From NCBI GenBank assembly GCA_000092065.1, contig CP000582.1: a stretch of 64,000 bases of DNA. The stretch is one strand, 5' to 3'. Numbering within the stretch: position 1 is the stretch's first letter; each line of letters opens with the position of its first letter. Shown here in pieces: positions 1 through 64,000 of the stretch. The position numbers and the translations under genes are program-made. The notes beneath the pieces were generated by a model, which saw nothing but the letters and a program-made list of their open reading frames with translations, was not told the origin of the DNA and did no database searches. Source of the stretch: Ostreococcus lucimarinus. Its lineage: Eukaryota.

Positions 1-6
1 GACGGT

Positions 7-882
7 GTGTCGAGTTTCATAATAGAAACTGGCGGCGGCATCGTGCGAGGACCGCTCGGCCGCTCGCCACTTTTGGAAACGCTCGCGTACGACGCCGTGA
101 TCGGGAACGCCCCAAAAAAGCTGTATCTCACGCCGAGCGCAGATGAATGTGGAGCGATGCCTTCGTGGGGTGTCATCGGCGAGATCAATGCAAAATACTC
201 TCAAGGCGTCGAAAACTTTTTCCGCGGCGCGCCAGGTATGTTGAACGAAATGGCGCTCCGTCTCGGTGGCTCACCGGACATTTTCCGGAGTAATCGTGAC
301 GCGCGATACGGATTGAACAATTTTTTAAGGCCCGCGCCGAGCTGTTCGATTCCGCCGACGTGTGCGATTCCAAAAACCACCACCGCGGATCCGACGGAGA
401 CGAGCGATCCGATCGCTCGAGCCGAGCTCGCCGCACTGTTCACCTCCACCGGCGGCATCCTCATCAACGTCCACGCCCTCAACCCTACGCTTCAGCCGCT
501 TGCGTCACAGCTCTCGCAATTCCGCGCGAGCCGAATCGACCTCTTCACCGACGAATTCGCCTTTGACGGCGTACGATGGATCGACCCGTTCACCGGCGCC
601 GCGCCGTCTTTCGACGACGTTTCCGCCGCGCCGTGCTTAACCTGTCTCCGTCGCGATCTCACCGGCCGCAATCGCGACGTTTGGATCGCTTACAACGGTT
701 CCATCGCCGCCTTCTCCACCAACCTCCCGTCTCCATCGCCGGGCTTCCGATGGATTCGCCGTTTCGACACCTCCCTCGCCGCGAGCGACGCCGCCGAGCC
801 GACGCCGCTCGTCGCGCAGTCGTACTCCGTCGCTCCCGCGTCGGTATCCGTGTGCGAGCTCGTCGAGCTCGCCAAGGCTTAG
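7..882 (+). CDS. hypothetical protein, possibly 5'-truncated by window edge
   Basis: Open frame from window start to stop at 882; ordinary amino-acid composition (not Arg-rich shadow ORF); no recognisable motif. Track start is GTG, so true N-terminus may lie upstream of the window. Confidence 0.3.
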   Translation: MSSFIIETGGGIVRGPLGRSPLLETLAYDAVIGNAPKKLYLTPSADECGAMPSWGVIGEINAKYSQGVENFFRGAPGMLNEMALRLGGSPDIFRSNRDARYGLNNFLRPAPSCSIPPTCAIPKTTTADPTETSDPIARAELAALFTSTGGILINVHALNPTLQPLASQLSQFRASRIDLFTDEFAFDGVRWIDPFTGAAPSFDDVSAAPCLTCLRRDLTGRNRDVWIAYNGSIAAFSTNLPSPSPGFRWIRRFDTSLAASDAAEPTPLVAQSYSVAPASVSVCELVELAKA

Positions 883-1195
883 CCGCGCGCCGCGCGCGCG
901 CGCGTCACCGCCTCTTCGCGCGAGGTTTTGTTTTAGTAACGCCCGCTCGCGCCCCAGCCATCAAAAAAATCTCAGCGAAAGAAAGATCTCTTCGAGTGAC
1001 GACGACGCATCAAAAGACGACGCGCCGCGCGCGCCGTCGACGCCCGCGGTCGAGCGCGCGAGAGAAAAACAAACCCGCCTCGTCGCGGTGCGAACCGCGC
1101 GCGCGCGCCCGCTCGCGCGCGCGCTCGACGTCGTCGAGGACATCGCGCCGCCGCCATCGACGCCGTCGACGCGAACGCTCGAACGCGCGCGCGCG

Positions 1196-4100
1196 ATGTC
1201 CATCACGCTCGAAAACAAGGGCTCGCTCCGCGCGTTCCCGTCCGTGGCGAGCATGTCCAACATGTCGGAGATGTCCGCGGCGAGTGTGGAGACGCAGGAC
1301 GAGCGGTCGGCGGATGAGGTGCGCGAGGCGAAGGAGGCGACGCTCGCGAGCGACCGCGGCGAGTTCATCGAGGGCGTCGAACAAGGGAAATTCGTCGGGA
1401 CGAAGATCGCGAGCGCACTGGGGGACGTGGCGGGGGAGGTGCGGGAGGCGGCGCTGTCGGTGGGACGAGCGGCGCTGTCGGATTTGACGGATAAGGCGCG
1501 GGGAGCGGCGTGCGCGGAGGCGCTTTTGGGGTATTTGACCGGACAAGGGGCGTGCGAACCGATGAGTCACGGCGAGGATAACACGCACGGAGCGGCGATT
1601 GCGTTGTACGCACACGCGGCGCAGCTGTTTTACGACGATGCGGGGAAGGTTGAGGCGATTAAGAGAATCGTGGAGGCGCTGCGAAGCGTGCGGGACGCGG
1701 GCGCGTTCATCGGCGCCCGAGCGATCGGTAACTTGGCTGCGGACGTCCGTGAAGCCGCGATCGCGATGCTCGGCGAATTGAAGTCCAAGGCGTTGACCGG
1801 GGTAGACATCGCCGAGCGAAGGCAAGGCGCGGCGGCCATGGCTGGGATTTGCAAGGGGGTCGGCGTCGCCGCGCTCGCGGACTTACACGTCGTGGATGAG
1901 ATTAAAAAGGCTATCGAGGATAAAAAGGATCCCGTCGCTCGCGCAGGGGCGTTGTTGACGTACGCGCACATGTGTCGAACCGCTGGTCGTGGATTTGAGC
2001 CGTACGCCATCGGTGAAGCTCCCATCGTTTTCACGTTGCTCGGTGATAGAAATGCCGATGTTCGCGAGGCGGCGAATTTGGCGCAGGCTGCCGTCGTCAA
2101 GGCGTTGCCTTTGACGGCGATGAAGCTTTTATCTCCGGCATTAAATGCTGGCATGCAGCACAAGGACTGGCAGAGTAAGCTCGGCTCGTTACACATCATG
2201 GGCGACCTCGCGAACAGAGTGCCGCAATCGTTCATGCGAGCCATTCCGGATCTGTTCCCGTCGTTTTTGGACACTCTATTCGATACGCACCCGAAAGTTT
2301 CTGCGCTTTGTGAAGAAATTCTTCCCAGTATTTGCTGTTGCGTAAAAAATGCGGAGGTTTTGGGCATGATGGACCTCGTATTGAGTGCGATTCGCACACC
2401 GCAAAAAGCCACCGAGGACTGCTTGGACAAGCTTATGGAGACGACATTCGTGAACTCCATGGACGCCCCGTCCTTGGCTGTGATTTTGCCCGTCATCTTG
2501 CGCGGCCTGCGTGAGCGAACGAAAGAGCTCAAGCAAAAGGCTGCAACGACTTTCGGAAACATTTGCGCTTTGGTCGACGACCCTCGCGATCTGCTCCCGT
2601 TTATTCCGGTGTTGTTGCCCGAGTTGGAAAAGGCTGAAGAGCACTCGCATCCAGACTTGCGCGAAGCCGCGACGCGCGCAAAAACGAGTTTGATGAAAGG
2701 TATCGACGCGAGCCAGTCCGAGGAGCGCAAGGTTGCGTCGAATATCGTGAAGGAGGCCATCAATGGCGCCGGCGTCAACGTTGACGTCGAGACGCAGTCG
2801 TATGCGGCCGCGCTCGGCGGTTGGGTCATGGATTCCGCCCCGTTGCGCATTCCTCCCTCCATCTTATCGAATGACATCAAGCGTGAGCTCACTCCGGTGC
2901 TCGAAAGCGCGTTCGAAGGGAACATTCAAGCCATTGAAAAGATTGCCAATGTATCCGTGATGGCATACAAGGGCCTCGACGAATCAGCCCTGCTCGACGA
3001 AAGCACGAAGGATTACATCGTCGATCTTCAAGGCATTATTTTAGCCTTTGCCGGTCGCGTGTTACTTCAACGCACGAATTTCACGCTCGAACGTGGTCGC
3101 ACGTACGGCATCGTAGGTCAAAATGGTACCGGTAAGACGACACTTTTGAATCGCGTCGCGGCGAAGGATATCGCTGGTTTCCCGGAGGACGTCTCTGTAT
3201 ACTACATTCAGCACGAAATTATGAGTGATAAGGAAGAAACGATCGTCGACTTCATGGTTCAAATGGTACCTGAAGGTGTCACACGAGACACCGTCGTCAA
3301 CACTCTCAAAGAGGTTGGTTTCGACGACGAAAAGATGGCTGCCACTATTCAATCCCTCTCTGGCGGGTGGCGTATGAAACTCGCCATCGCGCGCGCCATG
3401 TTGTGGGACGCCGATGTTCTCTTGTTGGATGAGCCAACAAACCACTTGGACACGAGTGCTATCGCGTGGTTGACCAACTATTTGAAGTCCTTAACGAACA
3501 CCACCATCTGCCTCGTGTCGCACGACTACGACTTCCTGGCCGAGGTGCTGACGGACGTCATTCACTTGAGTGAAAAGACGCTCACATACTATCCCATGAG
3601 CTTCCGCGATTTCCAGTCGTTGAAACCTGAAATCGTCGCCGCGTTGCCGAGCAACGACAATGCGATCGCTAAGCAGTCAAACATCGAAGGTGGCTCTGCC
3701 GACGGAGCGAAAGAGGCGAAAAAAGAGAGCGGCTTTGCCATCGACCAAATCGGCGACGACCAGCCGTCGCACATCAAACCGATTCGATTCCCCGAACCGG
3801 GTGATTTGGAGGGCGTCAAGTCTCGCGCAAAATGTGTCATGTACATGAAAGAGGTATCGTTCGGCTATCCAGGAACTTCAAAGAAGATTCTCAACGGTGC
3901 TACCGTGAAAATTACGCAAAACTCTCGAGCGGCGCTCGTGGGCCTCAACGGCGCCGGTAAGACGACGCTTTTGAAGTTACTCATCGGCGCACTTCAAATC
4001 GATGAAGGTGTCGGGGAAGTCTGGCGCCACCACAACTTGCGACTGTCCTACATCGCGCAACACTCCATGCAGCACTTGGAAGAGTCTTTGGAGAACACGC

Positions 4101-4918
4101 CGTTGGAGTACTTGCAAAACCGCTTCTACAATGGTCGCGATAAAGAAATCGCCAAGCGCGCCTCGCACAACTTGAGCAAGGACGAGCTCGCAACATCGCA
4201 AGAGCGTGGTAACATCATGGATGTCATTGGTCGCGTGATGCGAGGTAAACATCTGTTTTACGAAGTGCGCCGCGCCGGACGCGAAGAAAACGACACCGAT
4301 TGGGAAATGATGAGTTCGTTAGAGCGCAAGGATCCGTACGTGATGAAGATGGTGCGTAACTTTGACGAAAAGCTCAAGGCGATGCAATCGGGTATGGATT
4401 TACGACCGCTCACCAAAGAAGAAGTGCGCATTCACTTGGAAAACTTTGGTATTGATCAAGATTTGGCCATGGGGAAAATCAAGCGCATGTCCGGCGGGCA
4501 AAAGAGTCGACTCGTCCTCGCCGCGGCCATGTGGACGAATCCACACATCATCGCTCTTGATGAGCCGACAAACTACTTAGATAACGATACCTTAGCTGCG
4601 TTGACCAAGGCGCTCATTGATTTCAAGGGTGGGGTGATTACGATTTCCCACAACGAGCCGTTCGTGAACGCCGTGTGTGACGAATTGTGGCGAGTCGGCG
4701 ACGGAGTCGTCGTGACGGAGCCTGTAGCGGGTAAGGCGCCGAAGAAACTTTCTGTGGCTGAACGACGGGCTCTCAAAGCCGGCATCGACGCCGAGGAGGC
4801 GACGATGAAAGAAGCACAGAACAACAAAAAACTCACCGCCAAGGAAAAGAAGGAAGCGGCGGCGGCGAAGAAGGCGGCTGCTGGTCCGGTCAAGGATCTG
4901 TACGGTCGCGGCAAATAA
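1196..4918 (+). CDS. translation elongation factor 3 (eEF3-like ABC-F ATPase with N-terminal HEAT repeats)
   Basis: Track ORF 1088..4918 starts at GTG; first ATG is codon 37 (1196). HEAT-repeat N-terminus aligning to yeast EF3 (GFEPYAIGEAPIV..., KDWQSKLGSLHIMG). Two ABC cassettes: Walker A GQNGTGKTT and GLNGAGKTT; ABC signatures LSGGWRMKLAIARA and MSGGQKSRLVLAAA; Walker B LLLDEPTNHLD and IALDEPTNYLD. Lys/Ala-rich basic C-terminal tail typical of EF3. Confidence 0.85.
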   Translation: MSITLENKGSLRAFPSVASMSNMSEMSAASVETQDERSADEVREAKEATLASDRGEFIEGVEQGKFVGTKIASALGDVAGEVREAALSVGRAALSDLTDKARGAACAEALLGYLTGQGACEPMSHGEDNTHGAAIALYAHAAQLFYDDAGKVEAIKRIVEALRSVRDAGAFIGARAIGNLAADVREAAIAMLGELKSKALTGVDIAERRQGAAAMAGICKGVGVAALADLHVVDEIKKAIEDKKDPVARAGALLTYAHMCRTAGRGFEPYAIGEAPIVFTLLGDRNADVREAANLAQAAVVKALPLTAMKLLSPALNAGMQHKDWQSKLGSLHIMGDLANRVPQSFMRAIPDLFPSFLDTLFDTHPKVSALCEEILPSICCCVKNAEVLGMMDLVLSAIRTPQKATEDCLDKLMETTFVNSMDAPSLAVILPVILRGLRERTKELKQKAATTFGNICALVDDPRDLLPFIPVLLPELEKAEEHSHPDLREAATRAKTSLMKGIDASQSEERKVASNIVKEAINGAGVNVDVETQSYAAALGGWVMDSAPLRIPPSILSNDIKRELTPVLESAFEGNIQAIEKIANVSVMAYKGLDESALLDESTKDYIVDLQGIILAFAGRVLLQRTNFTLERGRTYGIVGQNGTGKTTLLNRVAAKDIAGFPEDVSVYYIQHEIMSDKEETIVDFMVQMVPEGVTRDTVVNTLKEVGFDDEKMAATIQSLSGGWRMKLAIARAMLWDADVLLLDEPTNHLDTSAIAWLTNYLKSLTNTTICLVSHDYDFLAEVLTDVIHLSEKTLTYYPMSFRDFQSLKPEIVAALPSNDNAIAKQSNIEGGSADGAKEAKKESGFAIDQIGDDQPSHIKPIRFPEPGDLEGVKSRAKCVMYMKEVSFGYPGTSKKILNGATVKITQNSRAALVGLNGAGKTTLLKLLIGALQIDEGVGEVWRHHNLRLSYIAQHSMQHLEESLENTPLEYLQNRFYNGRDKEIAKRASHNLSKDELATSQERGNIMDVIGRVMRGKHLFYEVRRAGREENDTDWEMMSSLERKDPYVMKMVRNFDEKLKAMQSGMDLRPLTKEEVRIHLENFGIDQDLAMGKIKRMSGGQKSRLVLAAAMWTNPHIIALDEPTNYLDNDTLAALTKALIDFKGGVITISHNEPFVNAVCDELWRVGDGVVVTEPVAGKAPKKLSVAERRALKAGIDAEEATMKEAQNNKKLTAKEKKEAAAAKKAAAGPVKDLYGRGK

Positions 4919-4965
4919 CATTCTTTCAGCTTTTAATTCGAATTGCACTCTCAACAAACTATTTT

Positions 4966-6849
4966 CTACACAGTCGTCGCTCCCTCGTTGGTGACGACCT
5001 CTTTTTCTACAAACTCAAGGATATCGTTCGACGTGATGTTGTCCTGAATTGATTTCCACGTCTTTTCGTAAGTGGTGATGAAATTCGGCGTATCTTTATC
5101 CGACCTCGTACGCAAGAAAACCCACGTTTTTTCATTCATATCCCACGTGCACTCGACGATTTTACCATCCAAGCTTTCGAGTGGATCCGTGCGTGTGACA
5201 AAATCGTCCTCGAGGCGGGCGAGCGCGCCGCCTTTTTGACCCACAAAGAGCAAACCTTTATCTCGCGATACGCGCAAGAGAAAGTCGACCGAGTTCAACC
5301 CTGGAAACTTCCACTTGAGCAGTGCTTCGTACGTTTGCGGGACGTACGGCACATTTGAGGGTTGGAAAATCAATCCATCGCTTTCGTGCGACAGGGCGGG
5401 AATGAACTTTTCGATGAATGAGCGCGCAAAATTCAGCGGGAAAAATTCCTTTGTGCGAACAGAAAACGGTTCTTTATGCGCGGCGTAAGCTCCACTCGGA
5501 CCCGCCTGCGCGAGAAACGCCTTTCTCGGTTCGACGACGAACTCACGCACAATGTTCAATCGCTCCAAGAACGGACGTTGCGTCACGCGTTCGCCGTTGA
5601 TGGCCATCAAATCGTACGCTAGATACCGGCGCGTCTGCTTCTTCGTCTGAGGATCGGTGTCGACGACCATCTCGCCATCCATCAACGTACAGTGGTGTAC
5701 GTTGGTTCCAAACTTTTTGTGCGGTAAAGGAAATCGCATTTGCACGCGGCGAATAGCGAATTTTCTATCGATCAAGTACGTGCCATCGCGCATAAGCATT
5801 AATAAATAACGCGTCCCGTCCGCCTTCCACGTCACGCTGTATGGTTCACGTTTCAAGAGCTCCATGTTGTTGCGACTCAGACTCACCGGCTGTGATCCAG
5901 GAAAGTTATCAACGCGTCCTGAGGCCCCATCGTCTGACATGACCGCCCACACGCAAAGCTTTCGAATCTCGTGCGCCATTTCCTCGTACACCTCCTCGCC
6001 GACGACGTCTTCGTGATGCATCGATCCCGCATCACTCTCGACCTCCGCAATCTCCATCGCGCGCTGCAACGCTCTGCGCGTCCCCGGTATCGGTGCTCGA
6101 CTGTGCGCTAACGTCTTCTTATACGTCAAATTCACCCTCGGATCGAACAGATCTCCCGCCGGTATCTTGTCGTCCGTCAACGGCGGCGCGTCGCTCAAAT
6201 CGTCGCTCTTCCACGCCGGCACTTTCGGATCCTTCGTCGTGCTAAACCTCCGTTCGAGATAATAATCAAACAAGCTCTCCAAGTACTCGCTCTTGTATAT
6301 CCCCGGCGGTCGCACTTTCGCGAACTCCGTCACCCACTTATTCAACTCGGGCCAGCCTCGCGCGCGCTGACAATAATGCGTCAACATCGCGCCCGTTCGA
6401 TTAAACCCGTGCGTACAGTGCACCAATATCGTCGGCGCATACCCTTGTCTCGCCTTTTCCTGCCATCCCGGATCGCTCGCCATCTCCGCCGCGCATCTTT
6501 GCACCGCGTACACGAATTCGCTCACCTCCCGCGGCGCCGGCGCGCCGTCCCGTCCCGCGCACCGAATCTTATACACCCTCACCCCGTACTTTTCGAAGTC
6601 GCTCGCGTCGTAATACCTCGACGTGTTCGTGAGATCGATCACCATCGCCACCGCGCGTCCTTTGCTCTGCGCCAGCGCCAGCGCGTCGTCGGGCGTGTAC
6701 CAATCCTCTCTCGGGACGTCGGCGTAGAATTGCTCCCTCAGCGGCGCCTTGGACGCGAGAAACATCCCCGCGAACGGTTCGGACATGCGCGGGCACGCCG
6801 TCCATCCCTCGGGCGTCGCCCACGCGCCGCGCGGGCCGTCGTCGGGCAT
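4966..6849 (-). CDS. bifunctional mRNA capping enzyme (Cys-phosphatase-type RNA 5'-triphosphatase + mRNA guanylyltransferase)
   Basis: True ATG at 6849 on minus strand. N-terminal dual-specificity phosphatase P-loop VHCTHGFNRTG (HCxxGxxR[ST]). C-terminal guanylyltransferase with KxDG nucleotidyl-transferase motif (WKADGTRYLLM) and downstream RFPLPHKKFG / DGLIFQP blocks. Domain order TPase-GTase as in metazoan/plant capping enzymes. Confidence 0.8.
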   Translation of the reverse strand: MPDDGPRGAWATPEGWTACPRMSEPFAGMFLASKAPLREQFYADVPREDWYTPDDALALAQSKGRAVAMVIDLTNTSRYYDASDFEKYGVRVYKIRCAGRDGAPAPREVSEFVYAVQRCAAEMASDPGWQEKARQGYAPTILVHCTHGFNRTGAMLTHYCQRARGWPELNKWVTEFAKVRPPGIYKSEYLESLFDYYLERRFSTTKDPKVPAWKSDDLSDAPPLTDDKIPAGDLFDPRVNLTYKKTLAHSRAPIPGTRRALQRAMEIAEVESDAGSMHHEDVVGEEVYEEMAHEIRKLCVWAVMSDDGASGRVDNFPGSQPVSLSRNNMELLKREPYSVTWKADGTRYLLMLMRDGTYLIDRKFAIRRVQMRFPLPHKKFGTNVHHCTLMDGEMVVDTDPQTKKQTRRYLAYDLMAINGERVTQRPFLERLNIVREFVVEPRKAFLAQAGPSGAYAAHKEPFSVRTKEFFPLNFARSFIEKFIPALSHESDGLIFQPSNVPYVPQTYEALLKWKFPGLNSVDFLLRVSRDKGLLFVGQKGGALARLEDDFVTRTDPLESLDGKIVECTWDMNEKTWVFLRTRSDKDTPNFITTYEKTWKSIQDNITSNDILEFVEKEVVTNEGATTV

Positions 6850-6905
6850 TCGTGAGGCGCGAAGTGACGCGCGGACCGTCGCCGCGCCAGTCCGCGACGC
6901 TCGCG

Positions 6906-8210
6906 ATGACGTTCGCGTTCGCGCCGAGCGCCGCGAACGCCTCGCGCGCGCGCGCGCGGTGCGGGACGATCGCGCACGGCGACGGCGCGCGCACGCCGAC
7001 GCCGACGGCGCTCGCGCCGACGTCCAAGGGCGAACACGCGACGCTCACGAAGGATGTTTTGGACGACGTCGAGACGCGACTGCGCGCCGCGCTGCGCGCG
7101 CGGCGACGCGCGAACGACGACGGGACGAGCGATGAGGGGTGTTTATTCGGATGCGCGCTCGTCGGCGCGCACTTCGCGAGGAAGACGAAGCGCGGGACGA
7201 AGCGGAAGCGCGACGGCGACGAAGCCGAAGGCGAAGAAGCCGAGGGCGACGAGGCGGCGTGTCCGCCGCCGCGGCGATTAACGCTCGGACACTACAGGGA
7301 TTCGATGTACTTTGGTATGAATGCGCAGAATCGCTCGGGTGCGGACGCGTTGGCGTGCGAGACGCCGTATGGGCAGAGGAGTTTGGACGCGCGCGAGTAC
7401 GCGAGGATTTGGCGGTCGGGCGCGGCGCACGCGGCGGTTTCGTTGGCGGATGAACACGGAGGGTGGGAGAGCGCGAAGAAGAGTAAGACAGCGGCGATAC
7501 GTACGTGTGCATGGCTGGATGCGTGCGCGAAAGAGGCGAAAACATTGAGGTTGCCGTTGTTTGGGGCGTTGACGGGGGGCGAACACGCAGAGGTGCGCGA
7601 AGAGTGTTCGCGTCGAGTGGCGGAACGGGATGATGACGTCGTGGGGTACGCGCTGAGCGGGTTCTTCGCCGGTGAAGACGTCAGTACGCGAGGAGCGTGC
7701 GTAGAGGCGTCGTTGAAGCACATCCCGAGCGAGAAACCGCGCTATTTGTCGGGGACGACGACGGTGGAAGACATCGTGGACAACATCGACAGAGGCGTCG
7801 ACGTGTTCGACGCGAGTTGGGCGAGCGAAACTGCGCAACGCGGGCGCGCGTTTTGTTTCCCAGTCGATGAAGAAGATGATGAGATGGAAGCAGAAGACGC
7901 CGAATCGCGCGCGACGTCGGGGAGCGACGCGTATTCCATCAACATTTGGTCGACGTCGTACAAGACGGATTTCACCCCGTTCATTCGCGGAGACCGCTGT
8001 CGCTGCCCCGCGTGCGCCGAGCACACTCGGGCCTACGTGCATCACTTATTACAAGCGCACGAGATGACCGCGGACGTCTTGCTCGAGGCGCATAACCTAT
8101 ATCACATCGCCGCGTTCTTTGCCGCGGCGAGACGCGCGATTCGGTGCGGTCGGTGGCAAGAATTTGCCGCCTTCCACCGCGCGTACGCCCAGCGCGCGCG
8201 CGAAACGTAG
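6906..8210 (+). CDS. queuine tRNA-ribosyltransferase family protein (probably QTRT2-like accessory subunit)
   Basis: Track ORF starts at GTG 6852; first ATG at 6906. C-terminal TGT-family zinc motif CRCPACAEHTRAYVHHLL followed by LLEAHNLYHIAAFF (TGT C-terminal helix). N-terminal catalytic DSGGFQ-type motif not seen, hence accessory-subunit guess. Confidence 0.55.
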   Translation: MTFAFAPSAANASRARARCGTIAHGDGARTPTPTALAPTSKGEHATLTKDVLDDVETRLRAALRARRRANDDGTSDEGCLFGCALVGAHFARKTKRGTKRKRDGDEAEGEEAEGDEAACPPPRRLTLGHYRDSMYFGMNAQNRSGADALACETPYGQRSLDAREYARIWRSGAAHAAVSLADEHGGWESAKKSKTAAIRTCAWLDACAKEAKTLRLPLFGALTGGEHAEVREECSRRVAERDDDVVGYALSGFFAGEDVSTRGACVEASLKHIPSEKPRYLSGTTTVEDIVDNIDRGVDVFDASWASETAQRGRAFCFPVDEEDDEMEAEDAESRATSGSDAYSINIWSTSYKTDFTPFIRGDRCRCPACAEHTRAYVHHLLQAHEMTADVLLEAHNLYHIAAFFAAARRAIRCGRWQEFAAFHRAYAQRARET

Positions 8211-8231
8211 TGTTAGACATAGTTATAGCAT

Positions 8232-10451
8232 ATGATTCTTCGCGTTTGCTCGAAGCGCGCGCGCGCGACTCCGATGAAAACATTCAAAGCGCTCGCGCGT
8301 CCCGGTCGCCATCCGCAGTCCTCGATGCCCCTGATGCGCACCGTCGACGCCAAACCCGCCGTTCTCGCGCGTTGGCGCCGCCCATCGCCTCGAACGTCGT
8401 CGCGCGCCGCGTCATCGCGCGATCCGAGCGACGCGCGACCTGCAATTTTGGGTTTCGGCAGCGCCGGCGTGGACTACATAGCCAAACTCGACGGCGCTTT
8501 CCCGACGCCTGACGCCAAAACGCGCGCGTCCGAGCTCGAAATCGTGGGCGGAGGGAACTGCGCGAACGCGCTCGTCGCCGCTTCGCGCCTTGGCGCGCGC
8601 ACGGCGCTGGTCTCGAAAGTGGGAACCGACGGGGTGGGGACGCAGATTTTGACAGAGCTGGGCGAACGCGAAGGCGTCGACGTGTCTCATGTCGTACGAC
8701 GCGGGAACAGGTCGCCTTTCACGTACATCATGGTCACATCGTCGTCAAACGGAGATGGAGAGTCCACGCGAACGTGCGTGCACACGCCTGGGGAGACGTT
8801 GGAGGTGGAAGAGTTGGGCGACGTCGCCGCGCTGCTGGAAGCGGTTCATCCGGATGTCGTCTTCTTCGATGGACGACTCACAGAGAGCGCTATCGCGCTC
8901 GCGCGCGTCGCGGAAACGCGTGGAATTAGGGTGCTCGTCGAGTGTGAACGATTGAGAGATGGACTAGACGAACTTGTGCGGCTTGCGGACGTCGTGGTGA
9001 CGTCGAAGAATTACCCGCTTGATAGATTTACGGAGACGAAGACGCTAGGAGACGCGATGACAGAAATGTTTGCGTGTTTGCCGAAGGCAAAAGTGATGGT
9101 GACGACGCTCGGCGCGCGAGGGGCGGTAGCTTTGGTACGAGATGGTGTCGAAACTCCGGAAGTGGGGGAAGGGACGGCGTTGGATGACGTCGTGTCGAGA
9201 TTGGAGAACGCGGCCCTCCGCGGCGATGACGAGACGCCCGGACCGAGCGTGGAGACGGAATCCTTGGTAATCCGAGACGCAAGCGGCGAACGACGTTTCA
9301 AGGCAAAAGTTGTGTTCACGCCGGCGAAACGTTTGACGGACAACCAAGTGGTCGACACCACCGGGGCAGGCGACGCGTTCATAGGCACGCTCGCAATGTC
9401 GGCGTGCTCGGAGGATTTCAACGTCGCCAGCGCGATGCGCCTTGGCGCATACGTTGCGGCGACGAAATGCGGTGGCATTGGAGCGCGAAGCGCATTGCCG
9501 CATCGCAAAGATATTCCAGAATCATTATTTGAAGAATATCCGCTCAAATCGGCGTCGTCGCGCCGAGCGGCAATTTTCTCACTCGTCCTCGCTGGCCTAT
9601 CCTCGCTCGCCGAACCCGCGACTGCGGCGGACGAAGTGGACACGAAGAAACTTACCGAACTCTTCAACCGAGCCATGCAAGCGACGACGTATGAAGAGAG
9701 TGAAGCGATCTGGACCAAGGCGATAGAGCTCTCGCCCGAGGGTTCGCGCGCGCGGAGTGCGGCGTTTTCGAACCGTGGCACGCTTCGACTGCAGTATCAG
9801 GAATGGCAGGGCGCGGTGGACGATCTCCAAGCAAGCGTAGACCTCGACGGGAATAATCCCGATCCGCTGTCGTTGAATAATCTCGGCAACGCCAAGGGCG
9901 CGCTCAATCAGTGGGACTCCGCGATGGCAGATTTTCTGGAAGCGTCGAGGACGGAGGACATGCGAGCCATCGCGCTGGCAAACTACGCGTTGGCGGCGTT
10001 TCAGACCGAGCGCGATGATTTGGCGATAACCACGGCTCGAAAGCTTTTGAGAAGAGATCCAGAATTTTTAGACATGCGCGCCGCTTTATCGGCGTTCCTT
10101 TGGAGTGAAGGTCGTTTCGACGACGCCGAGGCGGAGTGGACTTTTCTGTGTAAGAGTGGACGCGGTTTCGGCGCCAAGCGTTCAGCGGAAGAGAAACGCG
10201 ATGCCGGCGCCATCGCGTACGGCTTCGAGCTCTTCACGCAGTCTGCAAATCAAATCGTCGCCGAACTAGACGGTGGTGTCAAAGACGCCGGTTTAGACAC
10301 GCCGTGTCGGCTGTACAAGACGACCGACACGGTGGCCAACCGCTGGCCTCCGCGCGCCACCGCCGCGTTGGATGCCTTCTTACGCGTCCGAGGCGACGGC
10401 CAAGCACTCGATTACGACGGTCGCGTGAAGACGTTCAATTTTAGGCATTAA
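8232..10451 (+). CDS. pfkB-family carbohydrate/ribokinase-like kinase fused to C-terminal TPR-repeat domain, likely organelle-targeted
   Basis: ATG at 8232. Basic/Ser-rich presequence. PfkB motifs: GGGNCANALVAASRLGA (GG motif) and DTTGAGDAFIGTLA (ATP-binding DTxGAGD). C-terminal about 280 aa has TPR-like repeats (AIWTKAIELSP..., NNLGNAKGALNQWDSAMADF..., ALANYALAAF...). Confidence 0.65.
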   Translation: MILRVCSKRARATPMKTFKALARPGRHPQSSMPLMRTVDAKPAVLARWRRPSPRTSSRAASSRDPSDARPAILGFGSAGVDYIAKLDGAFPTPDAKTRASELEIVGGGNCANALVAASRLGARTALVSKVGTDGVGTQILTELGEREGVDVSHVVRRGNRSPFTYIMVTSSSNGDGESTRTCVHTPGETLEVEELGDVAALLEAVHPDVVFFDGRLTESAIALARVAETRGIRVLVECERLRDGLDELVRLADVVVTSKNYPLDRFTETKTLGDAMTEMFACLPKAKVMVTTLGARGAVALVRDGVETPEVGEGTALDDVVSRLENAALRGDDETPGPSVETESLVIRDASGERRFKAKVVFTPAKRLTDNQVVDTTGAGDAFIGTLAMSACSEDFNVASAMRLGAYVAATKCGGIGARSALPHRKDIPESLFEEYPLKSASSRRAAIFSLVLAGLSSLAEPATAADEVDTKKLTELFNRAMQATTYEESEAIWTKAIELSPEGSRARSAAFSNRGTLRLQYQEWQGAVDDLQASVDLDGNNPDPLSLNNLGNAKGALNQWDSAMADFLEASRTEDMRAIALANYALAAFQTERDDLAITTARKLLRRDPEFLDMRAALSAFLWSEGRFDDAEAEWTFLCKSGRGFGAKRSAEEKRDAGAIAYGFELFTQSANQIVAELDGGVKDAGLDTPCRLYKTTDTVANRWPPRATAALDAFLRVRGDGQALDYDGRVKTFNFRH

Positions 10452-10572
10452 TTTACGAATTTCATAGACGCGCTCGTGAACGCAGTTCATTCTCGACGAC
10501 TCGTCGTCGCGCTCGCGTCCCGCGCGGCGCGGCGTCCCGCGCCTCAGTGTCCCGCGCGCCTCCGTCCCCATC

Positions 10573-10983
10573 ATGCGCGCGCTCCGCGCGCTCTCGCGCG
10601 CCGTGGACCCCACGCGCGCGTTCGCGTCGCTCGAATCGTGTTCGACGTCCCGCGCGCGCGCGCGCGCGACGCAAAGCGACGCGAACCTTCCCGTCAAGAC
10701 GCCCAAGCCCAAACGAGACATGACCAACGCCGTCGTCGTCGAGTCCATCCGCCGCAAGAAACTCGCCAAAGGCATCGTCGACGCGCGCTTACCTCCGCCC
10801 GCGCTGTGCCCGACGTGCGAGCGGCGGTTTTGCCGATGCGAGGACCGCGCGCCGGAGCCTCCGCGCGCGCCGCTGGAGAGCGACTGCTGCGCGAGCGAAC
10901 CGGCGTGTAAATTCTGCGTCAAGGTCGTCTACGAGGAGTTATTAGCGGAGTACGAGGCGGTGATGACGAAACGTCACGCGTGA
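10573..10983 (+). CDS. small Cys-rich hypothetical protein with mitochondrial-type presequence
   Basis: ATG at 10573. N-terminus MRALRALSRAV (amphipathic Arg-rich). C-terminal Cys cluster CPTCERRFCRCE...CCASEPACKFC. No family recognised. Confidence 0.35.
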   Translation: MRALRALSRAVDPTRAFASLESCSTSRARARATQSDANLPVKTPKPKRDMTNAVVVESIRRKKLAKGIVDARLPPPALCPTCERRFCRCEDRAPEPPRAPLESDCCASEPACKFCVKVVYEELLAEYEAVMTKRHA

Positions 10984-11095
10984 GCGTCGTCTCGAGGCGC
11001 CGTTCCGCGGCGGCGCGTAGGTAGCGTTGTACATGTACACTATAGTAATTTCTAGCGCTCGCGCCGTCGAGTCGGCGAAATCGAGCGCGCGTTCG

Positions 11096-11587
11096 TCACG
11101 CGCGCGCCACGCGCGCGCTCGCGTGCGCCTCGTCCGCCCCGATCGGTTTCAATCGCACGCTGATTCGCAACGAACACCCACCGCACTCCAACACGCACTC
11201 GTCGTGCAACTCGCGACGCAATCGTTGTAACTCCGCCACCGGTATCTCGTACGCGTCGCCGCACCGACACGCGCGCGCGTACGCGTCCACGCCTCCCGAC
11301 GCCCCGCGCTCGCCCTCGCGCCCCATCATCACGCACACCACGTCCATCTCCTCCGCGTCGATCGTCTCCGCGAGCGGTCGCGCGCGCCTCGACGCGAGCG
11401 CGGCGTCGTATCGCTTCCGCGCCGTCGCGTCCACGAGGCAGTCGTACGCGCGTTTGAGCTCGAGAAACGCGCGCGCGTCGCCGCGCGCGCGATCGGGGTG
11501 CGCGCGGAGCGCCGCGCGCTTGTACGCGTCGCGCACCTGCGCGGCGTCGGCGGACGAGGGGACGCCGAGGGTGGCGTAGTGATCCAT
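11096..11587 (-). CDS. DPH4: DPH4-like protein (J-domain plus CSL/DPH-type zinc finger; diphthamide biosynthesis protein 4 family)
   Basis: ATG at 11587 (minus). J-domain YATLGV...AYKRAALRAHPDR with HPD tripeptide. C-terminal CSL zinc finger CRCGDAYEIPVAEL...ECGGCSLRISV. Confidence 0.7.
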   Translation of the reverse strand: MDHYATLGVPSSADAAQVRDAYKRAALRAHPDRARGDARAFLELKRAYDCLVDATARKRYDAALASRRARPLAETIDAEEMDVVCVMMGREGERGASGGVDAYARACRCGDAYEIPVAELQRLRRELHDECVLECGGCSLRISVRLKPIGADEAHASARVARA

Positions 11588-11773
11588 GAAGTGCGGCGAC
11601 GCGACGCCGAGCGGCGAAGGCGACGCGGCGAGCGGCGAACGCGGCGACGCGGCGCGGGCGAGCGCGCGCGCGGCGAGCGCGCGAATGATTTACATGGATA
11701 ATTTACAACGATCGCGGCGATGGAAACGTCACGGCTCGATGTCCTCGCGCGAGGCCGTCGTCGACGCGACGAC

Positions 11774-14521
11774 CTAACTCGGCGTCGATCGAAGCGTCGA
11801 GGTGACGGCGACGATCAAACGTTCGAGGGAATCCACGGTTTGATCGCTCGCGGCGTCGTCGCCGCTCTTCATCGCGGCGCACGCGTCCGTCATCGTCGTG
11901 GTGTGTCGTCGCGCGATGTCGAGAACTGGGGATTTCAATTCGACCTCGGCGTCGCCGGCGAAGAGCGTTCTGACGGCGTCGGCGGTGCGAAGCATGAATT
12001 CGGCGGCGACGTCCACGTCGACTTCTTCGGGAGATTGTCGAAGAGGCATGTCGTTCCAATCTTCGATCAACGTTCGAAACGACTTACTCATCAATTCGAA
12101 CGCTTCTGCGGCGAATTTACGAGCATCATCGATAGAATCTCTTCGGCGCTCGATTTCGGCTTCGACGATTTCGTGCGCGAGTACCCATCCTGTGAGTGTC
12201 GTCTTCCCGCGCTGCGCGAGCGTTCTCGTCGGCGAAGACGCGCTTCTGTCAAAGAGTCCGCCAAACGTTAACGCGATATAGACTCCGCTCCTCGTAAGGT
12301 CTGCCGCACACAAAGTTTCCGCGACGGCGCGTACGAGAGCGTCGGCGGCGGCGCCGTCGGCGAAACGTCCCAAATGCGCGCTCGGCGACTCGATCGTCGT
12401 TAACGCGCGTTTCGCCAAAGCCACGCGCGTCGCTCCAGGTGTTACTGCGCACGTTGCGTCTATGAACGCAACAGCACATTGGGGTGCGATGCGATATAGC
12501 AAGTGCGTGGTGGCTTCAAACGGGGCGAACGCGACGGTCGCCGGCGCCGGCGTCTCTGACGCGTCGACTCGCGACGCCATGGCGGTGACGAGCTCTTCAA
12601 TCGCGACCTTTGCATCCGATTCATCTTCTTGCGGAAACAATAATGGTTTATCGCCCCACACCGCATCTATCAAGGTTGCGAGCGCGGCGCCGTCGCGAAA
12701 CGCCAGCAACGCGCGCGCGCCGACCCAAGCGTACGCGGGTAAATTCTCTCCGCGCGAAGATTCGAGCTCGCGCACGAGCCCTGAGAGATGAACGTCGTCG
12801 CTGATGACACCGTCCCTTTGAGACGCGCCGCCCGTTGCGCGCAATGCGTCCCAGTCCGTGAGAAGAATATCCCGCGCTTCGTGGACGCTCGCGCTAGCTT
12901 GACGCGAGAACGCTTCGCAATCCGCCGACGCTCGCTCGAGCGTCTCTAAAGCTTCGCGCACGGCAAAGTTCCATCTCGCCGCGGCGACTTCATCAAATCG
13001 ACCGTCGAGCCTCGCCTTGAGAAGGAGCGCCGGCGCGATCGCACACGATGCTCTGACGTCTCTGGAACGCGTCGCCAATCGCGCGTCTCTCTTTGTCCTA
13101 AACGCCTCCGTCGCCGTCTCCACCTCGCGTCGCGCGGTGATTAAAGCGCGAGCGAGAGCCTCCTTCGACGCGCCGTACATCTCTACGTCGGCTAGAACCT
13201 TGTCGATATGCTCCAGGTCGTACAGAGTCGTCGACATCAGTATGGGTTCCACCACTTTCGACAACGCGCTCGGGACGTGCAGCGAACACCGGAACACGGG
13301 CGCGAGCGCGCCCGGCGAGTACGCTCGCGCATACATACCGGCGACGCCTCCGTTGACGAGTTCAAACGCGTGCTCTTGCGAAGAAATCGTCGCGTGCGAT
13401 TCGCTCGCGGCGCGCGGCAATTCAGGCAGCGTCGCGGAATCGACCAACGCGCCCGTGCTCGCGTGAAACACGCGAATCAACCGTCGCTCCGACGCGGCGT
13501 CGAACGAGGCGACCCACAAAAACGCACCGTGTCGCGCGATGCTCATCGCGCGCTCACCCGCGCGCATCTCTTGACCGTCTTCATCCTCCTTCGTCGCCGA
13601 AACGCGCCCGAACGCGCACACCTCCTCCACCGCGTGCGCGACGTCGTCGTCGTCGCGTCGCTCGCCCGGCGCGCCGAGCGCCGGCAGCACCACGAACGCC
13701 CTTTCCGCGTCGACGTCCGCGCACACGAGCGCGCGATCCGGAAACGACACGCTCGTCAACAGCGCCCTCGACGGTCCACTCCCACCATCCATCCCGCCGT
13801 CGCGCGTCGCCCCTCGCGCGTCGACGCGCGCCGTCGCTCGCCGCAATCGACAATTCCACCTATAAAGCACCCCACTTCGCGTCGTCACCCAAAAATCCTC
13901 CCCTCCCGCGCTCACCACCCCCACCAACCCCTCATACGTCGCGCTCGCCACCGTTTCTCCCGCGTTCGCGCTCGCCGCCCCCCCCACCACTCGCACCGCC
14001 ACCCGTCCCGCGTCGCCGTCGCCCGCCGCGCTCGCCGTCGCCGCGTACGTCGTCCCATCGCTCCCCTCGCACGCGCACATCCCGAAGCAGTCCCCGACCC
14101 GCGCGCCGCTTCCCCCCGTCCCATCTCGCGCCGATTTCGTCCCCTCCGCGACGATCGGCGGCGCGCCCGCGTACGGCGGCGTCGTCGTCCCGCGCAGCGC
14201 GCCGCCGCCGTCGCGTCGCCACGCCGCGATCGCGCCGTCCCGCCTCGCCGCGATCGCGCCGTCGCGCGTGCTCGCCAAGCGCGCGCACGGCGACGCACCG
14301 AAAAGCGCGACGTGTCGCGTCGTCCACCCGTCGTCGTCGTCGTCGTCGTCGTCGAGCGTCGCGCGTCGCGTCGATTCGACGCGCCTTTCGAGCGTCGCGA
14401 CGACGCGTCCGCCGTCGCCGGCGCAGACGAGCGCGCGGGCGTCGGCGAGCGCGACGAGGGCGTCGCCGCAGTCCGGCGGCGGGCGACGGCGCGACGCGAC
14501 GGCGTCGACGACGAGCGGCAT
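11774..14521 (-). CDS. large hypothetical protein (915 aa), poly-Asp tract near N-terminus, alpha-helical C-terminal half
   Basis: ATG at 14521 (minus). Normal composition over 2.7 kb, unlike the Arg-rich antisense frame 13208..15472. (GAC)n tract encodes DDDDDDDD. No family recognised; N-terminal part could be beta-propeller-like. Confidence 0.5.
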   Translation of the reverse strand: MPLVVDAVASRRRPPPDCGDALVALADARALVCAGDGGRVVATLERRVESTRRATLDDDDDDDDGWTTRHVALFGASPCARLASTRDGAIAARRDGAIAAWRRDGGGALRGTTTPPYAGAPPIVAEGTKSARDGTGGSGARVGDCFGMCACEGSDGTTYAATASAAGDGDAGRVAVRVVGGAASANAGETVASATYEGLVGVVSAGGEDFWVTTRSGVLYRWNCRLRRATARVDARGATRDGGMDGGSGPSRALLTSVSFPDRALVCADVDAERAFVVLPALGAPGERRDDDDVAHAVEEVCAFGRVSATKEDEDGQEMRAGERAMSIARHGAFLWVASFDAASERRLIRVFHASTGALVDSATLPELPRAASESHATISSQEHAFELVNGGVAGMYARAYSPGALAPVFRCSLHVPSALSKVVEPILMSTTLYDLEHIDKVLADVEMYGASKEALARALITARREVETATEAFRTKRDARLATRSRDVRASCAIAPALLLKARLDGRFDEVAAARWNFAVREALETLERASADCEAFSRQASASVHEARDILLTDWDALRATGGASQRDGVISDDVHLSGLVRELESSRGENLPAYAWVGARALLAFRDGAALATLIDAVWGDKPLLFPQEDESDAKVAIEELVTAMASRVDASETPAPATVAFAPFEATTHLLYRIAPQCAVAFIDATCAVTPGATRVALAKRALTTIESPSAHLGRFADGAAADALVRAVAETLCAADLTRSGVYIALTFGGLFDRSASSPTRTLAQRGKTTLTGWVLAHEIVEAEIERRRDSIDDARKFAAEAFELMSKSFRTLIEDWNDMPLRQSPEEVDVDVAAEFMLRTADAVRTLFAGDAEVELKSPVLDIARRHTTTMTDACAAMKSGDDAASDQTVDSLERLIVAVTSTLRSTPS

Positions 14522-14550
14522 TCGCGTCGCGCGGTGGCGTCGGGGCGAAA

Positions 14551-15029
14551 TATCTTTCGTCAGACTGTTTGCGCATACGAGGTGGTTTGGTACGTGTCGT
14601 CACACTGTTTGCGCATACGAGGTGGTTTGGTACGTGTCGTCACACTGTTTGCGCATACGAGGTGGTTTGGTACGTGTCGTCACACTGTTTGCGCATACGA
14701 GGTGGTTTGGTACGTGTCGTCACACTGTTTGCGCATACGAGGTGGTTTGGTACGTGTCGTCATACTGTTTGCGCATACGAGGTGGTTTGGTACATGTCGT
14801 CACACTGTTTGCGCATACGAGGTGGTTTGGTACGTGTCGTCACACTGTTTGCGCATACGAGGTGGTTTGGTACGTGTCGTCACACTGTTTGCGCATACGA
14901 GGTGGTTTGGTACGTGTCGTCATACTGTTTGCGCATACGAGGTGGTTTGGTACATGTCGTCACACTGTTTGCGCATACGAGGTGGTTTGGTACATGTCAT
15001 CACACTGTTTGCGCATACGAGGTGGTTTG
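14551..15029. repeat. 40-bp minisatellite, about 12 near-identical tandem copies (unit TCACACTGTTTGCGCATACGAGGTGGTTTGGTACGTGTCG)
   Basis: Read directly: exact 40-nt periodicity from about 14551 to 15029. Only two variable positions (CACACTG/CATACTG and TACGTGT/TACATGT); first and last copies degenerate. Unit is AT-richer than surrounding DNA. Lies between divergent ATGs at 14521 (minus) and 15306 (plus). Confidence 0.9.
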
Positions 15030-15305
15030 AAACGGACGCGCGATCGACGTCGCGGCGGCACAGCGCGCGCGCGACGCGGAGGACGACGCGCGACGCCGAG
15101 GATACGCGCGCGATAAATCGCGCGCGCGTCGAGCGTCGACGCGCGATCGTCGCGGCGTCCGCGGCGAGAGGAATCGCGCTTCGAAGGTTTGATTTAATTA
15201 ATTCAAACGAAGAAACGGTTCGAACGACGCGACGAAAAGAGGACGCGACGACGCGCGAACGCGCGAACGCGCGAACGCGAGGACGCGAGGACGACGACGA
15301 CGCGG

Positions 15306-16172
15306 ATGTCGACGCGCGCGCGCGCGGCGGGACGAGCGAGCGCGGCGCGGCGGGACGACGCGGGGACGACGCGCGCGGCGACGACGCTCGCGCGCTTCGT
15401 CGTTCGCGACGACGGCGCGCGGCGCGCGGAGGAGGAACGCGCGCGGAAACGGGCGGAGATGGTGCGGTATAGACGCGCGCTGGACGCGCAGATGGCGGAG
15501 ATGGCGCGAGGACGGGCGCGGGAGGCGGCGCGGGAGGCGAGCGAGCGGGACGCGCGGCGGCGGCGAGACGGCGGCGAGACGGCGAACCGGGAGACGGCGG
15601 AGGAGCTGGCGCGGCGGCGGGACGAGTACGTCGCCGCGCTGGATAGACAGGTGGCGGAGCGGCGCGAACGCGAGAGGAAAAGGCGCGAGGAGGAGGAGAG
15701 ACGGGACAGAGAGGAAAACGAGCGCATTCGGCGACACGTCGAAGAGGAGCGAGCGATTTTACGCGAGAAACGCGCGATGATGGCCGCGCGGGCGGCCGCG
15801 CTCGGTGACGATGAGGGCGATGACGACGATAAGACGCGAAGAAGACGAGCGAATAGGATCACGCACTCGCCGCCGGCGTCGCCGCGACCGGCTTCGACTT
15901 CGGCGTCTCCGCGCGCGCCGCCGTCCTTCGTCGCGCCGCGCGCGGCCAGCGTCGACGCCGACGCTGGATACGTCCCGATTCCCGAATTTCCCGAGTTTCC
16001 CGAGTTTTCGCAACCGGCGACGACGACGGCGTCGTCGAACGAGCGAACACCGCTGACCGACGCCGCGGTGGCGGATTTGACCAACGTCATTCGCGAGCTC
16101 GTCGTCGAGCAGCGCGAACTGAAATCTCGCCTCGCGCGCGCCGAAGCCGCGCTGCGCGCGCGAATCGAGTGA
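15306..16172 (+). CDS. charged coiled-coil protein (Arg/Glu-rich, trichoplein/TPH-like heptads)
   Basis: ATG at 15306. Long ER-rich helical stretch (RRRDEYVAALDRQVAERRERERKRREEEERRDREENERIRRHVEEER); PEFPEFPEF motif; C-terminal coiled coil. Opposite-strand ORF 15203..16207 is Ser/Arg-rich and judged antisense artefact. Confidence 0.4.
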   Translation: MSTRARAAGRASAARRDDAGTTRAATTLARFVVRDDGARRAEEERARKRAEMVRYRRALDAQMAEMARGRAREAAREASERDARRRRDGGETANRETAEELARRRDEYVAALDRQVAERRERERKRREEEERRDREENERIRRHVEEERAILREKRAMMAARAAALGDDEGDDDDKTRRRRANRITHSPPASPRPASTSASPRAPPSFVAPRAASVDADAGYVPIPEFPEFPEFSQPATTTASSNERTPLTDAAVADLTNVIRELVVEQRELKSRLARAEAALRARIE

Positions 16173-16332
16173 CCGACTCGAGCGAGCGGTGAGTAATACC
16201 GAAGCATTTCTCGCTCGAATTCGCGACATTAAACTCGCCGTCTCGCGTCGCCCGCGCGTCACACCTCGCCTCGGCGGAACGTCCACACCGCGCGCGCGCG
16301 TCGGGCCCGATCCCGCGCGCGCGCGGTCGACG

Positions 16333-18804
16333 ATGTCCCGTCGAACGCCCGCACACTATTACGAGAGCATAGACTACGAACTCCCCGCGAACGCGGTCGA
16401 AACGCGGAGGATTCGGAATCAGAATGCGCGCGACAATCCAACCACCGGGACACAAAATCAGCCACCGTCGCGCCGCGCGCGCGATAATCCCTACGCGCAC
16501 GTGGTGTTCTCGAAGTACGCGTTGACGCTCGTCATCGGCGCCGCGGTCGGGGTGACGGCGTGGGCGATCGAGGGAACGACGGGGGAAATCATCTCGATGC
16601 AGGCGGCGCTCGTGAGTCGATACTACGGCGACGCGCCGCGGACGACGATGTCGCTGTTTATGATCACGGCGGCGGTGTTGGGGACGCTCGGGGGATGGGT
16701 CGCGACGTATTACGCGCCGTTAGCGAGCGGAGGGGGCGTGACGCAGGTGATGGCGAGTTTAAACGGCGCAAACGTGCCGGGATTATTGAGCGGGCGGACG
16801 CTCGCGGCGAAAATCGTGGGCACGTGCGGCGGCGTGGGGAGCGCGTTGGCGGTCGGACCCGAAGGGCCGATGGTGCACATCGGCGCTGGGATCGCCAGTG
16901 TGTGCGCGTTGTATTGGCCCAGGAAGTTCTTGTGTGGAGATGGATTCTTGGGGGCGAGAGAGGGCGAGGCGGACGCGTCGGCGGCGAGCGAGGACGAGGA
17001 TTCCGAAGACGAGGATTCCGAGCGATATTCTACGGATGGCGAAGATTCAGACGGTAGTGAATTGCAGTCGACGTTACGGCGGCGAAGGCGGCAACGTCGT
17101 CGTGCGTTCGTGCGGTTCGGCGAGTCGGCGAAATTAGACGCCGTGCTGCTCGAGTTGGCGTCGCCGTCGACGCATAGAGAATTCGTCTCCGCTGGCGCCG
17201 CCGCCGGATTAGCCGCGGCTTTCGGTGCACCCATCGGAGGAGTTTTGTTTTCTTTTGAAGAAGCGAGCACGTTTTGGAGTCAACGCACGATGTGGCGGTG
17301 CTTGATGTGCGCTGCCATCGCGTCCTTCGTGCTCGCGTTGCTCGATTTGCGAGGCAACCCAGGCATGGTGTTCATCACCGGTGACTCGCTTCGACCGACT
17401 ACGCCGAGGGACTACTTCCACCAACTACCATTCTTTGTTTTAGTAGCTGCCATAGCGGGACTCATGGGGGTGTTGTTCAACCAAATTCAGGCGTGGACGT
17501 CGAGGTTTCGTCCGTCTGCGAAGAATAAAGTCGCACGAATGTTTGAGTGCGCCGTCGTCGTTCTCGCCACGGTGGCGCTTCGGTTCGCGGCGGCGGAGTT
17601 CGCGGGACACTGCATGGTGCCTCCCGATACCTGGGTGAAAGACGATTTCGGTGTACGATTCAACTGCGCCGAGGGAGAAATTAACGACATCGCTACTGTA
17701 TTTTTCATTTATCCAGGCCGTTCAATCGGCTGGATGTTCGGCATGGCTGAGCACGTGTGGGGCGAGGCGTACGGGTTCACGGCGCAAGGTTTAGCCATAT
17801 CCGCGGTGTGTTATCTCGTTATGATGGCGCTAGCGTTCGGCATCGCCGTTCCTGGTGGCTTATTTATGCCGTCGTTGTTCATGGGCGCGTGCACGGGAGG
17901 ATGCGCGGGGTTAATGCTCAAGGCGTCGTTGCCCGAAGCGTGGGACATCCAACCAGGGCTCTACGCGCTCATCGGTGCCACCTCCGCGCTCGGTGGCGTT
18001 TTCCGTTCCTCCGTGTCTCTGGTCGTTATCATGGTCGAGAGCACCAACGGACAGGCTTTCGTGTTCGCCATCATCGTCGCCGTCATCGTGAGTAACGTGG
18101 TAGGAAATTACTTCGCGCACGGCATTTACCACGCCGAGTTGTCGCGAAGTAAAACTGTGGCCTACCTACCTCGAGATCCTTCGAGAACGCTCGAGGGGAA
18201 GACTGCGCGCGATATCATGGCGGTTCCACCCGCGTTTTTACCCGAAGTTGCTTTTAGAGACGACGTCAAGTCGTTGCTCGAGCACACGACTCACAACGGA
18301 TTCCCAGTCGTCGACGACCGCGGGAAACTCGCCGGTCTCATCTTGCGTTCGCAGCTCGACGTTCTTCTCGCGGCGCCGCCCGAGGAAGCCGCGCCCGGTG
18401 CTGACGCTACCAAGCAGGCAAAATTGGACCTTAAAATGCGCACTGCGCATATTCAGCGCGTCACCAAGGGCGCGACGCCCGGCGTCGCCGCTGGACTTCT
18501 CGACGAAACCGTCGACGCCATCGAAGTCGAGCGCTTAATGCGCACCAACGCCACGCCGCGCCGCGGCGCGCTGACAGACCCCGAAAACGATTCCAACGAC
18601 ATCGCGAGCGCATTCGCATCGCCGCAGATCGACATCAAGACGTACATGAACCCGTCGCCGCTCGCCGTGCCTTTGGATTTCCCCGCCGCGCGCGCGCACG
18701 GCGTCTTTCTCTCACTCGCGTTGCGCCACCTCATCGTCGTCGACGACGACTACGCCGTGCGCGGCGTCATCACTCGCAAAGATCTAATCGGTTTAAACGC
18801 TTGA
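16333..18804 (+). CDS. CLC-family voltage-gated chloride channel / Cl-/H+ antiporter with two C-terminal CBS domains
   Basis: Track ORF starts at GTG 16189; first ATG 16333 immediately precedes YESIDYE (the conserved CLC N-terminal ESLDY motif). CLC selectivity-filter motif GPEGPMVHIGAGIAS; multiple TM helices. Two CBS domains (IMAVPPAFLP...GFPVVDD, LRHLIVVDDDYAVRGVITRKDL). Confidence 0.85.
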   Translation: MSRRTPAHYYESIDYELPANAVETRRIRNQNARDNPTTGTQNQPPSRRARDNPYAHVVFSKYALTLVIGAAVGVTAWAIEGTTGEIISMQAALVSRYYGDAPRTTMSLFMITAAVLGTLGGWVATYYAPLASGGGVTQVMASLNGANVPGLLSGRTLAAKIVGTCGGVGSALAVGPEGPMVHIGAGIASVCALYWPRKFLCGDGFLGAREGEADASAASEDEDSEDEDSERYSTDGEDSDGSELQSTLRRRRRQRRRAFVRFGESAKLDAVLLELASPSTHREFVSAGAAAGLAAAFGAPIGGVLFSFEEASTFWSQRTMWRCLMCAAIASFVLALLDLRGNPGMVFITGDSLRPTTPRDYFHQLPFFVLVAAIAGLMGVLFNQIQAWTSRFRPSAKNKVARMFECAVVVLATVALRFAAAEFAGHCMVPPDTWVKDDFGVRFNCAEGEINDIATVFFIYPGRSIGWMFGMAEHVWGEAYGFTAQGLAISAVCYLVMMALAFGIAVPGGLFMPSLFMGACTGGCAGLMLKASLPEAWDIQPGLYALIGATSALGGVFRSSVSLVVIMVESTNGQAFVFAIIVAVIVSNVVGNYFAHGIYHAELSRSKTVAYLPRDPSRTLEGKTARDIMAVPPAFLPEVAFRDDVKSLLEHTTHNGFPVVDDRGKLAGLILRSQLDVLLAAPPEEAAPGADATKQAKLDLKMRTAHIQRVTKGATPGVAAGLLDETVDAIEVERLMRTNATPRRGALTDPENDSNDIASAFASPQIDIKTYMNPSPLAVPLDFPAARAHGVFLSLALRHLIVVDDDYAVRGVITRKDLIGLNA

Positions 18805-18883
18805 TGGACTAAATTTGTAATTTTAACGCGTTGCCGCGACGTCGCCGCCGCAGTCGCCGCCTCGCGCTCAACCGCCGTTCGGC

Positions 18884-19867
18884 ATGCCGCCGCGACCGGC
18901 GTGGACCGACCCCGACGAACGCCCCCAGGACGACGTCTCCGACTCGGACAAACCATCGACGTCGATACACGACGCGCCGAGCGCTCCGGAACCGATCGCG
19001 CGCGACGTAAACGACGCGTTTACCACGACAAAAAGTGCAAAGCAAAAGCGTCCCAATTCGGAAGAGAAACCGACGCCGCACGCGCGCCGTAAGCGCCGCA
19101 AGGGCCGGCGAGCGACGGATGGGCGAGAAAAGTCGTATAGGTACGGCAACTACGATCGATACTACGGCTACCGCGTCGGGGAGACGATGGAGGATCACAG
19201 GCTGGAGGCGCTCCGGGACGAGTGGTTTCGAGGGAAGCGCGCGTGCGACGTCGGATGCAACGATGGATTGTTCTCCCTGTCCCTCGTCGGCGCGTTCGCC
19301 CCGGCGTCGTGCGTGTGCTTAGACATAGATAGTGATCTCGTGCGAGCGGCGCAGCGAAAACTGGAGGCGTTGCGGAGACACAGCGCGGCGCAGGCGGGCG
19401 CGGCGGAGCGCGGCGAAGGCGAAGGCGCGTTGGCGGACGCGGGTCAAGCGTTCGGTGGGGTCGAATTCCGACGAGCGAACGCCGTGGAGTTTGATTTCGG
19501 AAACGAAAAGTTCGACGTCATTCTCTTGCTCAGCGTCACGAAGTGGATTCACTTGAATTTCGGCGACGACGGCGTGAAAACCGTCCTTCGCAAGTGTCGC
19601 GACGCCCTCGTCCCCGGCGGTTCCCTCATCATCGAACCGCAACCGTGGAAATCGTACAAATCCACGCTGCGCAAAAAGATCAACGGCGTTCCGGTGCTTC
19701 CGGACGAGTGCAAGGCGAACTTAGCCGCGATCGAGTTCCGCCCCGACGCGTTCGAGGCGCACCTCCTCGGCCGCGACGGCGGTTTCGCCTCCGCCGAGCG
19801 CCTTCGCCCCGCGGGCACCGCCGCGTTCGACCGCGAGATCTTCCGATTCATCAAGCACCACCATTAA
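18884..19867 (+). CDS. Bin3-type SAM-dependent RNA methyltransferase (MePCE/BCDIN3D family)
   Basis: ATG at 18884. Bin3 signature YGNYDRYYGYR, SAM-binding CDVGCNDG, C-terminal Bin3 block FDVILLLSVTKWIHLNFGDDG. Confidence 0.75.
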   Translation: MPPRPAWTDPDERPQDDVSDSDKPSTSIHDAPSAPEPIARDVNDAFTTTKSAKQKRPNSEEKPTPHARRKRRKGRRATDGREKSYRYGNYDRYYGYRVGETMEDHRLEALRDEWFRGKRACDVGCNDGLFSLSLVGAFAPASCVCLDIDSDLVRAAQRKLEALRRHSAAQAGAAERGEGEGALADAGQAFGGVEFRRANAVEFDFGNEKFDVILLLSVTKWIHLNFGDDGVKTVLRKCRDALVPGGSLIIEPQPWKSYKSTLRKKINGVPVLPDECKANLAAIEFRPDAFEAHLLGRDGGFASAERLRPAGTAAFDREIFRFIKHHH

Positions 19868-19891
19868 TCGCGCGCAATTGTCGATCGCATC

Positions 19892-19930
19892 GCTCCTTCG
19901 CTCCTTCGCTCCTTCGCTCCTTCGCTTCTC
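19892..19930. repeat. microsatellite (CTCCTTCG)x4 in intergenic/promoter DNA
   Basis: Read directly: ctccttcg repeated four times then degenerate, just downstream of the methyltransferase stop. Confidence 0.7.
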
Positions 19931-20683
19931 GAGCGCATCCCTCCGCGTCCCTCGCGCGCCCCGTCCCCGTCCCGCCTCGCGTCCGCACTCCGCGCCTCGG
20001 TCTCGTCCGAGTCGCCATGTCCGCCATGTCCGCCGCCGAGTACGACGCGCTCATCTATCCCGGCTTCCTCCGTCGCAACGTCGCGCGCTGGAACGACGAC
20101 GGCAGCGCCGCGCCGCTCAGCCGCAGCAAGGGCCCGCGCAACGAAACCTTCGTCCTGCAGCTGCGCAGCGGCGAGATCGATCAGGACGTCAGCGCGATCG
20201 AGGGCGAGGTGCGTCGACGCGATCGTCCGCGACCGCGCGCGACGACGACGACGCGACGCGACGCGACGCGAAAGGTTCTCGGCGCGCGCTCGACGAAGAC
20301 ACTGACCGGGACGCGCGTCCCTCGCGAGCGTCGACGCGCAGCTCGGATTAGCGCTCAAAGGGTTGAAGGGCGCGCGCAAGGGACGCGCGAGCGTGAACGC
20401 GGAGTGATGGCGCGCGCGACGTCGGCTTCGGCGCGCGAACGGACGACGCGCGAAGCCAGCCGCGAAGCCGCGAGACGCGCGAAGACGTTTGAGTTTGAGA
20501 TCGCGCGCCGACGCCGGAGATTCGAGGACGCGCGCGACGATCGACGCGACGAAATCGCGCGTTCCGTGGATTTTGTAAATTATTTTAGAGGTTTTGAGAC
20601 GTGCGGCGCGCGCGCGCGGCGCGCGGCGTCGAGCGGGCCGCGGCGGCGCGGGTCCGCGCGGCGTCAGAGCGCGCCTCGGCGGC

Positions 20684-21985
20684 ATGCTCCCGCTCGTCGC
20701 GCGTCACGCGCGCGTCGCGCGTTCGCTCGAGTCCGACGCGGCCTCGGCGTCGTCGGTCGACGACGACGGCGCGCTCGAGCGCTCGATCGCGCGGAATCGT
20801 CGCGAGAGACGCTCGAGGCGGTTGGATGCGGCGATTCGACCGACGTTTTTTGAGCTCATCGCCGCCGAACGGCTCGCTCCGAGCCTCAAGGGCGCGCTGG
20901 CGTACGCGTTGGGCACGCTGGCGAACGCCGGCGCGCCCGGGTTCGCGCACTACGCGCTCGACCGCGGCGATGAGGTGTTCGCGGCGTTGACGTTTTTGGC
21001 CGAGCTCAAGTCGTTCGCGAGCGGCGACGGGTCGCTCGCGGAGAGCGTGTACGGACTGCAGCGCGTGCCGAGAACGCTGACGGATGCGAGGGTGAGACGC
21101 GATGGAAGGTATAGGATCGATGCGTGGCAGCGAATCATGAGCGCGGCGTTGCTGGCGCTCGGGCCGTACGCGCGGAGCAAGGCGGCGGCGCTGCACGAAA
21201 CGCTCGCGCCCGAGTGTTACTTGGACGCGCGACGACGCGCGCCGCGAGTGTTTGACTCGAATGCGGACGATATGGGGGTGCGTGAGGGCGCGGAGGCGAA
21301 CGCGGCCGCGGTGGTGGCGGCGAGAAACGCGGAGGGAGGCGCGCGGGGCGTCGCGAAGCGGGCGTTCGTCGCGGCGTATCCGGTGGCGAACGCGTTGGTG
21401 GAGGCGGCGACGTTCGTGACTTGGACGGGGTACTTACTCGGACGATGGAACATAAACGATCCAACGTTGATGCTCGTCGATTGTTACGTCGTACGGGCGT
21501 TGCCCTCGGAGCTGGAGGCCAACGCGCGAGAACTCGAGGGGAGTCGACAGCGACAACTCGCCGGCGCGCACGCGTCGAAGAACGCCGCGACGCGCGCGTT
21601 GAGCGTCGGCGCGCTCAAGACGAAGAACTTCGTCATGGACTACGCACAATCAGCGCTCATCGCAGCCGTGATCGGGTTTAAACTCACCGAATGGTGGTAC
21701 GGCGCGGCGGAGGAGCGCGTAGTCAACGCGACAACGCTTCCGGTGCCGCCGCCGCCGCCGCGACCGCCACCGCACCCGAACGGCATTGCACTGCCCGAAA
21801 ACACCGATTTGTGTCCGCTGTGTCGGAAAGTCATTCGTAATCCGGCGGTATTGACGTCTTCTGGATACGTGTTCTGCTACGCCTGTCTCTACGCGCACGT
21901 CGATAGATACGGCGACTGCCCTGTGTCGTGTCATCGCGCCTTCAACGGCGTCGACGACATTCGCCGCATTTACGTGGGCAATTAA
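20684..21985 (+). CDS. PEX12: peroxin-12 (PEX12), peroxisomal RING-finger import protein
   Basis: Track ORF starts at GTG 20594; first ATG 20684. N-terminal Pex12 block PTFFELIAAERLAPSLK; internal WWY...LPVPPPPP; C-terminal degenerate RING CPLCRKVIRNPAVLTSSGYVFCYACLYAHVDRYGDCPVS closely matching human PEX12 ([25 protein letters not shown]...CPIT). Confidence 0.8.
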   Translation: MLPLVARHARVARSLESDAASASSVDDDGALERSIARNRRERRSRRLDAAIRPTFFELIAAERLAPSLKGALAYALGTLANAGAPGFAHYALDRGDEVFAALTFLAELKSFASGDGSLAESVYGLQRVPRTLTDARVRRDGRYRIDAWQRIMSAALLALGPYARSKAAALHETLAPECYLDARRRAPRVFDSNADDMGVREGAEANAAAVVAARNAEGGARGVAKRAFVAAYPVANALVEAATFVTWTGYLLGRWNINDPTLMLVDCYVVRALPSELEANARELEGSRQRQLAGAHASKNAATRALSVGALKTKNFVMDYAQSALIAAVIGFKLTEWWYGAAEERVVNATTLPVPPPPPRPPPHPNGIALPENTDLCPLCRKVIRNPAVLTSSGYVFCYACLYAHVDRYGDCPVSCHRAFNGVDDIRRIYVGN

Positions 21986-22009
21986 TATCGCACGCACGTC
22001 GTCGCGCCT

Positions 22010-22014
22010 TAGCA
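22010..22014 (+). promoter_or_regulatory. UGUAA-like poly(A) signal downstream of PEX12 stop
   Basis: TGTAA about 25 nt after the stop; UGUAA is the established green-algal polyadenylation signal. Similar TGTAA seen after stops at 18804 (about 18816), 42345 (about 42370), 43443 (about 43455) and 56087 (about 56106). Confidence 0.35.
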
Positions 22015-22237
22015 CTAGATGTAAAAACGAAACCGAGCGACGTCGAAGACGAAAACGACTCAACCGCGCGCGCGGATAAACGTGAAATCCAACCGCAAAC
22101 CACACGCTCACATTGAAACCAAAGTTCTTCTCGCCATTAAAACACGCTATTCATCGTTCCTCTCTTCTGCGTCGCTTCGCTACGCGAGAGGATCGACTCT
22201 ACTATACACATCGTCGTCGCGACTGCCCGACGCCCCC

Positions 22238-22573
22238 TTACTTCTTGTTCTTCTTCGCCAGCGCGGCGTAGTACTCCTGCTGCGCGCTTCGATGCTGCCA
22301 GTGATTCCACTTCCAGCCCGCCCCCGCGATTAATCCGAGCGTCATCCCGATCGCGACTTCCTTGTTGAAGTAAATGCGTTGCGCTGGGATGAGGAAAGGT
22401 CGATCGCGTTCGTCAGTCTCTGTGTTTGGATCGTTTAGGTTTGATCGACGGTCGCGCGAGGTTCACGACGCGCGTACGCCGCCGCGACGCGTCTCGCGGG
22501 CGTCAGACGACGATGCGATGTCGCGGTGATCGTTTCGAGACGTACCGATGCCGTGATAGACCGTGTGTGCCAT
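22238..22573 (-). CDS. two-exon mini-gene encoding a 57-aa single-TM protein (MAHTVYHGI|AQRIYFNKEVAIGMTLGLIAGAGWKWNHWQHRSAQQEYYAALAKKNKK); possible small mitochondrial respiratory-complex accessory subunit
   Basis: Not in ORF track. Minus strand: exon 1 22546..22573 (ATG GCA CAC ACG GTC TAT CAC GGC ATC G), donor G|GTACGT, 162-nt intron 22384..22545, acceptor CCTTTCCTCATCCCAG|, exon 2 22238..22383 ending TAA. Phase-1 junction reconstitutes an Ala codon and keeps the frame. Product has one hydrophobic helix and a basic tail; resemblance to COX6C/QCR-type subunits is weak. Confidence 0.45.
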
Positions 22574-22701
22574 CGTGTGCGCGTCGAGATGTGAGGCTGG
22601 CTCGGCGGGTGGTCGGCGGACGCGGCGCTCGCGACAAAGTCGAAGTCAATTTTGTACAACTAAATCATCTCTACACGCGCCAGACGCTCGAAGCGCGTGA
22701 T

Positions 22702-23310
22702 TTATAGCATGCGCAACTTCTTCAGCTTCGCTCGCTCCTTGGCTGACTTCTTGGCGATCGTCTTCGGGTTGGTTATCTCGCTCACGATGCCGACGCCCGT
22801 GCGTCGCGTATTCTCCTCCTTTAATAATTTCTTCGCCTCCCGTCGCTCGCGTTCGGCGCGAATCTTCGCCCCTCGCGCCGCCTTCGCGTTCGATTTCGCC
22901 TCCTGGAACCGCTTTTTCTCCTCCTTCTCTCGCATGCGGTCGTCCCAGGTTTTCGTCGACGGCGCCGCGCCAAGCGCCGACGCTCGCTTCGCCGGTTGTT
23001 TCCACATTCGTCCCGATTTCCGTCCAGCGATCGAGTCGTACGTCGCTTTCGGCGCCTTGTAGTTTCGATACAGTTCTCCGTCGACCATCTCTTCGTCCTC
23101 GCCGCCCTCGTTCGTCGCGGCGTCGTCGCTTTCGCGTTTTCTTTTCCCGTGTTTGACCGTCTTCGTGATGCCGCGATGGTCGACGCCGCTGCGGAAGACT
23201 TCCTGCGCGGGGACGTTCGCGCTCGCGTCCGCGTCGCCATCGGCGCGTTTTCTCGCGTCCGCGAGCTCGACGTCGACGACGACGCGACGCGCGCGTCGGG
23301 CGCCGGCCAT
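22702..23310 (-). CDS. Cgr1/CCDC86-family nucleolar protein
   Basis: ATG at 23310 (minus). Conserved core SGRMWKQPAKRAS...WDDRMREKEEKKRFQEAK...IRAERERREAKKLLKEE matching Cgr1 GKPWKVAKSAFR...EQRQKERLEKQQIKARE pattern; Lys/Glu-rich. Confidence 0.55.
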   Translation of the reverse strand: MAGARRARRVVVDVELADARKRADGDADASANVPAQEVFRSGVDHRGITKTVKHGKRKRESDDAATNEGGEDEEMVDGELYRNYKAPKATYDSIAGRKSGRMWKQPAKRASALGAAPSTKTWDDRMREKEEKKRFQEAKSNAKAARGAKIRAERERREAKKLLKEENTRRTGVGIVSEITNPKTIAKKSAKERAKLKKLRML

Positions 23311-23385
23311 CGCGTCTGGATGTGCGGCGGCGGCTGCGAGTGTTTCACACTTTCACACTGTTTACACATGTGGATCCATTCGACG

Positions 23386-24378
23386 CTAGCAATCGACGTT
23401 AAACGCGACGGAGACGCGCAGGACGGCGTCCGACGGGTGCTCGTCCGCGTCGTTCGACGGTTTTATCGCGCCGTCGGGGCGAGGAAACGCGCTCACGGCG
23501 TGAAGCGCGGCGCCGGAAAATAGAACGAGGTCGCCGACGCGCGGCGAGTGCGCAAAGTATCGCGACGGAGACGGCGACGAAGACGACGCCGACGCGCGGA
23601 CGCCGAGACATCCCGCGTCGATGGGGACATCGGTGGTGTTGGATAGATCGGGCACGGCGAGGTAAAGCACGCCGCTCCAACGATCGGCGCTGTCGTGCGC
23701 GTGGAGTTTGTTGAAGTCGCCCGGCGCGTTGACGTTGAGCCAACCGTACACGTCTCGCGAACACACGTCCTCGCGTTGCGCGCTCGTGCGCACGCGTGCG
23801 TACGCTTCGAGCGCGATGGCAGTAACGCTCGTCCACGTGGTGGGTCGCAGACGCGCGCGCGTCGGCGCGCCGGCGGCGGTATCGCTCGCGCCGGCGGCGG
23901 AACGGGAAGCGCCGGCGTCGTCGCCGCCACCGCCGCCAGCCGCGTCGTCGTTCTCTGAATCTGAATCTGATGAATCTAATAAATCCGCGTAGCTCTGATA
24001 GCCCCCACGGTTCGAGCGCACGACGGACACGTCGCTCCCCGGGCCCGGCACCGGGTCGCCGAGCGACCGCGCGGCGTCCTCGCGTCCGCGACGAAACTTG
24101 CGCAGCCCGAGCGGCACCAGATCACGCACCAACGCCTCGCGCGCGTCGTTCGTCAGCGTGAATACGTGCACGACGTCTGCGTCGGCCGCCGGGCTCGACG
24201 TCGACGCCTCGGCGATGTCGTAGGCGTCGTGCGTTTGGAAAAAGCTGTCCCGGTCGAACACTTTTTGGCCGTCGTTGAGCGGCCGTGGACGCGCCGTGGA
24301 TGCGTCGATGCGCGCGAGGGTGGCGATGTCGACCGCGTGTACGCCGTCGGCGGCCGCTATCAGCGTCGGGAGGTTCAT
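23386..24378 (-). CDS. hypothetical protein, possibly cupin/2OG-Fe(II) oxygenase-like
   Basis: ATG at 24378 (minus). Motif GWLNVNAPGDFNKLHAHDSADRWSGVLYL and distal LVLFSGAALHAV resemble the His-rich metal site of TIGR02466-type 2OG oxygenase-like proteins, from memory only. Acidic low-complexity insert (DSSDSDSENDD). Confidence 0.3.
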   Translation of the reverse strand: MNLPTLIAAADGVHAVDIATLARIDASTARPRPLNDGQKVFDRDSFFQTHDAYDIAEASTSSPAADADVVHVFTLTNDAREALVRDLVPLGLRKFRRGREDAARSLGDPVPGPGSDVSVVRSNRGGYQSYADLLDSSDSDSENDDAAGGGGGDDAGASRSAAGASDTAAGAPTRARLRPTTWTSVTAIALEAYARVRTSAQREDVCSRDVYGWLNVNAPGDFNKLHAHDSADRWSGVLYLAVPDLSNTTDVPIDAGCLGVRASASSSSPSPSRYFAHSPRVGDLVLFSGAALHAVSAFPRPDGAIKPSNDADEHPSDAVLRVSVAFNVDC

Positions 24379-24468
24379 GACGCGCGCGCGAGACGACGAC
24401 GACGACGACTGCAGCGCTCGAGCTTTCGTTGTTGGTTATTAAAGTCGCGACTTACGACGACGGTAATT

Positions 24469-25821
24469 TTAGCCTTGGAACCCGACCAAACCTCGACCCT
24501 CGACCGAGGGCGTGTACGCTTGACCACCCTTACTTTTGTTTTTGGCGACTTTGCCCACGAGCTGACGAACGCGACGCTGGTCGGCGGTTTGCGTGCGAGC
24601 TTTGATTTCGCTCGGGTCGATTTCGAGACGCGGCTGCTTGACGTACTGCGTCGACGAACGCTCGGGAACCATGGCGTGGTGGCGGTAACCGCGCTCACCA
24701 TACTTTGGTTCGTCGCTCGCCGCGTCCGCGTTCGTACCGACGTCGGCGGAATGGTCGACAGCGCTCGTCTTGCTCTTTTTCGGGCGACGTTCGTCCGTAT
24801 CGACGGTTTCCCGGCCGACGTGAATATCGCCGTAGTGCGACGAAAGTTCGTACACCGGACGCGACCACTTCTCCACGAGCTTCTTGCACACAGTTCTGTT
24901 TTTTGGCGTCTCTTCCTCGAGCGTGGACAGGAATAGGATGTTTCTACCCAGTCCCGATCGCTTGAGCTCATCCTTGCGTTCGTGCGAATCCGTCGACACG
25001 GGTAACTGCTCGATGAGCTTGATTAAGCTCGTACGTATGGTCAAGTTGGGCAAGTTTCCATCGGGCAACAAGTCTAACCACGCTCGAAGGACGCTCAAGA
25101 GCCCGTGGCGCAAAAATGCTTCGTGCAATTCCACCATTTTCAACTTGCGTTCCACCTCCGGCAAGAGCTTCAACTTCTTCACCGCCGGCTTCCCCGCGGC
25201 GTACGCCCGCGCGTCTTCCTCCACCGCGATCTCCATCTTGGACAAAAAGTCTAACACCTCCATTCTCGCCGTCTCATCGCTCTTCTTTCTGCGCTTCCCC
25301 TTCCCGCCCGGCGCGAACAACTTTTCCAATTCGTCGTCGCTCTCCTCCGCCTCGCTCGCGTACCCAACCTTCCCATCCTCATCGTCCGACATATTCGCCC
25401 ATTTATCCTTATCCGCCACTCCATCGTCATCGATGAACGCGTCGTCCTCCGCCGTTCGCGGCGCGACGTACTCCTCGTTCTGTATGGCGTCGAAATCGAC
25501 GCCGCCGTCGTCCCGTCCCCGGCTCTTACCCTCGCGTCCCCCCTTTCCTCGTTCCTTCTCTTTCCGCCCTCGCTGTTTCTTCGCCTTCAACCGTCGCAGC
25601 GCCGCGTCGTCCTCGTCGTCGTCGTCCTCGTCGTCCGCGACGCGTCCGCGCGCCTTCCCCGCGTCGTTCGCGTCGTCATCGTCTTCGTCGTCCGATCCAA
25701 ACAGATTCGCCAGCACCTCCTTCTTCGCGTCCTCGCTCGCGCGTTCGCCGTCGCTCGCGCGCGGCGCGTTCGCGTCGTCGCTCGCGCCGTCGCGCGGCGC
25801 GTTCGCGTCGCTCGCCGCCAT
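24469..25821 (-). CDS. IWS1: IWS1/Spn1 transcription elongation factor (TFIIS-N-like domain)
   Basis: Track ORF 24469..26643 is Arg-rich junk upstream of codon 275; ATG at 25821 gives MAASDANAPRDG... Acidic N-terminus, then conserved IWS1 domain LRAWLDLLPDGNLPNLTIRTSLIKLIEQLPV...LKRSGLGRNILFL...CKKLVEKWSRPVY. Confidence 0.7.
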   Translation of the reverse strand: MAASDANAPRDGASDDANAPRASDGERASEDAKKEVLANLFGSDDEDDDDANDAGKARGRVADDEDDDDEDDAALRRLKAKKQRGRKEKERGKGGREGKSRGRDDGGVDFDAIQNEEYVAPRTAEDDAFIDDDGVADKDKWANMSDDEDGKVGYASEAEESDDELEKLFAPGGKGKRRKKSDETARMEVLDFLSKMEIAVEEDARAYAAGKPAVKKLKLLPEVERKLKMVELHEAFLRHGLLSVLRAWLDLLPDGNLPNLTIRTSLIKLIEQLPVSTDSHERKDELKRSGLGRNILFLSTLEEETPKNRTVCKKLVEKWSRPVYELSSHYGDIHVGRETVDTDERRPKKSKTSAVDHSADVGTNADAASDEPKYGERGYRHHAMVPERSSTQYVKQPRLEIDPSEIKARTQTADQRRVRQLVGKVAKNKSKGGQAYTPSVEGRGLVGFQG

Positions 25822-25860
25822 CGCGCGCGTCGCGCGTCGACGTGTGCCGACGCGCGCCAG

Positions 25861-26694
25861 ATGCCGCCGCGCGTCGTCTCGCTCGCGCGCGCGCGCGGCG
25901 TCGCGCGACGCGCGCGTCGACCGAGCCCGCGAGCGACGACGATCGCGCGGCGCGCGGCGCGCGCGGGAGGCGCGCCGCGCGCGGCGATGAGAGACTCGGC
26001 GACGTCGACGCGCGCGCACTGGGCGAGCCCAGAGATTCGAAGATTTCGACGCCTGGACGCCGAGACGCGCGCGTCGGAGGCGAGCGAACCCGCGGTGGTG
26101 TTCGTCGGATCGAGCATCTTCCGCGAGTGGCGCGAGGTGCGAGATTTCGAGGAGGATTGGCGAGGGCGGATGGGCGACGCGCGGCGCGCGGTCAACAGAG
26201 CCTTCGGCGGCGCGGAGACGACGGATTTGTTGACGTTTTTCGACGACGTCCTGCCGAGGGGGCGCGCGGACGTGAGGGCGATCGTGTATTACTGTGGCTC
26301 GAACGACGTGAGCGTCGGGAGGTCGGCGCGGGAGGTGTTTGAAAATTTTAAGCGATTCGCGGAGTCGGCGAGACGCGAACGATCGGCGAGACTGGGCGTC
26401 GTCTTCGTCGGAATGATCGACTCGCCGCAGAAGAGGGCGTTTGCGTTGAGTCACGTGGTGCGCGAGACGAACGCGTTGTGTGAGGCGTGGTGTGCGAAAA
26501 CGCCGGGGGCGGTGTACGCGGACGTGACGGAAACGTTCGCGGACGCGTCGTCGTTTCGAGAAGACGGCACGCATTTGCGACCCGAGGCGTACGACGGCTT
26601 TCGCGACGCCATCGCGAGGGCGGTCGTCGAAGCCGTGGCGCACGCGTCGCCGCCGCCGGACGACGCGTTTCTCCCACCCGCGATGCGGCGATAG
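25861..26694 (+). CDS. SGNH/GDSL-family hydrolase (PAF-acetylhydrolase-IB-like esterase) with N-terminal presequence
   Basis: ATG at 25861 (alternative 25987). Block I VVFVGSSIF (GDS-like with Ser nucleophile), block III YYCGSNDV, block V EDGTHLRPEAY (catalytic D..H). Confidence 0.65.
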   Translation: MPPRVVSLARARGVARRARRPSPRATTIARRAARAGGAPRAAMRDSATSTRAHWASPEIRRFRRLDAETRASEASEPAVVFVGSSIFREWREVRDFEEDWRGRMGDARRAVNRAFGGAETTDLLTFFDDVLPRGRADVRAIVYYCGSNDVSVGRSAREVFENFKRFAESARRERSARLGVVFVGMIDSPQKRAFALSHVVRETNALCEAWCAKTPGAVYADVTETFADASSFREDGTHLRPEAYDGFRDAIARAVVEAVAHASPPPDDAFLPPAMRR

Positions 26695-26742
26695 CGACGG
26701 GCACGCGCAGTCATAAAAGCGTTGTATAACAGTGTAGTTTGT

Positions 26743-27318
26743 TCACCACGAGCCGACGTTGGGCATCGACGCCCACGGTTCGCGCGCCTCGAGCGGCTCG
26801 CCTTTTTGCAAAATCTCCACCGAGATCCCGTCCGGCGATTTCACGAACATCATCTTCCCGTCGTGCGGCGGCCGTAAAATCTCAATCCCGGCGTCTCGAA
26901 GCTCCGTCGCCTTCGCGAAAATATCGTCGACCGCGTAGGCCAAATGCCCCATCGAACGCGAAGGCGGCGCGAACTCCTCGGGGTCCCAATTATGCGTGAT
27001 CTCGATCTCCGGCGCCCCCGGCGCGGACGCCATGAACACCAACGTGAACCGACCGTTCTCCGAAGACTTTCTTCGCGTCTCTCGAAGCCCGATCGCGCGG
27101 AAAAACCGCATCGTTCGCTCCAAATCGCTCGCTCGAACCATGGCGTGCAAAAACGTCACGTCGCCATCCTTGGGAAGCGAGTTATACGTGTCCGGCGGTA
27201 GGTACGACGAGATCGACGCCTCGGCGGTGGGCATGATTCGTTTTCGAGCGCGCGCGCGTCGCGCGGCGGCGAGAGAAGGCGCGATGAAGTCGGGCAGACG
27301 CGTCCCGCACCGCGCCAT
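26743..27318 (-). CDS. GLO1: lactoylglutathione lyase (glyoxalase I, small bacterial-type) with N-terminal extension
   Basis: ATG at 27318 (alternative Met at 27237). Aligns with E. coli GloA: FLHAMVRASDLERTMRFF (MRLLHTMLRVGDLQRS), ITHNWD (LTYNWG), GHLAYAVDDI (GHIALSVDN), FVKSPDGISVEILQ (FVEDPDGYKIELIE). Confidence 0.8.
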   Translation of the reverse strand: MARCGTRLPDFIAPSLAAARRARARKRIMPTAEASISSYLPPDTYNSLPKDGDVTFLHAMVRASDLERTMRFFRAIGLRETRRKSSENGRFTLVFMASAPGAPEIEITHNWDPEEFAPPSRSMGHLAYAVDDIFAKATELRDAGIEILRPPHDGKMMFVKSPDGISVEILQKGEPLEAREPWASMPNVGSW

Positions 27319-27350
27319 CGCGCGCCGCGCAGTGACGCGCGCGCGCCGCC

Positions 27351-28139
27351 ATGACGCGCGCGGTCGGCGCGCGAGCGCCCGTGCGCGTCGTCGCGTCGGG
27401 ACGAAGGACCGCGCCGTCGACGCGCCGCGTCGCGATCGGCGTCGGCGCGAGCGCGGCGCTGGCGCTCGGCGCGAATTTCTTAGGCGTGACCTCGAGGACG
27501 CTCACGGCGTTCGCGCCGGAGTTCGCGCGAGCGAAGCGGCTGGACGCGCTGTTTCCCGTCGACGGCTTCGCGCGGTGCTACGCGCCGCGCGCGGGGTACG
27601 AATTCGTGGTCCCGATGGACTGGTTGGTGGACCAGACGGTGACGCTGCGAAACGCGCGGCGAGGGGTCGAGTCGCTGGACCCGCCGGAGTTGCGCAAGGG
27701 ACGGGCGAGGGAGGTGAGCGAACCGGACGCGGCGTACGGACCGCGAGGGACGTCGGGCGAGGAGAACGTGTCCGTGATTCGATCATCCGTGCCGAGAGGA
27801 TTCGATTTGAGCGTGTTCGGCGACGCGAATCGACAGGCGGAGTGGTTGCTGGCGAACGTGCTGGCGAAACCGGGGAGCGGGAAGACGGGAGAATTGTTAT
27901 CTGCGAGTCAGCGAAAAGGATCGAACGGAACGGTGTACTATACGTTTGAGTACACGATTCGAAAGGGCGACGGCGCGGCGCCGGATGGGTGGTTCAGACA
28001 CAACATCGGCGTGTTCGCGGTTCGCGGGGATCAGTTGTACACGTTCGTGGCGCAGATTCCCGAAGAGCGATGGCCTAAGATGAAGGAAACGTTTTTCGCC
28101 ATGGCCGAGTCGTTTCGCGTCTTCGTCCCGAGCGGATGA
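27351..28139 (+). CDS. PsbP-domain protein (PsbP-like/PPD, thylakoid lumen) with twin-arginine-type transit sequence
   Basis: ATG at 27351. Presequence with RR followed by hydrophobic stretch (SGRRTAPSTRRVAIGVGASAALALGA). PsbP-domain blocks NVSVIRSSVP, NGTVYYTFEYTI, HNIGVFAVRGDQLYTFVAQIPEERW. Confidence 0.75.
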   Translation: MTRAVGARAPVRVVASGRRTAPSTRRVAIGVGASAALALGANFLGVTSRTLTAFAPEFARAKRLDALFPVDGFARCYAPRAGYEFVVPMDWLVDQTVTLRNARRGVESLDPPELRKGRAREVSEPDAAYGPRGTSGEENVSVIRSSVPRGFDLSVFGDANRQAEWLLANVLAKPGSGKTGELLSASQRKGSNGTVYYTFEYTIRKGDGAAPDGWFRHNIGVFAVRGDQLYTFVAQIPEERWPKMKETFFAMAESFRVFVPSG

Positions 28140-28190
28140 GAGGACGACGCGCCGTGTATCGTAATAGTAGAATGTTTGATAAAAAATCAG

Positions 28191-29210
28191 CTATGTTGTG
28201 CTACGCACGGCTTCGGCGACCTCGGACGCGAAATCTTTCTCCTCCACGTCGATGCCTTCGCCGACTTTCATCCGAGTGAAGGCGATGAGTTCACCGCCCT
28301 CAGCCTTGACCGCTTTGCCCACGGTGACGGAGTCGTCCAGGACAAACTTTTGATTCTCCAGGCACACTTCTTCGTAAAACTTATTCATGCGACCGGCGAG
28401 AATTTTTTCCACGATATTCGCGGGCTTTCCGCTGCCTTCGGTCTGCGAGCGATACACCGCCATCTCGCGCTCGTACACGTCGTTCGGCACGCAATCGCCG
28501 CGCAAATACGCCGGCGCGCTCGCGACGACGTGCATCGCGAGCTTATTCGCGAAATCCACGCTCACGCCCTTCGCGACGACGCACGCCGCCTGTCGTCCGA
28601 CGCCCGGCGCCAGCGCACCGTGCACGTACGTCCCGATCACCTCCTCCGATCCCGCCGTCGCCGCGTACGCCGCCGCCCTCCGCACCCGCACGTTCTCCCG
28701 CACGCTCACCGCCGTCTCCCTCGCCATCTCCCCCAGCGTCTTCCCGCTCGTCGTTCGCATCGCTCCCAACCGTTCCTCGCTCAACTCCGTCACCCGTCCA
28801 TCGACGATCGTCCCGCATTCGCTCGCGAACGCCGCGTCCTCGTCCAGCCGCGTCGCCGTCGCCGTCGCCGCCGCTCGCGCCAACGCCCGAAACGTCTCGT
28901 TCCTCGCCACGAAATCCGTCTCCGAGTTCACCTCCGCGATCGCGCACGTCCACGCGCCGTTCGCGCGCGCCGTCGTCGCGCACACGACGCCGTCCGCGGA
29001 CGCGCGGTGCGCTTTTTTCGCCGCCGCCGCGAGTCCGCTCGCGCGAAGATGATCGAGCGCGGCTTCGGCGTCGTAATCGTGCGCGGCGAGCGCGTTTTTG
29101 ACGTCCACGATCGGCGCGCCCGTGCGCTCGCGAAGGCGTTTGACGGCGCCGAGCTTATCGGCGCCCGCGGCGGACGCGAACGCGCGGCGAAGCGGGACGA
29201 GCGCGCGCAT
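28191..29210 (-). CDS. elongation factor Ts, organellar (mitochondrial-type)
   Basis: ATG at 29210 (minus). MRALVPLRRAFAS presequence. UBA-like EF-Ts N-terminus LVKRLRERTGAPIVDVKNALAAHDYDAEAALDHLRASG; two EF-Ts dimerisation repeats further downstream. Confidence 0.8.
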   Translation of the reverse strand: MRALVPLRRAFASAAGADKLGAVKRLRERTGAPIVDVKNALAAHDYDAEAALDHLRASGLAAAAKKAHRASADGVVCATTARANGAWTCAIAEVNSETDFVARNETFRALARAAATATATRLDEDAAFASECGTIVDGRVTELSEERLGAMRTTSGKTLGEMARETAVSVRENVRVRRAAAYAATAGSEEVIGTYVHGALAPGVGRQAACVVAKGVSVDFANKLAMHVVASAPAYLRGDCVPNDVYEREMAVYRSQTEGSGKPANIVEKILAGRMNKFYEEVCLENQKFVLDDSVTVGKAVKAEGGELIAFTRMKVGEGIDVEEKDFASEVAEAVRSTT

Positions 29211-29555
29211 GGGACGCGCGACCGGGTGTGCGGTGAGGCCAAAGATTCAAACGTTACAATTTCGCTACATCGACGTCGCTCGCGTCGTCCGTCGACGCGC
29301 GTCGTCGGCCGGGTCGTTTTTGTCGACCGCGCGACCCGTCCTGGGCGGTGAGACTGGTGAGACGGTTCGACTGATGAGACTGGTTGTGATGTGCATACCA
29401 ATCGTCGCCGACGAGACCGATTCGCGCGATCGGCGAAGAGGGTTAATTACGAATAGTATTGGACGAGTTCGATGTGCTCATCGAGTGAAGGCGGCGGATT
29501 CCTCGCCGGCGAGTTCCTCGGCGCGCGGCGCGCTCGAGCGCGCGCGCGCGGTGGG

Positions 29556-30800
29556 TCACGACGACGACGCGCGGGACGCCGCGAGGACGCGAGCGACGAA
29601 ATCGCCGAGCGCGCGCCAGGAGGTTTGGTCGAAGGCGGCGACGTCACCGACGCGGAGAAGCTCGGCGAGGGCGTTCAAGTACGCCCAGTACACGACACGC
29701 GCGCCGTCGGCGCGAGCGAGACGGTCGGTGACGATGGATTCGGCTTTGACCCAATCGCTCGAGGCGTCGCCGGGCTCGTTTCGGGCGTCGCGGCGACGCC
29801 AGATTAAATGCGCCTCGATGGCGCTCGCGGCGCGCGGAGGGATCTCGTCCGTCGGCTCGATGTTGATGAGCGAGACGCTGGGTTGCGCGCCCGAACTTCT
29901 GAGCGCCTCGACTTCTTGTCGAAGCGCCACCGAGAGTTCCATCGACGCGTCGCTCGCGAGCTTGAGATCCGTCAGAGCTTCCTCCAAATCGCCGCGCTTC
30001 GCTCGTTCGTTTGCGAGCTCGATCCTGAGATTTTCGTTCATGACCGCGCCGTCCACGACGCCATCTCGCTCCAGCGCGTCCATGCGCTCTAAAAGTCTCG
30101 CCCTCTCGTGCATCGCGTCCGCCTTTTCCCCCTCGAGCGCCGCGACGGCTTCCGCGAGCTCGCGCGTCGTCTGAATCTTTTCCCCGAACGCCGCCGTCGT
30201 CGAATCTCGCGCGCGCGCCAGCGCCGCGTCGAGCTCGGCGCATCTCTTGCGCTCGCGCTCGAGCTCCTCGTGCGTCGCGCGCAGCGTCGTCGTCGCCGAG
30301 CGTAACCTATCCTCTAATTCTTCCAACCTCCGCGTCGCCTCCGACGCGTTCGCCCGCGCCCGCTCGCCGTCCGACGACGACGACCCAGTCTCGCGCTCTC
30401 GCGCGCGCCTCGCGCGCGCCTCAAGCGCTTCGAACGCCATCGCCATCCTCGCCTCCATCCTCGCCGCGATGCGCTCGTACTCGTCCTCCGCGTCGCGCGC
30501 GTCCCGCTCGCGCGCGTCCTCGTCGTCGCCCGCGTCGCGTCCTCGTTCCCACGCCTCCGCCGCGCCCGTCGTCGCCGATTCGAACGCCAGTTCGAGCTCG
30601 CGACCGCGACGCGTCCTCGCGTCGCCTTCGTCGTCGAACCGCGCGCGCGCGTCGCGCGCGGCGTCGCCGACCGCGCGCCTCGGCGTGCCCACTCGCCTGA
30701 ATGCGCGCGCATTCGCGCGTCTCCCGCGCGCGCGGCGCGTCCTCGCGCCGCACCGCGCCGCGGTGACGCGCGACGATATGTTTCCCACCGCTCGCGTCAT
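29556..30800 (-). CDS. coiled-coil hypothetical protein
   Basis: Track ORF 29556..31154 starts at GTG and is Arg-rich before codon 119; ATG at 30800 chosen. Long heptad-rich region (ELEDRLRSATTTLRATHEELERERKRCAELDAALARARD..., LEGEKADAMHERARLLERMDALERD) and conserved-looking C-terminus (VVYWAYLNALAELL). Start uncertain. Confidence 0.35.
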   Translation of the reverse strand: MTRAVGNISSRVTAARCGARTRRARGRRANARAFRRVGTPRRAVGDAARDARARFDDEGDARTRRGRELELAFESATTGAAEAWERGRDAGDDEDARERDARDAEDEYERIAARMEARMAMAFEALEARARRARERETGSSSSDGERARANASEATRRLEELEDRLRSATTTLRATHEELERERKRCAELDAALARARDSTTAAFGEKIQTTRELAEAVAALEGEKADAMHERARLLERMDALERDGVVDGAVMNENLRIELANERAKRGDLEEALTDLKLASDASMELSVALRQEVEALRSSGAQPSVSLINIEPTDEIPPRAASAIEAHLIWRRRDARNEPGDASSDWVKAESIVTDRLARADGARVVYWAYLNALAELLRVGDVAAFDQTSWRALGDFVARVLAASRASSS

Positions 30801-30944
30801 CGCGCGGACGCGCGCGGACGTCCGCGCGGCGCTAACGCGACGCGATGTGACCAATGCCCAATGCGCTTTTTGTCCCGACGCAGTGGATAAACCTTCGCGC
30901 GCTTCAAACGCGCGCGCGCGACCGCTCGAAGCGACGGCGACGCC

Positions 30945-31370
30945 ATGAGCGCGGCGGGAGGAAACTCGCGCGACCGCGTGGCGAGCCAGCAGCTGTCGAT
31001 GGGCGGCGCGCCGGGCGGACGGCGGCGACCGCCGCAGAAAACCTTCGCGGGGTACAGGGAGGGCGACGAGCTCGCGACGACGGGGAGCGGCGCGAGCGCC
31101 AGAGCGGCGCCGCTCGGCGCGGGCGCGACGACGGGACGGCGACGGAGGTCGCACCCGTGGTTGGACTACCCGCCGGACTTCGAACGAAAGGTCGGGGCCG
31201 CGCTGGGGGGGCTGGCGAGGGCGCCGGCGCTGCTGCTCTCGCCGCTGCCGCCGGCGGTGCGGTTTTCGTTGGCTCGTAATTTTGGGTTCGTGACGAAGAC
31301 GTTCACGCAGTTTTTCGATAAGGATGGCGTGCAGTCGGTGCAGGAGTCGATCGGGTTGGGGTCGAAGTGA
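30945..31370 (+). CDS. small hypothetical protein (141 aa)
   Basis: ATG at 30945; Gly/Ala/Arg-rich N-terminal part then conserved-looking tail HPWLDYPPDFERKVGAALGG...FGFVTKTFTQFFDKDGVQSVQESIGLGSK. No family recognised. Confidence 0.4.
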   Translation: MSAAGGNSRDRVASQQLSMGGAPGGRRRPPQKTFAGYREGDELATTGSGASARAAPLGAGATTGRRRRSHPWLDYPPDFERKVGAALGGLARAPALLLSPLPPAVRFSLARNFGFVTKTFTQFFDKDGVQSVQESIGLGSK

Positions 31371-31468
31371 GAGGATGGACGCGCCGATGGATGGACGCGC
31401 GACGCGAGCGAGGAGACGATTAGCCAGCCTAAAGAATTTTTCATTGAAATATCGAGGGTTTTTTTGTT

Positions 31469-33217
31469 CTACCAGCGACCGAGCGCCATGCCCATGACGC
31501 CGACGAGACCTGCGGCGTAGGATGCGACGGCGGCGGTCTTTTGTTGGCGATCGTAAAAGTTCGCCCCGCGCTTACTCACGGCGACGACGAGTTCTCTCGT
31601 CGTGTTGTTCGGCTCGATGCCGCGCTGCAAGAGTTCGTCGTACACCTCCACCGCCTTGTCGTAATTACCGGCGATGTCCGCGGCTTGGATGAGCGTGTTG
31701 TACGTGTGCACGGTGTGCTCGACGTCGTACAACTCCTTCATCTCGGTCGCGATTTTTGAGCACTCTCGAAAGTTGCCCTCGCTCGCGGGACCGAGCATCA
31801 AGCCGACAAAGGTGTAGTCGTCTGGCGGAATACGCCGCGCGAGCATTTGCTCGAACACCTTGCGCGCTAGATCAGTTTTCCCACTTCGTCCGTACGCCGA
31901 AATCAGCGTGCTATACGTCACGCGAGAGGGCTGAATGTTGTACAACTCTCGCATGTCTCTAAATAAAACCTCCGCGCGCTGCCACTGCGTGCACTTGCCC
32001 AAAACGCTGAGGACAATGTTGTGATGTATCTCCTTAGCCTTTCCTTCGCTCGTGAGCTGATTGAGCAAGCGCACCGCGCGCTCCCACTGCAAACTCTTTT
32101 CGTACGCGTGCAACATGGCGCTATACGTGTGGTCGTTCGGCGCCGGTCCGTCGCGACGCATGTCCTCGAACAAAGCCTCGGCGAGCTTCCAATCCATCGC
32201 CTCAGCGTACGCCTTCATGACCGCCGTGCACGTGAAAGTCGTGCGAGGCACGCGCGTGAAGGTTTCTATCGCCTCTTCGTAGTTCCCACATCGACACATC
32301 GCCGTCATGTAATCCACGTACAGCTTGCTATCCGTCGCCCGCCCGCTCGACTCGATGGCTCGCAACATCGCCCTCGCGTTGTCTTCGCTCCCCAAAACCC
32401 CGAAAGCGCTGATGAGCGCCGACGCGATCGCCAAGTCCGGTTCCACGCCATCGCGTTTCATCTCTGGAATCAACTTCACCACCGCGCGCGCCCCCGCGCG
32501 CCCGCCGTTCGCCCCGGCTCTGACCAACGCGCTGTACGTGTGCGCGTTTCTCGCCGTCCCCGCGCGCTTCATCTCCCCCAGCATCCCCAGCGCCTCCTCC
32601 CACCGTCCAGCGCCGTCCAGCGCTTGCACGCACGTCGTATACGTGTGCGTCGTCGGCGCCACCTCTCGCGCGTCCGCGCTCCGTCTTTTCATCCACTCCA
32701 GCGTCGCCAACGCCTTATCCGCGTCTCGCGCGCGCGTCGCCAACGACATCATCGTCGTGCACACGTGCGCGTTCGGCCACACCTCAGAGTCATCCGCCGT
32801 CATCGCGTCGAATATTCCGCTCGCCACGTCTCGCGCGCCTTTCGCGCCTCGCTCGCGTCCGACGCGCTTCAGCTCTTGTATCAACCACGTCGCCGCGCCG
32901 CGCTCGAGCGCCGTCGACGCGCCTCGCGCCCCCTCCTCCTCGCGCGCGCGCCTCGCCGCGCGATCGCGCGTCCGCGCGCCGTCGACGAGTCGCTCGACCT
33001 CGTCGTCGACGTCTCGCGCGCCGTCGCGCGCGTCGCGCGCGTCGCGCGCGTCCGCGACCGCGCGCGTTCGCGACGACGTCACGCGACGGCGGCGCGTCGC
33101 GCGCGCGCCGCCGCGCGCGTCGCGCGCGCGCGCGGGCGACGACGACGCGCGCGACGTCCGCGCGGACGTCGACGCGCGCGCCGACGCGCGCGGCGCGGAC
33201 GCGACGCGCGCCGACAT
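31469..33217 (-). CDS. pentatricopeptide-repeat (PPR) protein, organelle RNA-binding
   Basis: ATG at 33217 (minus). Ser/Arg/Ala-rich presequence, then more than 10 degenerate 35-aa helical repeats of PPR type (...HTYTTCVQALDGAGRWEEALGMLGEMKRAG, NAHTYSALVRAGANGG, DHTYSAMLHAYEKSLQWERAVRLLNQL, TYSTLISAYGRSGKTDLARKVFEQM, HTYNTLIQAADIAGNYDKAVEVYDEL). Confidence 0.7.
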   Translation of the reverse strand: MSARVASAPRASARASTSARTSRASSSPARARDARGGARATRRRRVTSSRTRAVADARDARDARDGARDVDDEVERLVDGARTRDRAARRAREEEGARGASTALERGAATWLIQELKRVGRERGAKGARDVASGIFDAMTADDSEVWPNAHVCTTMMSLATRARDADKALATLEWMKRRSADAREVAPTTHTYTTCVQALDGAGRWEEALGMLGEMKRAGTARNAHTYSALVRAGANGGRAGARAVVKLIPEMKRDGVEPDLAIASALISAFGVLGSEDNARAMLRAIESSGRATDSKLYVDYMTAMCRCGNYEEAIETFTRVPRTTFTCTAVMKAYAEAMDWKLAEALFEDMRRDGPAPNDHTYSAMLHAYEKSLQWERAVRLLNQLTSEGKAKEIHHNIVLSVLGKCTQWQRAEVLFRDMRELYNIQPSRVTYSTLISAYGRSGKTDLARKVFEQMLARRIPPDDYTFVGLMLGPASEGNFRECSKIATEMKELYDVEHTVHTYNTLIQAADIAGNYDKAVEVYDELLQRGIEPNNTTRELVVAVSKRGANFYDRQQKTAAVASYAAGLVGVMGMALGRW

Positions 33218-33277
33218 CCGCGCGACGGTTCGCGGCGAAGTGACGATTTCGACGCGTCGAGGTCGCCGCAGAGCGCG

Positions 33278-34684
33278 ATGCGGCCGACGCCGCCGCGCGC
33301 GCGCGCGCGCGCGCGCAAAGCCACGCGCTCGCGCGCGCTCGCGACGCGCGCGATCGCGACGATCGCGGCGACGATCGGCGCGCGCGCGGTCGATGTCGAT
33401 TCATATTTTTCGCGAAGCGAATCTTCCGCGTTCGTGCGCGCGACGTCGAACGGCACGTTCGCGGTCGGGTGCGAATCCCGAAACGTCGCCGGGATGAATT
33501 TTTACCCGCTCGTCGAGTTCGCGGGGGAATTCGCGCGCGCGAGCTTCGGGTTCGACCACGGAGACGGACGCGGACGCGCCGCGGCGAGGGACGTTTTCAA
33601 GCTCGCGCGCGAGAGCGGGATGACGACGATTCGCGCGTGGGCGTTTTCGGTGAACCCCGCGGTGCCGACGTGGGTGCGCGTGGGTGAGAGGCATCGCGAG
33701 GACGTGCTTCGAGGATTGGATTGGGCGCTCGCGGAGGCGGCGAAGCACGGATTGGATTTGCTCTTGGCGTTCGGCGACTACTGGCACACGACGGCGGAAA
33801 TCGTGCGAGAGTGCGCGCCGGAGGACGCGGAGACTGAGGACGCCGATCGCGCATTTTTCTCGCGTGAAAGCTGTAGGGAATTGTTTAAATGGCACGTGCG
33901 CACGATTTTGACGCGGAACAACACGTTCACGGGCGTGACGTATTCGACGACGCCGAACGTCTTCGGGTGGAATTTGATGAACGAGCCGCGGTGTCGAGGA
34001 TGCGACGACGCGCTTCAGGACTGGATCGACGACATGGCTGCGTACGTCAAGGCGTTCGATTCCAATCACATGCTGACCGTGGGTGAGGAAGGATTCTACG
34101 CGCACGACTCGAGTTCAGAGGGAGGCGCCGCCGCCAATCCCGCGGCGTGGGCCGCGACGACTGGGCAAGATTTCATTCGCAACCACGCGTCGAAGCACAT
34201 CGACTTCGCGACGATTCACGTGTGGCGAGACAATTGGGCGGTGTATTCGCCGAACGTGCGATTCAACGCGCAGAGATTCACTCGAAATTGGATCGCAACG
34301 CACGAGCGCGATTGTCGCACGAAGCTCCGGAAGCCGCTCTTAATCGAGGAATTCGGCGCGGCGCCCGGCGGGGTTCGCGCGCTGTCTCGCGTCAGCCGCG
34401 GCGTGAGCCGAAGGGCGTCGTTTCTAGAGGAGCGCGACGTCGAAGATTACTACCGCGCACTTCTATCACAGGTGTACCGAAGCATCGCGAGCGACGACGG
34501 GAAATTCGTTCGCGGCGCGTTATTTTGGGGGATGTTCCCGGAGGACCACCGCGGGGTAGTGGACGCGTACGATCCCTACGCCGTGTACCCGAGCGATGGC
34601 GCGTTCGCGCAGGCGACTCGTTTTGCGAAGAGCGTGCGCCGAGTCGTGCGTTCGATGTCGTGCGAGGAAGACGGGCGCGATTAA
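33278..34684 (+). CDS. glycoside hydrolase family 5 protein (endo-beta-1,4-mannanase-like)
   Basis: Track ORF 32021..34684 is antisense-of-PPR junk upstream; first plausible ATG 33278. GH5 catalytic acid motif WNLMNEPRC (NEP) and nucleophile motif LLIEEFG; mannanase-like blocks TIRAWAF, HMLTVGEEGFY, HVWRDNW. Confidence 0.7.
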   Translation: MRPTPPRARARARKATRSRALATRAIATIAATIGARAVDVDSYFSRSESSAFVRATSNGTFAVGCESRNVAGMNFYPLVEFAGEFARASFGFDHGDGRGRAAARDVFKLARESGMTTIRAWAFSVNPAVPTWVRVGERHREDVLRGLDWALAEAAKHGLDLLLAFGDYWHTTAEIVRECAPEDAETEDADRAFFSRESCRELFKWHVRTILTRNNTFTGVTYSTTPNVFGWNLMNEPRCRGCDDALQDWIDDMAAYVKAFDSNHMLTVGEEGFYAHDSSSEGGAAANPAAWAATTGQDFIRNHASKHIDFATIHVWRDNWAVYSPNVRFNAQRFTRNWIATHERDCRTKLRKPLLIEEFGAAPGGVRALSRVSRGVSRRASFLEERDVEDYYRALLSQVYRSIASDDGKFVRGALFWGMFPEDHRGVVDAYDPYAVYPSDGAFAQATRFAKSVRRVVRSMSCEEDGRD

Positions 34685-34727
34685 ATCATGGTAAGTTTGG
34701 TGATGTAATGAAAAGTACGATGGCGGT

Positions 34728-36206
34728 CTACGCCGTCTTGAGTTTCTCGGCTTCGATCGAAGAATCCGGGAGTTTGGCCATCAACGCCGCGCCGGCGGTG
34801 GCGGCGACCGTGGACGACGCCAACACGGCGAGTTTCGCGACGTTGGCCGCCGAGGGCTGACCCGCGAGCGCCATCTCAACGAGGAACAAGCACATCGTGA
34901 AACCGATACCGCCGAGCAAACCGACGATGATGAGGTGGGAGTTGTTCATTCCGCTCGGAAGCTTGCCGATTTTGGACTTGACGGCGAGCCAGGACAAACC
35001 GGCGATGCCGACGGGCTTACCCAAGAGCAAGCCGAGCATGATGCCTTGACCGACGGGTTCGGTGAACACCTTGCTCACCATGCTTGCGTCTAAAGGCACG
35101 CCCGTGTTCGCCAACGCGAAGAGAGGCATGATGACGAGCGCGGAGAGCGGGGCGAACTTGTGCACCAAGTGATCCAAGAGCGTCGGTTCGCCGCCTTCGT
35201 GTTCGGGCGTCGCGTCGCTCCCGGCGGGCGCCATCGCGTGCGCGGGCACCGCGAACGCGGCGATGACGCCCGCGACATCGGCGTTGATGCCGCCTTGCAA
35301 CAGACAGTACCACAGGGCCACGCCGAGGGCGGCGTAAACAGCCATGTTGGTGACTTCCTTTTTGCACGCGACGAAGAGCGCCGCCGTGGCCGCCGCCGCG
35401 CCCGCTATGTACGACATCGTCAACGATTTCGCGAAGCACACGGCGATCACGGCGATCGCGCCCAGGTCGTCCACGGTGGCGAGGGTGAGCAAAAACGCCG
35501 CCACGCCGCCCGGCATTTTATTTTTAAAAAAGTTGTACACTCCCATGGCGAACGCGATGTCCGTCGCCATCGGAATCGCCCAACCCGCCGTCACCGCCGC
35601 CGCCGTCGCGCCCGGATTATTACACGCCAAATACACCCCCATGGGCACCAGCATCCCGCCCAGCGCGCCGATGCACGGCAACGCCGCCTGTTGCAGGCTT
35701 CGCAGCGAGCCGTGCACGAACTCGCGCTTGATCTCCAGCCCGACGGCGAAGAAGAAAATCGCCATCAACCCCTCGTTGACCCAGTGATGCAGGCTCATGT
35801 GCAGCGCCAGCGCCGCCGGCCCGACTTTTGCGTGCCAGAACGACAGATACGCCCCAGACATCGCGCTGTTCGCCAGCGCCAGCGACACCGCGGTGGCTCC
35901 GAGGAGCGCGATCGAGCCGAAGCCCGCGTCGAGCGCCGCGTGCACGTCGACGCCCTTCATGAACGTCCCCTGCTCGCTCTCCGCCCCGTCCGTCGTCGCG
36001 CGTGCCGCGACGCGCGCCCCGACGCGCGCGGATTTTTCCACGCGTCGCGTCGCGACGCCCGCGACGCCCGCGAGCGACGCCCGCGCGCGCACCGACGGTT
36101 TCCGCGTCGCTCGCGCCATCGAAATTCGACATTCGCGCGGACTTTTCCGCGCGTCGCGCGCGATCGAAGCGCGCGTCGGTCGCGCGCTCGCGCGCGCCGC
36201 GAGCAT
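34728..36206 (-). CDS. NhaA-family Na+/H+ antiporter (bacterial type) with organellar presequence
   Basis: Track ORF 34728..36488 starts at GTG; ATG at codon 95 (36206). NhaA signature HWVNEGLMAIFFFAVGLEIKREF (E. coli [21 protein letters not shown]); AIPMATDIAFAMGV (AIPAATDIAFALGV); C-terminal GGIGFTMCLFL (GIGFTMSIFI). Confidence 0.8.
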   Translation of the reverse strand: MLAARASARPTRASIARDARKSPRECRISMARATRKPSVRARASLAGVAGVATRRVEKSARVGARVAARATTDGAESEQGTFMKGVDVHAALDAGFGSIALLGATAVSLALANSAMSGAYLSFWHAKVGPAALALHMSLHHWVNEGLMAIFFFAVGLEIKREFVHGSLRSLQQAALPCIGALGGMLVPMGVYLACNNPGATAAAVTAGWAIPMATDIAFAMGVYNFFKNKMPGGVAAFLLTLATVDDLGAIAVIAVCFAKSLTMSYIAGAAAATAALFVACKKEVTNMAVYAALGVALWYCLLQGGINADVAGVIAAFAVPAHAMAPAGSDATPEHEGGEPTLLDHLVHKFAPLSALVIMPLFALANTGVPLDASMVSKVFTEPVGQGIMLGLLLGKPVGIAGLSWLAVKSKIGKLPSGMNNSHLIIVGLLGGIGFTMCLFLVEMALAGQPSAANVAKLAVLASSTVAATAGAALMAKLPDSSIEAEKLKTA

Positions 36207-36332
36207 CCCGTCGATTCGCGTCGGTCGTCGATCGCACCGCGCGGTTCTCGCGCGCGCGTCGCGGTGCGACGCCGACGAATGGCGCGAGCGGGACAAACTG
36301 CAAAAAGCGTCCCGCGACACTCGACGGCGCGC

Positions 36333-37466
36333 ATGCGCGCGTCCGCGCGTCCGCGCGCGATCGTCGCGCGCGCGTCCAGCGCGTCGTTCGAGGATAAGTT
36401 GGCGCGCGCGCGCGGGCTGTTCGGCGTGGACTCCATCGACGCGCACGCGTCGCCGAAATCCGCGGGGTTTCGCGAGCGCGCGAGTCACGGCGTCGAGAAG
36501 ACGCGCGACGGCGCGCTGCGGCTGGTGAGCGTGCGCGCCGCGACGGGTGCGCTGGTGACGTCGGACGCGACGTCGCGCGACGACGCGGCGGGCGTCGAGC
36601 GGGCGAGGGAAATCTTCCTGAGGGTCGCGAACGACGACGCGTGGACGACGACGCGAGCGCGCGTGACGGCGGCGAATTTTTTAACGAATCGAACGTCGGA
36701 TGAGATCGTGATCGCGTGCACGCTGTCGGCGGAGAGCGGCGATGGCGACGACGCGACGTGGATGGAGTTCGCGGAGGCGATGCGAGCGCTCGACGACGCC
36801 GTCGTCGGGTGCGTTCGAAAGCGTAAGAAGACGCCGAAGCTCGTCGTCGGGCGCGATTACGTGACGGAGACCACGCGCTTGGTCGACGGTCGTTCGGTGG
36901 TTTTTAAACACGTCGAGGGGAGCTTTTCAAATCCGAACGGTGGCGTCGCCGAACTCACGGCGAATCATCTCGTTCGGATTTGCGCGGATATCGCCGGCCC
37001 GAAGACGAAATTCATCGAGCTGTACGCCGGTTGCGGAAATCACACGTGTTGCATGGCGCCGCAGTTTCCCGGCGGCGCGTTCGCGGTGGAGATTGATCCG
37101 GTTTTGGTGGAAGCGGCGCGAGAAAACTTTGCGCGCAACGGCGTTCGAGCGGAAATCGTGTGCGAACGCGCCGAGGATTGGATCGCGTCTCGCGAAAGTC
37201 CCACGAACGACCGCGACGTCGTCCTGCTCGTCGATCCACCGCGCGGTGGGTTGGACGCGCGCACGCTCGACGTCGTCACGCGCGAATTCGACGACGTCAT
37301 TTACGTCGCGTGTGACTGCGAATCACTCAAGCGAGACATCGACGACGAGCGCGTGGGATTCGCGGCGAGAGGGTTCGAACTGACATCGCTCGCGTGTTTC
37401 GACCACGCGCCGACGTCGCCGCGATGGATCGAAACCGTGGGGGTTTTTAAGAGGCGAGAGGCGTAG
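36333..37466 (+). CDS. TrmA/TRM2-family tRNA (uracil-5)-methyltransferase
   Basis: Track ORF 35160..37466 starts at GTG with about 390 junk codons; ATG at 36333 gives MRASARPRAIVARASS... (alternative 36279). SAM-MTase motifs FIELYAGCGNHT, VEIDPVLVEAARENFARNG, LLVDPPRGGLD, VIYVACDCESL; C-terminal nucleophile region FELTSLACFDHAPTSPRWIETVGVF (bacterial DMFPHTAHVESV equivalent). Last 18 codons and stop lie in copy 1 of the 160-bp tandem repeat. Confidence 0.75.
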   Translation: MRASARPRAIVARASSASFEDKLARARGLFGVDSIDAHASPKSAGFRERASHGVEKTRDGALRLVSVRAATGALVTSDATSRDDAAGVERAREIFLRVANDDAWTTTRARVTAANFLTNRTSDEIVIACTLSAESGDGDDATWMEFAEAMRALDDAVVGCVRKRKKTPKLVVGRDYVTETTRLVDGRSVVFKHVEGSFSNPNGGVAELTANHLVRICADIAGPKTKFIELYAGCGNHTCCMAPQFPGGAFAVEIDPVLVEAARENFARNGVRAEIVCERAEDWIASRESPTNDRDVVLLVDPPRGGLDARTLDVVTREFDDVIYVACDCESLKRDIDDERVGFAARGFELTSLACFDHAPTSPRWIETVGVFKRREA

Positions 37467-37891
37467 GAATAGACCGAGTAGCCGTAGCGAAAGACTTAAT
37501 AGCTATACACAATGCACAAATCACGTGATGACGTCGTCGTCGCGACTCGTGTCGGCGGCGTTTCGATTAAAGACGTCGCCGCGATGGATCGAAACCGTGG
37601 GGGTTTTTAAGAGGCGAGAGGCGTAGGAGTAGACCGAGTAGCCGTAGCGAAAGACTTAATAGCTATACACAATGCACAAATCACGTGATGACGTCGTCGT
37701 CGCGACTCGTGTCGGCGGCGTTTCGATTAAAGACGTCGCCGCGATGGATCGAAACCGTGGGGGTTTTTAAGAGGCGAGAGGCGTAGGAGTAGACCGAGTA
37801 GCCGTAGCGAAAGACTTAATAGCTATACACAATGCACAAATCACGTGATGACGTCGTCGTCGCGACTCGTGTCGGCGGCGTTTCGATTAAA
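37411..37891. repeat. 160-bp tandem repeat, about 3 copies, spanning the convergent 3' ends of two genes
   Basis: Read directly: unit GCGATGGATCGAAACCGTGGGGGTTTTTAAGAGGCGAGAGGCGTAGGA[A/G]TAGACCGAGTAGCCGTAGCGAAAGACTTAATAGCTATACACAATGCACAAATCACGTGATGACGTCGTCGTCGCGACTCGTGTCGGCGGCGTTTCGATTAAAGACGTCGCC repeats with period 160 at about 37421, 37581 and 37741; copies differ by 1 nt. Confidence 0.85.
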
Positions 37892-38746
37892 TCCCACCGC
37901 ATCCATCACCCCCGCGTGCGCGTTCAACGCCTCGGCCATCTCGCGATTGCTCGGTTCGTCGACCCACTCTTTCACGACCTCGGATCCGTCGTCGTTCCAC
38001 AAATACCATCTCCCCGGCCACCTTCGCACGAGCGTTCCCTCCGCGCCGGCCGCGGATCTCGTTCGACGACACGCGTACACCTTCTCCCACGCGTCCGTCG
38101 TCAAACACGCTCTCGCCGCCTTCTTCAACCCAAACTCCCACGGCTGTCCCACCTCCTCGCCTCGCCCCGTCCAAAACGCGTTCACCGCGACGACGATTTT
38201 CGACTCCACCTCGCCGTGCTCTCCCGCCAACAGTTTCAAAAAGTACCCGAACGTCACGTCGCTCACGTGCGTCACCACCACCGCGAACGCTTCGTCGCTC
38301 GCGTCGTTCGCGCGCAGGCTCCACAGTCCCACGCCCTCGGCGTCGCGGTCGAGCCGCCCGTGATACTCGCTCGCGTACCCGTCGAACGCGTCCCGCTCGA
38401 GCAGCGCCCGCGTCGCGCGAAACCGCTGCGCCATCCCGCCCGACCAATCCGCGGCTTGTCCGTGCAGGCCGAGGTAGACGACGTCGTCCGTCCCGACGTC
38501 GATCGACGGCAGCGGGAGCTCGACGCGCGCGCGTCGAGGCGCGGCGTCGGCGTCGCGGAGCGCGCGAAACGTCGCGCGCGCGTCCCGCGCGGCGTCCGCG
38601 CACGTCCGAGGCGGTGGCGCGCGGGACGACGCGACGATCGCGCGACGCGCGGGCGCGCGGGCGTGCGCGACGATCGCGCGACGCGCGGGCGCGCGCGCGA
38701 CGCCGCGCGGGACGCGCGCGCGCGGCGACGACGCGCGGCGCGCCAT
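37841..38746 (-). CDS. hypothetical protein (301 aa) with Arg/Ala-rich presequence
   Basis: ATG at 38746 (minus). N-terminus contains a direct duplication RAPARRAIVA x2 from a 34-bp DNA repeat. Globular-looking C-terminal region (FAVVVTHVSDVTFGYFLKLLAGEHG..., WEFGLKKAARACLTTDAW) with no recognised family. Last 16 codons and stop are encoded inside copy 3 of the 160-bp repeat. Confidence 0.45.
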   Translation of the reverse strand: MARRASSPRARVPRGVARAPARRAIVAHARAPARRAIVASSRAPPPRTCADAARDARATFRALRDADAAPRRARVELPLPSIDVGTDDVVYLGLHGQAADWSGGMAQRFRATRALLERDAFDGYASEYHGRLDRDAEGVGLWSLRANDASDEAFAVVVTHVSDVTFGYFLKLLAGEHGEVESKIVVAVNAFWTGRGEEVGQPWEFGLKKAARACLTTDAWEKVYACRRTRSAAGAEGTLVRRWPGRWYLWNDDGSEVVKEWVDEPSNREMAEALNAHAGVMDAVGFNRNAADTSRDDDVIT

Positions 38747-38889
38747 GACGCGCGGCGAACGCGACGCGCGCGACGACGCGCGCGCGCATCAACCCGTAAC
38801 ACGAACGCGGTGGAGGTCGCGGGTGTCGTCGGGCGATTTATTCGTGTTGTGTCGTAGTGTAGACGATTTCGTCCTATCATCAATCACAA

Positions 38890-39033
38890 GGGGCATTGGT
38901 CTAGTGGTATGATACTCTCTTAGGGTGCGCGCGACGACGCGTCACACTCGAGACTCGAGCTCGGCTCGCGCCGAGCGCTCGATCGGCTTCACTGACGTGG
39001 GAGTGGTCCGCGGTTCGATTCCGCGATGCCCCC
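38890..39033 (+). tRNA. tRNA-Pro: tRNA-Pro (anticodon AGG) with 72-nt intron at canonical 37/38 position
   Basis: Read directly: 5' half GGGGCATTGGTCTAGTGGTATGATACTCTCTTAGGG (near-identical to human tRNA-Pro D-arm and anticodon loop CTTAGGGT). 3' half TGGGAGTGGTCCGCGGTTCGATTCCGCGATGCCCCC with T-arm CGCGG/TTCGATT/CCGCG and acceptor GGGGCAT:ATGCCCC, discriminator C, no encoded CCA. Intervening 72 nt (about 38926..38997) between anticodon-loop position 37 and 38. Mature length 72 nt. Confidence 0.85.
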
Positions 39034-39051
39034 TCTTTCTCTTTTTTTTAT
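39034..39051 (+). terminator. RNA polymerase III terminator (T-run) after tRNA-Pro
   Basis: TCTTTCTCTTTTTTTTAT immediately 3' of the discriminator base; oligo-T runs terminate Pol III. Confidence 0.55.
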
Positions 39052-39098
39052 ATTAATGGTGTGATGCTACTGATGAACCCGCGTGAATGTCGCGGCGT

Positions 39099-40331
39099 TC
39101 ACATCGGAACGTAATGCGTGTCCTCCCTGTGCGCGCCGTTTTCGTAGTACTTCGTGTACCAGCGCACAAAGTTTTGCAAGCCCTCGTCCAGGCCGACGGT
39201 GGGATTGTATCCCAAGTCTCGCTTGGCCGCCGAAATGTCGGCGTGCGTGAACGGGACGTCGCCGGTTTTCGGCATCGGGACGTAGTTTCGCTTGGCGGTC
39301 TTACCGAGCGCCTTTTCGAGCGACGACACGAAGTCGCTCACCGTCACCGGTTTGGTGTTTCCTAGGTTGTATACCCGGAACGGCGGCTTGGAACCGTCGG
39401 AGTTTTTCCCGCTCTTCTCGCTCGTGTCACACGCCGCGATCGTCCCTCGAACGACGTCGTCGATGTAGGTGAAATCGCGAGCGAGCTCGCCCCCATCCGG
39501 GCCTTTGAAAATTTTGATCGGCTTGTCTTGCATGATGTTGTTCGCGAAGGAGAAGTACGCCATGTCCGGGCGCCCGTACGGCCCGTAAACCGTGAAAAAT
39601 CTCAACGCCGTCAACGCCACGCCGTGAATGTGGTTGTACGTGTGCGCGAGCAGTTCGTCCGCTTTCTTCGTCGCCGCGTACAAGGACGCCGGGGAATCCG
39701 TGACGTCGGTTTCGCTAAACGGCACCTTGGTATTCAACCCGTACACGCTCGACGACGAGGCGAAGATGACTTTTGGCATGCGTTTCATGTGAACGATCTC
39801 TTCCATCAGCGTCACGAACCCGGCGACGTTGGAGTGCACGTACGCCCCCGGATTTTTCACCGCGTATCTCACCCCCGCCTGCGCCGCCAGGTGCACCACC
39901 GTCGTCACCTCGCACGTCTCCAAAATCTTCCGCACCGTCACCGCATCGTTCAGATCCGCCTCCACCACGTGCACACCGATCTCGCTCAACTTCCCCATTC
40001 GACTCCGCTTCAATCCGCGCGGGTAATAATCGTTCACGTTATCCAGTCCCACGACGCCCGCGCCTCGTCGCTTCAGCGCCGTCGCCACGTTCGATCCCAC
40101 GAACCCCGCCGCGCCCGTCACCAGATACACCTCTCCCGACGCGCTCGCGCACGATTTCACGAGCGCTCGCGTCGTCATCTTCCTCGCCGTGATGCTGAAC
40201 GCGCTCAGCGGTCCCGCCTTGAGCACCTCCTCGCCGTACGACGTCCCGCGCGCGCTCGACCTCGCCCACAGCGACGCGCAGATCACGAATCCGATCAGCA
40301 CGCTGCACGAGTGTCGCCCCAGCCTGCGCAT
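39099..40331 (-). CDS. GAE: UDP-glucuronate 4-epimerase (GAE family, type-II membrane NAD-dependent epimerase)
   Basis: Track ORF 39099..41333 starts Arg/Pro-rich; ATG at codon 335 (40331) gives N-terminal signal anchor MRRLGRHSCSVLIGFVICASLWA (alternative Met at 40421). Near-colinear match to plant GAE1: VLVTGAAGFVGSNVATALKRRGAGVVGLDNVNDYY, HLAAQAGVRYA, ASSSSVYGLN, ASLYAATKKADE, RFFTVYGPYGRPDMAYFSF, DFTYIDDVV, NLGNTKPVTV, GDVPFTHA. Confidence 0.85.
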   Translation of the reverse strand: MRRLGRHSCSVLIGFVICASLWARSSARGTSYGEEVLKAGPLSAFSITARKMTTRALVKSCASASGEVYLVTGAAGFVGSNVATALKRRGAGVVGLDNVNDYYPRGLKRSRMGKLSEIGVHVVEADLNDAVTVRKILETCEVTTVVHLAAQAGVRYAVKNPGAYVHSNVAGFVTLMEEIVHMKRMPKVIFASSSSVYGLNTKVPFSETDVTDSPASLYAATKKADELLAHTYNHIHGVALTALRFFTVYGPYGRPDMAYFSFANNIMQDKPIKIFKGPDGGELARDFTYIDDVVRGTIAACDTSEKSGKNSDGSKPPFRVYNLGNTKPVTVSDFVSSLEKALGKTAKRNYVPMPKTGDVPFTHADISAAKRDLGYNPTVGLDEGLQNFVRWYTKYYENGAHREDTHYVPM

Positions 40332-40809
40332 CGTCGACGCGAAGTTCCCACCGCTCTTCTCGCGCGGTCCCTCGCCGCGCGCGCGTCCGTACGCGAACCG
40401 CGCGCCGTCGCGCGAGCCCATCGCGCGCGCGCGATCGACACGCGTCGCGCGTCGCGTTTCCCGACGCGCGCACCGACGCGTCGCGCGTCGCGAGCGTCCG
40501 GCGTCGTCGCGCGCGCGCGCTCGTCGCGCCGCGCTCGAATCGCCCCGCGCGCGGCGACGTGCGGACGCCGCGCGACGCGAAGGCGTCCCGAGCGATCGCA
40601 TCGGAACGCGCGAATCGCGACACCGCGACGCGCCGATCGCGGCGATCGCGCGATCGACGACGCGAAAGCGCGGCGCGCGCATTCTTTGACGCGCGACGAC
40701 GCGCGACGACGCGCGCGGGCGATCGAGCGCGGCGCGCGAGGACGCGTTCGATCGCGAATCGGCGCGAAGGATTCGAGCGGCGAATCTCGATCGAGCGTCG
40801 ACGCGCGCG

Positions 40810-42345
40810 ATGGCGCCCGGAACGCCGACGCTGCGGCGGCAGGGCACGGCGGAGTTCTTGGGCGCGCTGCTGCGGTCGGAATCGGCGCACGACGTGGCGC
40901 AGGAGGCGGACGTGGACGACGGGAGGGTGGGGACGCTGACGAAGACGCGCGTCGACGGCGACGACGACGCGTGGGCGAACGCGAGCGAACCTGGAAGCCC
41001 GTTCACGGGCGCGCGCGTGGGAATGCGACGACGGGGGAGCGGGCAGAGCGCGCGAGGGCTGCCGGTGGATCCGTTTCCGCTGAGCGAGGTGAGTAGGTTC
41101 GAGAGGGGGGACAGTCTGCGGGGAGGCGACGGGTTCGGCGAGGCGACGACGACGACGACGGATGGGCGCGAGACGGTGACCGAAGACGTCAAACGCGCGA
41201 CGACGGCGACGGTGACGATGGTGAAGAGCGTGCGGAAGAGCGCGAGGAACGCGGGGAAGTCTGGAACGAGGACGACGGCGGGGAAGAAGGCGTCGGGAAG
41301 CGCGAAGAGCGCGGCGCCGAACGCCGGATTCAAGTCCGCGGCGTTCGGTAAGGTGAACGCGCAACACGGGGCGAACGATGCGGGCGATCATCACGGATGG
41401 ACGTACATTCCTAAACGTGCCGATCGTCGACGCGCTATCGCGCGATTTACGACCGCGATCATTCGCGCCGCGGGGCATCAGAGTTTCATAAGTCGCGAGG
41501 GCGTGGGCTATCGCAGAGCTTTCGATAGATTTCTTTTGGAGACGTACGGGGACACGTTCGCGGAGGGTGGATACTGGTACAAGAACGCCGAAATCGAGCC
41601 GTTTTTTCGTATGATTCTCTTCATCGCCACGGAAGGGAAGATGAACATAGCGAACGACGACGTGAAGTATTTATTCACGAAGAAGGAGGAGCGACAGGCG
41701 GCGGAGTGGGTGCTCGACGAGGACGTCTTGGCCAGACTCGGACTGACGGCCAAGGATGTCGCGCTGGTGTACGAGGGTCAACCGAGAAAGACGTCCAAAG
41801 GATTCGTGCGCGGCACGCCTCTGAAGGTCCCGCCTTCGACGCACATGCCCCCGGAGCCCGCGCCGTCTTTGGAAGCCGTGGTGCGCGCCAAGACGACCAA
41901 CTCCGCCGCCATGCCACCGCCACCGCCTCGAGCGCGCACGCCCTCCATCGTGCAATCGGCGGCGATGAGCGAAACCGGCGACGCGGCGAGCTCCATGATC
42001 GGCGTTCCGATGGAGATTCAAAAACTCTTTGAGCAAATTCCGAAACCAAACATTCACCCCGGATTGAGCGCGACGAAATCGAGACAAATGTCTCGACAGT
42101 ACTCGAGCGATCTCTCTCGGCTGATGAGCGAATTCAACACCGATCCCGCGCAAGGCGATGAATTCGTGCGCCAGTATCTCCAGCGCAGCGCGAGCGAACT
42201 CGACGCCATCGCGGCGATTCAAGGCAGCGAGAGCAAGGCAAAGTCGCGCGCGGCGGCGGCGGCGAACAAGAAACCCGCGGTCAAGAAATCGACACCCACT
42301 AGCACCACAACCAGCGCGTCTCGCGCGTCTAAACGTAAGCGCTAA
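40810..42345 (+). CDS. hypothetical protein (511 aa)
   Basis: ATG at 40810. Ordinary composition, Ser/Thr/Ala-rich N-terminal third, conserved-looking middle (GWTYIPKRADRRRAIARF..., YWYKNAEIEPFFRMILFIATEGKMNIANDDVKYLF), basic C-terminal tail (SKRKR). Diverges head to head from GAE. Confidence 0.45.
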   Translation: MAPGTPTLRRQGTAEFLGALLRSESAHDVAQEADVDDGRVGTLTKTRVDGDDDAWANASEPGSPFTGARVGMRRRGSGQSARGLPVDPFPLSEVSRFERGDSLRGGDGFGEATTTTTDGRETVTEDVKRATTATVTMVKSVRKSARNAGKSGTRTTAGKKASGSAKSAAPNAGFKSAAFGKVNAQHGANDAGDHHGWTYIPKRADRRRAIARFTTAIIRAAGHQSFISREGVGYRRAFDRFLLETYGDTFAEGGYWYKNAEIEPFFRMILFIATEGKMNIANDDVKYLFTKKEERQAAEWVLDEDVLARLGLTAKDVALVYEGQPRKTSKGFVRGTPLKVPPSTHMPPEPAPSLEAVVRAKTTNSAAMPPPPPRARTPSIVQSAAMSETGDAASSMIGVPMEIQKLFEQIPKPNIHPGLSATKSRQMSRQYSSDLSRLMSEFNTDPAQGDEFVRQYLQRSASELDAIAAIQGSESKAKSRAAAAANKKPAVKKSTPTSTTTSASRASKRKR

Positions 42346-42450
42346 TTGATGACCGATGCCACACCGTTACTGTAACACCGATCGATAAACGAAGACGAAG
42401 ACTTCGCGCTCGCCCGCTCGCGTCGCGTCACTCGCCGCCTCCCCTTTCCG

Positions 42451-43443
42451 ATGTCGATCGCCCCTCGCCTCGACGCGCCCGCGCCGTGTCCTTCGCACCG
42501 TTTCGTGCGGTTCACCCACGGCGCGTCCTCGACCGCGCGCGTGGGCGTGTTGCTCGCCGAGGACAAACACTCCAAGGCATCACCCAGTTCGGGACATCAC
42601 CAAACAGTGTACGCCGCGAAATTCCGCGATAAACGCCGCGACGGCGCGCAAGCGGTCGTCTCGCGAACGATGCGCGAGTTATTGACGATGTTCTACGCCC
42701 TCGATGCGTACGAGATGACGCTGGACGCGGACGATGGATGGACGCTCGGAAACGTGACGCTGCTCGCGTGCGCGGACGACGACGCAAAGGTGTGCTGCGT
42801 GGGGAAGAATTACGTCGAGCACGTCGGTGAGGTGGACACGCAGATGCCGGGAATAAGTAAAACCGCGATACCGGAGCTGCCGATTATTTTTCCCAAGGCG
42901 TCGACGTCGTTGTGTGGGTCGGGGACGTCGGTGGAGTTGCGCGAACGCGAGGACGTCGATTACGAGGGCGAGCTGACAGCCATCATAAAGCGCGAGTGCA
43001 AGGACATCTCGGACGACGCGAGCGATGTGGATGTCATCAGCACCTACGTCGCCGGTTGGACGATCGCCAACGACGTGACGGCGAGAGTACTGCAAAAGAG
43101 TCACCAGCAGTGGTATCTGGGCAAGAGCTGTGACGGATTTTGTCCTCTGGGGCCGTGGATCGTGGCCGGGCACGACGCTCTCCCATCCGCCGCATCATTG
43201 GTCACAAAAGTTAACGGTGAGATCCGACAAAACTCCACCGTCGACAAGATGATTTTCAGCACCGCGGAACTGATCAGATGCGTGTCCAAATATCAAACCT
43301 TGCGTGCCGGCGACGCGATATTAACGGGAACGCCGAGCGGCGTCGGCGCCGGTTTCAATCCCAAGCGATTCCTGCGCCCTGGCGACGTCGTGGAGATTGA
43401 AATAGAAGGCATCGGCGCGCTCGTGAACGACTTTGTAGCGTAG
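42451..43443 (+). CDS. fumarylacetoacetate hydrolase (FAH) family protein, FAHD1/oxaloacetate-decarboxylase-like
   Basis: ATG at 42451. FAH-family blocks KVCCVGKNYVEH, VDYEGELTAIIKRE, GKSCDGFCPLGPWIV, AGDAILTGTPSGVGAG. Confidence 0.8.
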   Translation: MSIAPRLDAPAPCPSHRFVRFTHGASSTARVGVLLAEDKHSKASPSSGHHQTVYAAKFRDKRRDGAQAVVSRTMRELLTMFYALDAYEMTLDADDGWTLGNVTLLACADDDAKVCCVGKNYVEHVGEVDTQMPGISKTAIPELPIIFPKASTSLCGSGTSVELREREDVDYEGELTAIIKRECKDISDDASDVDVISTYVAGWTIANDVTARVLQKSHQQWYLGKSCDGFCPLGPWIVAGHDALPSAASLVTKVNGEIRQNSTVDKMIFSTAELIRCVSKYQTLRAGDAILTGTPSGVGAGFNPKRFLRPGDVVEIEIEGIGALVNDFVA

Positions 43444-43503
43444 CACCATAGAATTGTAAAGTCGTCGTCGAAATCCGCGCGCGACGCCGCACTCCGCGAC
43501 GCC

Positions 43504-44227
43504 ATGGCGTTCCGCCTGCCTTTGGCGCACCCCGAATCCGCCCGCGCGCGCGCGCGCGTGATCTCTAACGCCAAGGGACGCAACAGTCGCGCGCGAGGCG
43601 GCGAATACAACAAGAAGCGCGCCGGCACGGAGGACGAGAGCGAAGATGCCTTAGCCATTGAAAGATTGGAATCTACCGCGCGTTCATCGCGTTCGAGCGC
43701 GTACGACGCCAAAAAGTTGGCGAAAATGAAAGGTACGAGCGCGTTTCGTGTGTGTGCGCCACCGACTGACGAGGATGATCGTTTCGCGCGCAGCGCAAGC
43801 GGATATCCGTCAACGCGAGGAGTCGACGAAGCGCGCGGCGTTCGACACCAAGTACAAAGCGCGCCAGCGAGAGGGCTTGCCGCAAGTCGTCACGGATAGG
43901 ATGTTGAAGCGAGTCGGGATCTTTTGCGGGACGCCGTTGGTCCTCGGGTTCATGACGGGACCGGCGTTTTATTACGCCAAAGTCATCGCCAAACTCGAGG
44001 TGCCGAGCTGGGTATTCTTCGTGTCTTCCACGGCGACGTTCGGGGCGGCGGTGGTCGGGATCAGTTACGGTGTTTTGAGCGCGAGTTGGGATCCTCGAAT
44101 GGAGGGGTCGTTTTGGGGTGGGAGCGAATTCAAACAAAACGTGCCGATAGTCGTGTCCACCATCATGGGTAAAGCGCGCGGGGAGGTTCCGATCGAGTGG
44201 GACGACGAGACGGACGAGGATATTTGA
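43504..44227 (+). CDS. PAM68: PAM68-like thylakoid protein (DUF3464, PSII assembly), two exons joined across a 61-nt intron
   Basis: Track shows two ORFs in different frames (43504..43899 and 43748..44227). Exon 1 43504..43732 encodes a transit-peptide-like N-terminus (MAFRLPLAHPESARARARVISNAKGRNSRARGG...KKLAKMK). Donor AAAG|GTACGAG; intron 43733..43793; acceptor TTTCGCGCGCAG|CG. Exon 2 43794..44227 in phase continues AQADIRQREE... and carries the PAM68 core GLPQVVTDRMLKRVGIFCGTPLVLGFMTGPAFYYAKV...PSWVFFVSSTATFGAAVVGISYGVLSASWDPRMEGS (Arabidopsis PAM68: GLPKVVSNRMISRM...FYYLKV...VPTWVPF...YGIVSSSWDP). Confidence 0.6.
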
Positions 44228-44275
44228 TTTGAAATAGAAGAACTAATGGTTACATTCGTTGATCCACGTCTAGCG

Positions 44276-45520
44276 CTAGATGAACTTGCCAGCTTCAGAC
44301 GCGGCGACGACGCGCGTCGATCGGACCACAGATTCCGGTCGTTGCGCGACACCGAGTTGGCTCTCCTTTACCGACTCTGCGCTCGCGTCGGCGACGCTGG
44401 CGGTGACGTTTTCAGCACTCTCTACGACGGCTGGAGTCGCGTCGACCTTCGGCGTCGTGTCCACGATGGGCGCACGAGCGTGCGGCTCGCCCATCTTTGC
44501 CTTGCGCTCCGACGTCAACCCATCGTACCAATTCTCAGCGTTGTACGAGAAGCACTCTAAATCTCCGTTTTCACACAAACGATTGATCCACCAATCGACG
44601 TTTGTGAGCGGTGTAGCCTTCAAGTGCGCGGAGATGCCGTCCATAAATGATTTGGACACCATGTAAAAGTTCGACGGCAACGCCTCGCCGACGATCGTCG
44701 CTGTGTTCTTGTAGAGCACGTAAGGCTTTTCCCACGCCTTGTTACTAAACAATGCCTCGGGATGACGCAAATTATCTTCGTTCACCCCACGTTCGCCGCG
44801 ATCGAGGAACAAAACGTCCCACTTCTTCGGCCCGCGGAGCAAAAAGCTCAGGATGAAGGAATCAAACTCGAGCGGAGGTCCGCAGTGAGAGTTAATGTAT
44901 GCATCCGGCGTCGCGATGATGAGCGAGGACAATCCTTCCTCTTTCGCTTTTTCCCACGCCAACAGCGCGCTAAACGCCGGTCCGACATCTGCCCTAGCGT
45001 TGATTCTATCCGCGTTCAACCGCTCAAACTCGCTGTGAATGGCGTCAAACGCCTCGTACGCCGCCGAATCCTTCACCTTGAGGTTGATCGACGCCTCACG
45101 AAGCTCATCCGTGGGCCAATCTGCGAAATCGTGCATCACTCCGCGTTCAACGTCCTTGTCGCCGTCGACGTGATACAAATTCCAGTTTGATTTCGTCGTT
45201 TCAAAAGCGCGCTCTGGCGCGTCTCGCGGCAGCAGCTTGACCGTGCGAGGAAACTTCGTTTGACCGATGAGTAAATCCACCCCTTTCGCGTCCCCGAGCG
45301 CCGCCGTAGAGGATGACGACGCTCGTGCGTGCATCGCACATCCGGCGAGCGCGCTCAAACCGACGCAAGACGCGACGAGCGCGCGACGAAGGTTGAAGTC
45401 GAGGACGGTGTTGACGAACGACTTCGAGTTCGCGCGCGCGTCGCCGCCGTGAAGCAACGAGGAAGTCGGCGCGCTCGACGGAATGTCCGTGACGACGGTG
45501 GCGACAGATGTTTCTCGCAT
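44276..45520 (-). CDS. hypothetical type-II membrane protein (possible Golgi glycosyltransferase)
   Basis: Track ORF starts at GTG 45643; ATG at codon 42 (45520). Signal-anchor RRALVASCVGLSALAGCAMHA, then globular domain with acidic and aromatic motifs (WDVLFLDRGERG, VDWWINRLCENGDLECF); no confident family assignment. Confidence 0.35.
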   Translation of the reverse strand: MRETSVATVVTDIPSSAPTSSLLHGGDARANSKSFVNTVLDFNLRRALVASCVGLSALAGCAMHARASSSSTAALGDAKGVDLLIGQTKFPRTVKLLPRDAPERAFETTKSNWNLYHVDGDKDVERGVMHDFADWPTDELREASINLKVKDSAAYEAFDAIHSEFERLNADRINARADVGPAFSALLAWEKAKEEGLSSLIIATPDAYINSHCGPPLEFDSFILSFLLRGPKKWDVLFLDRGERGVNEDNLRHPEALFSNKAWEKPYVLYKNTATIVGEALPSNFYMVSKSFMDGISAHLKATPLTNVDWWINRLCENGDLECFSYNAENWYDGLTSERKAKMGEPHARAPIVDTTPKVDATPAVVESAENVTASVADASAESVKESQLGVAQRPESVVRSTRVVAASEAGKFI

Positions 45521-45693
45521 CGCGCGCGAGTGCCGGACGTCCGGCCGTGCGCGCGCGCGTGTGCCGTGATGATCACAGCCCACCGGCAGGGTGTTGGGGC
45601 GCTCGACGAGGCTCAGGAAGTCGATTCCGGGACGCTCAAACACGTCATGGGATTAGATTTCAACGATACGCTAAACTAAGAAACATCATCAAA

Positions 45694-48309
45694 TCAATTA
45701 CCGCCCACGAGGGAGTCAAAGTCCATGAGCTCACGGTTGTCCTCGTAAAACTGCTTGACGGCGTCGAGGGAGCGAGTGCGAATGGTGGAGCTAATGGCGA
45801 CAAAATCCTTGCCGTATTGGAGCAGACCGGAGACGAATTTAGTCTTCTCCATGTCGGTCCACTCCGGACCTTTGCTTGGTGTCTTGGATGCGTTTTGTTT
45901 CGCCTCTTCAGCTTCCTTGGCGGCTTTGATTTTGGCCTTCTCGGCGCGCGCTTTGGCCTTGGCGGCTTTGGCGGCGGCGGCGAGCGCGGCGCGTTCCAGA
46001 CGCGCCTCGGCGGTGGGCGCCGCGCGCTCTTCGCGCTGAGCCTCGATGGTGGCCGGATCAATCGCTCGCATGCGCTGCGCATCGGCGAACGCGCGGCGTT
46101 TCTTCATCGCGGCACGACGACGACCGCGGAAACCATCGTCCGTCTTTTGGAATTTGTAGTAGTACATGACGCAGTCGCCCGTGTCGCGTCCCTCCAAGTG
46201 CTCGGCGATGCGACGGAAATTCTTGCCGTAAGACGCAAACCTTTCGTGAAAGATTGCCTTCTCTGCCTTGGTCCAAGGCCGGATGAGGTTGATGCGATCT
46301 CGCTCCGCCACCGGGTCTTCGACGAGGCCGTTTCTGCTGTCGAATATGGCGCAGCGTCGTTCCTCGGGGTCGAGAATCATGTTCGGAATCGTCGTCATGT
46401 GACGCAACTCTTCCGTGCGCTGCAATGCCTTGATCATTTGCATCTCTTCGTACTCCGAGCGCGCGACACCGCTGAGATCGTTCGTCGAACGATTTCTGCC
46501 GCTCGCTCTCGAGCCCGGAGTGAAAGTTTTCTTGCCGCCGACAAACTCCTTGGCGAGCCTGTCGTTCGCCTCTTGAATTATCTTTACTCGCCAGATCTCG
46601 CGCTGCTTGAGGTAAGCCAGTGCGTTGGTGTAATTCTTATCGGCGACGGCGTCCTTGCGCTTTTGCAAAACCTCTGTCACCTTGCGAGCGACTTCCTGCA
46701 TGTACGGAGTCTTTGCGCCCTCGACCACGTGAGCGACGACGGCGTCGAAATCGACTCGAGCGATGTCTTCCGGCAACGGTAGCCCGTATTCGTTCTTCAC
46801 GCGAACGATGGATTTCGCCGCGAGTTCCTTGTTGTGCTCCATATCGCGCTCGATGCGATCGCGTCGCGCCTCCTGACGTTCGAGCATTTTTTGAATCGCG
46901 CTCGCGGCGAACACCGCGGCGTCTTTGTTCAAACGCTTTACGTCATCCGAACCTCGCTGTTGTGCCCGTTTCATACTCGCGTCGCGCGCGAGCACCGACG
47001 CCTCGCGCATCTTCTGCGCCGCAAAATCCTGTGCTCGCTGCGCCGAACGCTCGGCGTTGCTCAGACGCTGACGAAGCGCCTCCGTCTCCTTCTTGTGTCT
47101 AGAAATCTCATCCTTTGACCCAGCCGCCGCGCCGAGCTTCTCTTCCTCGGACGAGTTCTTCAAAGCTTGCAATTCTTTTTCCAAGCTCGCGACTTCGCCG
47201 TCGACGCGTTCCATCTGCCCCAGAAGCGCTTCCTTGGTCACCTTTAAGCGTTGCTCCGCCGCCTTGGCCTTCTTCACCGTCTCCGGATCAACGGAGGCAG
47301 CCTTCGGCGTCGCCTTCATTTCCGCCGTCGCCGGTGTCGTCTGCGCGCGCGCGGTCGCCGCCCCCCATCCACCGCGATCGCTCGTCGGCGTCGAAGCGTC
47401 TTTGAATTGCGGCGTCGCCGTCGCGGACGCCGGCGACCCCGCTTTGGCGCGCAAATCTCCAAACGATCCCATGGACTCCTCCCCTCGACCCAAGCCCGGC
47501 GCCCCTCGCACTTCACCCTCGTCCGCGACCTCCTCTCCTCGCAGCGAACTCGGCGCGTCCGTCCCTCCCGCCGTGGTCGGCGTCTTCGCCCTCGCCAACG
47601 CCTGTCCCCAACCCCCGATTTTCCGCTTCTTCGGCGTCGCATCGCTCGTCGGCGTCGGCGTCGGCGTCGCCCGCGCGCTCCCGATCCCGATCTCCCCGCT
47701 CTCCATTCCGCTCGACGCCCCCGTCCCGCTCCTCGCCGCCTCCACGCGCACCGCCGGCGGTCGCTGCTGACTCAACAGGCTCGGCCTTTCCCGCACGCTC
47801 GCCAGCAAACTCGGTCGCGCCGCCCCCATTCCCGGCGGCGGCGCCGCGTCGAACCCCGGTCGCGGCGCCGCGTTCATCCGTCCCATCGTCGGCACCGCGG
47901 GCGTCATCCCCGGCGGCGGTCCTCCCGTCGCCGTCGCCGCGCGCGCGCGATCGTCGTCTCGTCCCCTCGCGTAGTCAAACATGCTCGGTCTTCGCGGCGC
48001 CGGCGCCGCGCCGCGTCCCGGTTCCGTCCGCATCGCGCGCGCGAGATGTTCCTGCGCCGATTGATCGCGATTCGGCGTCGCGCCCGGCGCGCGCGGCGCC
48101 GCGCGACCCCAATTCCCGACCGCCGACCCGCGCGCCACCGGTCGCGTCGGCGCGCCCGCGGCGTCGCGCCGCATCCCCGGCGGCACCGCCGGCGCGGTCG
48201 ACGCGTCCGGCGCGCCTTCGCCGCTCGTCGGCCGCGCGCGCGGCGGCGAACGATCGCGCATGTCGCGCGCGCGTCGCGATTTGATGTCGATCGCCACACC
48301 TCGACGCAT
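45694..48309 (-). CDS. N-CoR/SMRT/SNT1-like co-repressor-type protein with coiled coil and two SANT/Myb domains
   Basis: Track ORF 45694..48663; the 5' 350-400 nt are antisense to the peptide deformylase gene and are rejected. Met at codon 119 (48309) chosen; alternatives at about 48261 and 48168. Central coiled coil (LKVTKEALLGQMERVDGEVASLEKELQALK...). SANT1 WTKAEKAIFHERFASYGKNFRRIAEHLEGRDTGDCVMYYY; SANT2 WTDMEKTKFVSGLLQYGKDFVAISSTIRTRSLDAVKQFY. Confidence 0.55.
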   Translation of the reverse strand: MRRGVAIDIKSRRARDMRDRSPPRARPTSGEGAPDASTAPAVPPGMRRDAAGAPTRPVARGSAVGNWGRAAPRAPGATPNRDQSAQEHLARAMRTEPGRGAAPAPRRPSMFDYARGRDDDRARAATATGGPPPGMTPAVPTMGRMNAAPRPGFDAAPPPGMGAARPSLLASVRERPSLLSQQRPPAVRVEAARSGTGASSGMESGEIGIGSARATPTPTPTSDATPKKRKIGGWGQALARAKTPTTAGGTDAPSSLRGEEVADEGEVRGAPGLGRGEESMGSFGDLRAKAGSPASATATPQFKDASTPTSDRGGWGAATARAQTTPATAEMKATPKAASVDPETVKKAKAAEQRLKVTKEALLGQMERVDGEVASLEKELQALKNSSEEEKLGAAAGSKDEISRHKKETEALRQRLSNAERSAQRAQDFAAQKMREASVLARDASMKRAQQRGSDDVKRLNKDAAVFAASAIQKMLERQEARRDRIERDMEHNKELAAKSIVRVKNEYGLPLPEDIARVDFDAVVAHVVEGAKTPYMQEVARKVTEVLQKRKDAVADKNYTNALAYLKQREIWRVKIIQEANDRLAKEFVGGKKTFTPGSRASGRNRSTNDLSGVARSEYEEMQMIKALQRTEELRHMTTIPNMILDPEERRCAIFDSRNGLVEDPVAERDRINLIRPWTKAEKAIFHERFASYGKNFRRIAEHLEGRDTGDCVMYYYKFQKTDDGFRGRRRAAMKKRRAFADAQRMRAIDPATIEAQREERAAPTAEARLERAALAAAAKAAKAKARAEKAKIKAAKEAEEAKQNASKTPSKGPEWTDMEKTKFVSGLLQYGKDFVAISSTIRTRSLDAVKQFYEDNRELMDFDSLVGGN

Positions 48310-49132
48310 GGCGACGCGCGTTCGCGCCGCGCCGACGCCGCGCGCGGCGCCGCCGCGACGCCGCGTCGCGCGACGCGCGTACGGGACGTCGACGCGCGAC
48401 GGGACCTTCGTCGAGGGGCCCGGAAACGCGTTCGGGCGATTGATCGACGCCGCGCGAGGCGCGCGCGACGTCGTCCAGGCGGGCGCGCCGGCGCTGCGAG
48501 ACGTCGCGCGCGCGGTCGACGTCGACGAGATCGACTCGACGGAGATCCAGGAGTTGATCGCGGAGATGCTGCGCGTGTGCAGAGCGCGCGGGGTGGGGCT
48601 GGCGGCGCCGCAGCTGGGGGCGCGGCGACGCGTCGTGGTGCTGGAGGACACGACGGAGGGCATGTCGGACGAGACGAGCGAGGCGCTGGCGATGAAGCGA
48701 CGCGAGGCGTTCAGAGCGAAGGTGATCGTGAATCCGACGCTGACGCCGATCGGGGACGCGAGCGCGGCGTTCTTCGAGGGATGCCTGTCGGTGGCGGGAT
48801 ATCGCGCGGTGGTGCGGCGACACCTCAGGGTGCGGTGTCGAGGGTACGGCGGCGACGGGAAGCCGGTGGATTTCGAAGCCGTGGGGTGGGAGGCGAGGAT
48901 TTTGCAGCACGAGGTCGATCACCTGGACGGGGTGCTGTACACGGATCGCATGGAATCGCGAACGCTGCGAAGGGTGGATTTGCTCGACGAGCCGCTGCCG
49001 GGGGATCACCCAGAGTTCGGCGAGGCGGTGGTGCTCGGGGAATCGACCGCGCCCGTGCGGCGGGGCCCGGGCGCGAGCGCCGCGGAGGACGTCGAGGCGC
49101 GCGTCAAGGCTCGGAAAAATCGTAAAAAGTAG
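48260..49132 (+). CDS. PDF: peptide deformylase (PDF1A-type, organellar)
   Basis: ATG at 48260 (alternative Mets at 48284 and 48308). Transit-like N-terminus. PDF motifs GVGLAAPQLG (motif 1), EGCLSVAG (motif 2), QHEVDHLDG (motif 3 with metal-binding HExxH). Confidence 0.85.
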   Translation: MSRARRDLMSIATPRRMATRVRAAPTPRAAPPRRRVARRAYGTSTRDGTFVEGPGNAFGRLIDAARGARDVVQAGAPALRDVARAVDVDEIDSTEIQELIAEMLRVCRARGVGLAAPQLGARRRVVVLEDTTEGMSDETSEALAMKRREAFRAKVIVNPTLTPIGDASAAFFEGCLSVAGYRAVVRRHLRVRCRGYGGDGKPVDFEAVGWEARILQHEVDHLDGVLYTDRMESRTLRRVDLLDEPLPGDHPEFGEAVVLGESTAPVRRGPGASAAEDVEARVKARKNRKK

Positions 49133-49836
49133 AGTCGGCGGCGAGAAATCGAAAAGGAGCGCCGTCGGCGAGAAATCGTACAAAGGAGAGCCGCGAGTGT
49201 CGGCGTAGAATCTTAGCGACTCTTTAGCGCATCATTTTTAACGCATCGAACATTCGCGCGACCGCTCGCGTCTCGAGCTCGCGGAGCGTCGTCTTCGTCG
49301 GGTTTTCGCGCCGTTCGCCGCGCGACGCGAGGGCGAGGGTTCGCGCGCGCGCGCGAACCGCACTTCTCGGCGCGCGTCGCACGTCGAGGTCGTCGCCGAC
49401 GTCCCGTTCGCCCCAAAGGTGACAGACGACGGCTTGCGCGACTGTTAAGCCCCACGCGCGCGCGTGGTGACGCGATCGACGCGAGATTCAACGCGAATTC
49501 GCGTGAATTTCAAGAAAGCGAGATCGCGACACAAACGGCTCGCGCGCGCGTTCAAAGCGAACTCGCGAGCGAGACGCGCGCGCAAAGCGTGAAAAGGTTT
49601 GTGTTCTTTCGTTTGAATCGGTAGCGCCGCCGAGTGGCATAGCACGTGCTCGAGCATATCGGTGAATACACATACAGCAGTTGTCGTAGCAGACGCGCGA
49701 GAGATCTCGAGCGCGGTTTTCGTCGATTGACTCGATTCCTCGCTCGCTCGCTCCCGGCGTGCGTGCTGACGTTTGACTTTTGGCTTTTGCGCACGCGTTC
49801 GCGTCGTGTTGTTGTTCAATCGTAGCACTCGCGAAG

Positions 49837-51234
49837 ATGTCTGGAGAAGAGTTTGAAGAGTACGCCTCGGCGTTGAGCGAACTCGTGATCAATAGCAAAC
49901 CGATCATCACATCGCTCACGATTTTAGCTGGAGAGATTGCGGGGAACGATGAAGCGCGAGCGGAGGCGATCGCTGAATTGATTCGTGGCCACATCAGAAC
50001 GGCGCCGGCGAAGACGAAACTTTGCGGATTTTATCTATTAGACAGCGTGGTGAAGAATCTTAGAGGACCTTTCGTCCGTTGTTTTGCGACCGGTTTGAGC
50101 GATTTATTCCTACCCGCGTACGCTAAAGTCGACATCACACAGAAAAAAAGCATGGCGCGCCTGTTTAACACGTGGAGGCCCGTCTTCCCAGCTAGCGTTT
50201 TAGATGAAATTGAACCGCACATCGCGCCGCGCGCCGCGGCGCCGACGCAAGCGCCTCGAGCGATCGCACCGGCGCCGACGCAGTGGCAAGCGCCGCAGCA
50301 GCAACAGTGGGCACCAACTGCACAGCAATGGACGGGTTACGGCGCCCCAGCGGTGCAGCAACCTTATGCAAACTATGGTCACGTGCCACCGCCGCCGCCC
50401 ACGTTGGCGGGAGCAGCGGGAGGTCACATGCTCGCAAACATGCTCCAGAGTGGGAGCGGTGGCGACCTTTCCGCGCTTATCGCTTCTTTGGAGGCGAAAA
50501 AGGCGCCTCCATTGGCCGTGCCGATCGCCACCGCTCAGCCAATGGCTACGACGCGACCGGGTGAACTCCCGGCGTTGACGGCGGATTTCGACCCGAAGAA
50601 AGATTTAGGTGAGCTTAGCAAACGGCGAGAGAGCGTCATTCGCTCGCTTTACTTTGAACTTCCATTTCAATGCGTCCAAACCGGTCGTCGTTTCCGACAA
50701 CGGGCCGAGCTCGACGCGCACATGGATTGGCTGCACGCTCGTCGCCGCCGCCGCCGAGACGGCAAGGTGAGCCGCAAATGGTTCGTCGATGTCAACGCCT
50801 GGCTCAAGGGGTTGAAGACGATGGCCGAGGACGCGTTGAACTTCTTCGGCGGTGAAGACAAGGACAGCGCCGCCGAAGTCGAAGCGGCAGCCGCGGTGGA
50901 TGAGAACGTGAGCGTCCCCGTGGACGAATCCCAACCGACGTGCGCGCTCTCTGGGGAAGAGTTTGAAACCTTCTGGAACGAGGCCGAGCAGGAGTGGCAC
51001 TATCGCGGCGCTATCGTGCTCGATCGCGCCGTCGGTGGCGCCAAGAAAGGTTCGATCGTCCTCGCGCGCGCCGTGCCGAAGAAACGCGTTGCGGCGAAAG
51101 GCAAAGCCAAGGCGACGGCGACGGTGAAAACCGAAGACGCGGGCGCGAGGCGAAGCGCGCGAGGCGTCAAGACCAAGGCTGACGACGAACCCTTGGAAAC
51201 GAGCCCGGCAAAACGCACGCGAACGCGCAAGTGA
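49837..51234 (+). CDS. PCF11: PCF11-like pre-mRNA cleavage/polyadenylation factor (N-terminal CID domain)
   Basis: Track ORF starts at TTG 49780; first ATG 49837 (MSGEEFEEY...). CID-like N-terminus LSELVINSKPIITSLTILAGE...KLCGFYLLDSVVKNL...MARLFNTWRPVFP. Q/P-rich linker. C-terminal Pcf11-type block LYFELPFQCVQTGRRFRQRAELDAHMDWLH...SRKWFVDVNAWL...CALSGEEFETFWNEAEQEWHY. Basic tail. Confidence 0.6.
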   Translation: MSGEEFEEYASALSELVINSKPIITSLTILAGEIAGNDEARAEAIAELIRGHIRTAPAKTKLCGFYLLDSVVKNLRGPFVRCFATGLSDLFLPAYAKVDITQKKSMARLFNTWRPVFPASVLDEIEPHIAPRAAAPTQAPRAIAPAPTQWQAPQQQQWAPTAQQWTGYGAPAVQQPYANYGHVPPPPPTLAGAAGGHMLANMLQSGSGGDLSALIASLEAKKAPPLAVPIATAQPMATTRPGELPALTADFDPKKDLGELSKRRESVIRSLYFELPFQCVQTGRRFRQRAELDAHMDWLHARRRRRRDGKVSRKWFVDVNAWLKGLKTMAEDALNFFGGEDKDSAAEVEAAAAVDENVSVPVDESQPTCALSGEEFETFWNEAEQEWHYRGAIVLDRAVGGAKKGSIVLARAVPKKRVAAKGKAKATATVKTEDAGARRSARGVKTKADDEPLETSPAKRTRTRK

Positions 51235-51332
51235 ATGAGTGATTAGTACGAAGTAGTACGAGGCTTAGAATTGAAATCAATGACTAGGAACGCAGCCGAA
51301 GAGAATCCCGACGCCGACGCGACCTTTGCGCC

Positions 51333-52025
51333 TCACTCCTCCTCCTCGTCCATCTCTCTCGCCGCCGCCTCCGCCTTGGCCTGATCGTCGAACCGCGCCA
51401 GATCCAACTCATCGTACATATATTTTGGCACCATCCCCATCTCCACGTAATAATGCTTCCCATCCGCCTCCCACGACACCAAAGGTCTCGAGCTTTCGCT
51501 CTCCTTCATCGCGCTCGCCGCGAACGTCGTCTCGTATTCGCTCGCGTTCCACTTCAATTTCCTCGCCGTCACCGTCCCTTTGCTCGCGTCCAATCGCATG
51601 CTCCTCACGTACGGCGATATGAACCACTGCAACAGCGCCGTCGTGAACCCTCCGAACCCGATCACCGTCGCGTTCACCGCCGCCTTGGCCTCGAACGCCA
51701 GCTCCGGCTGCGACAGCTCCACGAACGTCGGGCACCCCACCACCGTCACCGCCAGCGACGCCAGCGACAGCACCTTCACCTTGCGCACCGTGTCCCCCAG
51801 CGCGGCGACGTACGCCTCGCGCGTCGTCGCGTCCGTCGCTCGCTTCCGCGCGTCTTTCTCGTCGTCGTCGTCGTCGTCGCGCCTCCCGCCTCGATTCGTC
51901 CCGCGTCGCCGCGCGTCGCGCGCTCGATTCGCGCCCTCGACCGCCGTCGACGCGCGCGCGCTCGACGACGTCGCCCGCGCCGCCGTCGACGCGAGCCTCC
52001 GCGCGCGCGTCGCGCTCGACGACAT
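51333..52025 (-). CDS. TMEM70/TMEM186-like (DUF1301) mitochondrial membrane protein
   Basis: ATG at 52025 (minus). Presequence MSSSATRARRLASTAARA, acidic spacer, two adjacent hydrophobic helices (VLSLASLAVTVVGCPTFV, VIGFGGFTTALLQWFI), then SPYVRSMRLDASKGTVTARKLKWN resembling TMEM70 [23 protein letters not shown]. Confidence 0.45.
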   Translation of the reverse strand: MSSSATRARRLASTAARATSSSARASTAVEGANRARDARRRGTNRGGRRDDDDDDEKDARKRATDATTREAYVAALGDTVRKVKVLSLASLAVTVVGCPTFVELSQPELAFEAKAAVNATVIGFGGFTTALLQWFISPYVRSMRLDASKGTVTARKLKWNASEYETTFAASAMKESESSRPLVSWEADGKHYYVEMGMVPKYMYDELDLARFDDQAKAEAAAREMDEEEE

Positions 52026-52077
52026 CGCGCGCGCGCGTCTGCGGCGCCGACCGGGACGCGCGTCGCGTCACATCGCG

Positions 52078-52524
52078 ATGGCGACGCCCGCGAGCGACGC
52101 CGCGGCGCGGTTCCTGCGCGACGCCGCGAGCGCCGGGACGTACGACGCCGCGCCGCTGCGCCGGTGCTCGAACGCGGCGAGCGCGACGCGCGGGAGGTTC
52201 GCGTGCGACCTGACGGTGACGCGCGAGCTCACGAATCGCTTCGGCACGCTGCACGGCGGCGCGATCGCGACGATCGTGGACGTGCTCACGACGGCGGCGC
52301 TGCTGACGATGACGACTCGCGGTGGGGTGAGCGTGGAGCTGTCGTGCGCGTACTGCGCGCCGGCGACGCTGGAGGAGACGGTGCGCGTGGAGTGCGAGGT
52401 GGTGAAGATGGGCAAGACGCTGGCGTGGATGGAGTGCAGGATGACGCGGGCGAGCGATGGAGAAGTGGTGGCGACGGGGAAACACACGAAGTTTTTACCC
52501 GTGGGAACGACGTCGAAGCTCTGA
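52078..52524 (+). CDS. PaaI/THEM2-type hotdog-fold acyl-CoA thioesterase
   Basis: Track ORF 51580..52524 is antisense junk upstream; ATG at codon 167 (52078). Hotdog thioesterase motif NRFGTLHGGAIATIVDVLTTAA and C-terminal beta-strand region. Start lies only about 52 bp from the divergent gene at 52025. Confidence 0.7.
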   Translation: MATPASDAAARFLRDAASAGTYDAAPLRRCSNAASATRGRFACDLTVTRELTNRFGTLHGGAIATIVDVLTTAALLTMTTRGGVSVELSCAYCAPATLEETVRVECEVVKMGKTLAWMECRMTRASDGEVVATGKHTKFLPVGTTSKL

Positions 52525-52604
52525 GGACGGACGTCGGGCGCGCGGCGCGTAGTCTCGTAGTTGCAATTTATTCACGGCGCGGGTACTGTAGATATTTCTA
52601 TCCG

Positions 52605-53639
52605 CTATCGAAAGCGCGCGAACGCGGACGAGGCGGGGCCGAGCGTCGCCTCCGGACCGAGTTCGGTGTCGAGGGTGTCTCTGATCTTGGCTAGGAGGTC
52701 GTGATGCTCGCCGAGAGCGCGCTTGACGACGTCGACGTCCGCCTTGACGGCGGCGTCGCGTCTGGCGCGCAACGCGGATTTTTCCTCGAGCGCGGTGAGA
52801 CGCGTTTGCTGCGCCTTCAACGCCAGCTCGGTGGCTTTCACGGATGTCGCTAACTCTCCCTTGCGCCGAGCAGCGCCGTTTTCTTTGTCGCCACCTTCGT
52901 GAGAAGTCTCGCGCTCGAGCGCGGCGAGTCGACGGTTTTGGTGCGCCGCCGTCTCCTTCGACCACTTGGCCAACTCTCGCACGTCCGACGCGAGTCCGCC
53001 GATCTCTTCCGCCTTGCTCGCCGCCGTCTCTGCGTGCAGCGAGCACGCGCGCACGGTCTCGATCTCATCCCGCAACAGCGCATCGGCCGCGCGCGCGCGG
53101 CGTTCAAACTCCTCCACCGCGCGCGCGCGCGCGACGTCTCGCGCCTCCAACTCCCTCGTCCTCTCCTTCGCCTCCTGAATCACCCGTTCCACCGCCACGA
53201 ACTCATCCCGCACATCCTTCACGTATCTCAACCCCTCGCTCACTCTCGCATCGATCGCCAACGCCTCCGCTCTCGCCCGCTCCGCGTCTCGTTCTCTCGC
53301 CTCGGCGCGCGTCGCCGCCGTCGTCGCCGCCCTCGCCGCCACCTCCACCGCCGCCTTAATCTCCCGCCGCTCTCGCGTCCACGCGTCGTGATCGCACGAA
53401 ATCGCCTCCATCGCCTCTCGAAACGTCGCCGCGAGCGCGTCCACGGACTCCGTGACCCGCGCCAGCGCGTCCCGGTCCCGCGCGCGCGCGTCCCGCTCGC
53501 GCCTCGCCTCCGCCTCCATCCTTCGCGCGCGCGCGTCCAGCGCGCGCAGCGCCTCCCCGACCGTCGCTTTCGTCGGTTCGCCTTTCGCCATGATCGTCCG
53601 CGCGTCGCCGCTCCGTCGCGTCGTCGTCGCGCGTTCCAT
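52605..53639 (-). CDS. coiled-coil hypothetical protein
   Basis: Track ORF starts upstream through a (TCGAA)n tract; first ATG at codon 61 (53639). Continuous heptad-rich sequence (AEARRERDARARDRDALARVTESVDALAATFREAMEAI..., [32 protein letters not shown]...). Confidence 0.4.
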   Translation of the reverse strand: MERATTTRRSGDARTIMAKGEPTKATVGEALRALDARARRMEAEARRERDARARDRDALARVTESVDALAATFREAMEAISCDHDAWTRERREIKAAVEVAARAATTAATRAEARERDAERARAEALAIDARVSEGLRYVKDVRDEFVAVERVIQEAKERTRELEARDVARARAVEEFERRARAADALLRDEIETVRACSLHAETAASKAEEIGGLASDVRELAKWSKETAAHQNRRLAALERETSHEGGDKENGAARRKGELATSVKATELALKAQQTRLTALEEKSALRARRDAAVKADVDVVKRALGEHHDLLAKIRDTLDTELGPEATLGPASSAFARFR

Positions 53640-53688
53640 GTCGCGCGCGCGCGCCGTCGCGTCGAACTCGCGATACCAACGGTCGCGT

Positions 53689-53722
53689 TTCGAATCGAAT
53701 CGAATCGAATCGAATCGAATCG
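53689..53722. repeat. microsatellite (TCGAA/GAATC)x6 in 5' region of the coiled-coil gene
   Basis: Read directly: tcgaatcgaatcgaatcgaatcgaatcgatcg. Confidence 0.7.
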
Positions 53723-54116
53723 AATCGATCGCGCGTTCGTGTCGATCGCGCCGTCCGCGACGCGTCGCCGAGTGGCGCGACGCCGCGCGCGTCGCGCCGT
53801 CTTTCGCGCGTCGTCTCAACCCTAGGCCAGGGTCGCCGTCGCCGGCGTCGTCGTCGTCGTCCGCGCCCGAGCGCGCAGGCTGGACAAAACGCGCGCGATG
53901 GTTTTTATCTCATGGGTCTACATTTCACTGAATACGTAGAAAACAAAACGACATTCGCATGTGTATTACATACACATTTTGTTGCACGCGCGTGTAATGA
54001 TCACGGGTCACGACTCAAGAGTATACATGTACGTATGGGTAAACAGTGACGATGCGTCGTCCGTCCCGACGGACCGACGCCCCGCACACCGACGCGCGCC
54101 GACGGTCGACCGCGCG

Positions 54117-56087
54117 ATGGCGCGCGCGCGCGCGGCGCCGACCTCGCGCCTCGCGACGCCCCGCGCGCGTCTCGCGACCGCGCGACCGCGCGCGCGCGTC
54201 GCGAGACGCGCGGCGACGCCGGACGACGACGCGACGCACTGCCGGCGGCTCTTGGTGCGCGAATTGCGCGAGCGATTGATCGCGTCCGGCGCGCACGACG
54301 CCGCGATCGTGCGTCGAACGAACAAGGCGGAGTTGGTGGAGATGTGCGAAGCGCTGGTGAGGCGGGAGCGCGCGCGCGAGCGCGGCGCGGCGAGCGGGGG
54401 GGGGGGGACGCGCGAGGACGAGGGGGAGACGGCGGAGGCGGGCGACGAGGACGGCGAGGCGACGGCGACGGGGGACGCGATTCGAGCGCACGGGGGAGGG
54501 TATCAGCGCACGATGTTTAATGGGAAGGTTGTAGACGCCGTTTCGGGGGGGTCGACGGCGTTGGAGGAGGATATGAAGTCGAATTTTAGCGGCGCGGAGT
54601 TGACGTTTCTCGGCACGTCGAGCGGGGCGCCGAGCTTTACGCGAAACGTCTCGTCGGTGGCGTTGAGGTTAGAGAACGAGGTTTGGTTGTTTGATTGCGG
54701 TGAGGCGACGCAGCATCAGTTGATGCGGTCGAAGCTGAAGTATGCGAAGATCACGAGGATTTTTATCACGCACATGCACGGGGACCACATCTTCGGTTTG
54801 CCCGGGTTGATTTGCGCGATTAGCGGCGCGCGCACGGCGCACTCGAGGTCGTACGGTGGTTCTGTCGTGCCTTTGCACATCATAGGCCCGCCGGGGATAC
54901 GGCAGTTCATTTACTCATCCATCACGTGGTCGAGATCGGTGCTCGGGATGCCGCTGATCGTGACAGAGTTGAGGCAGCCTGCGCGCGCGAGCGGCGGCTC
55001 GCCCGCGGCGCACACGTCGGTCGATCCGCGAGGGAAGATTTTCATGGGCGAATATTGGCCCGATAACGTCTCCGAACCGCTGCCGCACTTTAGAGACGCC
55101 GCACGATGGAACGAACTCGGGATGAGCGAGCAGCTGCCGATTTGGACCGCGTATAACGATGGAAACTTTTGCGTTCGCGCCTCGGTGCTGCGACATCCCG
55201 TGCCGTGCTTCGGTTACGTCATCGACGAGTGTGACGCCAGCGGTCGGCTCGACGCCGAGAAGTGTGTGGAGATGGGACTGCCTCCAGGGCGCGAATATGC
55301 CATGCTTAAAGCAGGGCAGTCGGTGACGACGAAGGATGGACGCGTGATTCGTCCCGAAGACGTCATAGGCACGCCTCGACCGGGGCGTCGACTGGTGCAT
55401 CTCGGCGACACGTGCGACAGCAGCTCGATGGTTTCCCTGGCGCAGGGTGCGGATTCCTTAATTCACGAATCTACGTTTGAAGCAAAGAAAGTGTCAGAGG
55501 CGCTGTACAAAGGACACTCCACGGCGCGCATGGCTGGGAAGTTTGCCGCGCAAGTCAACGCGCGCGCGTTGATTTTAACGCATTTTTCAAATCGCTACGC
55601 CGGCGGCGTCCATCGCGCTGATTCAAACAGCGATGATCTCGGTGCTAGCGGAGACGACGACGACGACGACGAAGATGATTGTGAAGATATGTCGCCACCC
55701 GATGTCGACTCCGACGGCGAAGCACTCGCCGAGGGCGATCGCATGAACGTCGAGCGTCTCGTCGAGGAAGCCAAGGAGGCCAAGGGCGACTCGCGCGTCA
55801 TCGCCGCGAGCGACTTCTTCGTCTTCAACGTCGGTCGGCGCGAAGAGTTCGACGATTTCGATTTCTCCAAGGGTGATCGATCGGTGTTATTCGCCAGCCC
55901 CCGCAAGACGACCCCAGAGACGTTCGTCGTCGATCAGGACGACGGCCGCGCGTCGTCGTCATCGGGTGGCGACGATCGAGACCGTCGACCGCGGCGAGGC
56001 GGCGGCTCCGCCGACCGTGGCGGTCGCGGCCGCGGCGCCCGGGCCCCGGTCAGTGGACGCTATCAGCGGTCGCCATCTTCGCAATAG
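54117..56087 (+). CDS. ribonuclease Z (tRNase Z, ELAC-type metallo-beta-lactamase) with N-terminal presequence/SAP-like segment and acidic C-terminal tail
   Basis: Track ORF starts in an AT-rich island at 53961; first plausible ATG 54117. tRNase Z blocks LTFLGTSSGAPS, WLFDCGEATQHQL, His motif IFITHMHGDHIFGLPGLI (HxHxDH), later HLGDTC and ILTHFSNRY. N-terminal LLVRELRERLIASGAHDAAIVRRTNKAELVEMC resembles a SAP motif. Poly-Asp tract and RGG-like tail. Confidence 0.8.
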   Translation: MARARAAPTSRLATPRARLATARPRARVARRAATPDDDATHCRRLLVRELRERLIASGAHDAAIVRRTNKAELVEMCEALVRRERARERGAASGGGGTREDEGETAEAGDEDGEATATGDAIRAHGGGYQRTMFNGKVVDAVSGGSTALEEDMKSNFSGAELTFLGTSSGAPSFTRNVSSVALRLENEVWLFDCGEATQHQLMRSKLKYAKITRIFITHMHGDHIFGLPGLICAISGARTAHSRSYGGSVVPLHIIGPPGIRQFIYSSITWSRSVLGMPLIVTELRQPARASGGSPAAHTSVDPRGKIFMGEYWPDNVSEPLPHFRDAARWNELGMSEQLPIWTAYNDGNFCVRASVLRHPVPCFGYVIDECDASGRLDAEKCVEMGLPPGREYAMLKAGQSVTTKDGRVIRPEDVIGTPRPGRRLVHLGDTCDSSSMVSLAQGADSLIHESTFEAKKVSEALYKGHSTARMAGKFAAQVNARALILTHFSNRYAGGVHRADSNSDDLGASGDDDDDDEDDCEDMSPPDVDSDGEALAEGDRMNVERLVEEAKEAKGDSRVIAASDFFVFNVGRREEFDDFDFSKGDRSVLFASPRKTTPETFVVDQDDGRASSSSGGDDRDRRPRRGGGSADRGGRGRGARAPVSGRYQRSPSSQ

Positions 56088-56213
56088 CTTTCACGCGCGA
56101 GCTCATGTAAACATACACACCGTCGAGTCGACGCGCCGTCCCGAAGCCCCTATCCACGACGTCCCCTTTCCACGCGGTCATCACTGTGCGCCGCGGACCC
56201 GAATTCGCGCGCC

Positions 56214-57263
56214 ATGTTCGCCGCCCGCGCGCCCGCGAAGCTCGCCGCGTCGCCCGCGCGCGCGTCCCGCGCCTCTCGCGCCGTCGTCACGTGCGGCGCG
56301 TCTCGTAAAGCGCGCCGAGCGCAAACCGGCGGCGGCGGCGCCGACGCGGCGACGAAACCCAAACCCGCGCTGAGCGCGGCGAACAAAGCCGCGCGCGATA
56401 AAGCTCGCAAAGCCGCGGCGACTAAAGCGCGCGGATTGGTCAGCGAACAAGGGAAGGCGTACGAAAAAATCGTGAACGAGATGGGGCGAGAGGCGTCGCG
56501 CGAGTACGTGCTGAGCGTGCGACACGCGCCGAAGAGTGGAAACGCAGAAGACGTCGTCGGGGTCATGAGCGATTGGTTACCAGTGTGTGAAGTCGTCGTC
56601 GCGGATCGGAAGGCGTACGAGGCGCAGATGTTCTTTAAAAAGCAAGGAATGAGCGTGCCGGAGACGGAGACGCAGACGCTGGAGAACGCGCAAATCGAAG
56701 GCGTGCCGGCGGTGCGGATGATGTTGCCGAAATACGAGCAACACGTGGCGGCGATGGCCTTCGTGATGAGTGGAGTCAAGGATTTGAACATGGATGAGGT
56801 CGAGTACGGATTGGAGGATTGGGGATCGTTCGAGGTCGCCGTGGACGCGCTGGCGGCGCAGACGAACCAGCGAGGGAAATTTGAAGCCGCGGCGAAGCTT
56901 CTCGGCGTTTCTGTGGACGATGAGCCGAGCGATATTAAGCGCGTGTATCGTAAACTCATCGCTGAGGCGCACCCCGATCGTAATCCGGACACGACGCAAG
57001 AGAAGTTTAACGCCATCAAGGATGCGTACGAGCTCTTGTGCGGTCGCGGCGATACCGCGGGGACAACGTTCGAAGGACTCGGTGACCACCGTCGCGACTT
57101 CGTACCGCTCGACAAAGGTCACTTTGGGGTGACGAGCGCGGACAAAGGTCAAACCGATCCCGCCTCGGTGGCGTTCGCCATGCGCACGCTTACCATTTAC
57201 GACCGCGTCGGCACGGTGTTCTCGACGAGAAATCTCAAGCTCGCGCAAAAGCAAAAGGCGTGA
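56214..57263 (+). CDS. J-domain (DnaJ-like) protein with chloroplast-type transit peptide
   Basis: ATG at 56214. Transit-like MFAARAPAKLAASPARASRASRAVVTCG. C-terminal J-domain DIKRVYRKLIAEAHPDRNPDTTQEKFNAIKDAYELL with HPD. Confidence 0.7.
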   Translation: MFAARAPAKLAASPARASRASRAVVTCGASRKARRAQTGGGGADAATKPKPALSAANKAARDKARKAAATKARGLVSEQGKAYEKIVNEMGREASREYVLSVRHAPKSGNAEDVVGVMSDWLPVCEVVVADRKAYEAQMFFKKQGMSVPETETQTLENAQIEGVPAVRMMLPKYEQHVAAMAFVMSGVKDLNMDEVEYGLEDWGSFEVAVDALAAQTNQRGKFEAAAKLLGVSVDDEPSDIKRVYRKLIAEAHPDRNPDTTQEKFNAIKDAYELLCGRGDTAGTTFEGLGDHRRDFVPLDKGHFGVTSADKGQTDPASVAFAMRTLTIYDRVGTVFSTRNLKLAQKQKA

Positions 57264-57500
57264 GCGCCGAGCGCGCGTTGTACCATCATCAACTAATTAT
57301 TTGTCGAGTAATAAGTATGATTCTTTCTAAGCTCTCAGCTTAACGAATGCGTTCACTCAATTTGTTACAAATCGATCATCACTCGTCTATCTTTTCTTCT
57401 TGCTATACCTCTTTCTAGCCTTCGAATCGCGAGGACAAAACTGTCTCGCGAACCGACCACACACCTCCCCGCACAACATTCAAACAAGTGACAAAAGCAT

Positions 57501-58243
57501 TTAGGGCTTCTTGTCCTTCTTGTCCGTGTTCGCGCGGAAGCGACGCGGCGGTTCGCGGATGCGGCGCGCTTCGCGGGAGCGAACGCGCACGACCTTGGAG
57601 TGAATCGCAGCCGAAATCGAATAGTAAGCCTTTCTGTAAAGCTTCGGGAGCGTGTACGCCTCGAAGGCGCACGACTCTTGCAAATCCCGAATCGCCGCGC
57701 TCTCCACGATGTTGCGAACCATGAATCGCTTCACCGCCTTGTCCTTCGGCACGAGCGCGCCCGAGGATTCGCAAAACACACGCTTCACCTGCGAGGTCAA
57801 ACGAAATCATTCCCGTCAGTCTTCAGCACATAGATCCATCGCGTCACGCGCGCCGTTCACGCGCCACGCATCCGTCCGCGGCTTCGCGCCTCGCCGCGCG
57901 TCCCGAGCCAACCCTAGTGCCTCGCCGCGCCCCACCCATCGCGCTTCCCCACGCGCGCGCGCGCGCCCGAGCCACCATCCACGCCCCCCCCGCGACGCAT
58001 CGATATCCATCGATCGCATCGCCGCCTTCATCGTCGATGAATCACGCGCGCGCGCATCGCAAACCGCGTCGGTCCGCGCGCGCGCGATCGCGCCTAGGGC
58101 TTTCCCGTCATCCACCGTTTCTCCGTCGCGCGCGCGCGCGCGACGTCGCGATTCGCTCGCGCGCGCGATCGAGCGATGGTACGCACGTGACCTCGAGCCC
58201 CGGCGGGCTTGTTACGACCGTTCGCGCGACGTTTCTTGGGCAT
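57501..58243 (-). CDS. RPS26: 40S ribosomal protein S26 (eS26), two exons with about 398-nt intron
   Basis: Track lists only exon 2 (57501..57800) with a TTG pseudo-start. Exon 2 proper 57501..57788 begins [36 protein letters not shown]...[15 protein letters not shown] (human: [36 protein letters not shown]...IHSKVVRNRSREARK). Upstream minus-strand mini-exon 58187..58243 ATGCCCAAGAAACGTCGCGCGAACGGTCGTAACAAGCCCGCCGGGGCTCGAGGTCAC gives [19 protein letters not shown] (human MTKKRRNGGRNKKGRGH). Donor CAC|GTGCGT; acceptor TTTGACCTCGCAG|GTG; phase 0. Confidence 0.8.
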
Positions 58244-58510
58244 CTTGACGTTCCGATGCGTCGCGAAGAGAGGCCGCGCGCGTGGCGCGTCGTTCGTCTC
58301 GTGGGCGCTCGCGCCGTATTGCACCACGCAAATCGCCATCTGACACGTCTAGAATTTCACCACACAGCGTATCGACTTGATATAATACGAGAATTTGAAA
58401 TACACCCAGTATAAATAGTACCTCACTGCTGTCTGTCCGAATACCGAACGGTCGGTCGCCGCGGTCGCGACGCGCGACGCGCGACGCGCGGCGCGCACAC
58501 GCGCGCGCGC

Positions 58511-59131
58511 ATGTCGCGCGCCGACGGCGACGCGCTCGAGACGCGTCGCCTGTTCGGCGGCGCCGTCGTCCTCGACGTCCCGAGGCGGTTTCGCGATCTC
58601 TCGAGCGTCGTCCCGGTGCCCGACCACCAAGAGGTGTTCGCCGACGGCGCGCGCGACGAGACGCTCGTCGTCGAGCTCGTCGACGCGATCGCGCGCGAGG
58701 GCGAAGATTTGCGCGCGTTCGCGTTCGCGGACGCGTGCGAGGAGATGGAAGCGTCGAGCGCGACGTACGTGCGCGGACGCGAGCGCGCGCGAGGCGAGGA
58801 CGACGCGCGCGGGCGCGGGACGAGCGAGACGCACGTCGCGTACGGCGTCGCGCGCGTGCGACGGTCGCGAGAGACGAGCGCGAACGATATTGATTTGTGG
58901 GGCGGAATCGTGCGCGTGGCGTCGAAACGAACGGACGCGTTGATTTGGCACGCGCGACCGTTCGCGTTTGACGGCGACGCGACGACGCCGGGAGGGGAGC
59001 GCGCGAGACCGAGCGACGCCGACGCCGTGCGCGCGGGCGCCGTGGAGTGCTCGGACGTGTTAGACGCGGCGTTGAATTCGTTCGAGATCGTCGATTGGGG
59101 GTTATTCGGCGACGAGGCCGGCGAAGGGTAG
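58511..59131 (+). CDS. MOG1: Mog1/RANGRF-like Ran guanine-nucleotide release factor (PsbP-fold)
   Basis: ATG at 58511. N-terminal Mog1 block RRLFGGAVVLDVPRRFRDLSSVVPVPDHQEVFADGARDETLVVELV (human CPLFGGAFSAILP...DLRPVPDNQEVF...DQSLIVELLE). Confidence 0.65.
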   Translation: MSRADGDALETRRLFGGAVVLDVPRRFRDLSSVVPVPDHQEVFADGARDETLVVELVDAIAREGEDLRAFAFADACEEMEASSATYVRGRERARGEDDARGRGTSETHVAYGVARVRRSRETSANDIDLWGGIVRVASKRTDALIWHARPFAFDGDATTPGGERARPSDADAVRAGAVECSDVLDAALNSFEIVDWGLFGDEAGEG

Positions 59132-59271
59132 CTCGTATTGTATTCGGTAAAGTCGCTCGAGACGCGCGCGACGCCTGACTCGCCACATCTCGACGCGCAT
59201 CTTCGTTCTCGCGAGCGCGCGAGCGCGCGCGGCGCCGCACGATCGACGAACGACGCACCGCACGCGTCGAG

Positions 59272-61185
59272 ATGTCCTTATCACTCGATCCCGCGCGTGA
59301 ACGCGACGTTTTCGTTGAATGGGTGCGAAAGATGCACCTCCGCGCGCCAATCTTGCCGCCCGCGTACGTCCCGTACGACGACGCGAAGGCGGTGAGATCG
59401 CCGCGGGCGATCGCGCGTGATGCGCTGCTCGCGTTCGGTGCGGCAGTGAAGATCGAAAAGCTGCGCGATGGAGACGAGGACGCGGACGGGACGGAAAGCG
59501 AGACGACGAGCGGGACGACGACGGAGACGCTGTATAGAATCAAGGCGACGACGTCGCGAGGGTTAGAGTTGTTCGATAGCGACGTCACGGGCGTACCGAG
59601 ACGAGTCGTTTTGAACGATGAACACTGTGACGTGACGCGTGGGGTGGAAGTGGCGCTGATGAATATGGCGGCGGGGGCGCGGTGGCGCGCTCGATGCGAC
59701 TGGAGCGCGACGTACGGACACGACACGGCGAAGGCGCGAAGGTTGATCCCAGACCCGCGTTTGCGCGAGGGAGATGCGATTATATACGAGCTGGAGGTGG
59801 TGAACCGCATGCCCGTTCACGTGGTGCGCGTTCGAGAGCTTGAAGATGGATCCTCGGTGGCGCTCGCCGGAGGCGGTTGGGCGAGATGCACGAAAAAGAC
59901 GACTACAAGTGGAGGCGGGTGGGAGACGCCGAGACCACCTTTTGAGGTGACGATAGAGACTAGCGCGATGTTGGTGAAAGGTAAAACGAAAACGGGCGAC
60001 GAGCACGGTGAAGATGAGTTTATGGAGAAGAGGGTGGTGAGTTACGTTGTCGGAGACGGGCGGGTGCCGCTGGCGCTCGACGCGGCGGTGCGTACAATGC
60101 GCTTGAACGAAGAGGCGTTAGTGTGGAGCAACTACAGCGGATTCGGCAAAAACGTCACAAAGGCGTCGAAGCTTCGACGACTGATTCCGGCGCTTCCGAG
60201 CGATGGTTCCGAGCCCCTTCACGGCGTGGCGTACAAGGTGAAACTCGCGGCGATGCGACACGTGCGAGACGTCTTTAACGACGGCACGACAAAGAAGACA
60301 CGAACGCGCGAAGGTTTGGGCCAGTTCCCTTCTGACTGTCCCATGAATGATTGCATGGTGCGTGTGCACTTCATCCTGTCCACCGCGACAGCGATTGGCG
60401 CGCACAGCTCCTTGGCAGAGCGCTACGACACGCGCTCTGACGCTTCGTTGAAAGGCGCGCCATTCGAGTTTCGTCTCGGTTGTGGAGCGCTCCCTGAAGC
60501 TGTGGAAACGTCGATTCGCTTGATGATTCCAAAAGAAGAATCACGCGTAGTTCTCGACTTGACACTTGGCGAAGAAGCTCGTCAGCGAGGATACGGCGCG
60601 AAGAATTGTCGTCCAGACGCGCCGGGGAGCAAGTTCGGCGTCGTCGCGAACCTCGCCATGATTCAATGGGACGTCGTTCTCGAATCGTTCGACGCGGCTG
60701 TGAATTGGTATCAAGCAGATGTGAGCGACATGCTCGAAGAGGCGTTGTTGATCAAAGAAGAGGCGAATGCACTATTCAAGACGGAGGTGTACGAACTCGC
60801 GCGAGCCAAGTACGAAAAGACGCTCCACAAACTTGAGAGTCTTCGAGGGTTAGAGTCTAGCGATTTCGATCGCGTGGAAGCGATGAAATGTACTCTTGCG
60901 CTCAATCTCGTGGCAAGCTTACAGAAACTCCACCGACACGTCGACGCTCTGAAGCGAGTGAACAAGATTTTGGACTCGGATCCGGTGAACGCCAAGGCGT
61001 TGTTTCGACGATCTGTCTCCTACCTCGCCCTTCACGAGTTTGTCGCCGCGCGAGACGATTTATTCGCGTGTTTAGATGCGAATCCTAGCTTACAGAGCAC
61101 CGTAGCGAAACAATTGGACTTAGTCAAGCGCACCGAGGCGCAAGAACTCGAGTGCGAGCGCGCCGTCTTTCGAGGCAAATTCTAA
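59272..61185 (+). CDS. FKBP-type peptidyl-prolyl isomerase-like protein with C-terminal TPR repeats (FKBP62/PAS1-like)
   Basis: ATG at 59272. Degenerate FKBP domains (GVEVALMNMAAGARWRARCDWSATYG, VPLALDAAVRTMRLNEEALV, AVETSIRLMIPKEESRVV), then three TPR units (EEANALFKTEVYELARAKYEKTL, KCTLALNLVASLQKLHRHVDALKRVNKILDSDPVNAKALFRRSVSYLAL, EFVAARDDLFACLDANPS). Confidence 0.65.
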   Translation: MSLSLDPARERDVFVEWVRKMHLRAPILPPAYVPYDDAKAVRSPRAIARDALLAFGAAVKIEKLRDGDEDADGTESETTSGTTTETLYRIKATTSRGLELFDSDVTGVPRRVVLNDEHCDVTRGVEVALMNMAAGARWRARCDWSATYGHDTAKARRLIPDPRLREGDAIIYELEVVNRMPVHVVRVRELEDGSSVALAGGGWARCTKKTTTSGGGWETPRPPFEVTIETSAMLVKGKTKTGDEHGEDEFMEKRVVSYVVGDGRVPLALDAAVRTMRLNEEALVWSNYSGFGKNVTKASKLRRLIPALPSDGSEPLHGVAYKVKLAAMRHVRDVFNDGTTKKTRTREGLGQFPSDCPMNDCMVRVHFILSTATAIGAHSSLAERYDTRSDASLKGAPFEFRLGCGALPEAVETSIRLMIPKEESRVVLDLTLGEEARQRGYGAKNCRPDAPGSKFGVVANLAMIQWDVVLESFDAAVNWYQADVSDMLEEALLIKEEANALFKTEVYELARAKYEKTLHKLESLRGLESSDFDRVEAMKCTLALNLVASLQKLHRHVDALKRVNKILDSDPVNAKALFRRSVSYLALHEFVAARDDLFACLDANPSLQSTVAKQLDLVKRTEAQELECERAVFRGKF

Positions 61186-61238
61186 ATTTAAATTCACTCT
61201 TGTGCACGATTGCACGCTAACAGCGCTAAACGAAGCCG

Positions 61239-61829
61239 CTAAACAAAGTATTTCGCCATCTGAATCTCCTTCCTCACGTATCCGCATCGCTCATAAAATC
61301 CGGCGTTTGCCTCCGAGCAGTCCAGAATCACCTTGTAACAACCGGCAAACTCCGCCGCCTTCGTCAACGCTTCAATGATTACCCTACCCAGATCCTTGCC
61401 TCGTTCGTTCGAATCCACCACTACGTCTTCAATGTGTCCACACGTCCCGCAATTCCGCGTAAACTTTCGTTCGAGCAGCAGCGTCCCGCTCGCCACCACG
61501 CGCGTCCCGCACGCGCTCTCGATCACGTACACGTACTCCGGGCCATCCGCGATCGCGCGGAAGCGACGCTTAAAATCGCCCTCGCCGACCGTGGTGAGTT
61601 GACTCAGAAGTGCGCGGAAGCCCTTGCGGTCGTCGTCGGCGCGCAATCGGCGCACGGTGATCGGGGAGGCGTCGGGACCGGCTTTATGGTTAGTCACTCG
61701 GAGTCGCCTGGGCGGCGCCCGGAGCGAGTCCCTGATGCGGTTGATGCGCCGGAACAGCGCGCTGGTGAACAAACCGAGGACGAATGTGAAGGAGCCGCGC
61801 TTGGAGACGTACATGGCGGCACCGGACAT
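61239..61829 (-). CDS. GNA1: glucosamine-6-phosphate N-acetyltransferase (GNA1, GNAT family) with N-terminal hydrophobic segment
   Basis: ATG at 61829 (minus). Aligns with human GNPNAT1: RRLRADDDRKGFRALLSQLTTVGEG ([24 protein letters not shown]), CGHIEDVVVDSNERGKDLGRVII ([23 protein letters not shown]), GCYKVILDCSEANAGFYERCGY ([22 protein letters not shown]). Confidence 0.8.
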   Translation of the reverse strand: MSGAAMYVSKRGSFTFVLGLFTSALFRRINRIRDSLRAPPRRLRVTNHKAGPDASPITVRRLRADDDRKGFRALLSQLTTVGEGDFKRRFRAIADGPEYVYVIESACGTRVVASGTLLLERKFTRNCGTCGHIEDVVVDSNERGKDLGRVIIEALTKAAEFAGCYKVILDCSEANAGFYERCGYVRKEIQMAKYFV

Positions 61830-61947
61830 GACTGCGTTCGGGACGCGCGAGGCGAAGACTGGCGAGCGGCGGTTACCAAACGTCGAGAAAGGCTCTGACT
61901 AGGAATGAATGTCACTATTAAATGAACGCGCGAATGCGTTCAGTCGT

Positions 61948-63360
61948 TTAGGGCTGCGTCGATTCTACGTCGTTTTCCGCGAGGTCGTCGTCGCCGATGC
62001 ACTTGATGGAGCCGCACCAAAGCCCGCCCGCATCGTCGTCGATGTACAGCTCGAGCGCGGCGGAGATCAGGACGAAGGCTGAGCTCGCCCAGAAGCATGC
62101 GGCGAAACCTTCGACGGTGGAGCCGACGTAGGAGTAAAGCGCGCCGCTAATGATGGTGCCTATGAGTCGGCCGAATGCGTTGGCCATGTAATAAAAGCCG
62201 ACGTTTATCGCCACCTTGTTTCCGTCGGCGTACTTGACCACCAAGTAGGAATGAATGGCTGAGTTCACGGCGAATAAATACGCGAAGACGAAGACACCGA
62301 CAAAGATGACGACCGTTTTCGTCGTCGTCGCGCCCGAATGGTTTTGAAACGCGCTCGATTGTATGAAACCACCGAGGAAGAGCGGTACGCTCACCAGCGC
62401 CACGTTCCAAATCACCGCCACGTGCTTGTTCGGCGGATTTTGATTGAGCGGTTTGAGAAACAGTTGCGGCGTCCACGCTTGCAACTGCCCGTAAACGATG
62501 ATATAGCCCGCGAGAAGCGCACCGACGGCAGAGCGCGGCCAACCCATTCCCTCGGCGCTTCGCAAGAAGAACGGCAGCGGCACCTCAAACCACAAATCTC
62601 GGCTCCCGAACAAAAACATCCGACTCAGCGAGAGAATGTTCATATTATAGCTTTGTTTAAACACCGTACTCATGGTGATGTTCGCCTTCGCCACTCGACC
62701 GAGGGAATTATCCAGTCCGAACACCGCGAACGGTAACGCCGCGGCGACGAGCGCGATTTGCATCCAAAGCGCCGCCTCGTAACTCACCCCGAGCATCGCC
62801 GCGCCGATGAAGTACCCCACCCCCTTAAAGCTATTCTTCAATCCGGTGATCGCGCTCACGAGCTTGAATAACGACTTTTGCTTATCCTCAGGCGTCACGA
62901 GTTTCGTCACCGTCTTCCCTCCCAGCTTCGTCAAGTCCTTCGCGACGCCGCAAATCGCCTGCGCGACGGTGACGAACGCGATCGCCTCGCGCTTCGACCA
63001 CCCGTCGTCCCACGCGAACAGCATCCCCAACCCCACCACTTGCAATCCCAGCCCCGCGCACAGCGTCTGTCGCACCCCAAATCGCGCGCCCGCGACGCCG
63101 GCGCACAGATTCGTCGCCGCGCCGCACAATTCGTACAGCGTAAACATCGTCGCCACCTCCATCGCCTCGAACCCTCGCGCGTACGCGTGCATGAGCACCA
63201 GCATCCGCACCGCGCCGTCCGTCATCGTAAACAGAACGTATGAGATGGAGATCACCGCGAACGGACCCAGGAACGTTTTCTTCGCCTCGCGCGCCGCTCG
63301 TCCGTCGTCCATCGCGCGCGCGCGCGTCGCCGATGCGGCGTCCGGTCGGCCGTCCGCCAT
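61948..63360 (-). CDS. major facilitator superfamily permease of bacterial type (possibly ArsJ-like organoarsenical efflux family; unverified)
   Basis: ATG at 63360 (minus). 12 predicted TM segments in 6+6 arrangement with central loop. MFS motif-A-like GVAGARFGVRQTL between TM2 and TM3; N-terminal block YVLFTMTDGAVRMLVLMHAYARGFEAMEVATMFTLYELCG. The ArsJ assignment is from memory of that family and needs a database check. Confidence 0.6.
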   Translation of the reverse strand: MADGRPDAASATRARAMDDGRAAREAKKTFLGPFAVISISYVLFTMTDGAVRMLVLMHAYARGFEAMEVATMFTLYELCGAATNLCAGVAGARFGVRQTLCAGLGLQVVGLGMLFAWDDGWSKREAIAFVTVAQAICGVAKDLTKLGGKTVTKLVTPEDKQKSLFKLVSAITGLKNSFKGVGYFIGAAMLGVSYEAALWMQIALVAAALPFAVFGLDNSLGRVAKANITMSTVFKQSYNMNILSLSRMFLFGSRDLWFEVPLPFFLRSAEGMGWPRSAVGALLAGYIIVYGQLQAWTPQLFLKPLNQNPPNKHVAVIWNVALVSVPLFLGGFIQSSAFQNHSGATTTKTVVIFVGVFVFAYLFAVNSAIHSYLVVKYADGNKVAINVGFYYMANAFGRLIGTIISGALYSYVGSTVEGFAACFWASSAFVLISAALELYIDDDAGGLWCGSIKCIGDDDLAENDVESTQP

Positions 63361-63570
63361 CGTCCGCGAAACGTCCTCGCGCGGCCAGCGATCGCGCGTT
63401 TCCGGCGCGCGCGCGCGAGCGAGAAATCACCGCCCGCGCGCCCGCGCGCCGCGCGACGCGCGCGTCGAGCGCGCGTCCCGCGCGATTCCGGCGCGCGTCG
63501 AGAGGTGAGGAATATTCCCGTCGAACTTCGTAACGACTCGAATCGTCACATCGCGACGACTTCTCGAGGC

Positions 63571-64000
63571 ATGCCGCGCGTGCGCGCGCTCGCGGACGCG
63601 CGCGATCTGACGAATAAAATCGTTCTCGTCCGCGTCGATCACAACTGCGTGAAGCGCGGCGTCGTGCGCGACGTGCACAGGATCGAACAGTCGCTGCCGA
63701 CGCTGTACAACATCGTCGAGCGCGGCGGACGACCGATCCTGATGACGCACGTCAATCGACCGCGAAGCGCGAAGACGGGGGAGATCGCGCGCGATGACGA
63801 CGAGGACGGCGTGGCGGCGATCGTGGACGTGCTGCGGATGAAACTGGGGGTGACGTTCGCGGCGCCGAGCTTTCGAAGCGACGGCGCGCGAGGGATACGA
63901 AGCGTGGACACGAGCGTGAACTTCTTGCTGGACGATCTGCGAGCGCGGAGGATCGGAGGGATATACCTGCCGAACACGCGGTGGTTCGAGGGCGAAGAGG
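63571..64000 (+). CDS. phosphoglycerate kinase-like protein (divergent PGK N-domain), 3'-truncated by window end
   Basis: Not in ORF track (no stop before window end). ATG at about 63571; frame open to 64000. PGK N-domain blocks with substitutions: KIVLVRVDHNCV (PGK: KRVFVRVDFNVP), RIEQSLPTLYNIV (RIRAALPTIKYLL), ILMTHVNRPR (VLMSHLGRPDG), GGIYLPNTRWFEGEE (ILLENLRFHVEEE). The 3-PG-binding Arg/His/Arg positions appear retained. Confidence 0.55.
   Translation, partial: MPRVRALADARDLTNKIVLVRVDHNCVKRGVVRDVHRIEQSLPTLYNIVERGGRPILMTHVNRPRSAKTGEIARDDDEDGVAAIVDVLRMKLGVTFAAPSFRSDGARGIRSVDTSVNFLLDDLRARRIGGIYLPNTRWFEGEE

Follow-up and report, generated by a model that had tools for sequence, protein, structure and literature searches.

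A copy-number-polymorphic minisatellite between two divergent genes of Ostreococcus lucimarinus CCE9901, probably multiplied from a conserved promoter motif

A 40-bp sequence repeated about 12 times lies between two divergently oriented genes of Ostreococcus lucimarinus, and the question raised by this locus is whether the array forms part of the promoters that it separates or is sequence that happened to multiply there. The genomes of Ostreococcus are among the most compact of eukaryotes, with very short promoters and few described cis-elements, and that of O. lucimarinus measures 13 Mb and is gene-dense. The stretch of DNA analysed here (64,000 nucleotides, hereafter the window) is eukaryotic and gene-dense, with genes for EF3, an mRNA capping enzyme, a CLC channel, a Bin3 methyltransferase and a Myb/SANT protein among the 45 called by a codon-usage-based gene caller trained on the window. 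The predicted capping enzyme was identical at 591 of 591 positions to XP_001416488.1 of O. lucimarinus CCE9901, and the window therefore represents the reference genome of that strain.

The structure of the array was determined by TRF, pattern search and a table of the individual units. TRF revealed a minisatellite with a period of 40, 11.8 copies, 97% matches and no indels (score 897; Table 1), in agreement with the exact 40-nt periodicity and roughly 12 copies given in the preliminary description. The consensus 40-mer, allowing up to 3 mismatches, had 11 matches in the 64-kb window, all of them within the array and none elsewhere, and 0 in 100 shuffles. The claim that the unit has only two variable sites was nearly right, the actual number being three (positions 3, 7 and 38): unit 1 carries C7G, units 6 and 10 carry C7T plus G38A, unit 11 carries G38A and the truncated unit 12 carries G3A, while units 2-5 and 7-9 show no change from the consensus. 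All three positions fall outside an 18-bp core (unit positions 8-25), which is invariant in 12 of 12 copies spaced 40 bp apart (12 exact matches vs 0.03 expected). Units 3-6 and 7-10 form two identical 160-bp blocks, each consisting of three consensus units followed by one C7T/G38A variant; these blocks are the trace of a 4-unit block duplication that was part of the expansion. The array is also AT-richer than its surroundings, as had been noted, with a GC content of 0.51 (0.53 for the unit) compared to 0.63 across the window and 0.70 in the flanking genes.

Table 1. Positions of the array, its internal features, the flanking genes and related motifs in the window.
Feature	Position	Strand	Remarks
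Minisatellite, 11.8 head-to-tail copies of TCGTCACACTGTTTGCGCATACGAGGTGGTTTGGTACGTG	14557..15029	+	TRF, pattern search, unit table
18-bp core ACTGTTTGCGCATACGAG, first of 12 identical copies	14564..14581	+	Last copy at 15004..15021
Two identical 160-bp higher-order blocks	14637..14796 and 14797..14956 (span 14637..14956)	+	Unit table
AAATATCT, identical to the evening-element 8-mer	14548..14555	+	Not part of the repeat unit; 8 nt ahead of the first core copy
915-aa gene, lineage-restricted, without Pfam domain	11774..14521	-	ATG 42 bp from the first core copy
288-aa coiled-coil gene	15306..16172	+	ATG 285 bp past the last core copy
AT-rich near-palindrome TTTGATTTAATTAATTCAAA	15188..15207	.	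About 100 bp upstream of the 288-aa ATG
Second window locus of the 15-bp motif (ACTGTTTACCCATAC)	54033..54047	-	Motif search

Gene calls placed the array, which is non-coding, between the divergent ATGs at 14521 (minus strand) and 15306 (plus strand), that is, in a promoter or 5' intergenic position. The preliminary description of an array filling a bidirectional intergenic region was thus borne out, as were the distances that it gave, the array lying 36 bp from the first of these start codons and 277 bp before the second. The intergenic region measures 784 bp, compared to a median of 165 bp for the divergent intergenic regions of the window. The 915-aa protein, called as 914 or 932 aa in wild contigs, has only nine related protein clusters in 5.8 billion. 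The 288-aa protein was found in numerous metagenomes from the ocean, and the gene order is kept in ten long contigs (L001-L010). The near-palindrome upstream of the 288-aa gene is probably its core-promoter region, and a TTTGA..TTCAAA palindrome was found in the sister species too. On the other side, a (CGT)n microsatellite at 14329..14373, in the 5' part of the 915-aa gene, encodes an aspartate run, and two k=31 Logan contigs from CCE9901-type runs (L201 and L202) both break exactly at this tract.

Three plus-strand open reading frames cross the array, which they can do only because none of the plus-strand phases of the unit contains a stop codon. The codon-usage score of the plus-strand frames through the array was -0.10 per codon, compared to +0.10 for the 915-aa gene; these frames are therefore not genes, as the preliminary description had supposed in treating them as artefacts, and a repeat-encoded protein was ruled out. 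Other identities considered were a structured RNA, hairpin or cruciform, rejected since the single strand is less structured than its shuffles (z = +1.69), and a phage or viral origin, rejected on the eukaryotic gene content and the absence of any blastn match in the phage collection.

Comparison with wild populations revealed that the length of the array is not fixed. Complete arrays were recovered in 14 marine-metagenome contigs of the same species, including four (L017, L018, L025 and L046) recovered by searching the metagenome collection with the 18-bp core. One of these contigs (L010) holds 0.8 copies, ten (L001-L007, L009, L018 and L046) hold 1.8 and three (L008, L017 and L025) hold 2.8, compared to 11.8 in the window; none of the 14 complete wild arrays exceeds 2.8 copies, short-read assemblies being unable to display long arrays. 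The copy number is thus polymorphic in nature, as had been suspected. In L001 and L006, which are 99.4-99.6% identical to the window over about 20 kb, the array is the sole large difference. The wild arrays are 33-113 bp long vs k-mers of 127-141 nt used by the assemblers, and they hold distinct SNP haplotypes, for example GAGGCGG vs GAGGTGG in the first or second copy; being shorter than the k-mers and differing in haplotype, they are therefore real alleles and not collapsed repeats. The array is a copy-number-polymorphic minisatellite expanded in CCE9901, and the expansion is restricted to the reference strain, or was at any rate absent from every complete wild contig. Two further wild contigs (L045 and L059) end inside the array, so that longer wild alleles may exist, and the array of L045 carries G38A at its last junction, the same variant as in the window. 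The 12-copy state is known from a single cultured strain and may be neutral or may even have been acquired in culture. In practice, the array provides a simple PCR marker separating CCE9901 from wild O. lucimarinus.

An error in the reference itself, by which the array would have been over-expanded or mis-joined during assembly, is very improbable. Such an error would agree with the ceiling of 2.8 copies in the independent assemblies recovered and with the behaviour of the k=31 Logan contigs of CCE9901-type runs, which stop at the (CGT)n tract, some 200 bp short of the array. The ordered internal variant pattern of the 473-bp array argues against an artefact, as does the finished Sanger assembly of CCE9901, with reads that would span most of the array; so do the collinearity of the flanks with wild contigs and the variant that L045 shares with the window.

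Some wild contigs depart from the reference. In three estuarine contigs (L044, 1..253; L052, 1..891; L024, 1..93), a segment of 52% GC takes the place of the DNA that otherwise follows on the right-hand side of the array; this segment had no match in the window, at other loci or in viral contigs, and its 164-aa ORF had no Pfam match. The junction in L044 and L052 joins GTCGTCAC to CAATTGCGCCTTTCGAGTCCCTCGTG, while that in L024 consists of about three repeats of a 16-bp hybrid unit (CTGTTTGCGAGTCCCC); at its beginning, the foreign segment resembles a degenerate motif copy. The presence of this segment beside the array suggests ectopic recombination or insertion at the array. A different change occurs at about 18670..20867 of L006 (also IMG/VR contig L061), a 531-kb JGI contig that is 99.5% collinear with the window up to there and then switches abruptly to DNA of 33-39% GC with a gene for the large subunit of a lambda-type terminase (GpA). 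The contig is probably a chimera of Ostreococcus and phage DNA, and part of it is listed as viral in IMG/VR.

The invariance of the core within the array is matched by its conservation between species. The core motif comprises 15-18 bp, ACTGTTT[G/A]C[G/C]CATAC(GAG). In the sister species, which has an orthologue of 81% identity to the 915-aa protein, a single 18/18 copy is found at the same spot, 30 bp from the ATG, and the remaining intergenic DNA has diverged and is not confidently alignable. The core motif was not found in orthologues at 52% identity. The 8-mer AAATATCT is likewise conserved in the sister species, 8 nt ahead of the single core copy. It occurs once per strand in the 64-kb window, and the same 8-nt spacing to the motif recurs in inverted form at an unrelated locus (L050:10236), which makes two loci in all. 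This sequence is the evening element, which is reported to be enriched in dusk-phased promoters of O. tauri (PMC12216367), is bound by CCA1 in the clock model and is a functional promoter motif in Ostreococcus (PMC3130137, PMC12216367).

The motif is also dispersed beyond this locus. The exact 18-mer was detected in 47 metagenome contigs: 11 represent the array locus or its sister-species orthologue, 8 are of the introner type treated below, 9 are unrelated (about the number expected by chance) and 2, with a GC content of 0.55, carry the motif within long ORFs; the remaining 17 are high-GC, green-alga-type, Ostreococcus-like contigs that provide at least nine other contexts (about 10). The genes adjoining the motif sites encode UMP kinase, GFAT, a TM7S3-like membrane protein, tRNase Z, seryl-tRNA synthetase, histone H4, a GATA factor and several unknown proteins, and have no common theme. 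Within the window, the 15-mer ACTGTTT[G/A]C[G/C]C[A/G]TA[C/G] matches only the array and the site at 54033..54047, located in the divergent intergenic region of a 344-aa gene (minus strand) and the tRNase Z gene (plus strand), and no further 15-mer match was found in the window at up to 2 mismatches, vs 0.7 expected. A third site (ACTGATTGCGCGTAC) lies just past the left end of the window, in L201, again in a divergent region, so that about 70 kb of contiguous CCE9901-type DNA holds three motif loci and no degenerate extras. The core, given as TGTTTGCGCATACG in the preliminary description with the suggestion to test other promoters for it, does recur in other promoters, namely in the 18-mer contexts and at these two additional sites. 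In viral contigs, the 15-mer had 106 and 34 matches, which an estimate made without a control puts at about chance level.

The placement of these sites is strongly biased. Among the independent loci at which both neighbouring genes could be called, seven of eight lie in divergent intergenic regions, compared to 34% expected from intergenic length (P = 0.003), and a ninth locus found later, that in L201, is likewise divergent. The distance from the motif to the flanking ATG ranges from 30 to about 650 bp. A second case of tandem multiplication was found in the divergent promoter of the gene for a plastid-type UMP kinase, where two contigs of one taxon (L022:2182..2230 and L035:126..176) carry two motif copies at a 31-bp period and the orthologous promoter of another taxon (L050) carries one. 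Each duplicated copy in L022 and L035 is preceded by GCGGTCGGTCGC; as a candidate second motif beside the core at some loci, GCGGTCGGTCGC was rejected because it is not enriched in the window (5 matches vs 4.7 expected). No Rfam families were detected in the window or in 15 motif-bearing loci, and the motif is therefore not a promoter of recognisable snRNA-type genes. The literature searched held no mention of the motif sequence, and we know of no named motif that it matches with confidence. Taken together, the conservation of the motif, its dispersal, its bias to divergent promoters and its spacing from the evening element indicate a genuine cis-element of bidirectional promoters, with a putative function assigned by conservation and position only. 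The lack of a common theme among the adjoining genes and the wide range of distances to the ATG weigh against such a function.

The two contigs with the motif inside long ORFs (L021 and L056, GC 0.55) present a separate picture: four motif copies or close variants (e.g., L056:5858..5875) lie within ORFs of 1,117-1,439 aa, and one copy is preceded by partial repeats (ACTGTTTcgACTGTTTGCaattagACTGTTTGCGCATACGAG).

The preliminary description had alternatively proposed a satellite family marking a specific chromosomal context. This was not supported, since the 40-bp unit occurs at one locus only and the dispersed part is the single 15-18-bp motif; a dispersed satellite family was likewise rejected, the 40-mer being absent elsewhere in the window and all metagenome contigs with the 40-bp junction coming from the array locus. 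A broader version, in which the motif would mark a satellite, a centromere or a replication origin, can draw on the sharp definition of the motif and on its frequency of about one per 20-30 kb in the 70 kb of CCE9901-type DNA, which is reminiscent of origin spacing. Given that the 40-bp unit is restricted to the array locus and that the sites are single motifs within short divergent promoters, with ordinary genes adjoining and a setting neither gene-poor nor satellite-like, this role is hardly credible.

A further group of motif-bearing sequences proved to be of another nature. In ocean-metagenome contigs with a GC content of 0.59-0.60 (L016, L027, L032, L037 and others; L039 and L047 also carry the family), the motif occurs several times per 10 kb and always within elements of 75-82 nt (e.g., L037:4622..4697), with the consensus GGTA[A/C]GTATTTCCCA..CCACATTCCGCCG-ACTG[A/T]TTGCCCATAC[A/G]AG-ACTGACA..polyY..CAG. 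Removal of the elements in silico restored an open reading frame over the resulting junction in 14 of 15 cases, and they are therefore repeated spliceosomal introns of the introner type. The motif of this family is located directly 5' of the branch point ACTGAC, the Mamiellales-type branch point being GACTGAC (PMC3879977, PMC4540971). The 18-bp core of the array matches the core of the intron family at 16-18 of 18 positions, with two intron copies identical at 18/18, and the similarity is confined to the 15-18-bp core. The host of these introns encodes axonemal dynein and is therefore a flagellate, not Ostreococcus; it is probably a Micromonas-like picoalga.

The array thus shares its core with this intron family. 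Comparable elements are the introners of Micromonas (PMC4540971, PMC3879977, PMC4815162), for which partial copies in intergenic or UTR regions and single motifs in multiple copies are reported from M. pusilla (PMC3879977, PMC4815162). The array differs from introners in lying between genes, without branch point or 3' splice site, and in belonging to a set of Ostreococcus sites that have only the motif in common. Around the Ostreococcus motif sites, neither splice sites (5' or 3') nor branch points occurred consistently, and the sites shared no flanking sequence beyond the motif itself. An assignment of the array and the other Ostreococcus sites to introners or 5'-UTR introns was rejected on these grounds and on their intergenic position. 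To our knowledge, no introners have been reported in Ostreococcus.

The same comparison raises the alternative that the Ostreococcus motif copies are single-motif remnants of an introner-like mobile element and that the array is amplified junk. In addition to the introns of the flagellate, in which the 15-18-mer is the conserved core, and to the partial, multiplied introner motifs of M. pusilla, this explanation is in line with the foreign 52% GC segment that abuts the array in L044, L052 and L024 with an end like a degenerate motif copy. It is unlikely, given the lack of splice signals and of the common flanks that transposon copies would have, and given that the 1.8-copy allele is a local duplication with a 7-bp filler and not an insertion. 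In particular, the position of the site is conserved between two species with diverged flanks, and this positional conservation, together with the strong bias to divergent promoters, argues for function over relic. A tentative reading that would join both sets of sequences, and one more doubtful than not, is that the 15-bp core is an undescribed Mamiellophyceae-wide cis-element, a candidate factor site marking divergent promoters and sometimes forming a module with the evening element, around which an introner family was built. If so, introners would have captured or arisen from a promoter motif, or Ostreococcus promoters would carry domesticated introner relics, and the CCE9901 array would be a natural 12-fold multimer of the element. 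The identity between the motif and the introner core, if genome-wide, would bear on the origin of introners or on the host factor that they exploit.

As to the array itself, it is probably a promoter VNTR of O. lucimarinus CCE9901, in which a conserved promoter cis-element was multiplied locally, with a regulatory effect that may be supposed by comparison with other promoter repeats. The ancestral state would be a single 15-18-bp motif, ACTGTTTGCGCATAC(GAG), placed 8 nt from the evening element and 30-42 bp upstream of the 915-aa ATG, as kept in the sister species and in the one wild contig of O. lucimarinus type with 0.8 copies. The 1.8-copy allele, the commonest in the ocean, is not derivable by simple tandem duplication, its sequence showing a duplicated 33-bp stretch with a 7-bp filler (GTACGTG) at the join; it may thus represent the second step. 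Replication slippage or unequal exchange would then have led to 2.8 copies in some wild lineages and to 11.8 in CCE9901, including the duplication of the 160-bp block.

In the promoter VNTR so envisaged, the motif would be a putative site for a sequence-specific factor acting in divergent promoters. The expanded array would raise the number of putative sites from 2 to 12, phased at 40 bp (about four helical turns), and push the two core promoters about 400 bp further apart, and the transcription of one or both flanking genes (915 and 288 aa) would be expected to depend on the copy number. Should the 915-aa transcript begin on the far side of the array, an upstream ATG with an 18-codon uORF would in addition come with every unit. 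The effect on expression is proposed because of the analogy with yeast, where tandem repeats in promoters change expression levels (Vinces et al., 2009, as cited in PMC3887541). In view of the divergent setting, the non-coding nature of the array, its polymorphism and the recurrence of the core, the copy-number-dependent regulation suggested in the preliminary description may be considered a reasonable hypothesis.

The main rival is a neutral, strain-private expansion, in which a minisatellite with no effect on either gene grew by slippage or unequal exchange within the lineage of CCE9901, perhaps during culture; the core may in that case be a functional site while the extra copies are irrelevant. 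The restriction of the expansion to one strain, the predominance of 1.8 copies in the wild population, which suggests no drive to high copy number, and the block-duplication pattern, typical of mutational minisatellite dynamics, are all in line with neutrality. The core, in contrast, is invariant in all 12 copies and is a conserved promoter element, and the addition of 400 bp and 10 putative sites 40 bp from a start codon would be unlikely to be wholly silent where the median divergent region measures 165 bp. A neutral origin is therefore possible and is the less favoured of the two.

The promoter VNTR interpretation places the array in a known class of sequences. Head-to-tail repeats in promoters whose copy number varies between strains or individuals have been described in yeast and as VNTRs elsewhere, human examples being MAOA-uVNTR and INS-VNTR; these change how many factor sites are present and how far apart promoter elements stand, and arise by slippage or unequal exchange. 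The unstable promoter repeats of S. cerevisiae are mostly short and AT-rich and act via nucleosome exclusion, whereas the array has a 40-bp unit with a GC content of 0.53 and a specific conserved 15-18-bp motif, its effect on expression being presumed from the analogy. Homotypic clusters of transcription factor sites are comparable in having identical copies of a conserved, here putative, cis-element at a fixed phasing (40 bp), and the UMP kinase promoter with its 31-bp period offers a second natural cluster of two copies; clusters of 12 perfect copies, however, are normally engineered and not natural, and the factor of the array is only putative. The array resembles classical minisatellites (units of 10-100 bp) in unit size, copy identity, higher-order block duplication, polymorphism and CpG-transition variants, and differs from them in its location in a 13-Mb gene-dense genome and in having been seeded on a functional-looking promoter motif and not on anonymous sequence. 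Promoter minisatellites are an already known kind, and any novelty may lie in the motif itself and in its match to the introner core. The states with 1, 2, 3 and 12 copies beside an evening element constitute a natural allelic series for site number and spacing in a bidirectional promoter, and Ostreococcus is transformable.

The array is not the only long tandem repeat of the window. The assertion that the genome is otherwise almost devoid of repeats is contradicted by a second one at 37412..37891, with a 160-bp unit in 3.0 copies that are 99% identical, AT-richer and without the core motif. It sits in the convergent 3' region of the genes at 36279..37466 (plus strand) and 37841..38434 (minus strand), and its period equals the 160-bp higher-order block of the array, possibly by coincidence. 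Elsewhere in the window, the capping enzyme gene at 4966..6849 (minus strand) differs from its NCBI model: XP_001416488.1 (591 aa) drops 36 codons as an intron, and the stretch so modelled stays open in the window and in the metagenome gene calls, which give a protein of 627 aa.

Follow-up and report, generated by a model that had tools for sequence, protein, structure and literature searches.

A 57-residue, intron-split gene of Ostreococcus lucimarinus very probably encodes cytochrome c oxidase subunit COX5c

Here we describe a gene that an intron-blind listing of open reading frames passes over. It lies on the minus strand of a 64,000-nucleotide stretch of Ostreococcus lucimarinus DNA (NCBI GenBank assembly GCA_000092065.1, contig CP000582.1; hereafter the window), where two coding exons between positions 22238 and 22573 join into the frame of a 57-amino-acid protein. 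We put the probability at about 95% that this locus is the nuclear gene for cytochrome c oxidase subunit COX5c of O. lucimarinus CCE9901, which corresponds in the green lineage to fungal Cox9 and mammalian COX6c; the link to COX6C rests on a published structural superposition (PMC7815315). The gene is already known, and the reference annotation holds exactly this two-exon model. An exact look-up identified the product as ABO94784.1 / XP_001416491.1, "predicted protein [Ostreococcus lucimarinus CCE9901]", and it is also identical to UniRef100_A4RSH2 (UniProt A4RSH2, "Cytochrome c oxidase subunit 9, mitochondrial") and to EukProt EP00222_P001134. XP_001416491.1 has the identical 57 amino acids, comes from the same gene and follows the same two-exon model, with no difference from ours; its NCBI label is only "predicted protein", and the functional name is supplied by UniProt automatic annotation. 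The description of the gene as cryptic in a first-pass annotation of this DNA is therefore right in that an intron-blind ORF listing does not see it, and wrong in that the identical product is annotated as XP_001416491.1 / A4RSH2.

The two-exon arrangement had been proposed from splice signals alone. We read the minus-strand sequence from 21900 to 22900 and joined the pieces by script, and the donor, the acceptor, the phase, the product length of 57 amino acids and all other coordinates and sequences of that proposal were correct to the base. The coding part of exon 1 (22573..22546, minus) is 28 nt long, ATGGCACACACGGTCTATCACGGCATCG, consisting of the ATG plus 25 nt, and codes for MAHTVYHGI and the first base of the Ala10 codon. 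Its ATG is the first in-frame ATG downstream of an in-frame stop. A spliceosomal intron of 162 nt in phase 1 follows (22545..22384, minus; GTACGT...CCCAG), with the donor G/GTACGT and the 3' end CCTTTCCTCATCCCAG. The coding part of exon 2 (22383..22238, minus), which is 146 nt including the TAA stop at 22240..22238 and has the 3' end AAGAAGTAA, codes for residues 10-57, comprising the TM helix and a basic tail rich in Trp, His and Tyr, and it is in this exon that the homology to COX5c and Cox9 lies. The joined coding sequence of 174 nt, with a GC3 of 0.81, translates into the 57-amino-acid protein MAHTVYHGIAQRIYFNKEVAIGMTLGLIAGAGWKWNHWQHRSAQQEYYAALAKKNKK. Its hydropathy maximum (Kyte-Doolittle 1.66 over 15 residues) lies at residues 19-33, which align with the helix region of the plant COX5c chain 7jro_h, and the single Gly-rich TM helix spans approximately residues 18-35, leaving about 22 residues after it. 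Tryptic peptides of the product include IYFNK, EVAIGMTLGLIAGAGWK and SAQQEYYAALAK.

In the absence of splicing, the frame that opens at the ATG runs into a stop within the intron after 36 amino acids, MAHTVYHGIGTSRNDHRDIASSSDARETRRGGVRAS. This is how the gene appears in a six-frame ORF list, from which it is missing at a 60-aa cut-off, as the first-pass annotation had said of both exons; at a cut-off of 30 aa that statement no longer holds, and two fragments are listed, one of 36 aa (22573..22463, minus) that consists of exon 1 running on into the intron, and one of 35 aa (22345..22238, minus) that starts at an internal ATG of exon 2. Two plus-strand ORFs also cross the locus (22374..22529 and 22426..22707). 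We treated them as spurious, because GC-rich sequence yields ORFs in every frame and because the transcripts are all minus-sense. Upstream, a spacer of 128 nt (22574..22701) separates the stop of the preceding minus-strand gene from the COX5c ATG and presumably holds both the 5' UTR and the promoter, and the surroundings of the ATG, GCGCACACGATGG, are common to the window and Ostreococcus tauri. A TATAAA at -133, which overlaps the stop codon of the upstream gene, was considered as a promoter element and set aside, as it is not conserved in O. tauri. An Rfam scan at gathering thresholds and a tRNA scan of the whole window gave no match, and no RNA gene overlaps the locus.

Direct evidence for splicing comes from assembled sequencing contigs. 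A 57-aa protein from a large protein database, 98% identical to the product, sits on a 1,092-nt Logan contig (L001) that aligns to the window from 23316 to 22546 and then from 22384 to 22088, leaving out precisely the predicted intron. Looking up the window product by exact sequence yielded a further five contigs (L005-L009), each from another sequencing run, and in six of six transcript contigs 22546 is joined to 22383, with the usual 1-nt ambiguity of a G. The runs behind the six contigs are SRR28369094, DRR699210, SRR17229564, SRR28369099, SRR25907285 and SRR17229574. L001 ends in CCCGTACTCTGCGTTGATACCACTG, which we take to be the reverse complement of the SMART template-switch oligo, and therefore derives from a cDNA library. 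L008 is colinear with the window to 22113 and continues as poly(A), and L007 ends at 22114. Because of this poly(A) tail and the end of L007, the transcript sense is the minus strand and the 3' UTR is approximately 125 nt long (22113..22237), with poly(A) addition at about 22113-22115. The junction that had been put forward for checking at 22545/22384 is thus present in six cDNA-derived contigs. L004, the only intron-containing contig examined, begins with what is presumably a Nextera-type adapter sequence and fits genomic DNA.

The same contigs show some features of their own. All six run on into the upstream gene on the same strand, and L005 (22177..25073) covers three genes unbroken, with no further intron removed across 2.5 kb of upstream genes. 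Such fused contigs could reflect overlapping UTRs, read-through transcription or merging by the assembler in a very compact genome. In addition, positions 900..1184 of L006 and the last 31 nt of L009 have no match to the window. These are probably chimeric assembly ends and leave the junction evidence unaffected.

A Pfam scan of the 57-aa product returned no family, even at E-values up to 10, and the family assignment therefore rests on searches of PDB chains and of large sequence databases. A phmmer search against PDB chains found chain h of 7JRO, "Cytochrome c oxidase subunit 5C" of Vigna radiata (E 1.1e-6, residues 14-53), chain 2F of 9F5X, the Cox5c of the Chlamydomonas reinhardtii respirasome (E 1.7e-5, residues 7-55), and, at E ~3e-3, chains of the fungal "Cytochrome c oxidase subunit 9" (8uck_i, 3e-3). 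In the PDB searches with the protein and with two profiles, the sole other match up to E = 10 was an unrelated periplasmic binding protein at E 0.36. With a 4-sequence profile the match to 7jro_h strengthened to E 1.2e-8, and with a 19-sequence profile to 2.3e-24, alongside 9f5x_2F at 3.8e-12 and yeast Cox9 at 2.2e-3. The similarity to Cox9 is weak but reproducible (6giq_i, E 2.2e-3 to 2.3e-2, query residues 12-56), and no mammalian COX6c chain was found in the PDB sequence searches at E up to 10 (up to 1 for the 19-sequence profile). Among sequence databases, a first word-indexed homologue search gave four close matches, and an exhaustive HMMER search was needed to reach homologues named as COX5c: phmmer against 1.84 billion representatives returned 35 relatives at E <= 1e-3, 12 of them at <= 1e-10. 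All relatives that carry a name from their source are COX5c or COX Vc, namely "Cytochrome c oxidase subunit Vc" of O. tauri and "Cytochrome c oxidase subunit 5C" of Myrmecia bisecta and of Zingiber officinale; two further relatives come from Tetraselmis transcriptomes and carry transcriptome identifiers only. In the 19-sequence alignment, which spans Mamiellophyceae, Tetraselmis, Trebouxiophyceae and angiosperms, E18, G26, G30, K34 and H37 are invariant and G22, W33, W38 and Y48 are near-invariant, and all nine are present in the window protein. These comparisons show that the protein is a member of the COX5c family. The first-pass annotation had seen in it a small respiratory-complex subunit, with COX6C/Cox9 named first, and this is borne out by the PDB and profile searches. 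Structure prediction followed by fold search was left aside, a single TM helix being poorly discriminating and the sequence evidence decisive.

The gene has relatives in which both the peptide and its division into exons can be compared. The O. tauri protein, XP_003080060.1, is 72% identical and has 55 rather than 57 amino acids, its C-terminal tail being 2 aa shorter; a second, divergent relative on a metagenomic contig (L002) has 64-71% amino acid identity, so the peptide is conserved in related genomes, as the first-pass annotation had anticipated for a real gene. In O. tauri the orthologous gene covers 395 nt, and a brute-force search there gave a single GT..AG solution. Like the window gene, it has a 28-nt exon 1 and a phase-1 intron that splits the same Ala codon (G/CG), with the acceptor GCGCAG/CG, whereas its intron is 227 nt long with the donor GTGCGT, compared with 162 nt and GTACGT in the window. 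L002 has a 31-nt exon 1 (MAGHTVYHGV), the donor GTGCGT and a 218-nt intron in the same phase. The exon-1 peptide M-A-(G)-H-T-V-Y-H-G-V/I is kept in O. tauri, in L002 and in more distant prasinophyte-like relatives, where it reads MAGPTVYHGVAQK..., MAATVYHGVAKN... and MGQTVYHGVAKN....

Two sets of sequences stand apart from this comparison. A contig from JGI 3300021964 (L003) has 95% amino acid identity in exon 2 and aligns only downstream of 22502; its positions 1..138 are unrelated to the window, and exon 1 is absent from it. This contig is probably chimeric, or carries a rearrangement, and was left out of the intron comparison. In another prasinophyte-like relative (P0017, P0018 and P0019, the first on a 942,852-bp ENA contig) the N-terminus MAGPTVYHGVAQKVY... 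is uninterrupted in a genomic ORF, and the sequences diverge directly after ...QSYYDK. This suggests that the species may lack the codon-10 intron and have an intron near the 3' end instead.

Introns of O. lucimarinus have been characterized before. In EST-confirmed introns of this species outside the atypical half of chromosome 2, Irimia and Roy (2008) reported a 5' consensus of GTGCGTG, an acceptor CGCAG and a distance of 20-35 nt from branch point to AG, with the extended branch motif GACTGACG in 66.5% of those introns (PMC2483917). The COX5c intron carries this branch motif, exactly matching the published consensus, at 22418..22411 on the minus strand; its branch A (22413) precedes the final base of the intron by 29 nt, within the published range. 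Its donor GTACGTC agrees with the consensus at 5 of 7 bases and its acceptor CCCAG at 4 of 5, and the orthologous introns of O. tauri and L002 use GTGCGT; a CTGAC branch motif lies 31 nt from the AG in the O. tauri intron and an ACTGAC 32 nt from it in L002. Judged by its branch motif and the distance of this from the AG, the COX5c intron is an ordinary one for the O. lucimarinus genome. We also considered an introner, or another repeated mobile intron, and rejected it: within the 64-kb window, a blastn search with the intron as query matched only the intron itself and short GC-rich, low-complexity stretches.

Intron position and phase are common to the window, O. tauri and L002, with lengths of 162, 227 and 218 nt and sequence that is only ~52% alignable (window versus L002). 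Given this, a start-proximal intron might itself be functional, either because COX5c expression depends on it, through intron-mediated enhancement, or because regulated intron retention throttles the supply of the protein. In an intron-poor genome, at least three Ostreococcus lineages retain it at the same codon despite its divergence in length and sequence, it is the one intron removed in a contig whose 2.5 kb of upstream genes lose none (L005), and unspliced RNA would code only for the 36-aa peptide that ends at the in-intron stop. There is also a precedent in Arabidopsis COX5c-2, the expression of which depends on a leader intron in its 5' UTR (PMC5216049). However, that intron is in the 5' UTR and the one described here is in the coding sequence, at codon 10, so that the two are not positionally homologous; simple inheritance predicts the same positional conservation and explains the data equally well; and the intron-containing contig L004 is, as set out above, what genomic DNA would give. 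We therefore regard a regulatory role for the intron as unlikely, though conceivable.

Comparison of the window with L002 at the nucleotide level separates coding from noncoding sequence. Identity is 81% in exon 1 and 73% in exon 2, and drops to 57-62% in the UTRs and to 52% in the intron. Differences in exon 2 number 15/8/27 at codon positions 1, 2 and 3, with third positions dominating, a pattern that, read from nucleotide changes, is the signature expected of purifying selection on the protein. The neighbourhood is shared as well. Directly upstream on the same strand lies a gene for a 202-aa, highly basic protein rich in Lys, Arg and Glu (22702..23310, minus), which has no Pfam match and a 192-aa counterpart in the same position in O. 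tauri, and next to it a gene for a 2OG-Fe(II) oxygenase (23386..24378, minus); on the other side a Pex2/Pex12-RING gene (20594..21985, plus) converges with COX5c. The order Med26, 2OG-Fe(II) oxygenase, 192-202-aa protein and COX5c converging on Pex2_Pex12 is common to O. tauri.

A gene under such constraint could conceivably still be an expressed pseudogene, or a redundant paralogue whose product works outside complex IV. Arabidopsis has three COX5c paralogues and plants carry several (PMC5877523), and our view of the genome is confined to this window. Nevertheless, the frame is unbroken, no family-invariant residue is missing and the substitutions follow the pattern of purifying selection, while O. 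tauri has a single syntenic orthologue and the transcript occurs in six samples. An expressed pseudogene or redundant paralogue is accordingly very improbable, and a functional COX5c gene remains by far the better account of the locus.

The product could also have been another single-TM subunit, such as QCR9 or QCR10 of complex III or NDUFA1/MWFE of complex I, which are alike in size and single-helix architecture and which the first-pass annotation had named as alternatives. PDB searches to E = 10 gave COX5c and Cox9 chains, no complex I or complex III subunit (QCR9/10, NDUFA1) appeared in those made with the protein and with the two profiles, and the named homologues are all COX5c or COX Vc; we give this assignment practically no weight and drop it in favour of COX5c. 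Equally negligible is the view that there is no gene here and that an ATG stretch, a GT..AG pair and an ORF unconnected with them have come together by chance in GC-rich intergenic sequence, for while such sequence gives many spurious ORFs in all frames and exon 1 has only 9 codons, the exact junction recurs in six transcript contigs, one with a poly(A) tail, the product has significant homology to a COX5c of solved structure, and exon 1, intron phase and synteny are kept in O. tauri and L002.

What the COX5c protein of Ostreococcus is likely to do can be proposed from its homologues. Published structural work equates Vigna COX5c (VrCOX5c) with bovine COX6c (BtCOX6c) and yeast Cox9 (ScCox9), and in the Vigna structure the subunit is positioned next to COX2 and COX4, lacks the extra C-terminal helix of bovine COX6c, and contacts QCR6 with its C-terminal part (Leu51) at the interface of complexes III and IV on the intermembrane space (IMS) side (PMC7815315). 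In Chlamydomonas, Cox5c mediates contacts of complex IV (CIV) with CI, CIV and CIII (bioRxiv 10.1101/2024.09.03.610704). In the scheme we propose, the minus strand is transcribed, the 162-nt intron that follows the 28-nt coding part of exon 1 is spliced out and the mRNA is polyadenylated about 125 nt past the stop, all of which the transcript contigs show; translation would then yield 57 aa with a single Gly-rich TM helix and a basic, aromatic C-terminal tail. By homology, COX5c would sit in the inner membrane of the mitochondrion, next to COX2 and COX4 at the periphery of complex IV, to which it would belong as a structural subunit; its C-terminal tail WKWNHWQHR...YYAALAKKNKK would lie on the IMS side, and it may stabilise complex IV and take part in its contacts with adjacent respiratory complexes.

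Compared with these homologues the Ostreococcus protein is a reduced version. Plant COX5c (7JRO chain h; Arabidopsis COX5c-1/2/3) shares with it the core KE-x3-G-x3-G-L-x2-G-x2-WK-x2-HW, the single TM helix and a length of ~60 aa, at ~35-39% identity, and differs in having an acidic ...GEISVVxxEE tail in angiosperms in place of the basic KKNKK tail found here; in gene structure, the intron of Arabidopsis COX5c-2 is in the 5' UTR, whereas that of Ostreococcus splits codon 10. Chlamydomonas Cox5c has 96 aa, with extensions that help to form an "IMS tail", whereas the Ostreococcus protein of 57 aa is minimal and has no room for an extension. Yeast Cox9 is published as occupying the same structural position as plant COX5c and has weak sequence similarity to the protein described here (E 2e-3 to 3e-3). 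In bovine COX6c an additional C-terminal helix contacts COX2 and COX4, and the 57-aa Ostreococcus protein is too short to have one. By homology with these systems, the Ostreococcus protein is most likely a single-helix, peripheral complex IV subunit that does the same basic job as its homologues.

The catalogues of metagenomic proteins handle this gene less well than the reference annotation does. Across JGI, ENA, Tara and Logan, 246 contigs carry the 35-aa fragment that starts at the internal ATG (22238..22345, minus; P0006) as a "hypothetical protein". Two further database entries, P0002 and P0004, are artefacts in which the intron is read through into exon 2, and the first residues of P0002 are translated from adapter sequence on its contig.

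Elsewhere in the window, we noted several features at a distance from the gene. A tandem array at 14557..15029 consists of 11.8 copies of the 40-nt unit TCGTCACACTGTTTGCGCATACGAGGTGGTTTGGTACGTG, 97% identical, and at 37412..37891 there are three tandem copies of a 160-nt unit that are 99% identical and AT-richer than their surroundings. GC content falls to 52-53% between 2001 and 6000, compared with ~64% elsewhere in the window, and this low-GC segment coincides with an EF3-like ABC/HEAT ORF (1088..4918, plus) and an mRNA capping enzyme ORF (4966..6849, minus). Further GC dips occur at 44-46 kb and 60-62 kb.

COX5c is a routine housekeeping gene that is present in RefSeq and UniProt, and its recovery here says nothing new on respiration. 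Splice signals read by eye gave the exact model, which supports this way of working for very small genes of eukaryotes. Where introns are ignored, ORF calling overlooks the gene or cuts it short, prokaryote-style gene callers systematically truncate it, and picoeukaryote genes with micro-exons of this kind are systematically mis-called in metagenomic protein catalogues.

Follow-up and report, generated by a model that had tools for sequence, protein, structure and literature searches.

Introduction

Internal tandem duplications of FLT3 (FLT3-ITD) in human leukaemia recur at a single hotspot; they arise somatically in coding sequence, preserve the reading frame and are under positive selection. 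Small tandem duplications that are independent of homology can be formed when complementary overhangs are filled in and then joined by NHEJ, as in the CST-Pol alpha-primase/NHEJ model, and oncogene ITDs are mentioned in general in the same work (PMC8355091). Templated insertions have been described as a hallmark of Pol theta (PMC7368036), and natural tandem-duplication insertions in rice, together with paired-nick tandem duplications in Arabidopsis, are cited in that article. An insertion hotspot of the kind reported here, at convergent gene ends, was not found described in the literature.

In this work we analysed a 160-bp tandem array that carries the 3' ends of two convergent genes of Ostreococcus lucimarinus, or of a strain very close to it. 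Proteins encoded nearby share 90% clusters with XP_001416501.1 and XP_001416258.1 of O. lucimarinus CCE9901. The array lies in a stretch of 64,000 nucleotides, hereafter the window, and was compared with the same interval in conspecific contigs from wild metagenomes. The positions of all features are given in Table 1.

Results

The window sequence at 37412-37891 is a tandem array of period 160, with 3.0 copies as assembled, 99% matches, 0% indels and a score of 953 in Tandem Repeats Finder, and a repeat search of the window placed all copies in register, with identities of 100/99/99%. The three near-identical copies announced in the original prediction are thereby confirmed, with a start one base further on than the 37411 that it gave. 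When the copies were aligned with 20 nt of flank the repeat boundaries were sharp, the flanks having no homology to the unit ends, and the sole difference between copies was GGAATAG in copy 1 vs GGAGTAG in copies 2 and 3, which is the single-nucleotide difference already predicted (A 37469 vs G 37629 / 37789). A 31-nt probe from the unit has exactly three matches in the 64-kb window, all within the array, where shuffled sequences lead one to expect 0.00; the array is therefore neither a chance repeat nor a dispersed one. An Rfam scan of 36800-39300 at E<=1 gave no match in the repeat. The same scan returned a weak, miRNA-like chance match outside it, at 38767-38835. Elsewhere in the window, at 14557-15029, there is a genuine polymorphic minisatellite with a 40-bp unit.

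The unit comprises the last ~17 codons and the stop codon of the methyltransferase gene on the plus strand, the 54-bp spacer, and the last 16 codons and the stop codon of the DUF1995 gene on the minus strand, so that the extra copies provide pseudo-3'-ends, as predicted. The methyltransferase protein matches PF05958 (tRNA_U5-meth_tr, E 4e-24, residues 114-361 of 377) in Pfam. The unit begins on the third base of a Pro codon, which is followed by 17 more codons and by the TAG stop (37464-37466) in copy 1; the prediction had correctly placed this 3' end in copy 1, with 18 residues where there are 17 codons and a stop. The DUF1995 protein matches PF09353 (E 1.8e-11, residues 46-271 of 301), and this exact protein is present on 15 metagenome contigs. 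Its C-terminal tail, FNRNAADTSRDDDVIT (16 codons, then the stop), is supplied by copy 3, again as predicted. Given the limits of the two domains, the duplicated coding tails lie at or past the domain edges. The stop-to-stop distance is 54 bp in the gene tables of the single-copy contigs and 374 bp in the window array, in which the native 3' flank kept by each gene is no shorter than 105 nt. The array harms neither gene and is not a new functional element, and its consequence for both genes is likely to be near neutral. The presence of both gene ends in the unit follows from the shortness of the spacer, since any larger duplication that spans 54 bp necessarily includes them, and since only events spanning both gene ends leave both ORFs whole.

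Table 1. Genes, repeat copies, hot-zone elements and wild insertion alleles (window coordinates; junctions in unit positions)
Feature	Window position	Strand	Unit positions	Description
tRNA (uracil-5)-methyltransferase-like gene	36333..37466	+		PF05958; 377 aa as called on metagenome contigs
DUF1995-domain gene	37841..38746	-		301 aa; PF09353; last 16 codons + stop in copy 3
Copy 1 of 160-bp unit	37412..37571			A at 37469; provides true 3' end of methyltransferase gene
Copy 2 of 160-bp unit	37572..37731			G at 37629; pseudo-3'-ends of both genes
Copy 3 of 160-bp unit	37732..37891			G at 37789; provides true DUF1995 3' end (16 codons + stop 37841-37843)
Basal stop-to-stop spacer	37467..37520		56-109	54 bp; GC 0.41
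Hot zone	37496..37538		85-127	Copy-1 coordinates; most wild insertion breakpoints
19-bp core	37515..37533		104-122	CACAAATCACGTGATGACG; common to all five tandem duplications; includes DUF1995 stop codon
10-nt palindrome	37520-37529			ATCACGTGAT; inside 19-bp core
8-nt palindrome	37499..37506		88-95	ATAGCTAT
Donor template of +63 allele	37326..37337	+	-85..-74	CTCAAGCGAGAC; in methyltransferase CDS; copied twice
160/1 junction string				TTCGATTAAAGACGTCGCC; window array, L012
+31 tandem duplication			92-122	L055 (MEGAHIT k141); junction 122/92 GTGATGACGCTATACACA
+35 tandem duplication			93-127	L017 (MEGAHIT k141), L060; junction 127/93 GACGTCGTCTATACACAA
+44 tandem duplication			104-147	L002; junction 147/104 GTCGGCGGCACAAATCAC
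+82 tandem duplication			41-122	L010; junction 122/41 GATGACGAGGCGAGAGG
+12 templated insertion				L020, 531-kb contig; junction string AAAGACTGCACAAATCACGTGATAGC
+63 complex templated insertion				L016 (MEGAHIT k141)

The comparison set consisted of 28 wild metagenome contigs in which the interval is resolved, 99.6-99.97% identical to the window. Two more (L028 and L056) were left out as unresolved, their ends overlapping across 100-N gaps by 33 and 55 bp, which are k-mer sizes. The unit is present in a single copy, always the A variant, in 20 of the 28, some of them 62-673 kb long; these are counts of contigs and not allele frequencies, metagenome contigs being population consensus sequences of which the longest were preferentially sampled. 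Copy 1 of the window matches the 160-bp interval of this basal allele exactly in all 20, and in the JGI metagenomes the 31-nt probe matched one contig, also single-copy. The single copy with its 54-bp spacer is therefore the ancestral and commonest state and the 160-bp array is derived, in agreement with the recent duplication originally proposed.

An independent metagenome scaffold, L012, crosses the 160/1 copy junction (...GTTTCGATTAAA/GACGTCGCCGCG...) and thus has at least two copies. It is the sole contig with the exact methyltransferase protein of the window, and it also carries a window-specific flank SNP. Its copy 1 has G, which could reflect the choice by the assembler of the better-covered variant. 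Another contig (L007) ends right after the A/G site. Since the junction is found in an independent assembly, the duplication is not an artefact of the assembly of the window, and the suggestion that it might be one is refuted as far as its existence is concerned.

Seven other wild contigs carry differing insertions at the same place, so that at least seven structurally different insertion alleles, the 160-bp array being one, lie within ~45 bp. The locus is thus polymorphic, as foreseen; the minisatellite that had been suggested would, in its classical form, be a copy-number ladder, and the alleles differ instead in their breakpoints. Most expanded alleles are known from one contig each, and the +35 allele was recovered in two independent samples, L060 coming from a different study and a different assembler than L017. 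Expanded alleles form the consensus of 95-107 kb contigs in two samples. With lengths of 12-82 bp the insertions are below k=141, hence their junction k-mers must be present in reads. Joins made by the scaffold pipeline appear as runs of 100 Ns, so the 44-bp and 82-bp duplications lie within contiguous sequence. One such run accounts for an apparent 102-bp deletion near 38.85 kb in L002, which is a 100-N scaffold gap.

All nine non-basal sequences are gains, with no loss among them, and both ORFs are whole in every allele. The tandem duplications measure 31, 35, 44, 82 and 160 bp, none of them a multiple of 3. The microhomology at their junctions is 0, 1, 1, 1 and 2 nt; direct repeats of ~4 nt or more are absent from the ends of all five, and with end repeats of at most 2 nt we reject microhomology-mediated tandem duplication, by replication slippage between short direct repeats, as their origin. 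Two further alleles are templated insertions, with source sequences 15-170 bp away. In the +12 allele 3 nt have given way to 15-16 nt copied from a site 17 bp downstream (unit 103-118), and in the +63 allele two copies of a 12-nt piece from ~170 bp upstream are interleaved with local copies of unit 86-107. In the 82-bp allele, site 58 is A in each copy. Point substitutions were found in five of the nine expanded sequences and in none of the 20 basal contigs (Fisher p = 0.001).

The hot zone of ~45 bp takes in the right-hand half of the spacer together with the DUF1995 stop codon. It contains the left ends at unit positions 92, 93 and 104, the right ends at 122 (twice) and 127, and the sites of the templated insertions at 85/86, 99/100 and 107. 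The substitution A87T, present only in the expanded alleles L010 and L017, lengthens the 8-nt palindrome to a perfect 10-nt one, TATAGCTATA. The flanks are nearly invariant, with only ~6 SNP sites in +-700 bp among 23 sequences. At ~10 other convergent spacers (43-237 bp) no comparable event was seen across 9-25 contigs, and all other indels fall in pre-existing repeat tracts; a +155-bp difference at the DnaJ/S26e spacer of one contig (L040) contains Ns and was discarded.

Several possible causes of this specificity were considered. The invariance of the ~10 other convergent spacers rules out convergent geometry as a sufficient cause. AT-rich composition is rejected as well, the GC content being 0.41 in the hot spacer vs 0.38-0.50 in four invariant convergent spacers. 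The spacer and the unit, folded as single-stranded DNA on both strands in search of a hairpin or cruciform, gave z values of +0.8 to +1.7 against shuffles, that is, no better folds than shuffled controls, which gives no support to stable secondary structure. The motif TCACGTGA (G-box or CDEI-like) is found in the window only inside the unit, where 1.1 occurrences are expected by chance in the window, a frequency that offers no evidence for a binding site. In a sister lineage (flank identity 91-98%) the spacer is 115 bp long and not alignable with the 54-bp spacer, and the last codons differ; a search of that spacer for locally templated pieces gave none that was convincing, what matched being CG-rich and attributable to chance, besides one 9-nt internal repeat.

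Discussion

We propose that the array is a derived structural allele that arose recently, by break repair, at an insertion hotspot specific to this locus, and we give this statement as a whole a probability of about 0.6. Its descriptive part, namely that the allele is real, derived and polymorphic and lies at a locus-specific hotspot, we hold with high confidence, and the repair mechanism, which is read from the scars only, has in our view an even chance of being correct. According to this mechanism, DNA breaks with staggered ends would recur in the hot zone. Fill-in of both overhangs followed by end joining would produce tandem duplications that span the break and are independent of homology, Pol-theta-like synthesis would produce the templated insertions, and low-fidelity repair synthesis may account for the point changes confined to expanded alleles. 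In a very compact genome, selection would spare an event only if it includes a stop codon or falls within the spacer, and the unit would 'contain' both gene ends because selection removes all other events. The three-copy array was probably built stepwise: [A] would have been duplicated to [A,A], copy 2 would then have mutated (A58G) to give [A,G], and the 160-bp copies would finally have undergone slippage or unequal exchange, leading to [A,G,G].

We suggest only tentatively, and with some doubt, that 37496-37538 is a natural site-specific fragile site, with a recurrent staggered break or a replication-fork barrier at the DUF1995 3' end. The cause might be a factor tightly bound on ATCACGTGAT, or the head-on termination of the two transcription units. 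If such a site exists, one could read in the wild alleles how a marine picoalga repairs breaks by end joining, and the locus would be a hypervariable strain marker within an otherwise nearly invariant region.

The alternative that survives best, which we nevertheless consider unlikely, is a single origin followed by decay. A single 160-bp duplication would have created an unstable young minisatellite, from which the small duplications would derive by secondary internal deletions across the two-copy junction and the three-copy allele by unequal exchange, with no break hotspot. Any duplication of s..e is equivalent to a deletion joining e to s in [1-160][1-160], and this fits all four small duplications; since each of them can be written in this way, the independent duplication events could be fewer than five. 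Arrays with at least two copies are known from at least two independent data sets (the window and L012), and the same flank haplotype underlies all expanded alleles, so that a haplotype test says nothing on independent origins. This scenario, however, does not provide the +12 and +63 templated insertions, which are not derivable from a 160-bp array, and the [A,A] two-copy parent that it requires was not seen. Site 58 is A in both copies of the 82-bp duplication, in contrast to the G of the known arrays, and repeat-mediated decay normally proceeds by homology and in whole units, partial segments with 0-2 nt of microhomology not being its usual product. Furthermore, among the resolved wild contigs a single copy is much the most frequent state (20/28).

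It is also distinctly improbable that the expansions are adaptive, that is, that with a gap of only 54 bp the convergent transcription units cannot avoid overlapping or colliding, so that insertions preserving the ORFs are favoured and kept by selection, the local mutation rate not being unusually high. The absence of losses among the nine non-basal sequences would agree with such a process, but losses would destroy gene ends, so purifying selection alone predicts that all events be gains. The expanded consensus of long contigs in two samples and the longer spacer of the sister lineage (115 bp) also point in this direction. Against it, four other convergent spacers of 43-51 bp, as well as several longer ones, are unexpanded in the same contigs, and there are many rare alleles at the locus, none of which is sweeping, the basal allele remaining the majority.

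That the triplication, the small metagenome alleles or both result from mis-assembly, by repeat expansion or from overlapping contig ends left unmerged, is very improbable, and for the existence of the alleles this reading is largely refuted. Assemblies do break at the locus, as the 100-N gaps of L028 and L056 indicate by their overlaps of 33 and 55 bp, typical assembler k values. Such joins are flagged with Ns by the scaffold pipeline. The 160/1 junction was recovered in an independent assembly, and the small alleles were obtained with three kinds of assembler, one of them MEGAHIT (k141), in whose contigs the junction k-mers must stem from reads; moreover, the 35-bp duplication is replicated across two studies, and a junction overlap of 0-2 nt is too little for spurious graph joins. 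Finally, a mobile element is hardly credible, whether the unit itself is taken as a small transposable element or the variants as excision footprints of a TTAA/TAA-targeting transposon (unit 85-88): several events do begin at GACT/TAAT (unit 85/86), which contains TTAA, but the unit is wholly local unique sequence found nowhere else in the window, without terminal inverted repeats or target-site duplications, no examined contig bears an element at the site, and duplications of 31-160 bp are atypical as footprints.

Taken alone, the triplication is a young tandem duplication of an ordinary kind. With break repair at a hotspot as the preferred reading, the locus becomes a collection of natural break-repair scars, resolved at sequence level, in which homology-independent tandem duplications and templated insertions stand beside point changes close by; the repair pathways of Ostreococcus are little characterised. 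The locus is also an example of structural mutations being filtered by extreme genome compaction: where the stop codons lie 54 bp apart, the surviving duplications bring a stop codon along. It could be used to tell strains of O. lucimarinus apart in metagenomes.

The closest described counterparts are the duplications made by fill-in and end joining. Here as there, head-to-tail copies of unique sequence, tens to low hundreds of bp long (31-160 in our case), have 0-2 nt of microhomology and no pre-existing repeat at their boundaries, and they share a break region. In the cited work breaks were induced or events were scattered genome-wide, whereas at this locus many events, independent according to our reading, are piled at one natural site of a wild alga and are known from their scars. 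The likeness to Pol-theta products also concerns scars, the +12 and +63 inserts being identical to nearby flanking sequence. With minisatellites (VNTR) the locus has in common a head-to-tail 160-bp array whose copy number is 1, at least 2, or 3 among individuals, and a G variant common to copies, which suggests exchange between units; it differs from them in that the array is very young and forms no copy-number ladder, most alleles being duplications with other boundaries or templated insertions and not gains or losses of whole units. The resemblance to FLT3-ITD lies in independent duplications of variable length that share a common core, in a short region with a short palindrome, under selection on the reading frame. 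In contrast with FLT3-ITD, no length is here a multiple of 3, and the duplications are tolerated by spanning a stop codon and segregate in natural populations.

Array structure and gene ends

Three copies of a 160-bp unit stand head-to-tail and in register between the convergent methyltransferase and DUF1995 genes, with identities of 100/99/99% in a repeat search. When the copies were aligned with their flanks, they differed at a single site, A in copy 1 (37469) and G in copies 2 and 3 (37629 and 37789); the array edges were sharp, and no homology was found between the flanks and the unit ends. The original prediction, three near-identical 160-bp copies differing by one nucleotide, stands except for its start, 37411, one base early (37412). 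ORF positions and Pfam matches also bear out its description of a unit with the 3' ends and stop codons of both genes. Since the methyltransferase terminates in copy 1 and DUF1995 in copy 3, the remaining copies are pseudo-3'-ends. In both proteins the duplicated coding tails are at the edges of the Pfam domains or outside them. Both genes retain 105 nt or more of native 3' flank, and their stop codons are 374 bp apart instead of 54 bp; the idea of a minisatellite affecting 3'-end formation was probably overstated. The GC content of the array is 0.53, below that of its neighbourhood (0.61–0.65; window, 63%), and the genes of the window are nearly devoid of introns and have convergent spacers of 43–98 bp. 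By exact look-up, proteins of the neighbourhood belong to 90%-identity clusters that also hold XP_001416501.1 and XP_001416258.1 of Ostreococcus lucimarinus CCE9901; the DNA is from O. lucimarinus or a strain very close to it.

A tRNA gene between the DUF1995 and epimerase genes (Table) was undetected by default ARAGORN and by an Rfam E-value scan. With introns allowed, ARAGORN calls it Val-AAC with an intron at position 34; from its anticodon loop (CTCTC TTAGGGT ... GGGAG) we would read it as Pro-AGG with a canonical intron.

Features of the locus, alleles of wild metagenome contigs (L-numbers) and other indel sites in the window; unit position 1 is 37412
Feature	Position	Strand	Remarks
Tandem array	37412–37891		Tandem Repeats Finder: period 160, 3.0 copies, 99% matches, no indels, score 953
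tRNA (uracil-5)-methyltransferase-like ORF	TAG stop 37464–37466	+	PF05958, E 4e-24
DUF1995 protein ORF	37841..38746	-	PF09353, E 1.8e-11
Methyltransferase end	unit 1–55		final 17 codons and stop
Spacer	unit 56–109		54 bp
DUF1995 end	unit 110–160		stop and final 16 codons
tRNA gene	38890–39033	+	72-nt intron; between DUF1995 and epimerase genes; followed by T-run 39035–39050
+12 allele	unit 86–88		L020 (531-kb contig); swapped for a copy of unit 103–117/118
+31 allele	unit 92–122		L055 (MEGAHIT k141); tandem duplication
+35 allele	unit 93–127		L017 (MEGAHIT k141), L060 (different study and assembler); tandem duplication
+44 allele	unit 104–147		L002; tandem duplication, first copy with T139G
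+63 allele			L016 (MEGAHIT k141); complex, two copies of CTCAAGCGAGAC interleaved with copies of unit 86–107
+82 allele	unit 41–122		L010; tandem duplication, A87T in first copy only
40-bp minisatellite	14557–15029		x 11.8, 97% matches; intergenic, upstream of minus-strand gene starting 14521
CG-rich repeat tract	33.0–33.4 kb (32940–33430)		shared indels of 9, 60, 75, 120 bp among wild contigs
DUF1995 N-terminal Arg/Ala-rich coding repeats	38560–38790		in-frame indels of 21, 36, 156 bp
27-bp repeat	49.1 kb (49117–49193)		+25/27-bp variants among wild contigs
TCGAA microsatellite and promoter region	53.6–54.1 kb (divergent intergenic ~53650–54070)		highly indel-polymorphic

Single-copy state and insertion alleles in wild contigs

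Contigs were retrieved by exact-protein look-ups (the methyltransferase, DUF1995 with three haplotype variants, and the neighbouring UDP-glucuronate 4-epimerase and NhaA-type antiporter) and by one DNA scan, and the metagenome contigs obtained are 99.6–99.97% identical to the window. In 20 distinct wild contigs, including contigs of 62, 82 and 673 kb, the interval between identical 25-nt flanks holds just one unit, and position 58 is A in every case; the single copy is therefore the ancestral form and the most frequent one, and the array is derived. Among the contigs retrieved, only L012 encodes the exact methyltransferase protein of the window, and it also has the window-specific flank SNP at -359. 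This contig crosses the copy junction, where ...GGCGTTTCGATTAAA meets GACGTCGCCGCGATGG..., and ends 55 nt into the second copy, the behaviour expected when a de Bruijn assembler enters a tandem cycle; the assembler may have picked the better-covered variant for the G in its copy 1. Another contig, L007, begins just past the last copy's A/G site, consistent with a branch between A and G in its sample. The 160-bp duplication is therefore real in one or more independent data sets; the count of three copies is that of the window assembly.

Insertions of other kinds occupy this interval in seven more wild contigs; each was decomposed into maximal exact matches against the single-copy (basal) sequence. 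The template of CTCAAGCGAGAC in the L016 insertion is in the methyltransferase CDS (37326–37337). Two scaffolds, L028 and L056, have 100-N gaps at this spot and were counted as unresolved breaks, because the overlaps across the gaps (33 and 55 bp) are typical k values. Expanded alleles thus amount to 9 of 29 resolved sequences, window included, and to 7 structural alleles; the locus is polymorphic, as had been proposed, with single-copy, 160-bp and other insertion alleles.

The five duplications have junction microhomologies of 0, 1, 1, 1 and 2 nt, and none of their lengths is divisible by 3. They have in common a 19-bp core, CACAAATCACGTGATGACG (37515–37533), that spans the DUF1995 stop and the palindrome ATCACGTGAT, and their breakpoints cluster at unit 85/86, 92/93, 104, 122 (twice) and 127. 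The substitutions A58G, A87T and T139G are found on 5/9 expanded sequences versus 0/20 basal contigs (Fisher p = 0.001, on small numbers) and could result from error-prone repair synthesis or from recombination among alleles. A87T, also present on the +35 allele of L017, thereby occurs on two different duplication backgrounds, and the identical 35-bp duplication occurs without it too. By this change ATAGCTAT becomes a perfect palindrome, TATAGCTATA, the pattern left when a quasi-palindrome is corrected by template switching.

Specificity of the locus

Within 700 bp on either side, 23 sequences have about six genuine SNP sites, and all expanded alleles carry the common flank haplotype. In L001 the array is the sole indel over 21 kb. 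Other indels of at least 8 bp in the window (14–64 kb) all fall in pre-existing repeats or in one divergent promoter region. Variation in the CG-rich tract and the 27-bp repeat looks like ordinary slippage-type polymorphism, and the 40-bp array is a true copy-number-polymorphic minisatellite, since 400 bp of it are missing from L045 (MEGAHIT k141). The coding repeats of DUF1995, presumably in a transit-peptide-like region, give proteins of 294, 289 and 249 aa (L015; L014/L028/L029; L018). At the TCGAA region, L038 is longer by about 1.2 kb (+189 and +1046 bp; contig positions about 6180–7900) and has there an additional ORF of 284 aa, for which Pfam gave no match.

About ten other convergent spacers (43–237 bp) are invariant in 9–25 contigs each. 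If three events are counted as clearly independent, the probability that all of them hit a single one of five convergent spacers is 0.04; for six events it is 3e-4. Convergent geometry alone is insufficient as a cause of the hotspot, because these other spacers are stable. Other candidate causes were rejected: spacer composition is ordinary, single-stranded folding is no better than that of shuffles, and the CACGTG palindrome is about as frequent as expected by chance. No Rfam family was found in the 160-bp repeat.

In a sister lineage (L032–L034) gene order is unchanged and flanking genes are 91–98% identical; the 115-bp methyltransferase/DUF1995 spacer does not align with that of the window (MAFFT), and visual inspection suggests that a short stretch around TAGCTA...TACACAA may be related. 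The C-terminal residues of both proteins differ as well, so this junction turns over between close lineages too. The fragmented gene calls on these three contigs suggest frameshift errors of long-read assembly.

Origin of the hotspot

We consider the hotspot itself a more notable result than the triplication. The allele series would arise from recurrent staggered breaks in unit 85–147 followed by fill-in and joining, and the extra substitutions may stem from low-fidelity repair synthesis. For the three-copy array, A58G would have occurred in one copy before a second step between 160-bp copies, in the order [A] -> [A,A] -> [A,G] -> [A,G,G]. Survivors of selection would be events inside the spacer or events bringing a stop codon along; as the stop-to-stop gap is 54 bp and only such survivors would be left, the unit would 'contain' both gene ends.

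Formally, a parent with two 160-bp copies could equally have given the 31–82-bp duplications by internal deletion; however, the +12 and +63 alleles are not derivable in this way, the required [A,A] parent is not seen among the resolved sequences, and homology-driven decay removes whole units. It is possible that a too-short spacer was adaptively lengthened, but purifying selection alone already explains the lack of losses, equally short spacers elsewhere show no expansion, and no allele has swept. An assembly artefact, envisaged in the original prediction, is contradicted by the copy junction of L012, an independent contig, and is a weak explanation for the small alleles: in MEGAHIT contigs k=141 exceeds the length of the insertions, so that junction k-mers must occur in reads, spurious graph joins need more than the 0–2 nt of microhomology seen, the scaffold pipeline flags joins by 100 Ns and the 44-bp and 82-bp duplications are in N-free sequence, and the 35-bp duplication was found again in a second study. 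A transposon is a weak candidate, as a 31-nt unit probe matches only the three array copies in the 64-kb window (0 matches expected).

In experiments, homology-independent small tandem duplications arise from staggered breaks with complementary overhangs by fill-in and NHEJ, 3'-overhangs being filled in by CST-Pol alpha-primase (PMC8355091), and templated insertions matching nearby sequence are described as a hallmark of end joining by Pol theta (PMC7368036). The latter paper lists among its references work on natural tandem-duplication insertions in rice and on tandem duplications induced by paired nicks in Arabidopsis. The mutations at the hotspot are of a known kind (templated insertions and young tandem duplications independent of homology); what stands out is that they recur unusually often at a single site in a wild picoalga.

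Follow-up and report, generated by a model that had tools for sequence, protein, structure and literature searches.

Close to the end of a 64-kb stretch of Ostreococcus lucimarinus (CCE9901) DNA, referred to here as the window, an MFS permease gene and a gene resembling phosphoglycerate kinase (PGK) run in opposite directions from a short shared region. The locus raises the question of why a transporter and an apparently glycolytic enzyme should be paired in this way, and whether the pair handles arsenate, as the original prediction had proposed. Our answer is that the region is probably the O. lucimarinus orthologue of the green-algal 'ArsJ-type' arsenate-detoxification neighbourhood (ArsJ, GAPDH3 and PGK4A) described by Foflonker and Blaby-Haas (MBE 2020; PMC7826186). 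The idea of an arsenate-handling module was supported and had been put too cautiously, since an ArsJ-associated GAPDH gene also adjoins the PGK-like gene beyond the window. Its description as previously undescribed did not hold, because the ArsJ/GAPDH3/PGK3-or-PGK4 neighbourhood was published in 2020 together with Chlamydomonas mutants; the module is real but has been known since then, and O. lucimarinus adds one more orthologue.

The published study analysed ten genomes, O. lucimarinus not among them, and names O. tauri ostta02g02850/60/70 in its supplement. It places the PGK4A group next to ArsJ and/or GAPDH3 in Mamiellophyceae; in Chlorophyceae it finds a different PGK subfamily, PGK3, beside both of them. 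It also reports that C. reinhardtii arsJ (Cre07.g354150) and pgk3 mutants are arsenate-sensitive (PMC7826186). The mutant evidence for reading our locus as part of this neighbourhood is that from Chlamydomonas ArsJ and PGK3, the latter belonging to a PGK clade apart from PGK4A.

Layout of the locus

Both predicted open reading frames, the permease on the minus strand (ATG at 63360) and the PGK-like gene on the plus strand (ATG at 63571), were confirmed, and the region they share, put at about 210 bp, measures exactly 210 bp between the two ATGs. The features are as follows:

61948 to 63360, minus strand: ArsJ-like MFS permease, a 470-residue open reading frame (Pfam MFS_1, NCBIfam MFS_ArsJ)
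63361 to 63570, no strand: divergent intergenic region between the ArsJ-like gene and PGK4A, 210 bp, GC 0.71
63509 to 63518, no strand: P1BS-type palindrome GGAATATTCC, 54 bp 5' of the PGK4A ATG
63571 to 64000, plus strand: 5' part of PGK4A (XP_001416265.1), 143 of 464 codons, the rest lying beyond the window end
L001, 7271 to 8314, outside the window: ArsJ-associated GAPDH3, tail-to-tail with PGK4A and about 80 bp past the PGK4A stop

RefSeq annotates the permease start at Met17 (nt 63312; XP_001416507.1, 454 residues, 100% identical to the window protein), which gives an ATG-to-ATG gap of 258 bp as against the 210 bp of the 470-residue frame. When the window is combined with contigs bearing the identical permease, GAPDH3 and PGK4A are convergent and PGK4A and ArsJ divergent, in the order GAPDH3, PGK4A, ArsJ. 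The GC content of positions 62001 to 64000 (0.62) equals that of the remainder of the window and so offers no compositional hint of recent transfer. When the intergenic region was scanned for sigma-70 promoters and terminators, a bacterial model that is irrelevant to a eukaryote, nothing was returned, and no ArsR-type regulator or further ars gene was found in the O. lucimarinus or O. tauri neighbourhood.

An ArsJ-like permease and an ArsJ-associated GAPDH

On sequence evidence the permease is ArsJ-like. The NCBIfam MFS_ArsJ model (NF033734) is the sole NCBIfam family that it matches at E <= 0.01, with E 7e-117 over profile positions 3-389 of 392, and its score of 390.9 bits lies 9 bits under the equivalog cut-off of 400 bits; the ArsJ likeness, which had been called the weakest link in the argument, is strong by this measure, if short of the equivalog level. 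MFS architecture is present (Pfam MFS_1, E 6.8e-14, residues 38-366), a Kyte-Doolittle count, too crude a method for transmembrane segments to be given weight, showed only 7 strong peaks at the threshold used, and a sequence search against solved structures found no match at E <= 0.01. The earlier label 'bacterial-type' calls for qualification, the best 120 homologues being eukaryotic in 120/120 cases; they come from diatoms, hemichordates, a haptophyte and both green and red algae. Identity is 80% to the O. tauri orthologue (P0252), within the ostta02g02850-70 locus, and 59% to the best C. reinhardtii homologue. By analogy with the bacterial protein, this permease would export 1-arseno-3-phosphoglycerate and thereby confer arsenate resistance.

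About 1.7 kb separates the start of the permease from an ars-type GAPDH gene, and PGK4A alone stands in between. The copy in L001, the one that we scored, reaches 461 bits against the G3PDH_Arsen model (NF033735), above the ArsJ-associated GAPDH cut-off of 450 bits. It falls below the cut-off of all remaining GAPDH models except generic type I, which it barely clears, and it retains GINGFGRIGR, SCTTNC and TTVHN, with the NAD motif and the catalytic Cys and His intact.

PGK4A, a divergent member of an old PGK subfamily

The window part of PGK4A is open from its ATG at 63571 to the window end (143 codons) and matches Pfam PGK with E 9.6e-17 over profile positions 4-119. Extension past the window, using the contigs that bear the identical permease, yielded a full-length protein of 464 residues that covers the whole PGK profile (PF00162, 261 bits, positions 4-377 of 379) and proved to be a non-canonical PGK4A; the canonical PGK of O. 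tauri sits elsewhere (ostta06g00700). The full protein is modelled by AF2 (pLDDT 86.7) as a complete two-domain PGK fold, with a target-normalised TM-score of up to 0.88 against solved PGKs in Foldseek, to which its identity is 24-30%.

The substitutions that first drew attention to this gene, RVDHNC for RVDFNVP and THVNRP for SHLGRP, are real. They had been taken as marks of a neofunctionalised local paralogue, a view that we abandon: the signature substitutions are invariant across 120 homologues, with RVDHN, PNxRWF, NDAFGSWQ and VNAVMGxT fixed in the PGK4 clade, and the subfamily is common to Mamiellophyceae, Desulfobacterota and Nitrospirota. The substitutions thus belong to a long-established PGK subfamily as its fixed signatures and do not mark a local neofunctionalisation.

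The nucleotide and phosphotransfer motifs AGAKxDTK, VNAVMG, GGGDT and FTGGG are also invariant in 120 clade members. In human PGK numbering, we take Lys215/Lys219, Asn336, GGGD and TGGG to be the nucleotide-binding and phosphotransfer residues, and Arg38, His62, Arg65, Arg122 and Arg170 to be the basic 3-PG patch. PGK4A keeps counterparts of Lys215/219 and Asn336, together with GGGDT and TGGG, and four of the five patch residues (Arg38, His62, Arg65 and Arg122). The fifth is lost: the AHR of DAFGxAHRAH has become WQ with a one-residue deletion, and the counterpart of Arg170 is Gln in 120/120 sequences. Since Arg170 of PGK binds the 3-PG phosphate, this clade-wide change to Gln means that the substrate could differ from 3-PG. 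PGK4A is predicted to be a catalytically intact but divergent phosphoglycerate kinase. Our literature search found no enzymology for any PGK4-type protein and nothing specific on PGK3 or PGK4 function later than the 2020 study.

Outside the algae, a PGK4-type gene occurs in at least 583 bacterial species genomes. Neither ArsJ nor GAPDH lay beside it at any of 83 sampled bacterial loci of 20 kb (0/83), and transfer of a ready-made bacterial trio was rejected on these grounds. No strongly conserved neighbour emerged among these loci, the commonest being present in 14/83, and in 7/83 a phosphofructokinase gene of like orientation lies about 100 bp 3' of the PGK4-type gene. Streptophyte PGK4A genes are likewise not linked to ArsJ/GAPDH3 (PMC7826186). 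Being unlinked in both bacteria and streptophytes, PGK4 would have had some other ancestral role. Because prasinoviruses carry a phosphate transporter, viral contigs were also scanned, and no PGK4-type gene was found in them.

Lineage-specific cysteines

Six cysteines of PGK4A (C294, C296, C303, C456, C462 and C464) are invariant in 37/37 Mamiellophyceae proteins. Three of them belong to an insertion, GCGC-x7-C, and three to a C-terminal tail, C-x5-C-x-C; both segments are missing from 81-82 of the 83 bacterial and streptophyte homologues. C26, within the RVDHNC active-site block, and C234 are lineage-specific too, and linkage to ArsJ and GAPDH3 is confined to the cysteine-bearing PGK4 clade. 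Such CxC-plus-Cys triads look like the As(III) tri-thiolate sites in ArsR and ArsD. Together with the missing Arg170 counterpart, these features could indicate that Mamiellophyceae PGK4A is truly neofunctionalised, either chaperoning or binding 1-arseno-3-phosphoglycerate on its way from GAPDH3 to ArsJ, or acting as a cysteine switch operated by As(III) or redox. We consider this unlikely, because the nucleotide-binding and phosphotransfer residues are all invariant, favouring a working kinase, and because the association of cysteines with linkage comes from one clade and so counts as a single evolutionary event. The AF2 model is of moderate or low confidence where these cysteines lie (pLDDT about 76-80 and 55-75), and Chlorophyceae rely on another PGK clade in the same role, which points to generic PGK chemistry.

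Conservation of the trio across Mamiellophyceae

The adjacency is kept in related algae, namely in Ostreococcus, in Bathycoccus for PGK4A and ArsJ, and in Micromonas-like contigs. In O. tauri the genes syntenic with the O. lucimarinus locus are ostta02g02850 (ArsJ), 02860 (PGK) and 02870 (GAPDH3), and a GAPDH gene occupies the matching position there, on two more Ostreococcus contigs and on three Micromonas-like ones. The trio is thus grouped in Ostreococcus and Micromonas-like contigs; Bathycoccus pairs PGK4A and ArsJ only, with no GAPDH gene within 21 kb of the pair, and three different arrangements are found across the class. The head-to-head gap between PGK4A and ArsJ is 243 bp in O. tauri, 145 and 206 bp in two further Ostreococcus contigs and 260 bp in Bathycoccus. 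The flanking genes (GNAT acetyltransferase, FKBP/TPR protein, Mog1, Serinc and Cupin_8) are syntenic between O. lucimarinus and O. tauri, whereas the flanks differ entirely between Ostreococcus, Bathycoccus and Micromonas-like contigs while the trio is kept.

A P1BS-type palindrome in the promoters

The core GAATATTC of the palindrome GGAATATTCC matches the P1BS consensus GNATATNC exactly. The 64-kb window has only two copies of this octamer, where 0.48 would be expected; the second occurrence (32810) was set aside as chance, lying inside overlapping long open reading frames and lacking the 10-bp palindrome. Every Ostreococcus region examined (three lineages), whether between PGK4A and ArsJ or upstream of GAPDH3, carries the octamer, as does the gap between PGK4A and ArsJ in Bathycoccus. 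The octamer occupies 7 cluster promoter regions totalling about 1.7 kb, where about 0.03 would be expected by an estimate from the background density of the window. The motif is promoter-proximal, 32-158 bp from start codons, and the sequence around it is barely alignable between orthologous regions. In three Micromonas-like loci, GNATATNC is missing from the cluster-gene intergenic regions; L091 and L094 lack it altogether, and the one copy in L008 stands about 300 bp 5' of PGK4A.

In Bathycoccus, three tandem copies of GGAATATT precede the main exon of a PHO4 phosphate-transporter gene that sits two genes away from the PGK4A/ArsJ pair. O. tauri has an annotated psr1 gene, and its phosphate-regulated HAPT promoter has P1BS at -76 (PMC3236181). 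The recurrence of the motif suggests that the Ostreococcus/Bathycoccus module may be controlled by phosphate starvation via a P1BS-type element, with the palindrome as a candidate site for a PSR1/PHR1-type factor. A literature search returned nothing specific on how the cluster genes of Mamiellophyceae are expressed when phosphate is low or arsenate is present.

Proposed mechanism

From the gene identities, arrangement, conservation, residues and motif observed here, we infer the enzymatic and regulatory steps in Ostreococcus as follows. By homology to the bacterial system, GAPDH3 would take arsenate in place of phosphate to form 1-arseno-3-phosphoglycerate, which the ArsJ-like permease would export and which would decompose outside the cell. 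PGK4A would act as an ATP-driven helper, converting 3-phosphoglycerate to 1,3-bisphosphoglycerate, for which we envisage two possible fates. It could re-acylate GAPDH3, with arsenate attacking the acyl-enzyme, a route based on the classical chemistry of GAPDH arsenolysis that would have the redox-neutral net reaction 3PGA + ATP + As(V) -> 1-arseno-3-phosphoglycerate. Alternatively, it could be reduced back to glyceraldehyde-3-phosphate, as hypothesised in PMC7826186. The module would be induced under phosphate starvation, when high-affinity phosphate transporters admit arsenate. Speaking against this reading are the ArsJ score under its equivalog cut-off, the unlinked PGK4-type genes of bacteria (83 loci) and streptophytes, the change at the Arg170 position, and the lack of GNATATNC between the cluster genes in the three Micromonas-like loci.

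The same genes might instead form a phosphate-starvation unit of carbon metabolism, a lower-glycolysis pair with a transporter for phosphorylated C3 compounds, for which arsenate resistance is a side effect. Raised as a naive hypothesis in PMC7826186, this idea would accommodate the glycolytic annotation of two cluster genes, the phosphofructokinase gene about 100 bp 3' of the PGK4-type gene in 7 bacterial loci, a conserved promoter motif that is of phosphate-starvation type and not arsenic-specific, and the nearby PHO4 transporter gene in Bathycoccus. We regard it as very unlikely given that GAPDH3 passes the ArsJ-associated model while failing other GAPDH cut-offs save one narrowly, that the permease matches ArsJ alone among NCBIfam families, that Chlamydomonas arsJ and pgk3 mutants are arsenate-sensitive (PMC7826186), and that O. 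tauri has its canonical PGK at another locus. Finally, that PGK4A is a bystander, next to ArsJ through inherited synteny in compact genomes, would fit the syntenic flanks of O. lucimarinus and O. tauri and the unlinked PGK4 homologues of bacteria and streptophytes, but is highly improbable, as the trio outlasts three rearrangements while its flanks change completely, a rare palindrome is common to the PGK4A and GAPDH3 promoters, and another PGK clade stands beside ArsJ/GAPDH3 in Chlorophyceae, with an arsenate-sensitive mutant.

Returning to the arsenate-detoxification module, we put forward, as a tentative possibility, that in Bathycoccaceae it belongs to a PSR1/P1BS regulon via GGAATATTCC and that the cysteine triads of PGK4A bind As(III) or metal or sense redox, so that PGK4A would provide the step that is both regulated and driven by ATP in a redox-neutral cycle of arsenylation. 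Neither the PSR1/P1BS wiring nor the cysteine triads turned up in a term search of the main text of PMC7826186. Arsenate and phosphate compete for uptake in oligotrophic surface waters, which is why a phosphate link matters: if functional, the conserved element would mean that abundant marine picoalgae couple their arsenate detoxification to the scarcity of phosphate. The broad bacterial PGK4 family and the alga-specific cysteines offer concrete targets for enzymology.

Comparison with known systems

The bacterial gapdh-arsJ pair of ars operons was described in P. aeruginosa DK2 (Chen et al., Mol Microbiol 2016, as cited in PMC7826186). In common with it, the algal locus has an ArsJ-like MFS permease beside an ars-type GAPDH and a presumed chemistry in which G3P is arsenylated to 1-arseno-3-phosphoglycerate and the product exported. 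Unlike that operon, the algal locus is nuclear with separate promoters, its neighbourhood holds no ArsR-type regulator or other ars gene, and it includes a PGK-family gene, which the bacterial gapdh-arsJ systems, as represented by that citation, are without. The algal permease also differs from bacterial ArsJ in its score just short of the equivalog cut-off (by 9 bits) and in its exclusively eukaryotic nearest relatives. With canonical PGK (T. maritima 1VPE and human PGK1), PGK4A has in common the two-domain fold and the nucleotide and phosphotransfer residues, and it differs in carrying additional segments, among them the cysteine-rich insertion and tail found in Mamiellophyceae. The cluster motif resembles the P1BS of the O. 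tauri HAPT promoter, a site of PHR1/PSR1 MYB-CC factors (PMC3236181), in being palindromic and promoter-proximal; it is missing from the Micromonas-like cluster-gene intergenic regions.

The neighbourhood of PMC7826186 comprises the same three gene families in the same algal class as the O. lucimarinus locus. The main text of that study makes no mention of cysteine, active site, catalytic or phosphate starvation, nor of Desulfo-, Nitrospir- or Deltaproteobacteria, and our residue analysis, the bacterial distribution of PGK4 and the P1BS observation go beyond it. These additions could help with the question that it left, namely the role of the PGK and the timing of the module.

Gene content and identity of the locus

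The divergent pairing of an MFS permease with an atypical phosphoglycerate kinase (PGK)-like gene, the core of the original prediction, was confirmed in both open reading frames, their Pfam matches and the distance between the two ATGs (exactly 210 bp), and the RVDHNC and THVNRP substitutions are present in the PGK-like frame, here PGK4A. The genes concerned are:

61948..63360, minus strand: MFS permease ORF, 470 aa, Pfam MFS_1 match
ATG 63571 to window end, plus strand: 5' part of PGK4A, 143 codons, open, matching the N-terminal third of Pfam PGK
Outside the window, about 80 bp beyond the PGK4A stop and tail-to-tail with it, on public contigs with the permease: 347-aa GAPDH (GAPDH3)

The permease sequence was found on several public contigs and matches O. 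lucimarinus CCE9901 XP_001416507.1 with 100% identity across 454 aa. RefSeq starts that protein at Met17 (63312, 454 aa), 16 codons downstream of the longest ORF start at 63360 (470 aa), so that the intergenic gap would be 258 bp; start calls in other Ostreococcus give 455 to 475 aa. PGK4A is XP_001416265.1, with 462 of 464 residues matching the metagenomic copy on L001, a contig with an identical permease, and on public contigs with the permease the full-length gene (464 codons) matches the PGK profile along its entire length (261 bits). The GC content of the permease/PGK stretch (0.62) equals that of the remainder of the window. The neighbouring genes encode a GNAT acetyltransferase (61239-61829, minus strand), a 637-aa FKBP/TPR-like protein (59272-61185, plus strand) and Mog1 (58511-59131, plus strand), in an order identical in O. 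tauri, and the chromosome stretch is thus broadly syntenic. Frames overlapping the permease (62807-63508, plus strand, 233 aa; 62888-63430, minus strand, 180 aa; and others) were rejected as genes, being stop-poor frames typical of GC-rich DNA.

Against NCBIfam, the sole family matched by the permease was MFS_ArsJ (E 7e-117, 390.9 bits, profile positions 3-389 of 392), 9 bits short of the equivalog cut-off of 400. On G3PDH_Arsen, which models ArsJ-associated GAPDH and has a cut-off of 450, GAPDH3 scored 461 bits; among the remaining GAPDH models it passed only the generic type I cut-off, by a narrow margin. Its GINGFGRIGR and SCTTNC motifs are intact, as is the catalytic His. Because of the MFS_ArsJ match, the G3PDH_Arsen score and the kept motifs, we regard the GAPDH and permease genes, on homology, as a bona fide GAPDH/ArsJ-type pair, separated by a gene of the PGK family. 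The ArsJ similarity, offered as the weakest link of the original prediction, holds up over nearly the full profile, and the suggested arsenate-handling function is stronger than was then apparent because an ars-type GAPDH adjoins. The best 120 permease homologues are all eukaryotic; they take in red algae, diatoms, a haptophyte and Mesostigma, and include three hemichordates (Ptychodera, Saccoglossus, Glandiceps) at 56-57% identity.

Conservation of the cluster

The genes stay together in related algae. O. tauri chromosome 2 carries GAPDH -> <- PGK <-> MFS, the order seen in O. lucimarinus and in two more Ostreococcus contigs. In Bathycoccus prasinos the PGK and MFS genes are still divergently paired, with a PHO4 phosphate transporter two genes off and no GAPDH found within 21 kb of the pair; an SBP-domain gene lies directly upstream of PHO4. 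Three Micromonas-like contigs carry the trio rearranged, as PGK -> <- GAPDH <-> MFS. That PGK4A is a bystander gene held in place by passive synteny is less likely, since the trio outlasts this rearrangement among wholly different flanks.

PGK4A belongs to a widespread PGK subfamily

PGK4A shares 24-30% identity with solved PGKs, and its predicted model (pLDDT 86.7) contains both domains of the fold in full, and its target-normalised TM-scores reach 0.88. In comparison with solved PGKs, and in human PGK1 numbering, the counterparts of Arg38, His62, Arg65, Arg122, Lys215/219 and Asn336 are kept along with GGGDT and TGGG, and DAFGxAHRAH has become DAFGS-WQAH, so that the Arg170 counterpart is lost. 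The original prediction took the unusual substitutions as the mark of a neofunctionalised paralogue; the divergence from canonical PGK is real, but the substitutions are not local oddities, as RVDHN, PNxRWF, NDAFGSWQ and VNAVMGxT are invariant across the best 120 homologues, including Desulfobacterota and Nitrospirota proteins of about 436 aa with 54-58% identity. Among prokaryotes, sampled at one genome per species, a PGK4-type gene (invariant NDAFGSWQ and VNAVMGxT) is present in at least 583 species genomes, mostly Desulfobacterota and Nitrospirota among the matches listed; a separate scan of viral contigs found none. No ArsJ or GAPDH homologue flanked the gene in the bacterial loci sampled (0/83), which had no strongly conserved neighbour; in seven of them a phosphofructokinase (PFK) gene follows in the same orientation, at a distance of about 100 bp. 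Because the motifs are invariant, the bacterial spread is wide and the sampled bacterial loci are without ArsJ or GAPDH, we interpret PGK4 as an ancient PGK subfamily under tight constraint, with an ancestral role of its own, possibly ordinary PGK activity, which by this distribution joined the arsenate module in algae only. Neofunctionalisation specifically for arsenic is the less likely reading, even with cysteines that mark the algal proteins. Six are invariant in 37/37 Mamiellophyceae PGK4A sequences:

C294, C296, C303: insertion, GCGC-x7-C
C456, C462, C464: C-terminal tail, C-x5-C-x-C

The insertion and tail, modelled with moderate to low confidence, are missing from 81-82/83 bacterial and streptophyte homologues. 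C26, the last residue of the RVDHNC active-site block, and C234 are also lineage-specific (33/37 Mamiellophyceae; Val in other sequences); among the eight, only C26 is encoded within the window, at about 63646-63648. These cysteines could, speculatively, serve to sense a metal, a metalloid or redox state.

A P1BS-type element in the shared intergenic region

The gap between the divergent genes holds a palindrome, GGAATATTCC, whose core GAATATTC matches the P1BS consensus GNATATNC. The sites are:

Window 63509-63518, intergenic: GGAATATTCC, 54 bp upstream of the PGK4A ATG
PGK4A/ArsJ intergenic regions of relatives, GAATATTC, by distance upstream of PGK4A: O. tauri, 40 bp; second Ostreococcus lineage (L092), 48 bp; Bathycoccus, 158 bp (and 96 bp from the ArsJ start)
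Three Ostreococcus lineages, upstream of GAPDH3: GAATATTC, about 32-90 bp from the start
Contig coordinates of these sites, as GGAATATTCC: L001:7178; L089:5017 and 7797; L092:5644 and 8236; L090:9898

The 64-kb window contains two copies of GAATATTC against 0.48 expected; the second lies within coding sequence and was set aside. The Ostreococcus loci (12-17 kb each) have no copies besides the PGK4A/ArsJ and GAPDH3 sites, and the surrounding intergenic sequence is hardly alignable between loci. The seven bearing regions, about 1.7 kb summed, would hold about 0.03 copies at the window's background density, a figure that is not a formal probability because the species are related. In Bathycoccus prasinos OZ116902.1, GGAATATT(C) is repeated three times in tandem (L090:4550-4610), about 90-150 bp ahead of the PHO4 main exon. 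The cluster-gene intergenic regions of three Micromonas-like loci have no GNATATNC; the count is zero in L091 and L094 and one in L008, about 300 bp upstream of PGK4A. A P1BS is located at -76 in the HAPT promoter of O. tauri, which is phosphate-regulated (PMC3236181), and the O. tauri annotation includes a psr1 gene. We infer that the cluster may be under phosphate-starvation control; our literature search found no expression data for its genes under low phosphate or arsenate in Mamiellophyceae. Induction when phosphate is scarce would be sensible because arsenate then enters via high-affinity phosphate transporters. That the cluster is instead a phosphate-starvation carbon-metabolism unit, with which such sites would also be compatible, is less likely for a locus with an ars-type GAPDH.

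Proposed mechanism and comparison with the published system

By homology, GAPDH3 would arsenylate glyceraldehyde-3-phosphate to 1-arseno-3-phosphoglycerate, which the ArsJ-like permease would then export; both steps have been shown in bacteria, as cited in PMC7826186, and Chlamydomonas ArsJ has genetic support in arsenate handling (PMC7826186). Recycling of 3PGA to G3P is the role proposed for PGK in that study (PMC7826186). Judged from its sequence, PGK4A is most likely a working kinase that would re-activate 3PGA with ATP. Arsenolysis of 1,3-BPG by GAPDH is classical chemistry, and a shorter alternative follows from it, in which GAPDH3 would be re-acylated by 1,3-BPG and the thioester attacked by arsenate, converting 3PGA + ATP + As(V) to 1-arseno-3-phosphoglycerate with zero net redox change.

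The arsenate module as such is already known, and the description of it as previously undescribed does not stand: Foflonker and Blaby-Haas (Mol Biol Evol 2020, PMC7826186) reported a green-algal 'ArsJ-type' arsenic-detoxification neighbourhood in which ArsJ is joined by a bacterial-like GAPDH3 and a PGK of non-canonical type, and found C. reinhardtii with insertions in arsJ or pgk3 to be severely impaired on arsenate. Two distinct PGK clades, PGK3 and PGK4A, stand beside ArsJ and GAPDH3 in algae (PMC7826186), which suggests that the module requires generic PGK chemistry; we found no later work on the enzymatic role of PGK4. The searched main text of that paper does not mention phosphate starvation. 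Its supplement lists the O. tauri genes as ostta02g02850 (ArsJ), ostta02g02860 (PGK) and ostta02g02870 (GAPDH3), with a canonical PGK elsewhere (ostta06g00700). Set against that locus, the window is the O. lucimarinus orthologue, from a species not included among the ten genomes analysed there, and it adds modest new leads to the published system: a conserved P1BS-type palindrome, alga-specific cysteine triads and a large bacterial PGK4 family unlinked to ArsJ.
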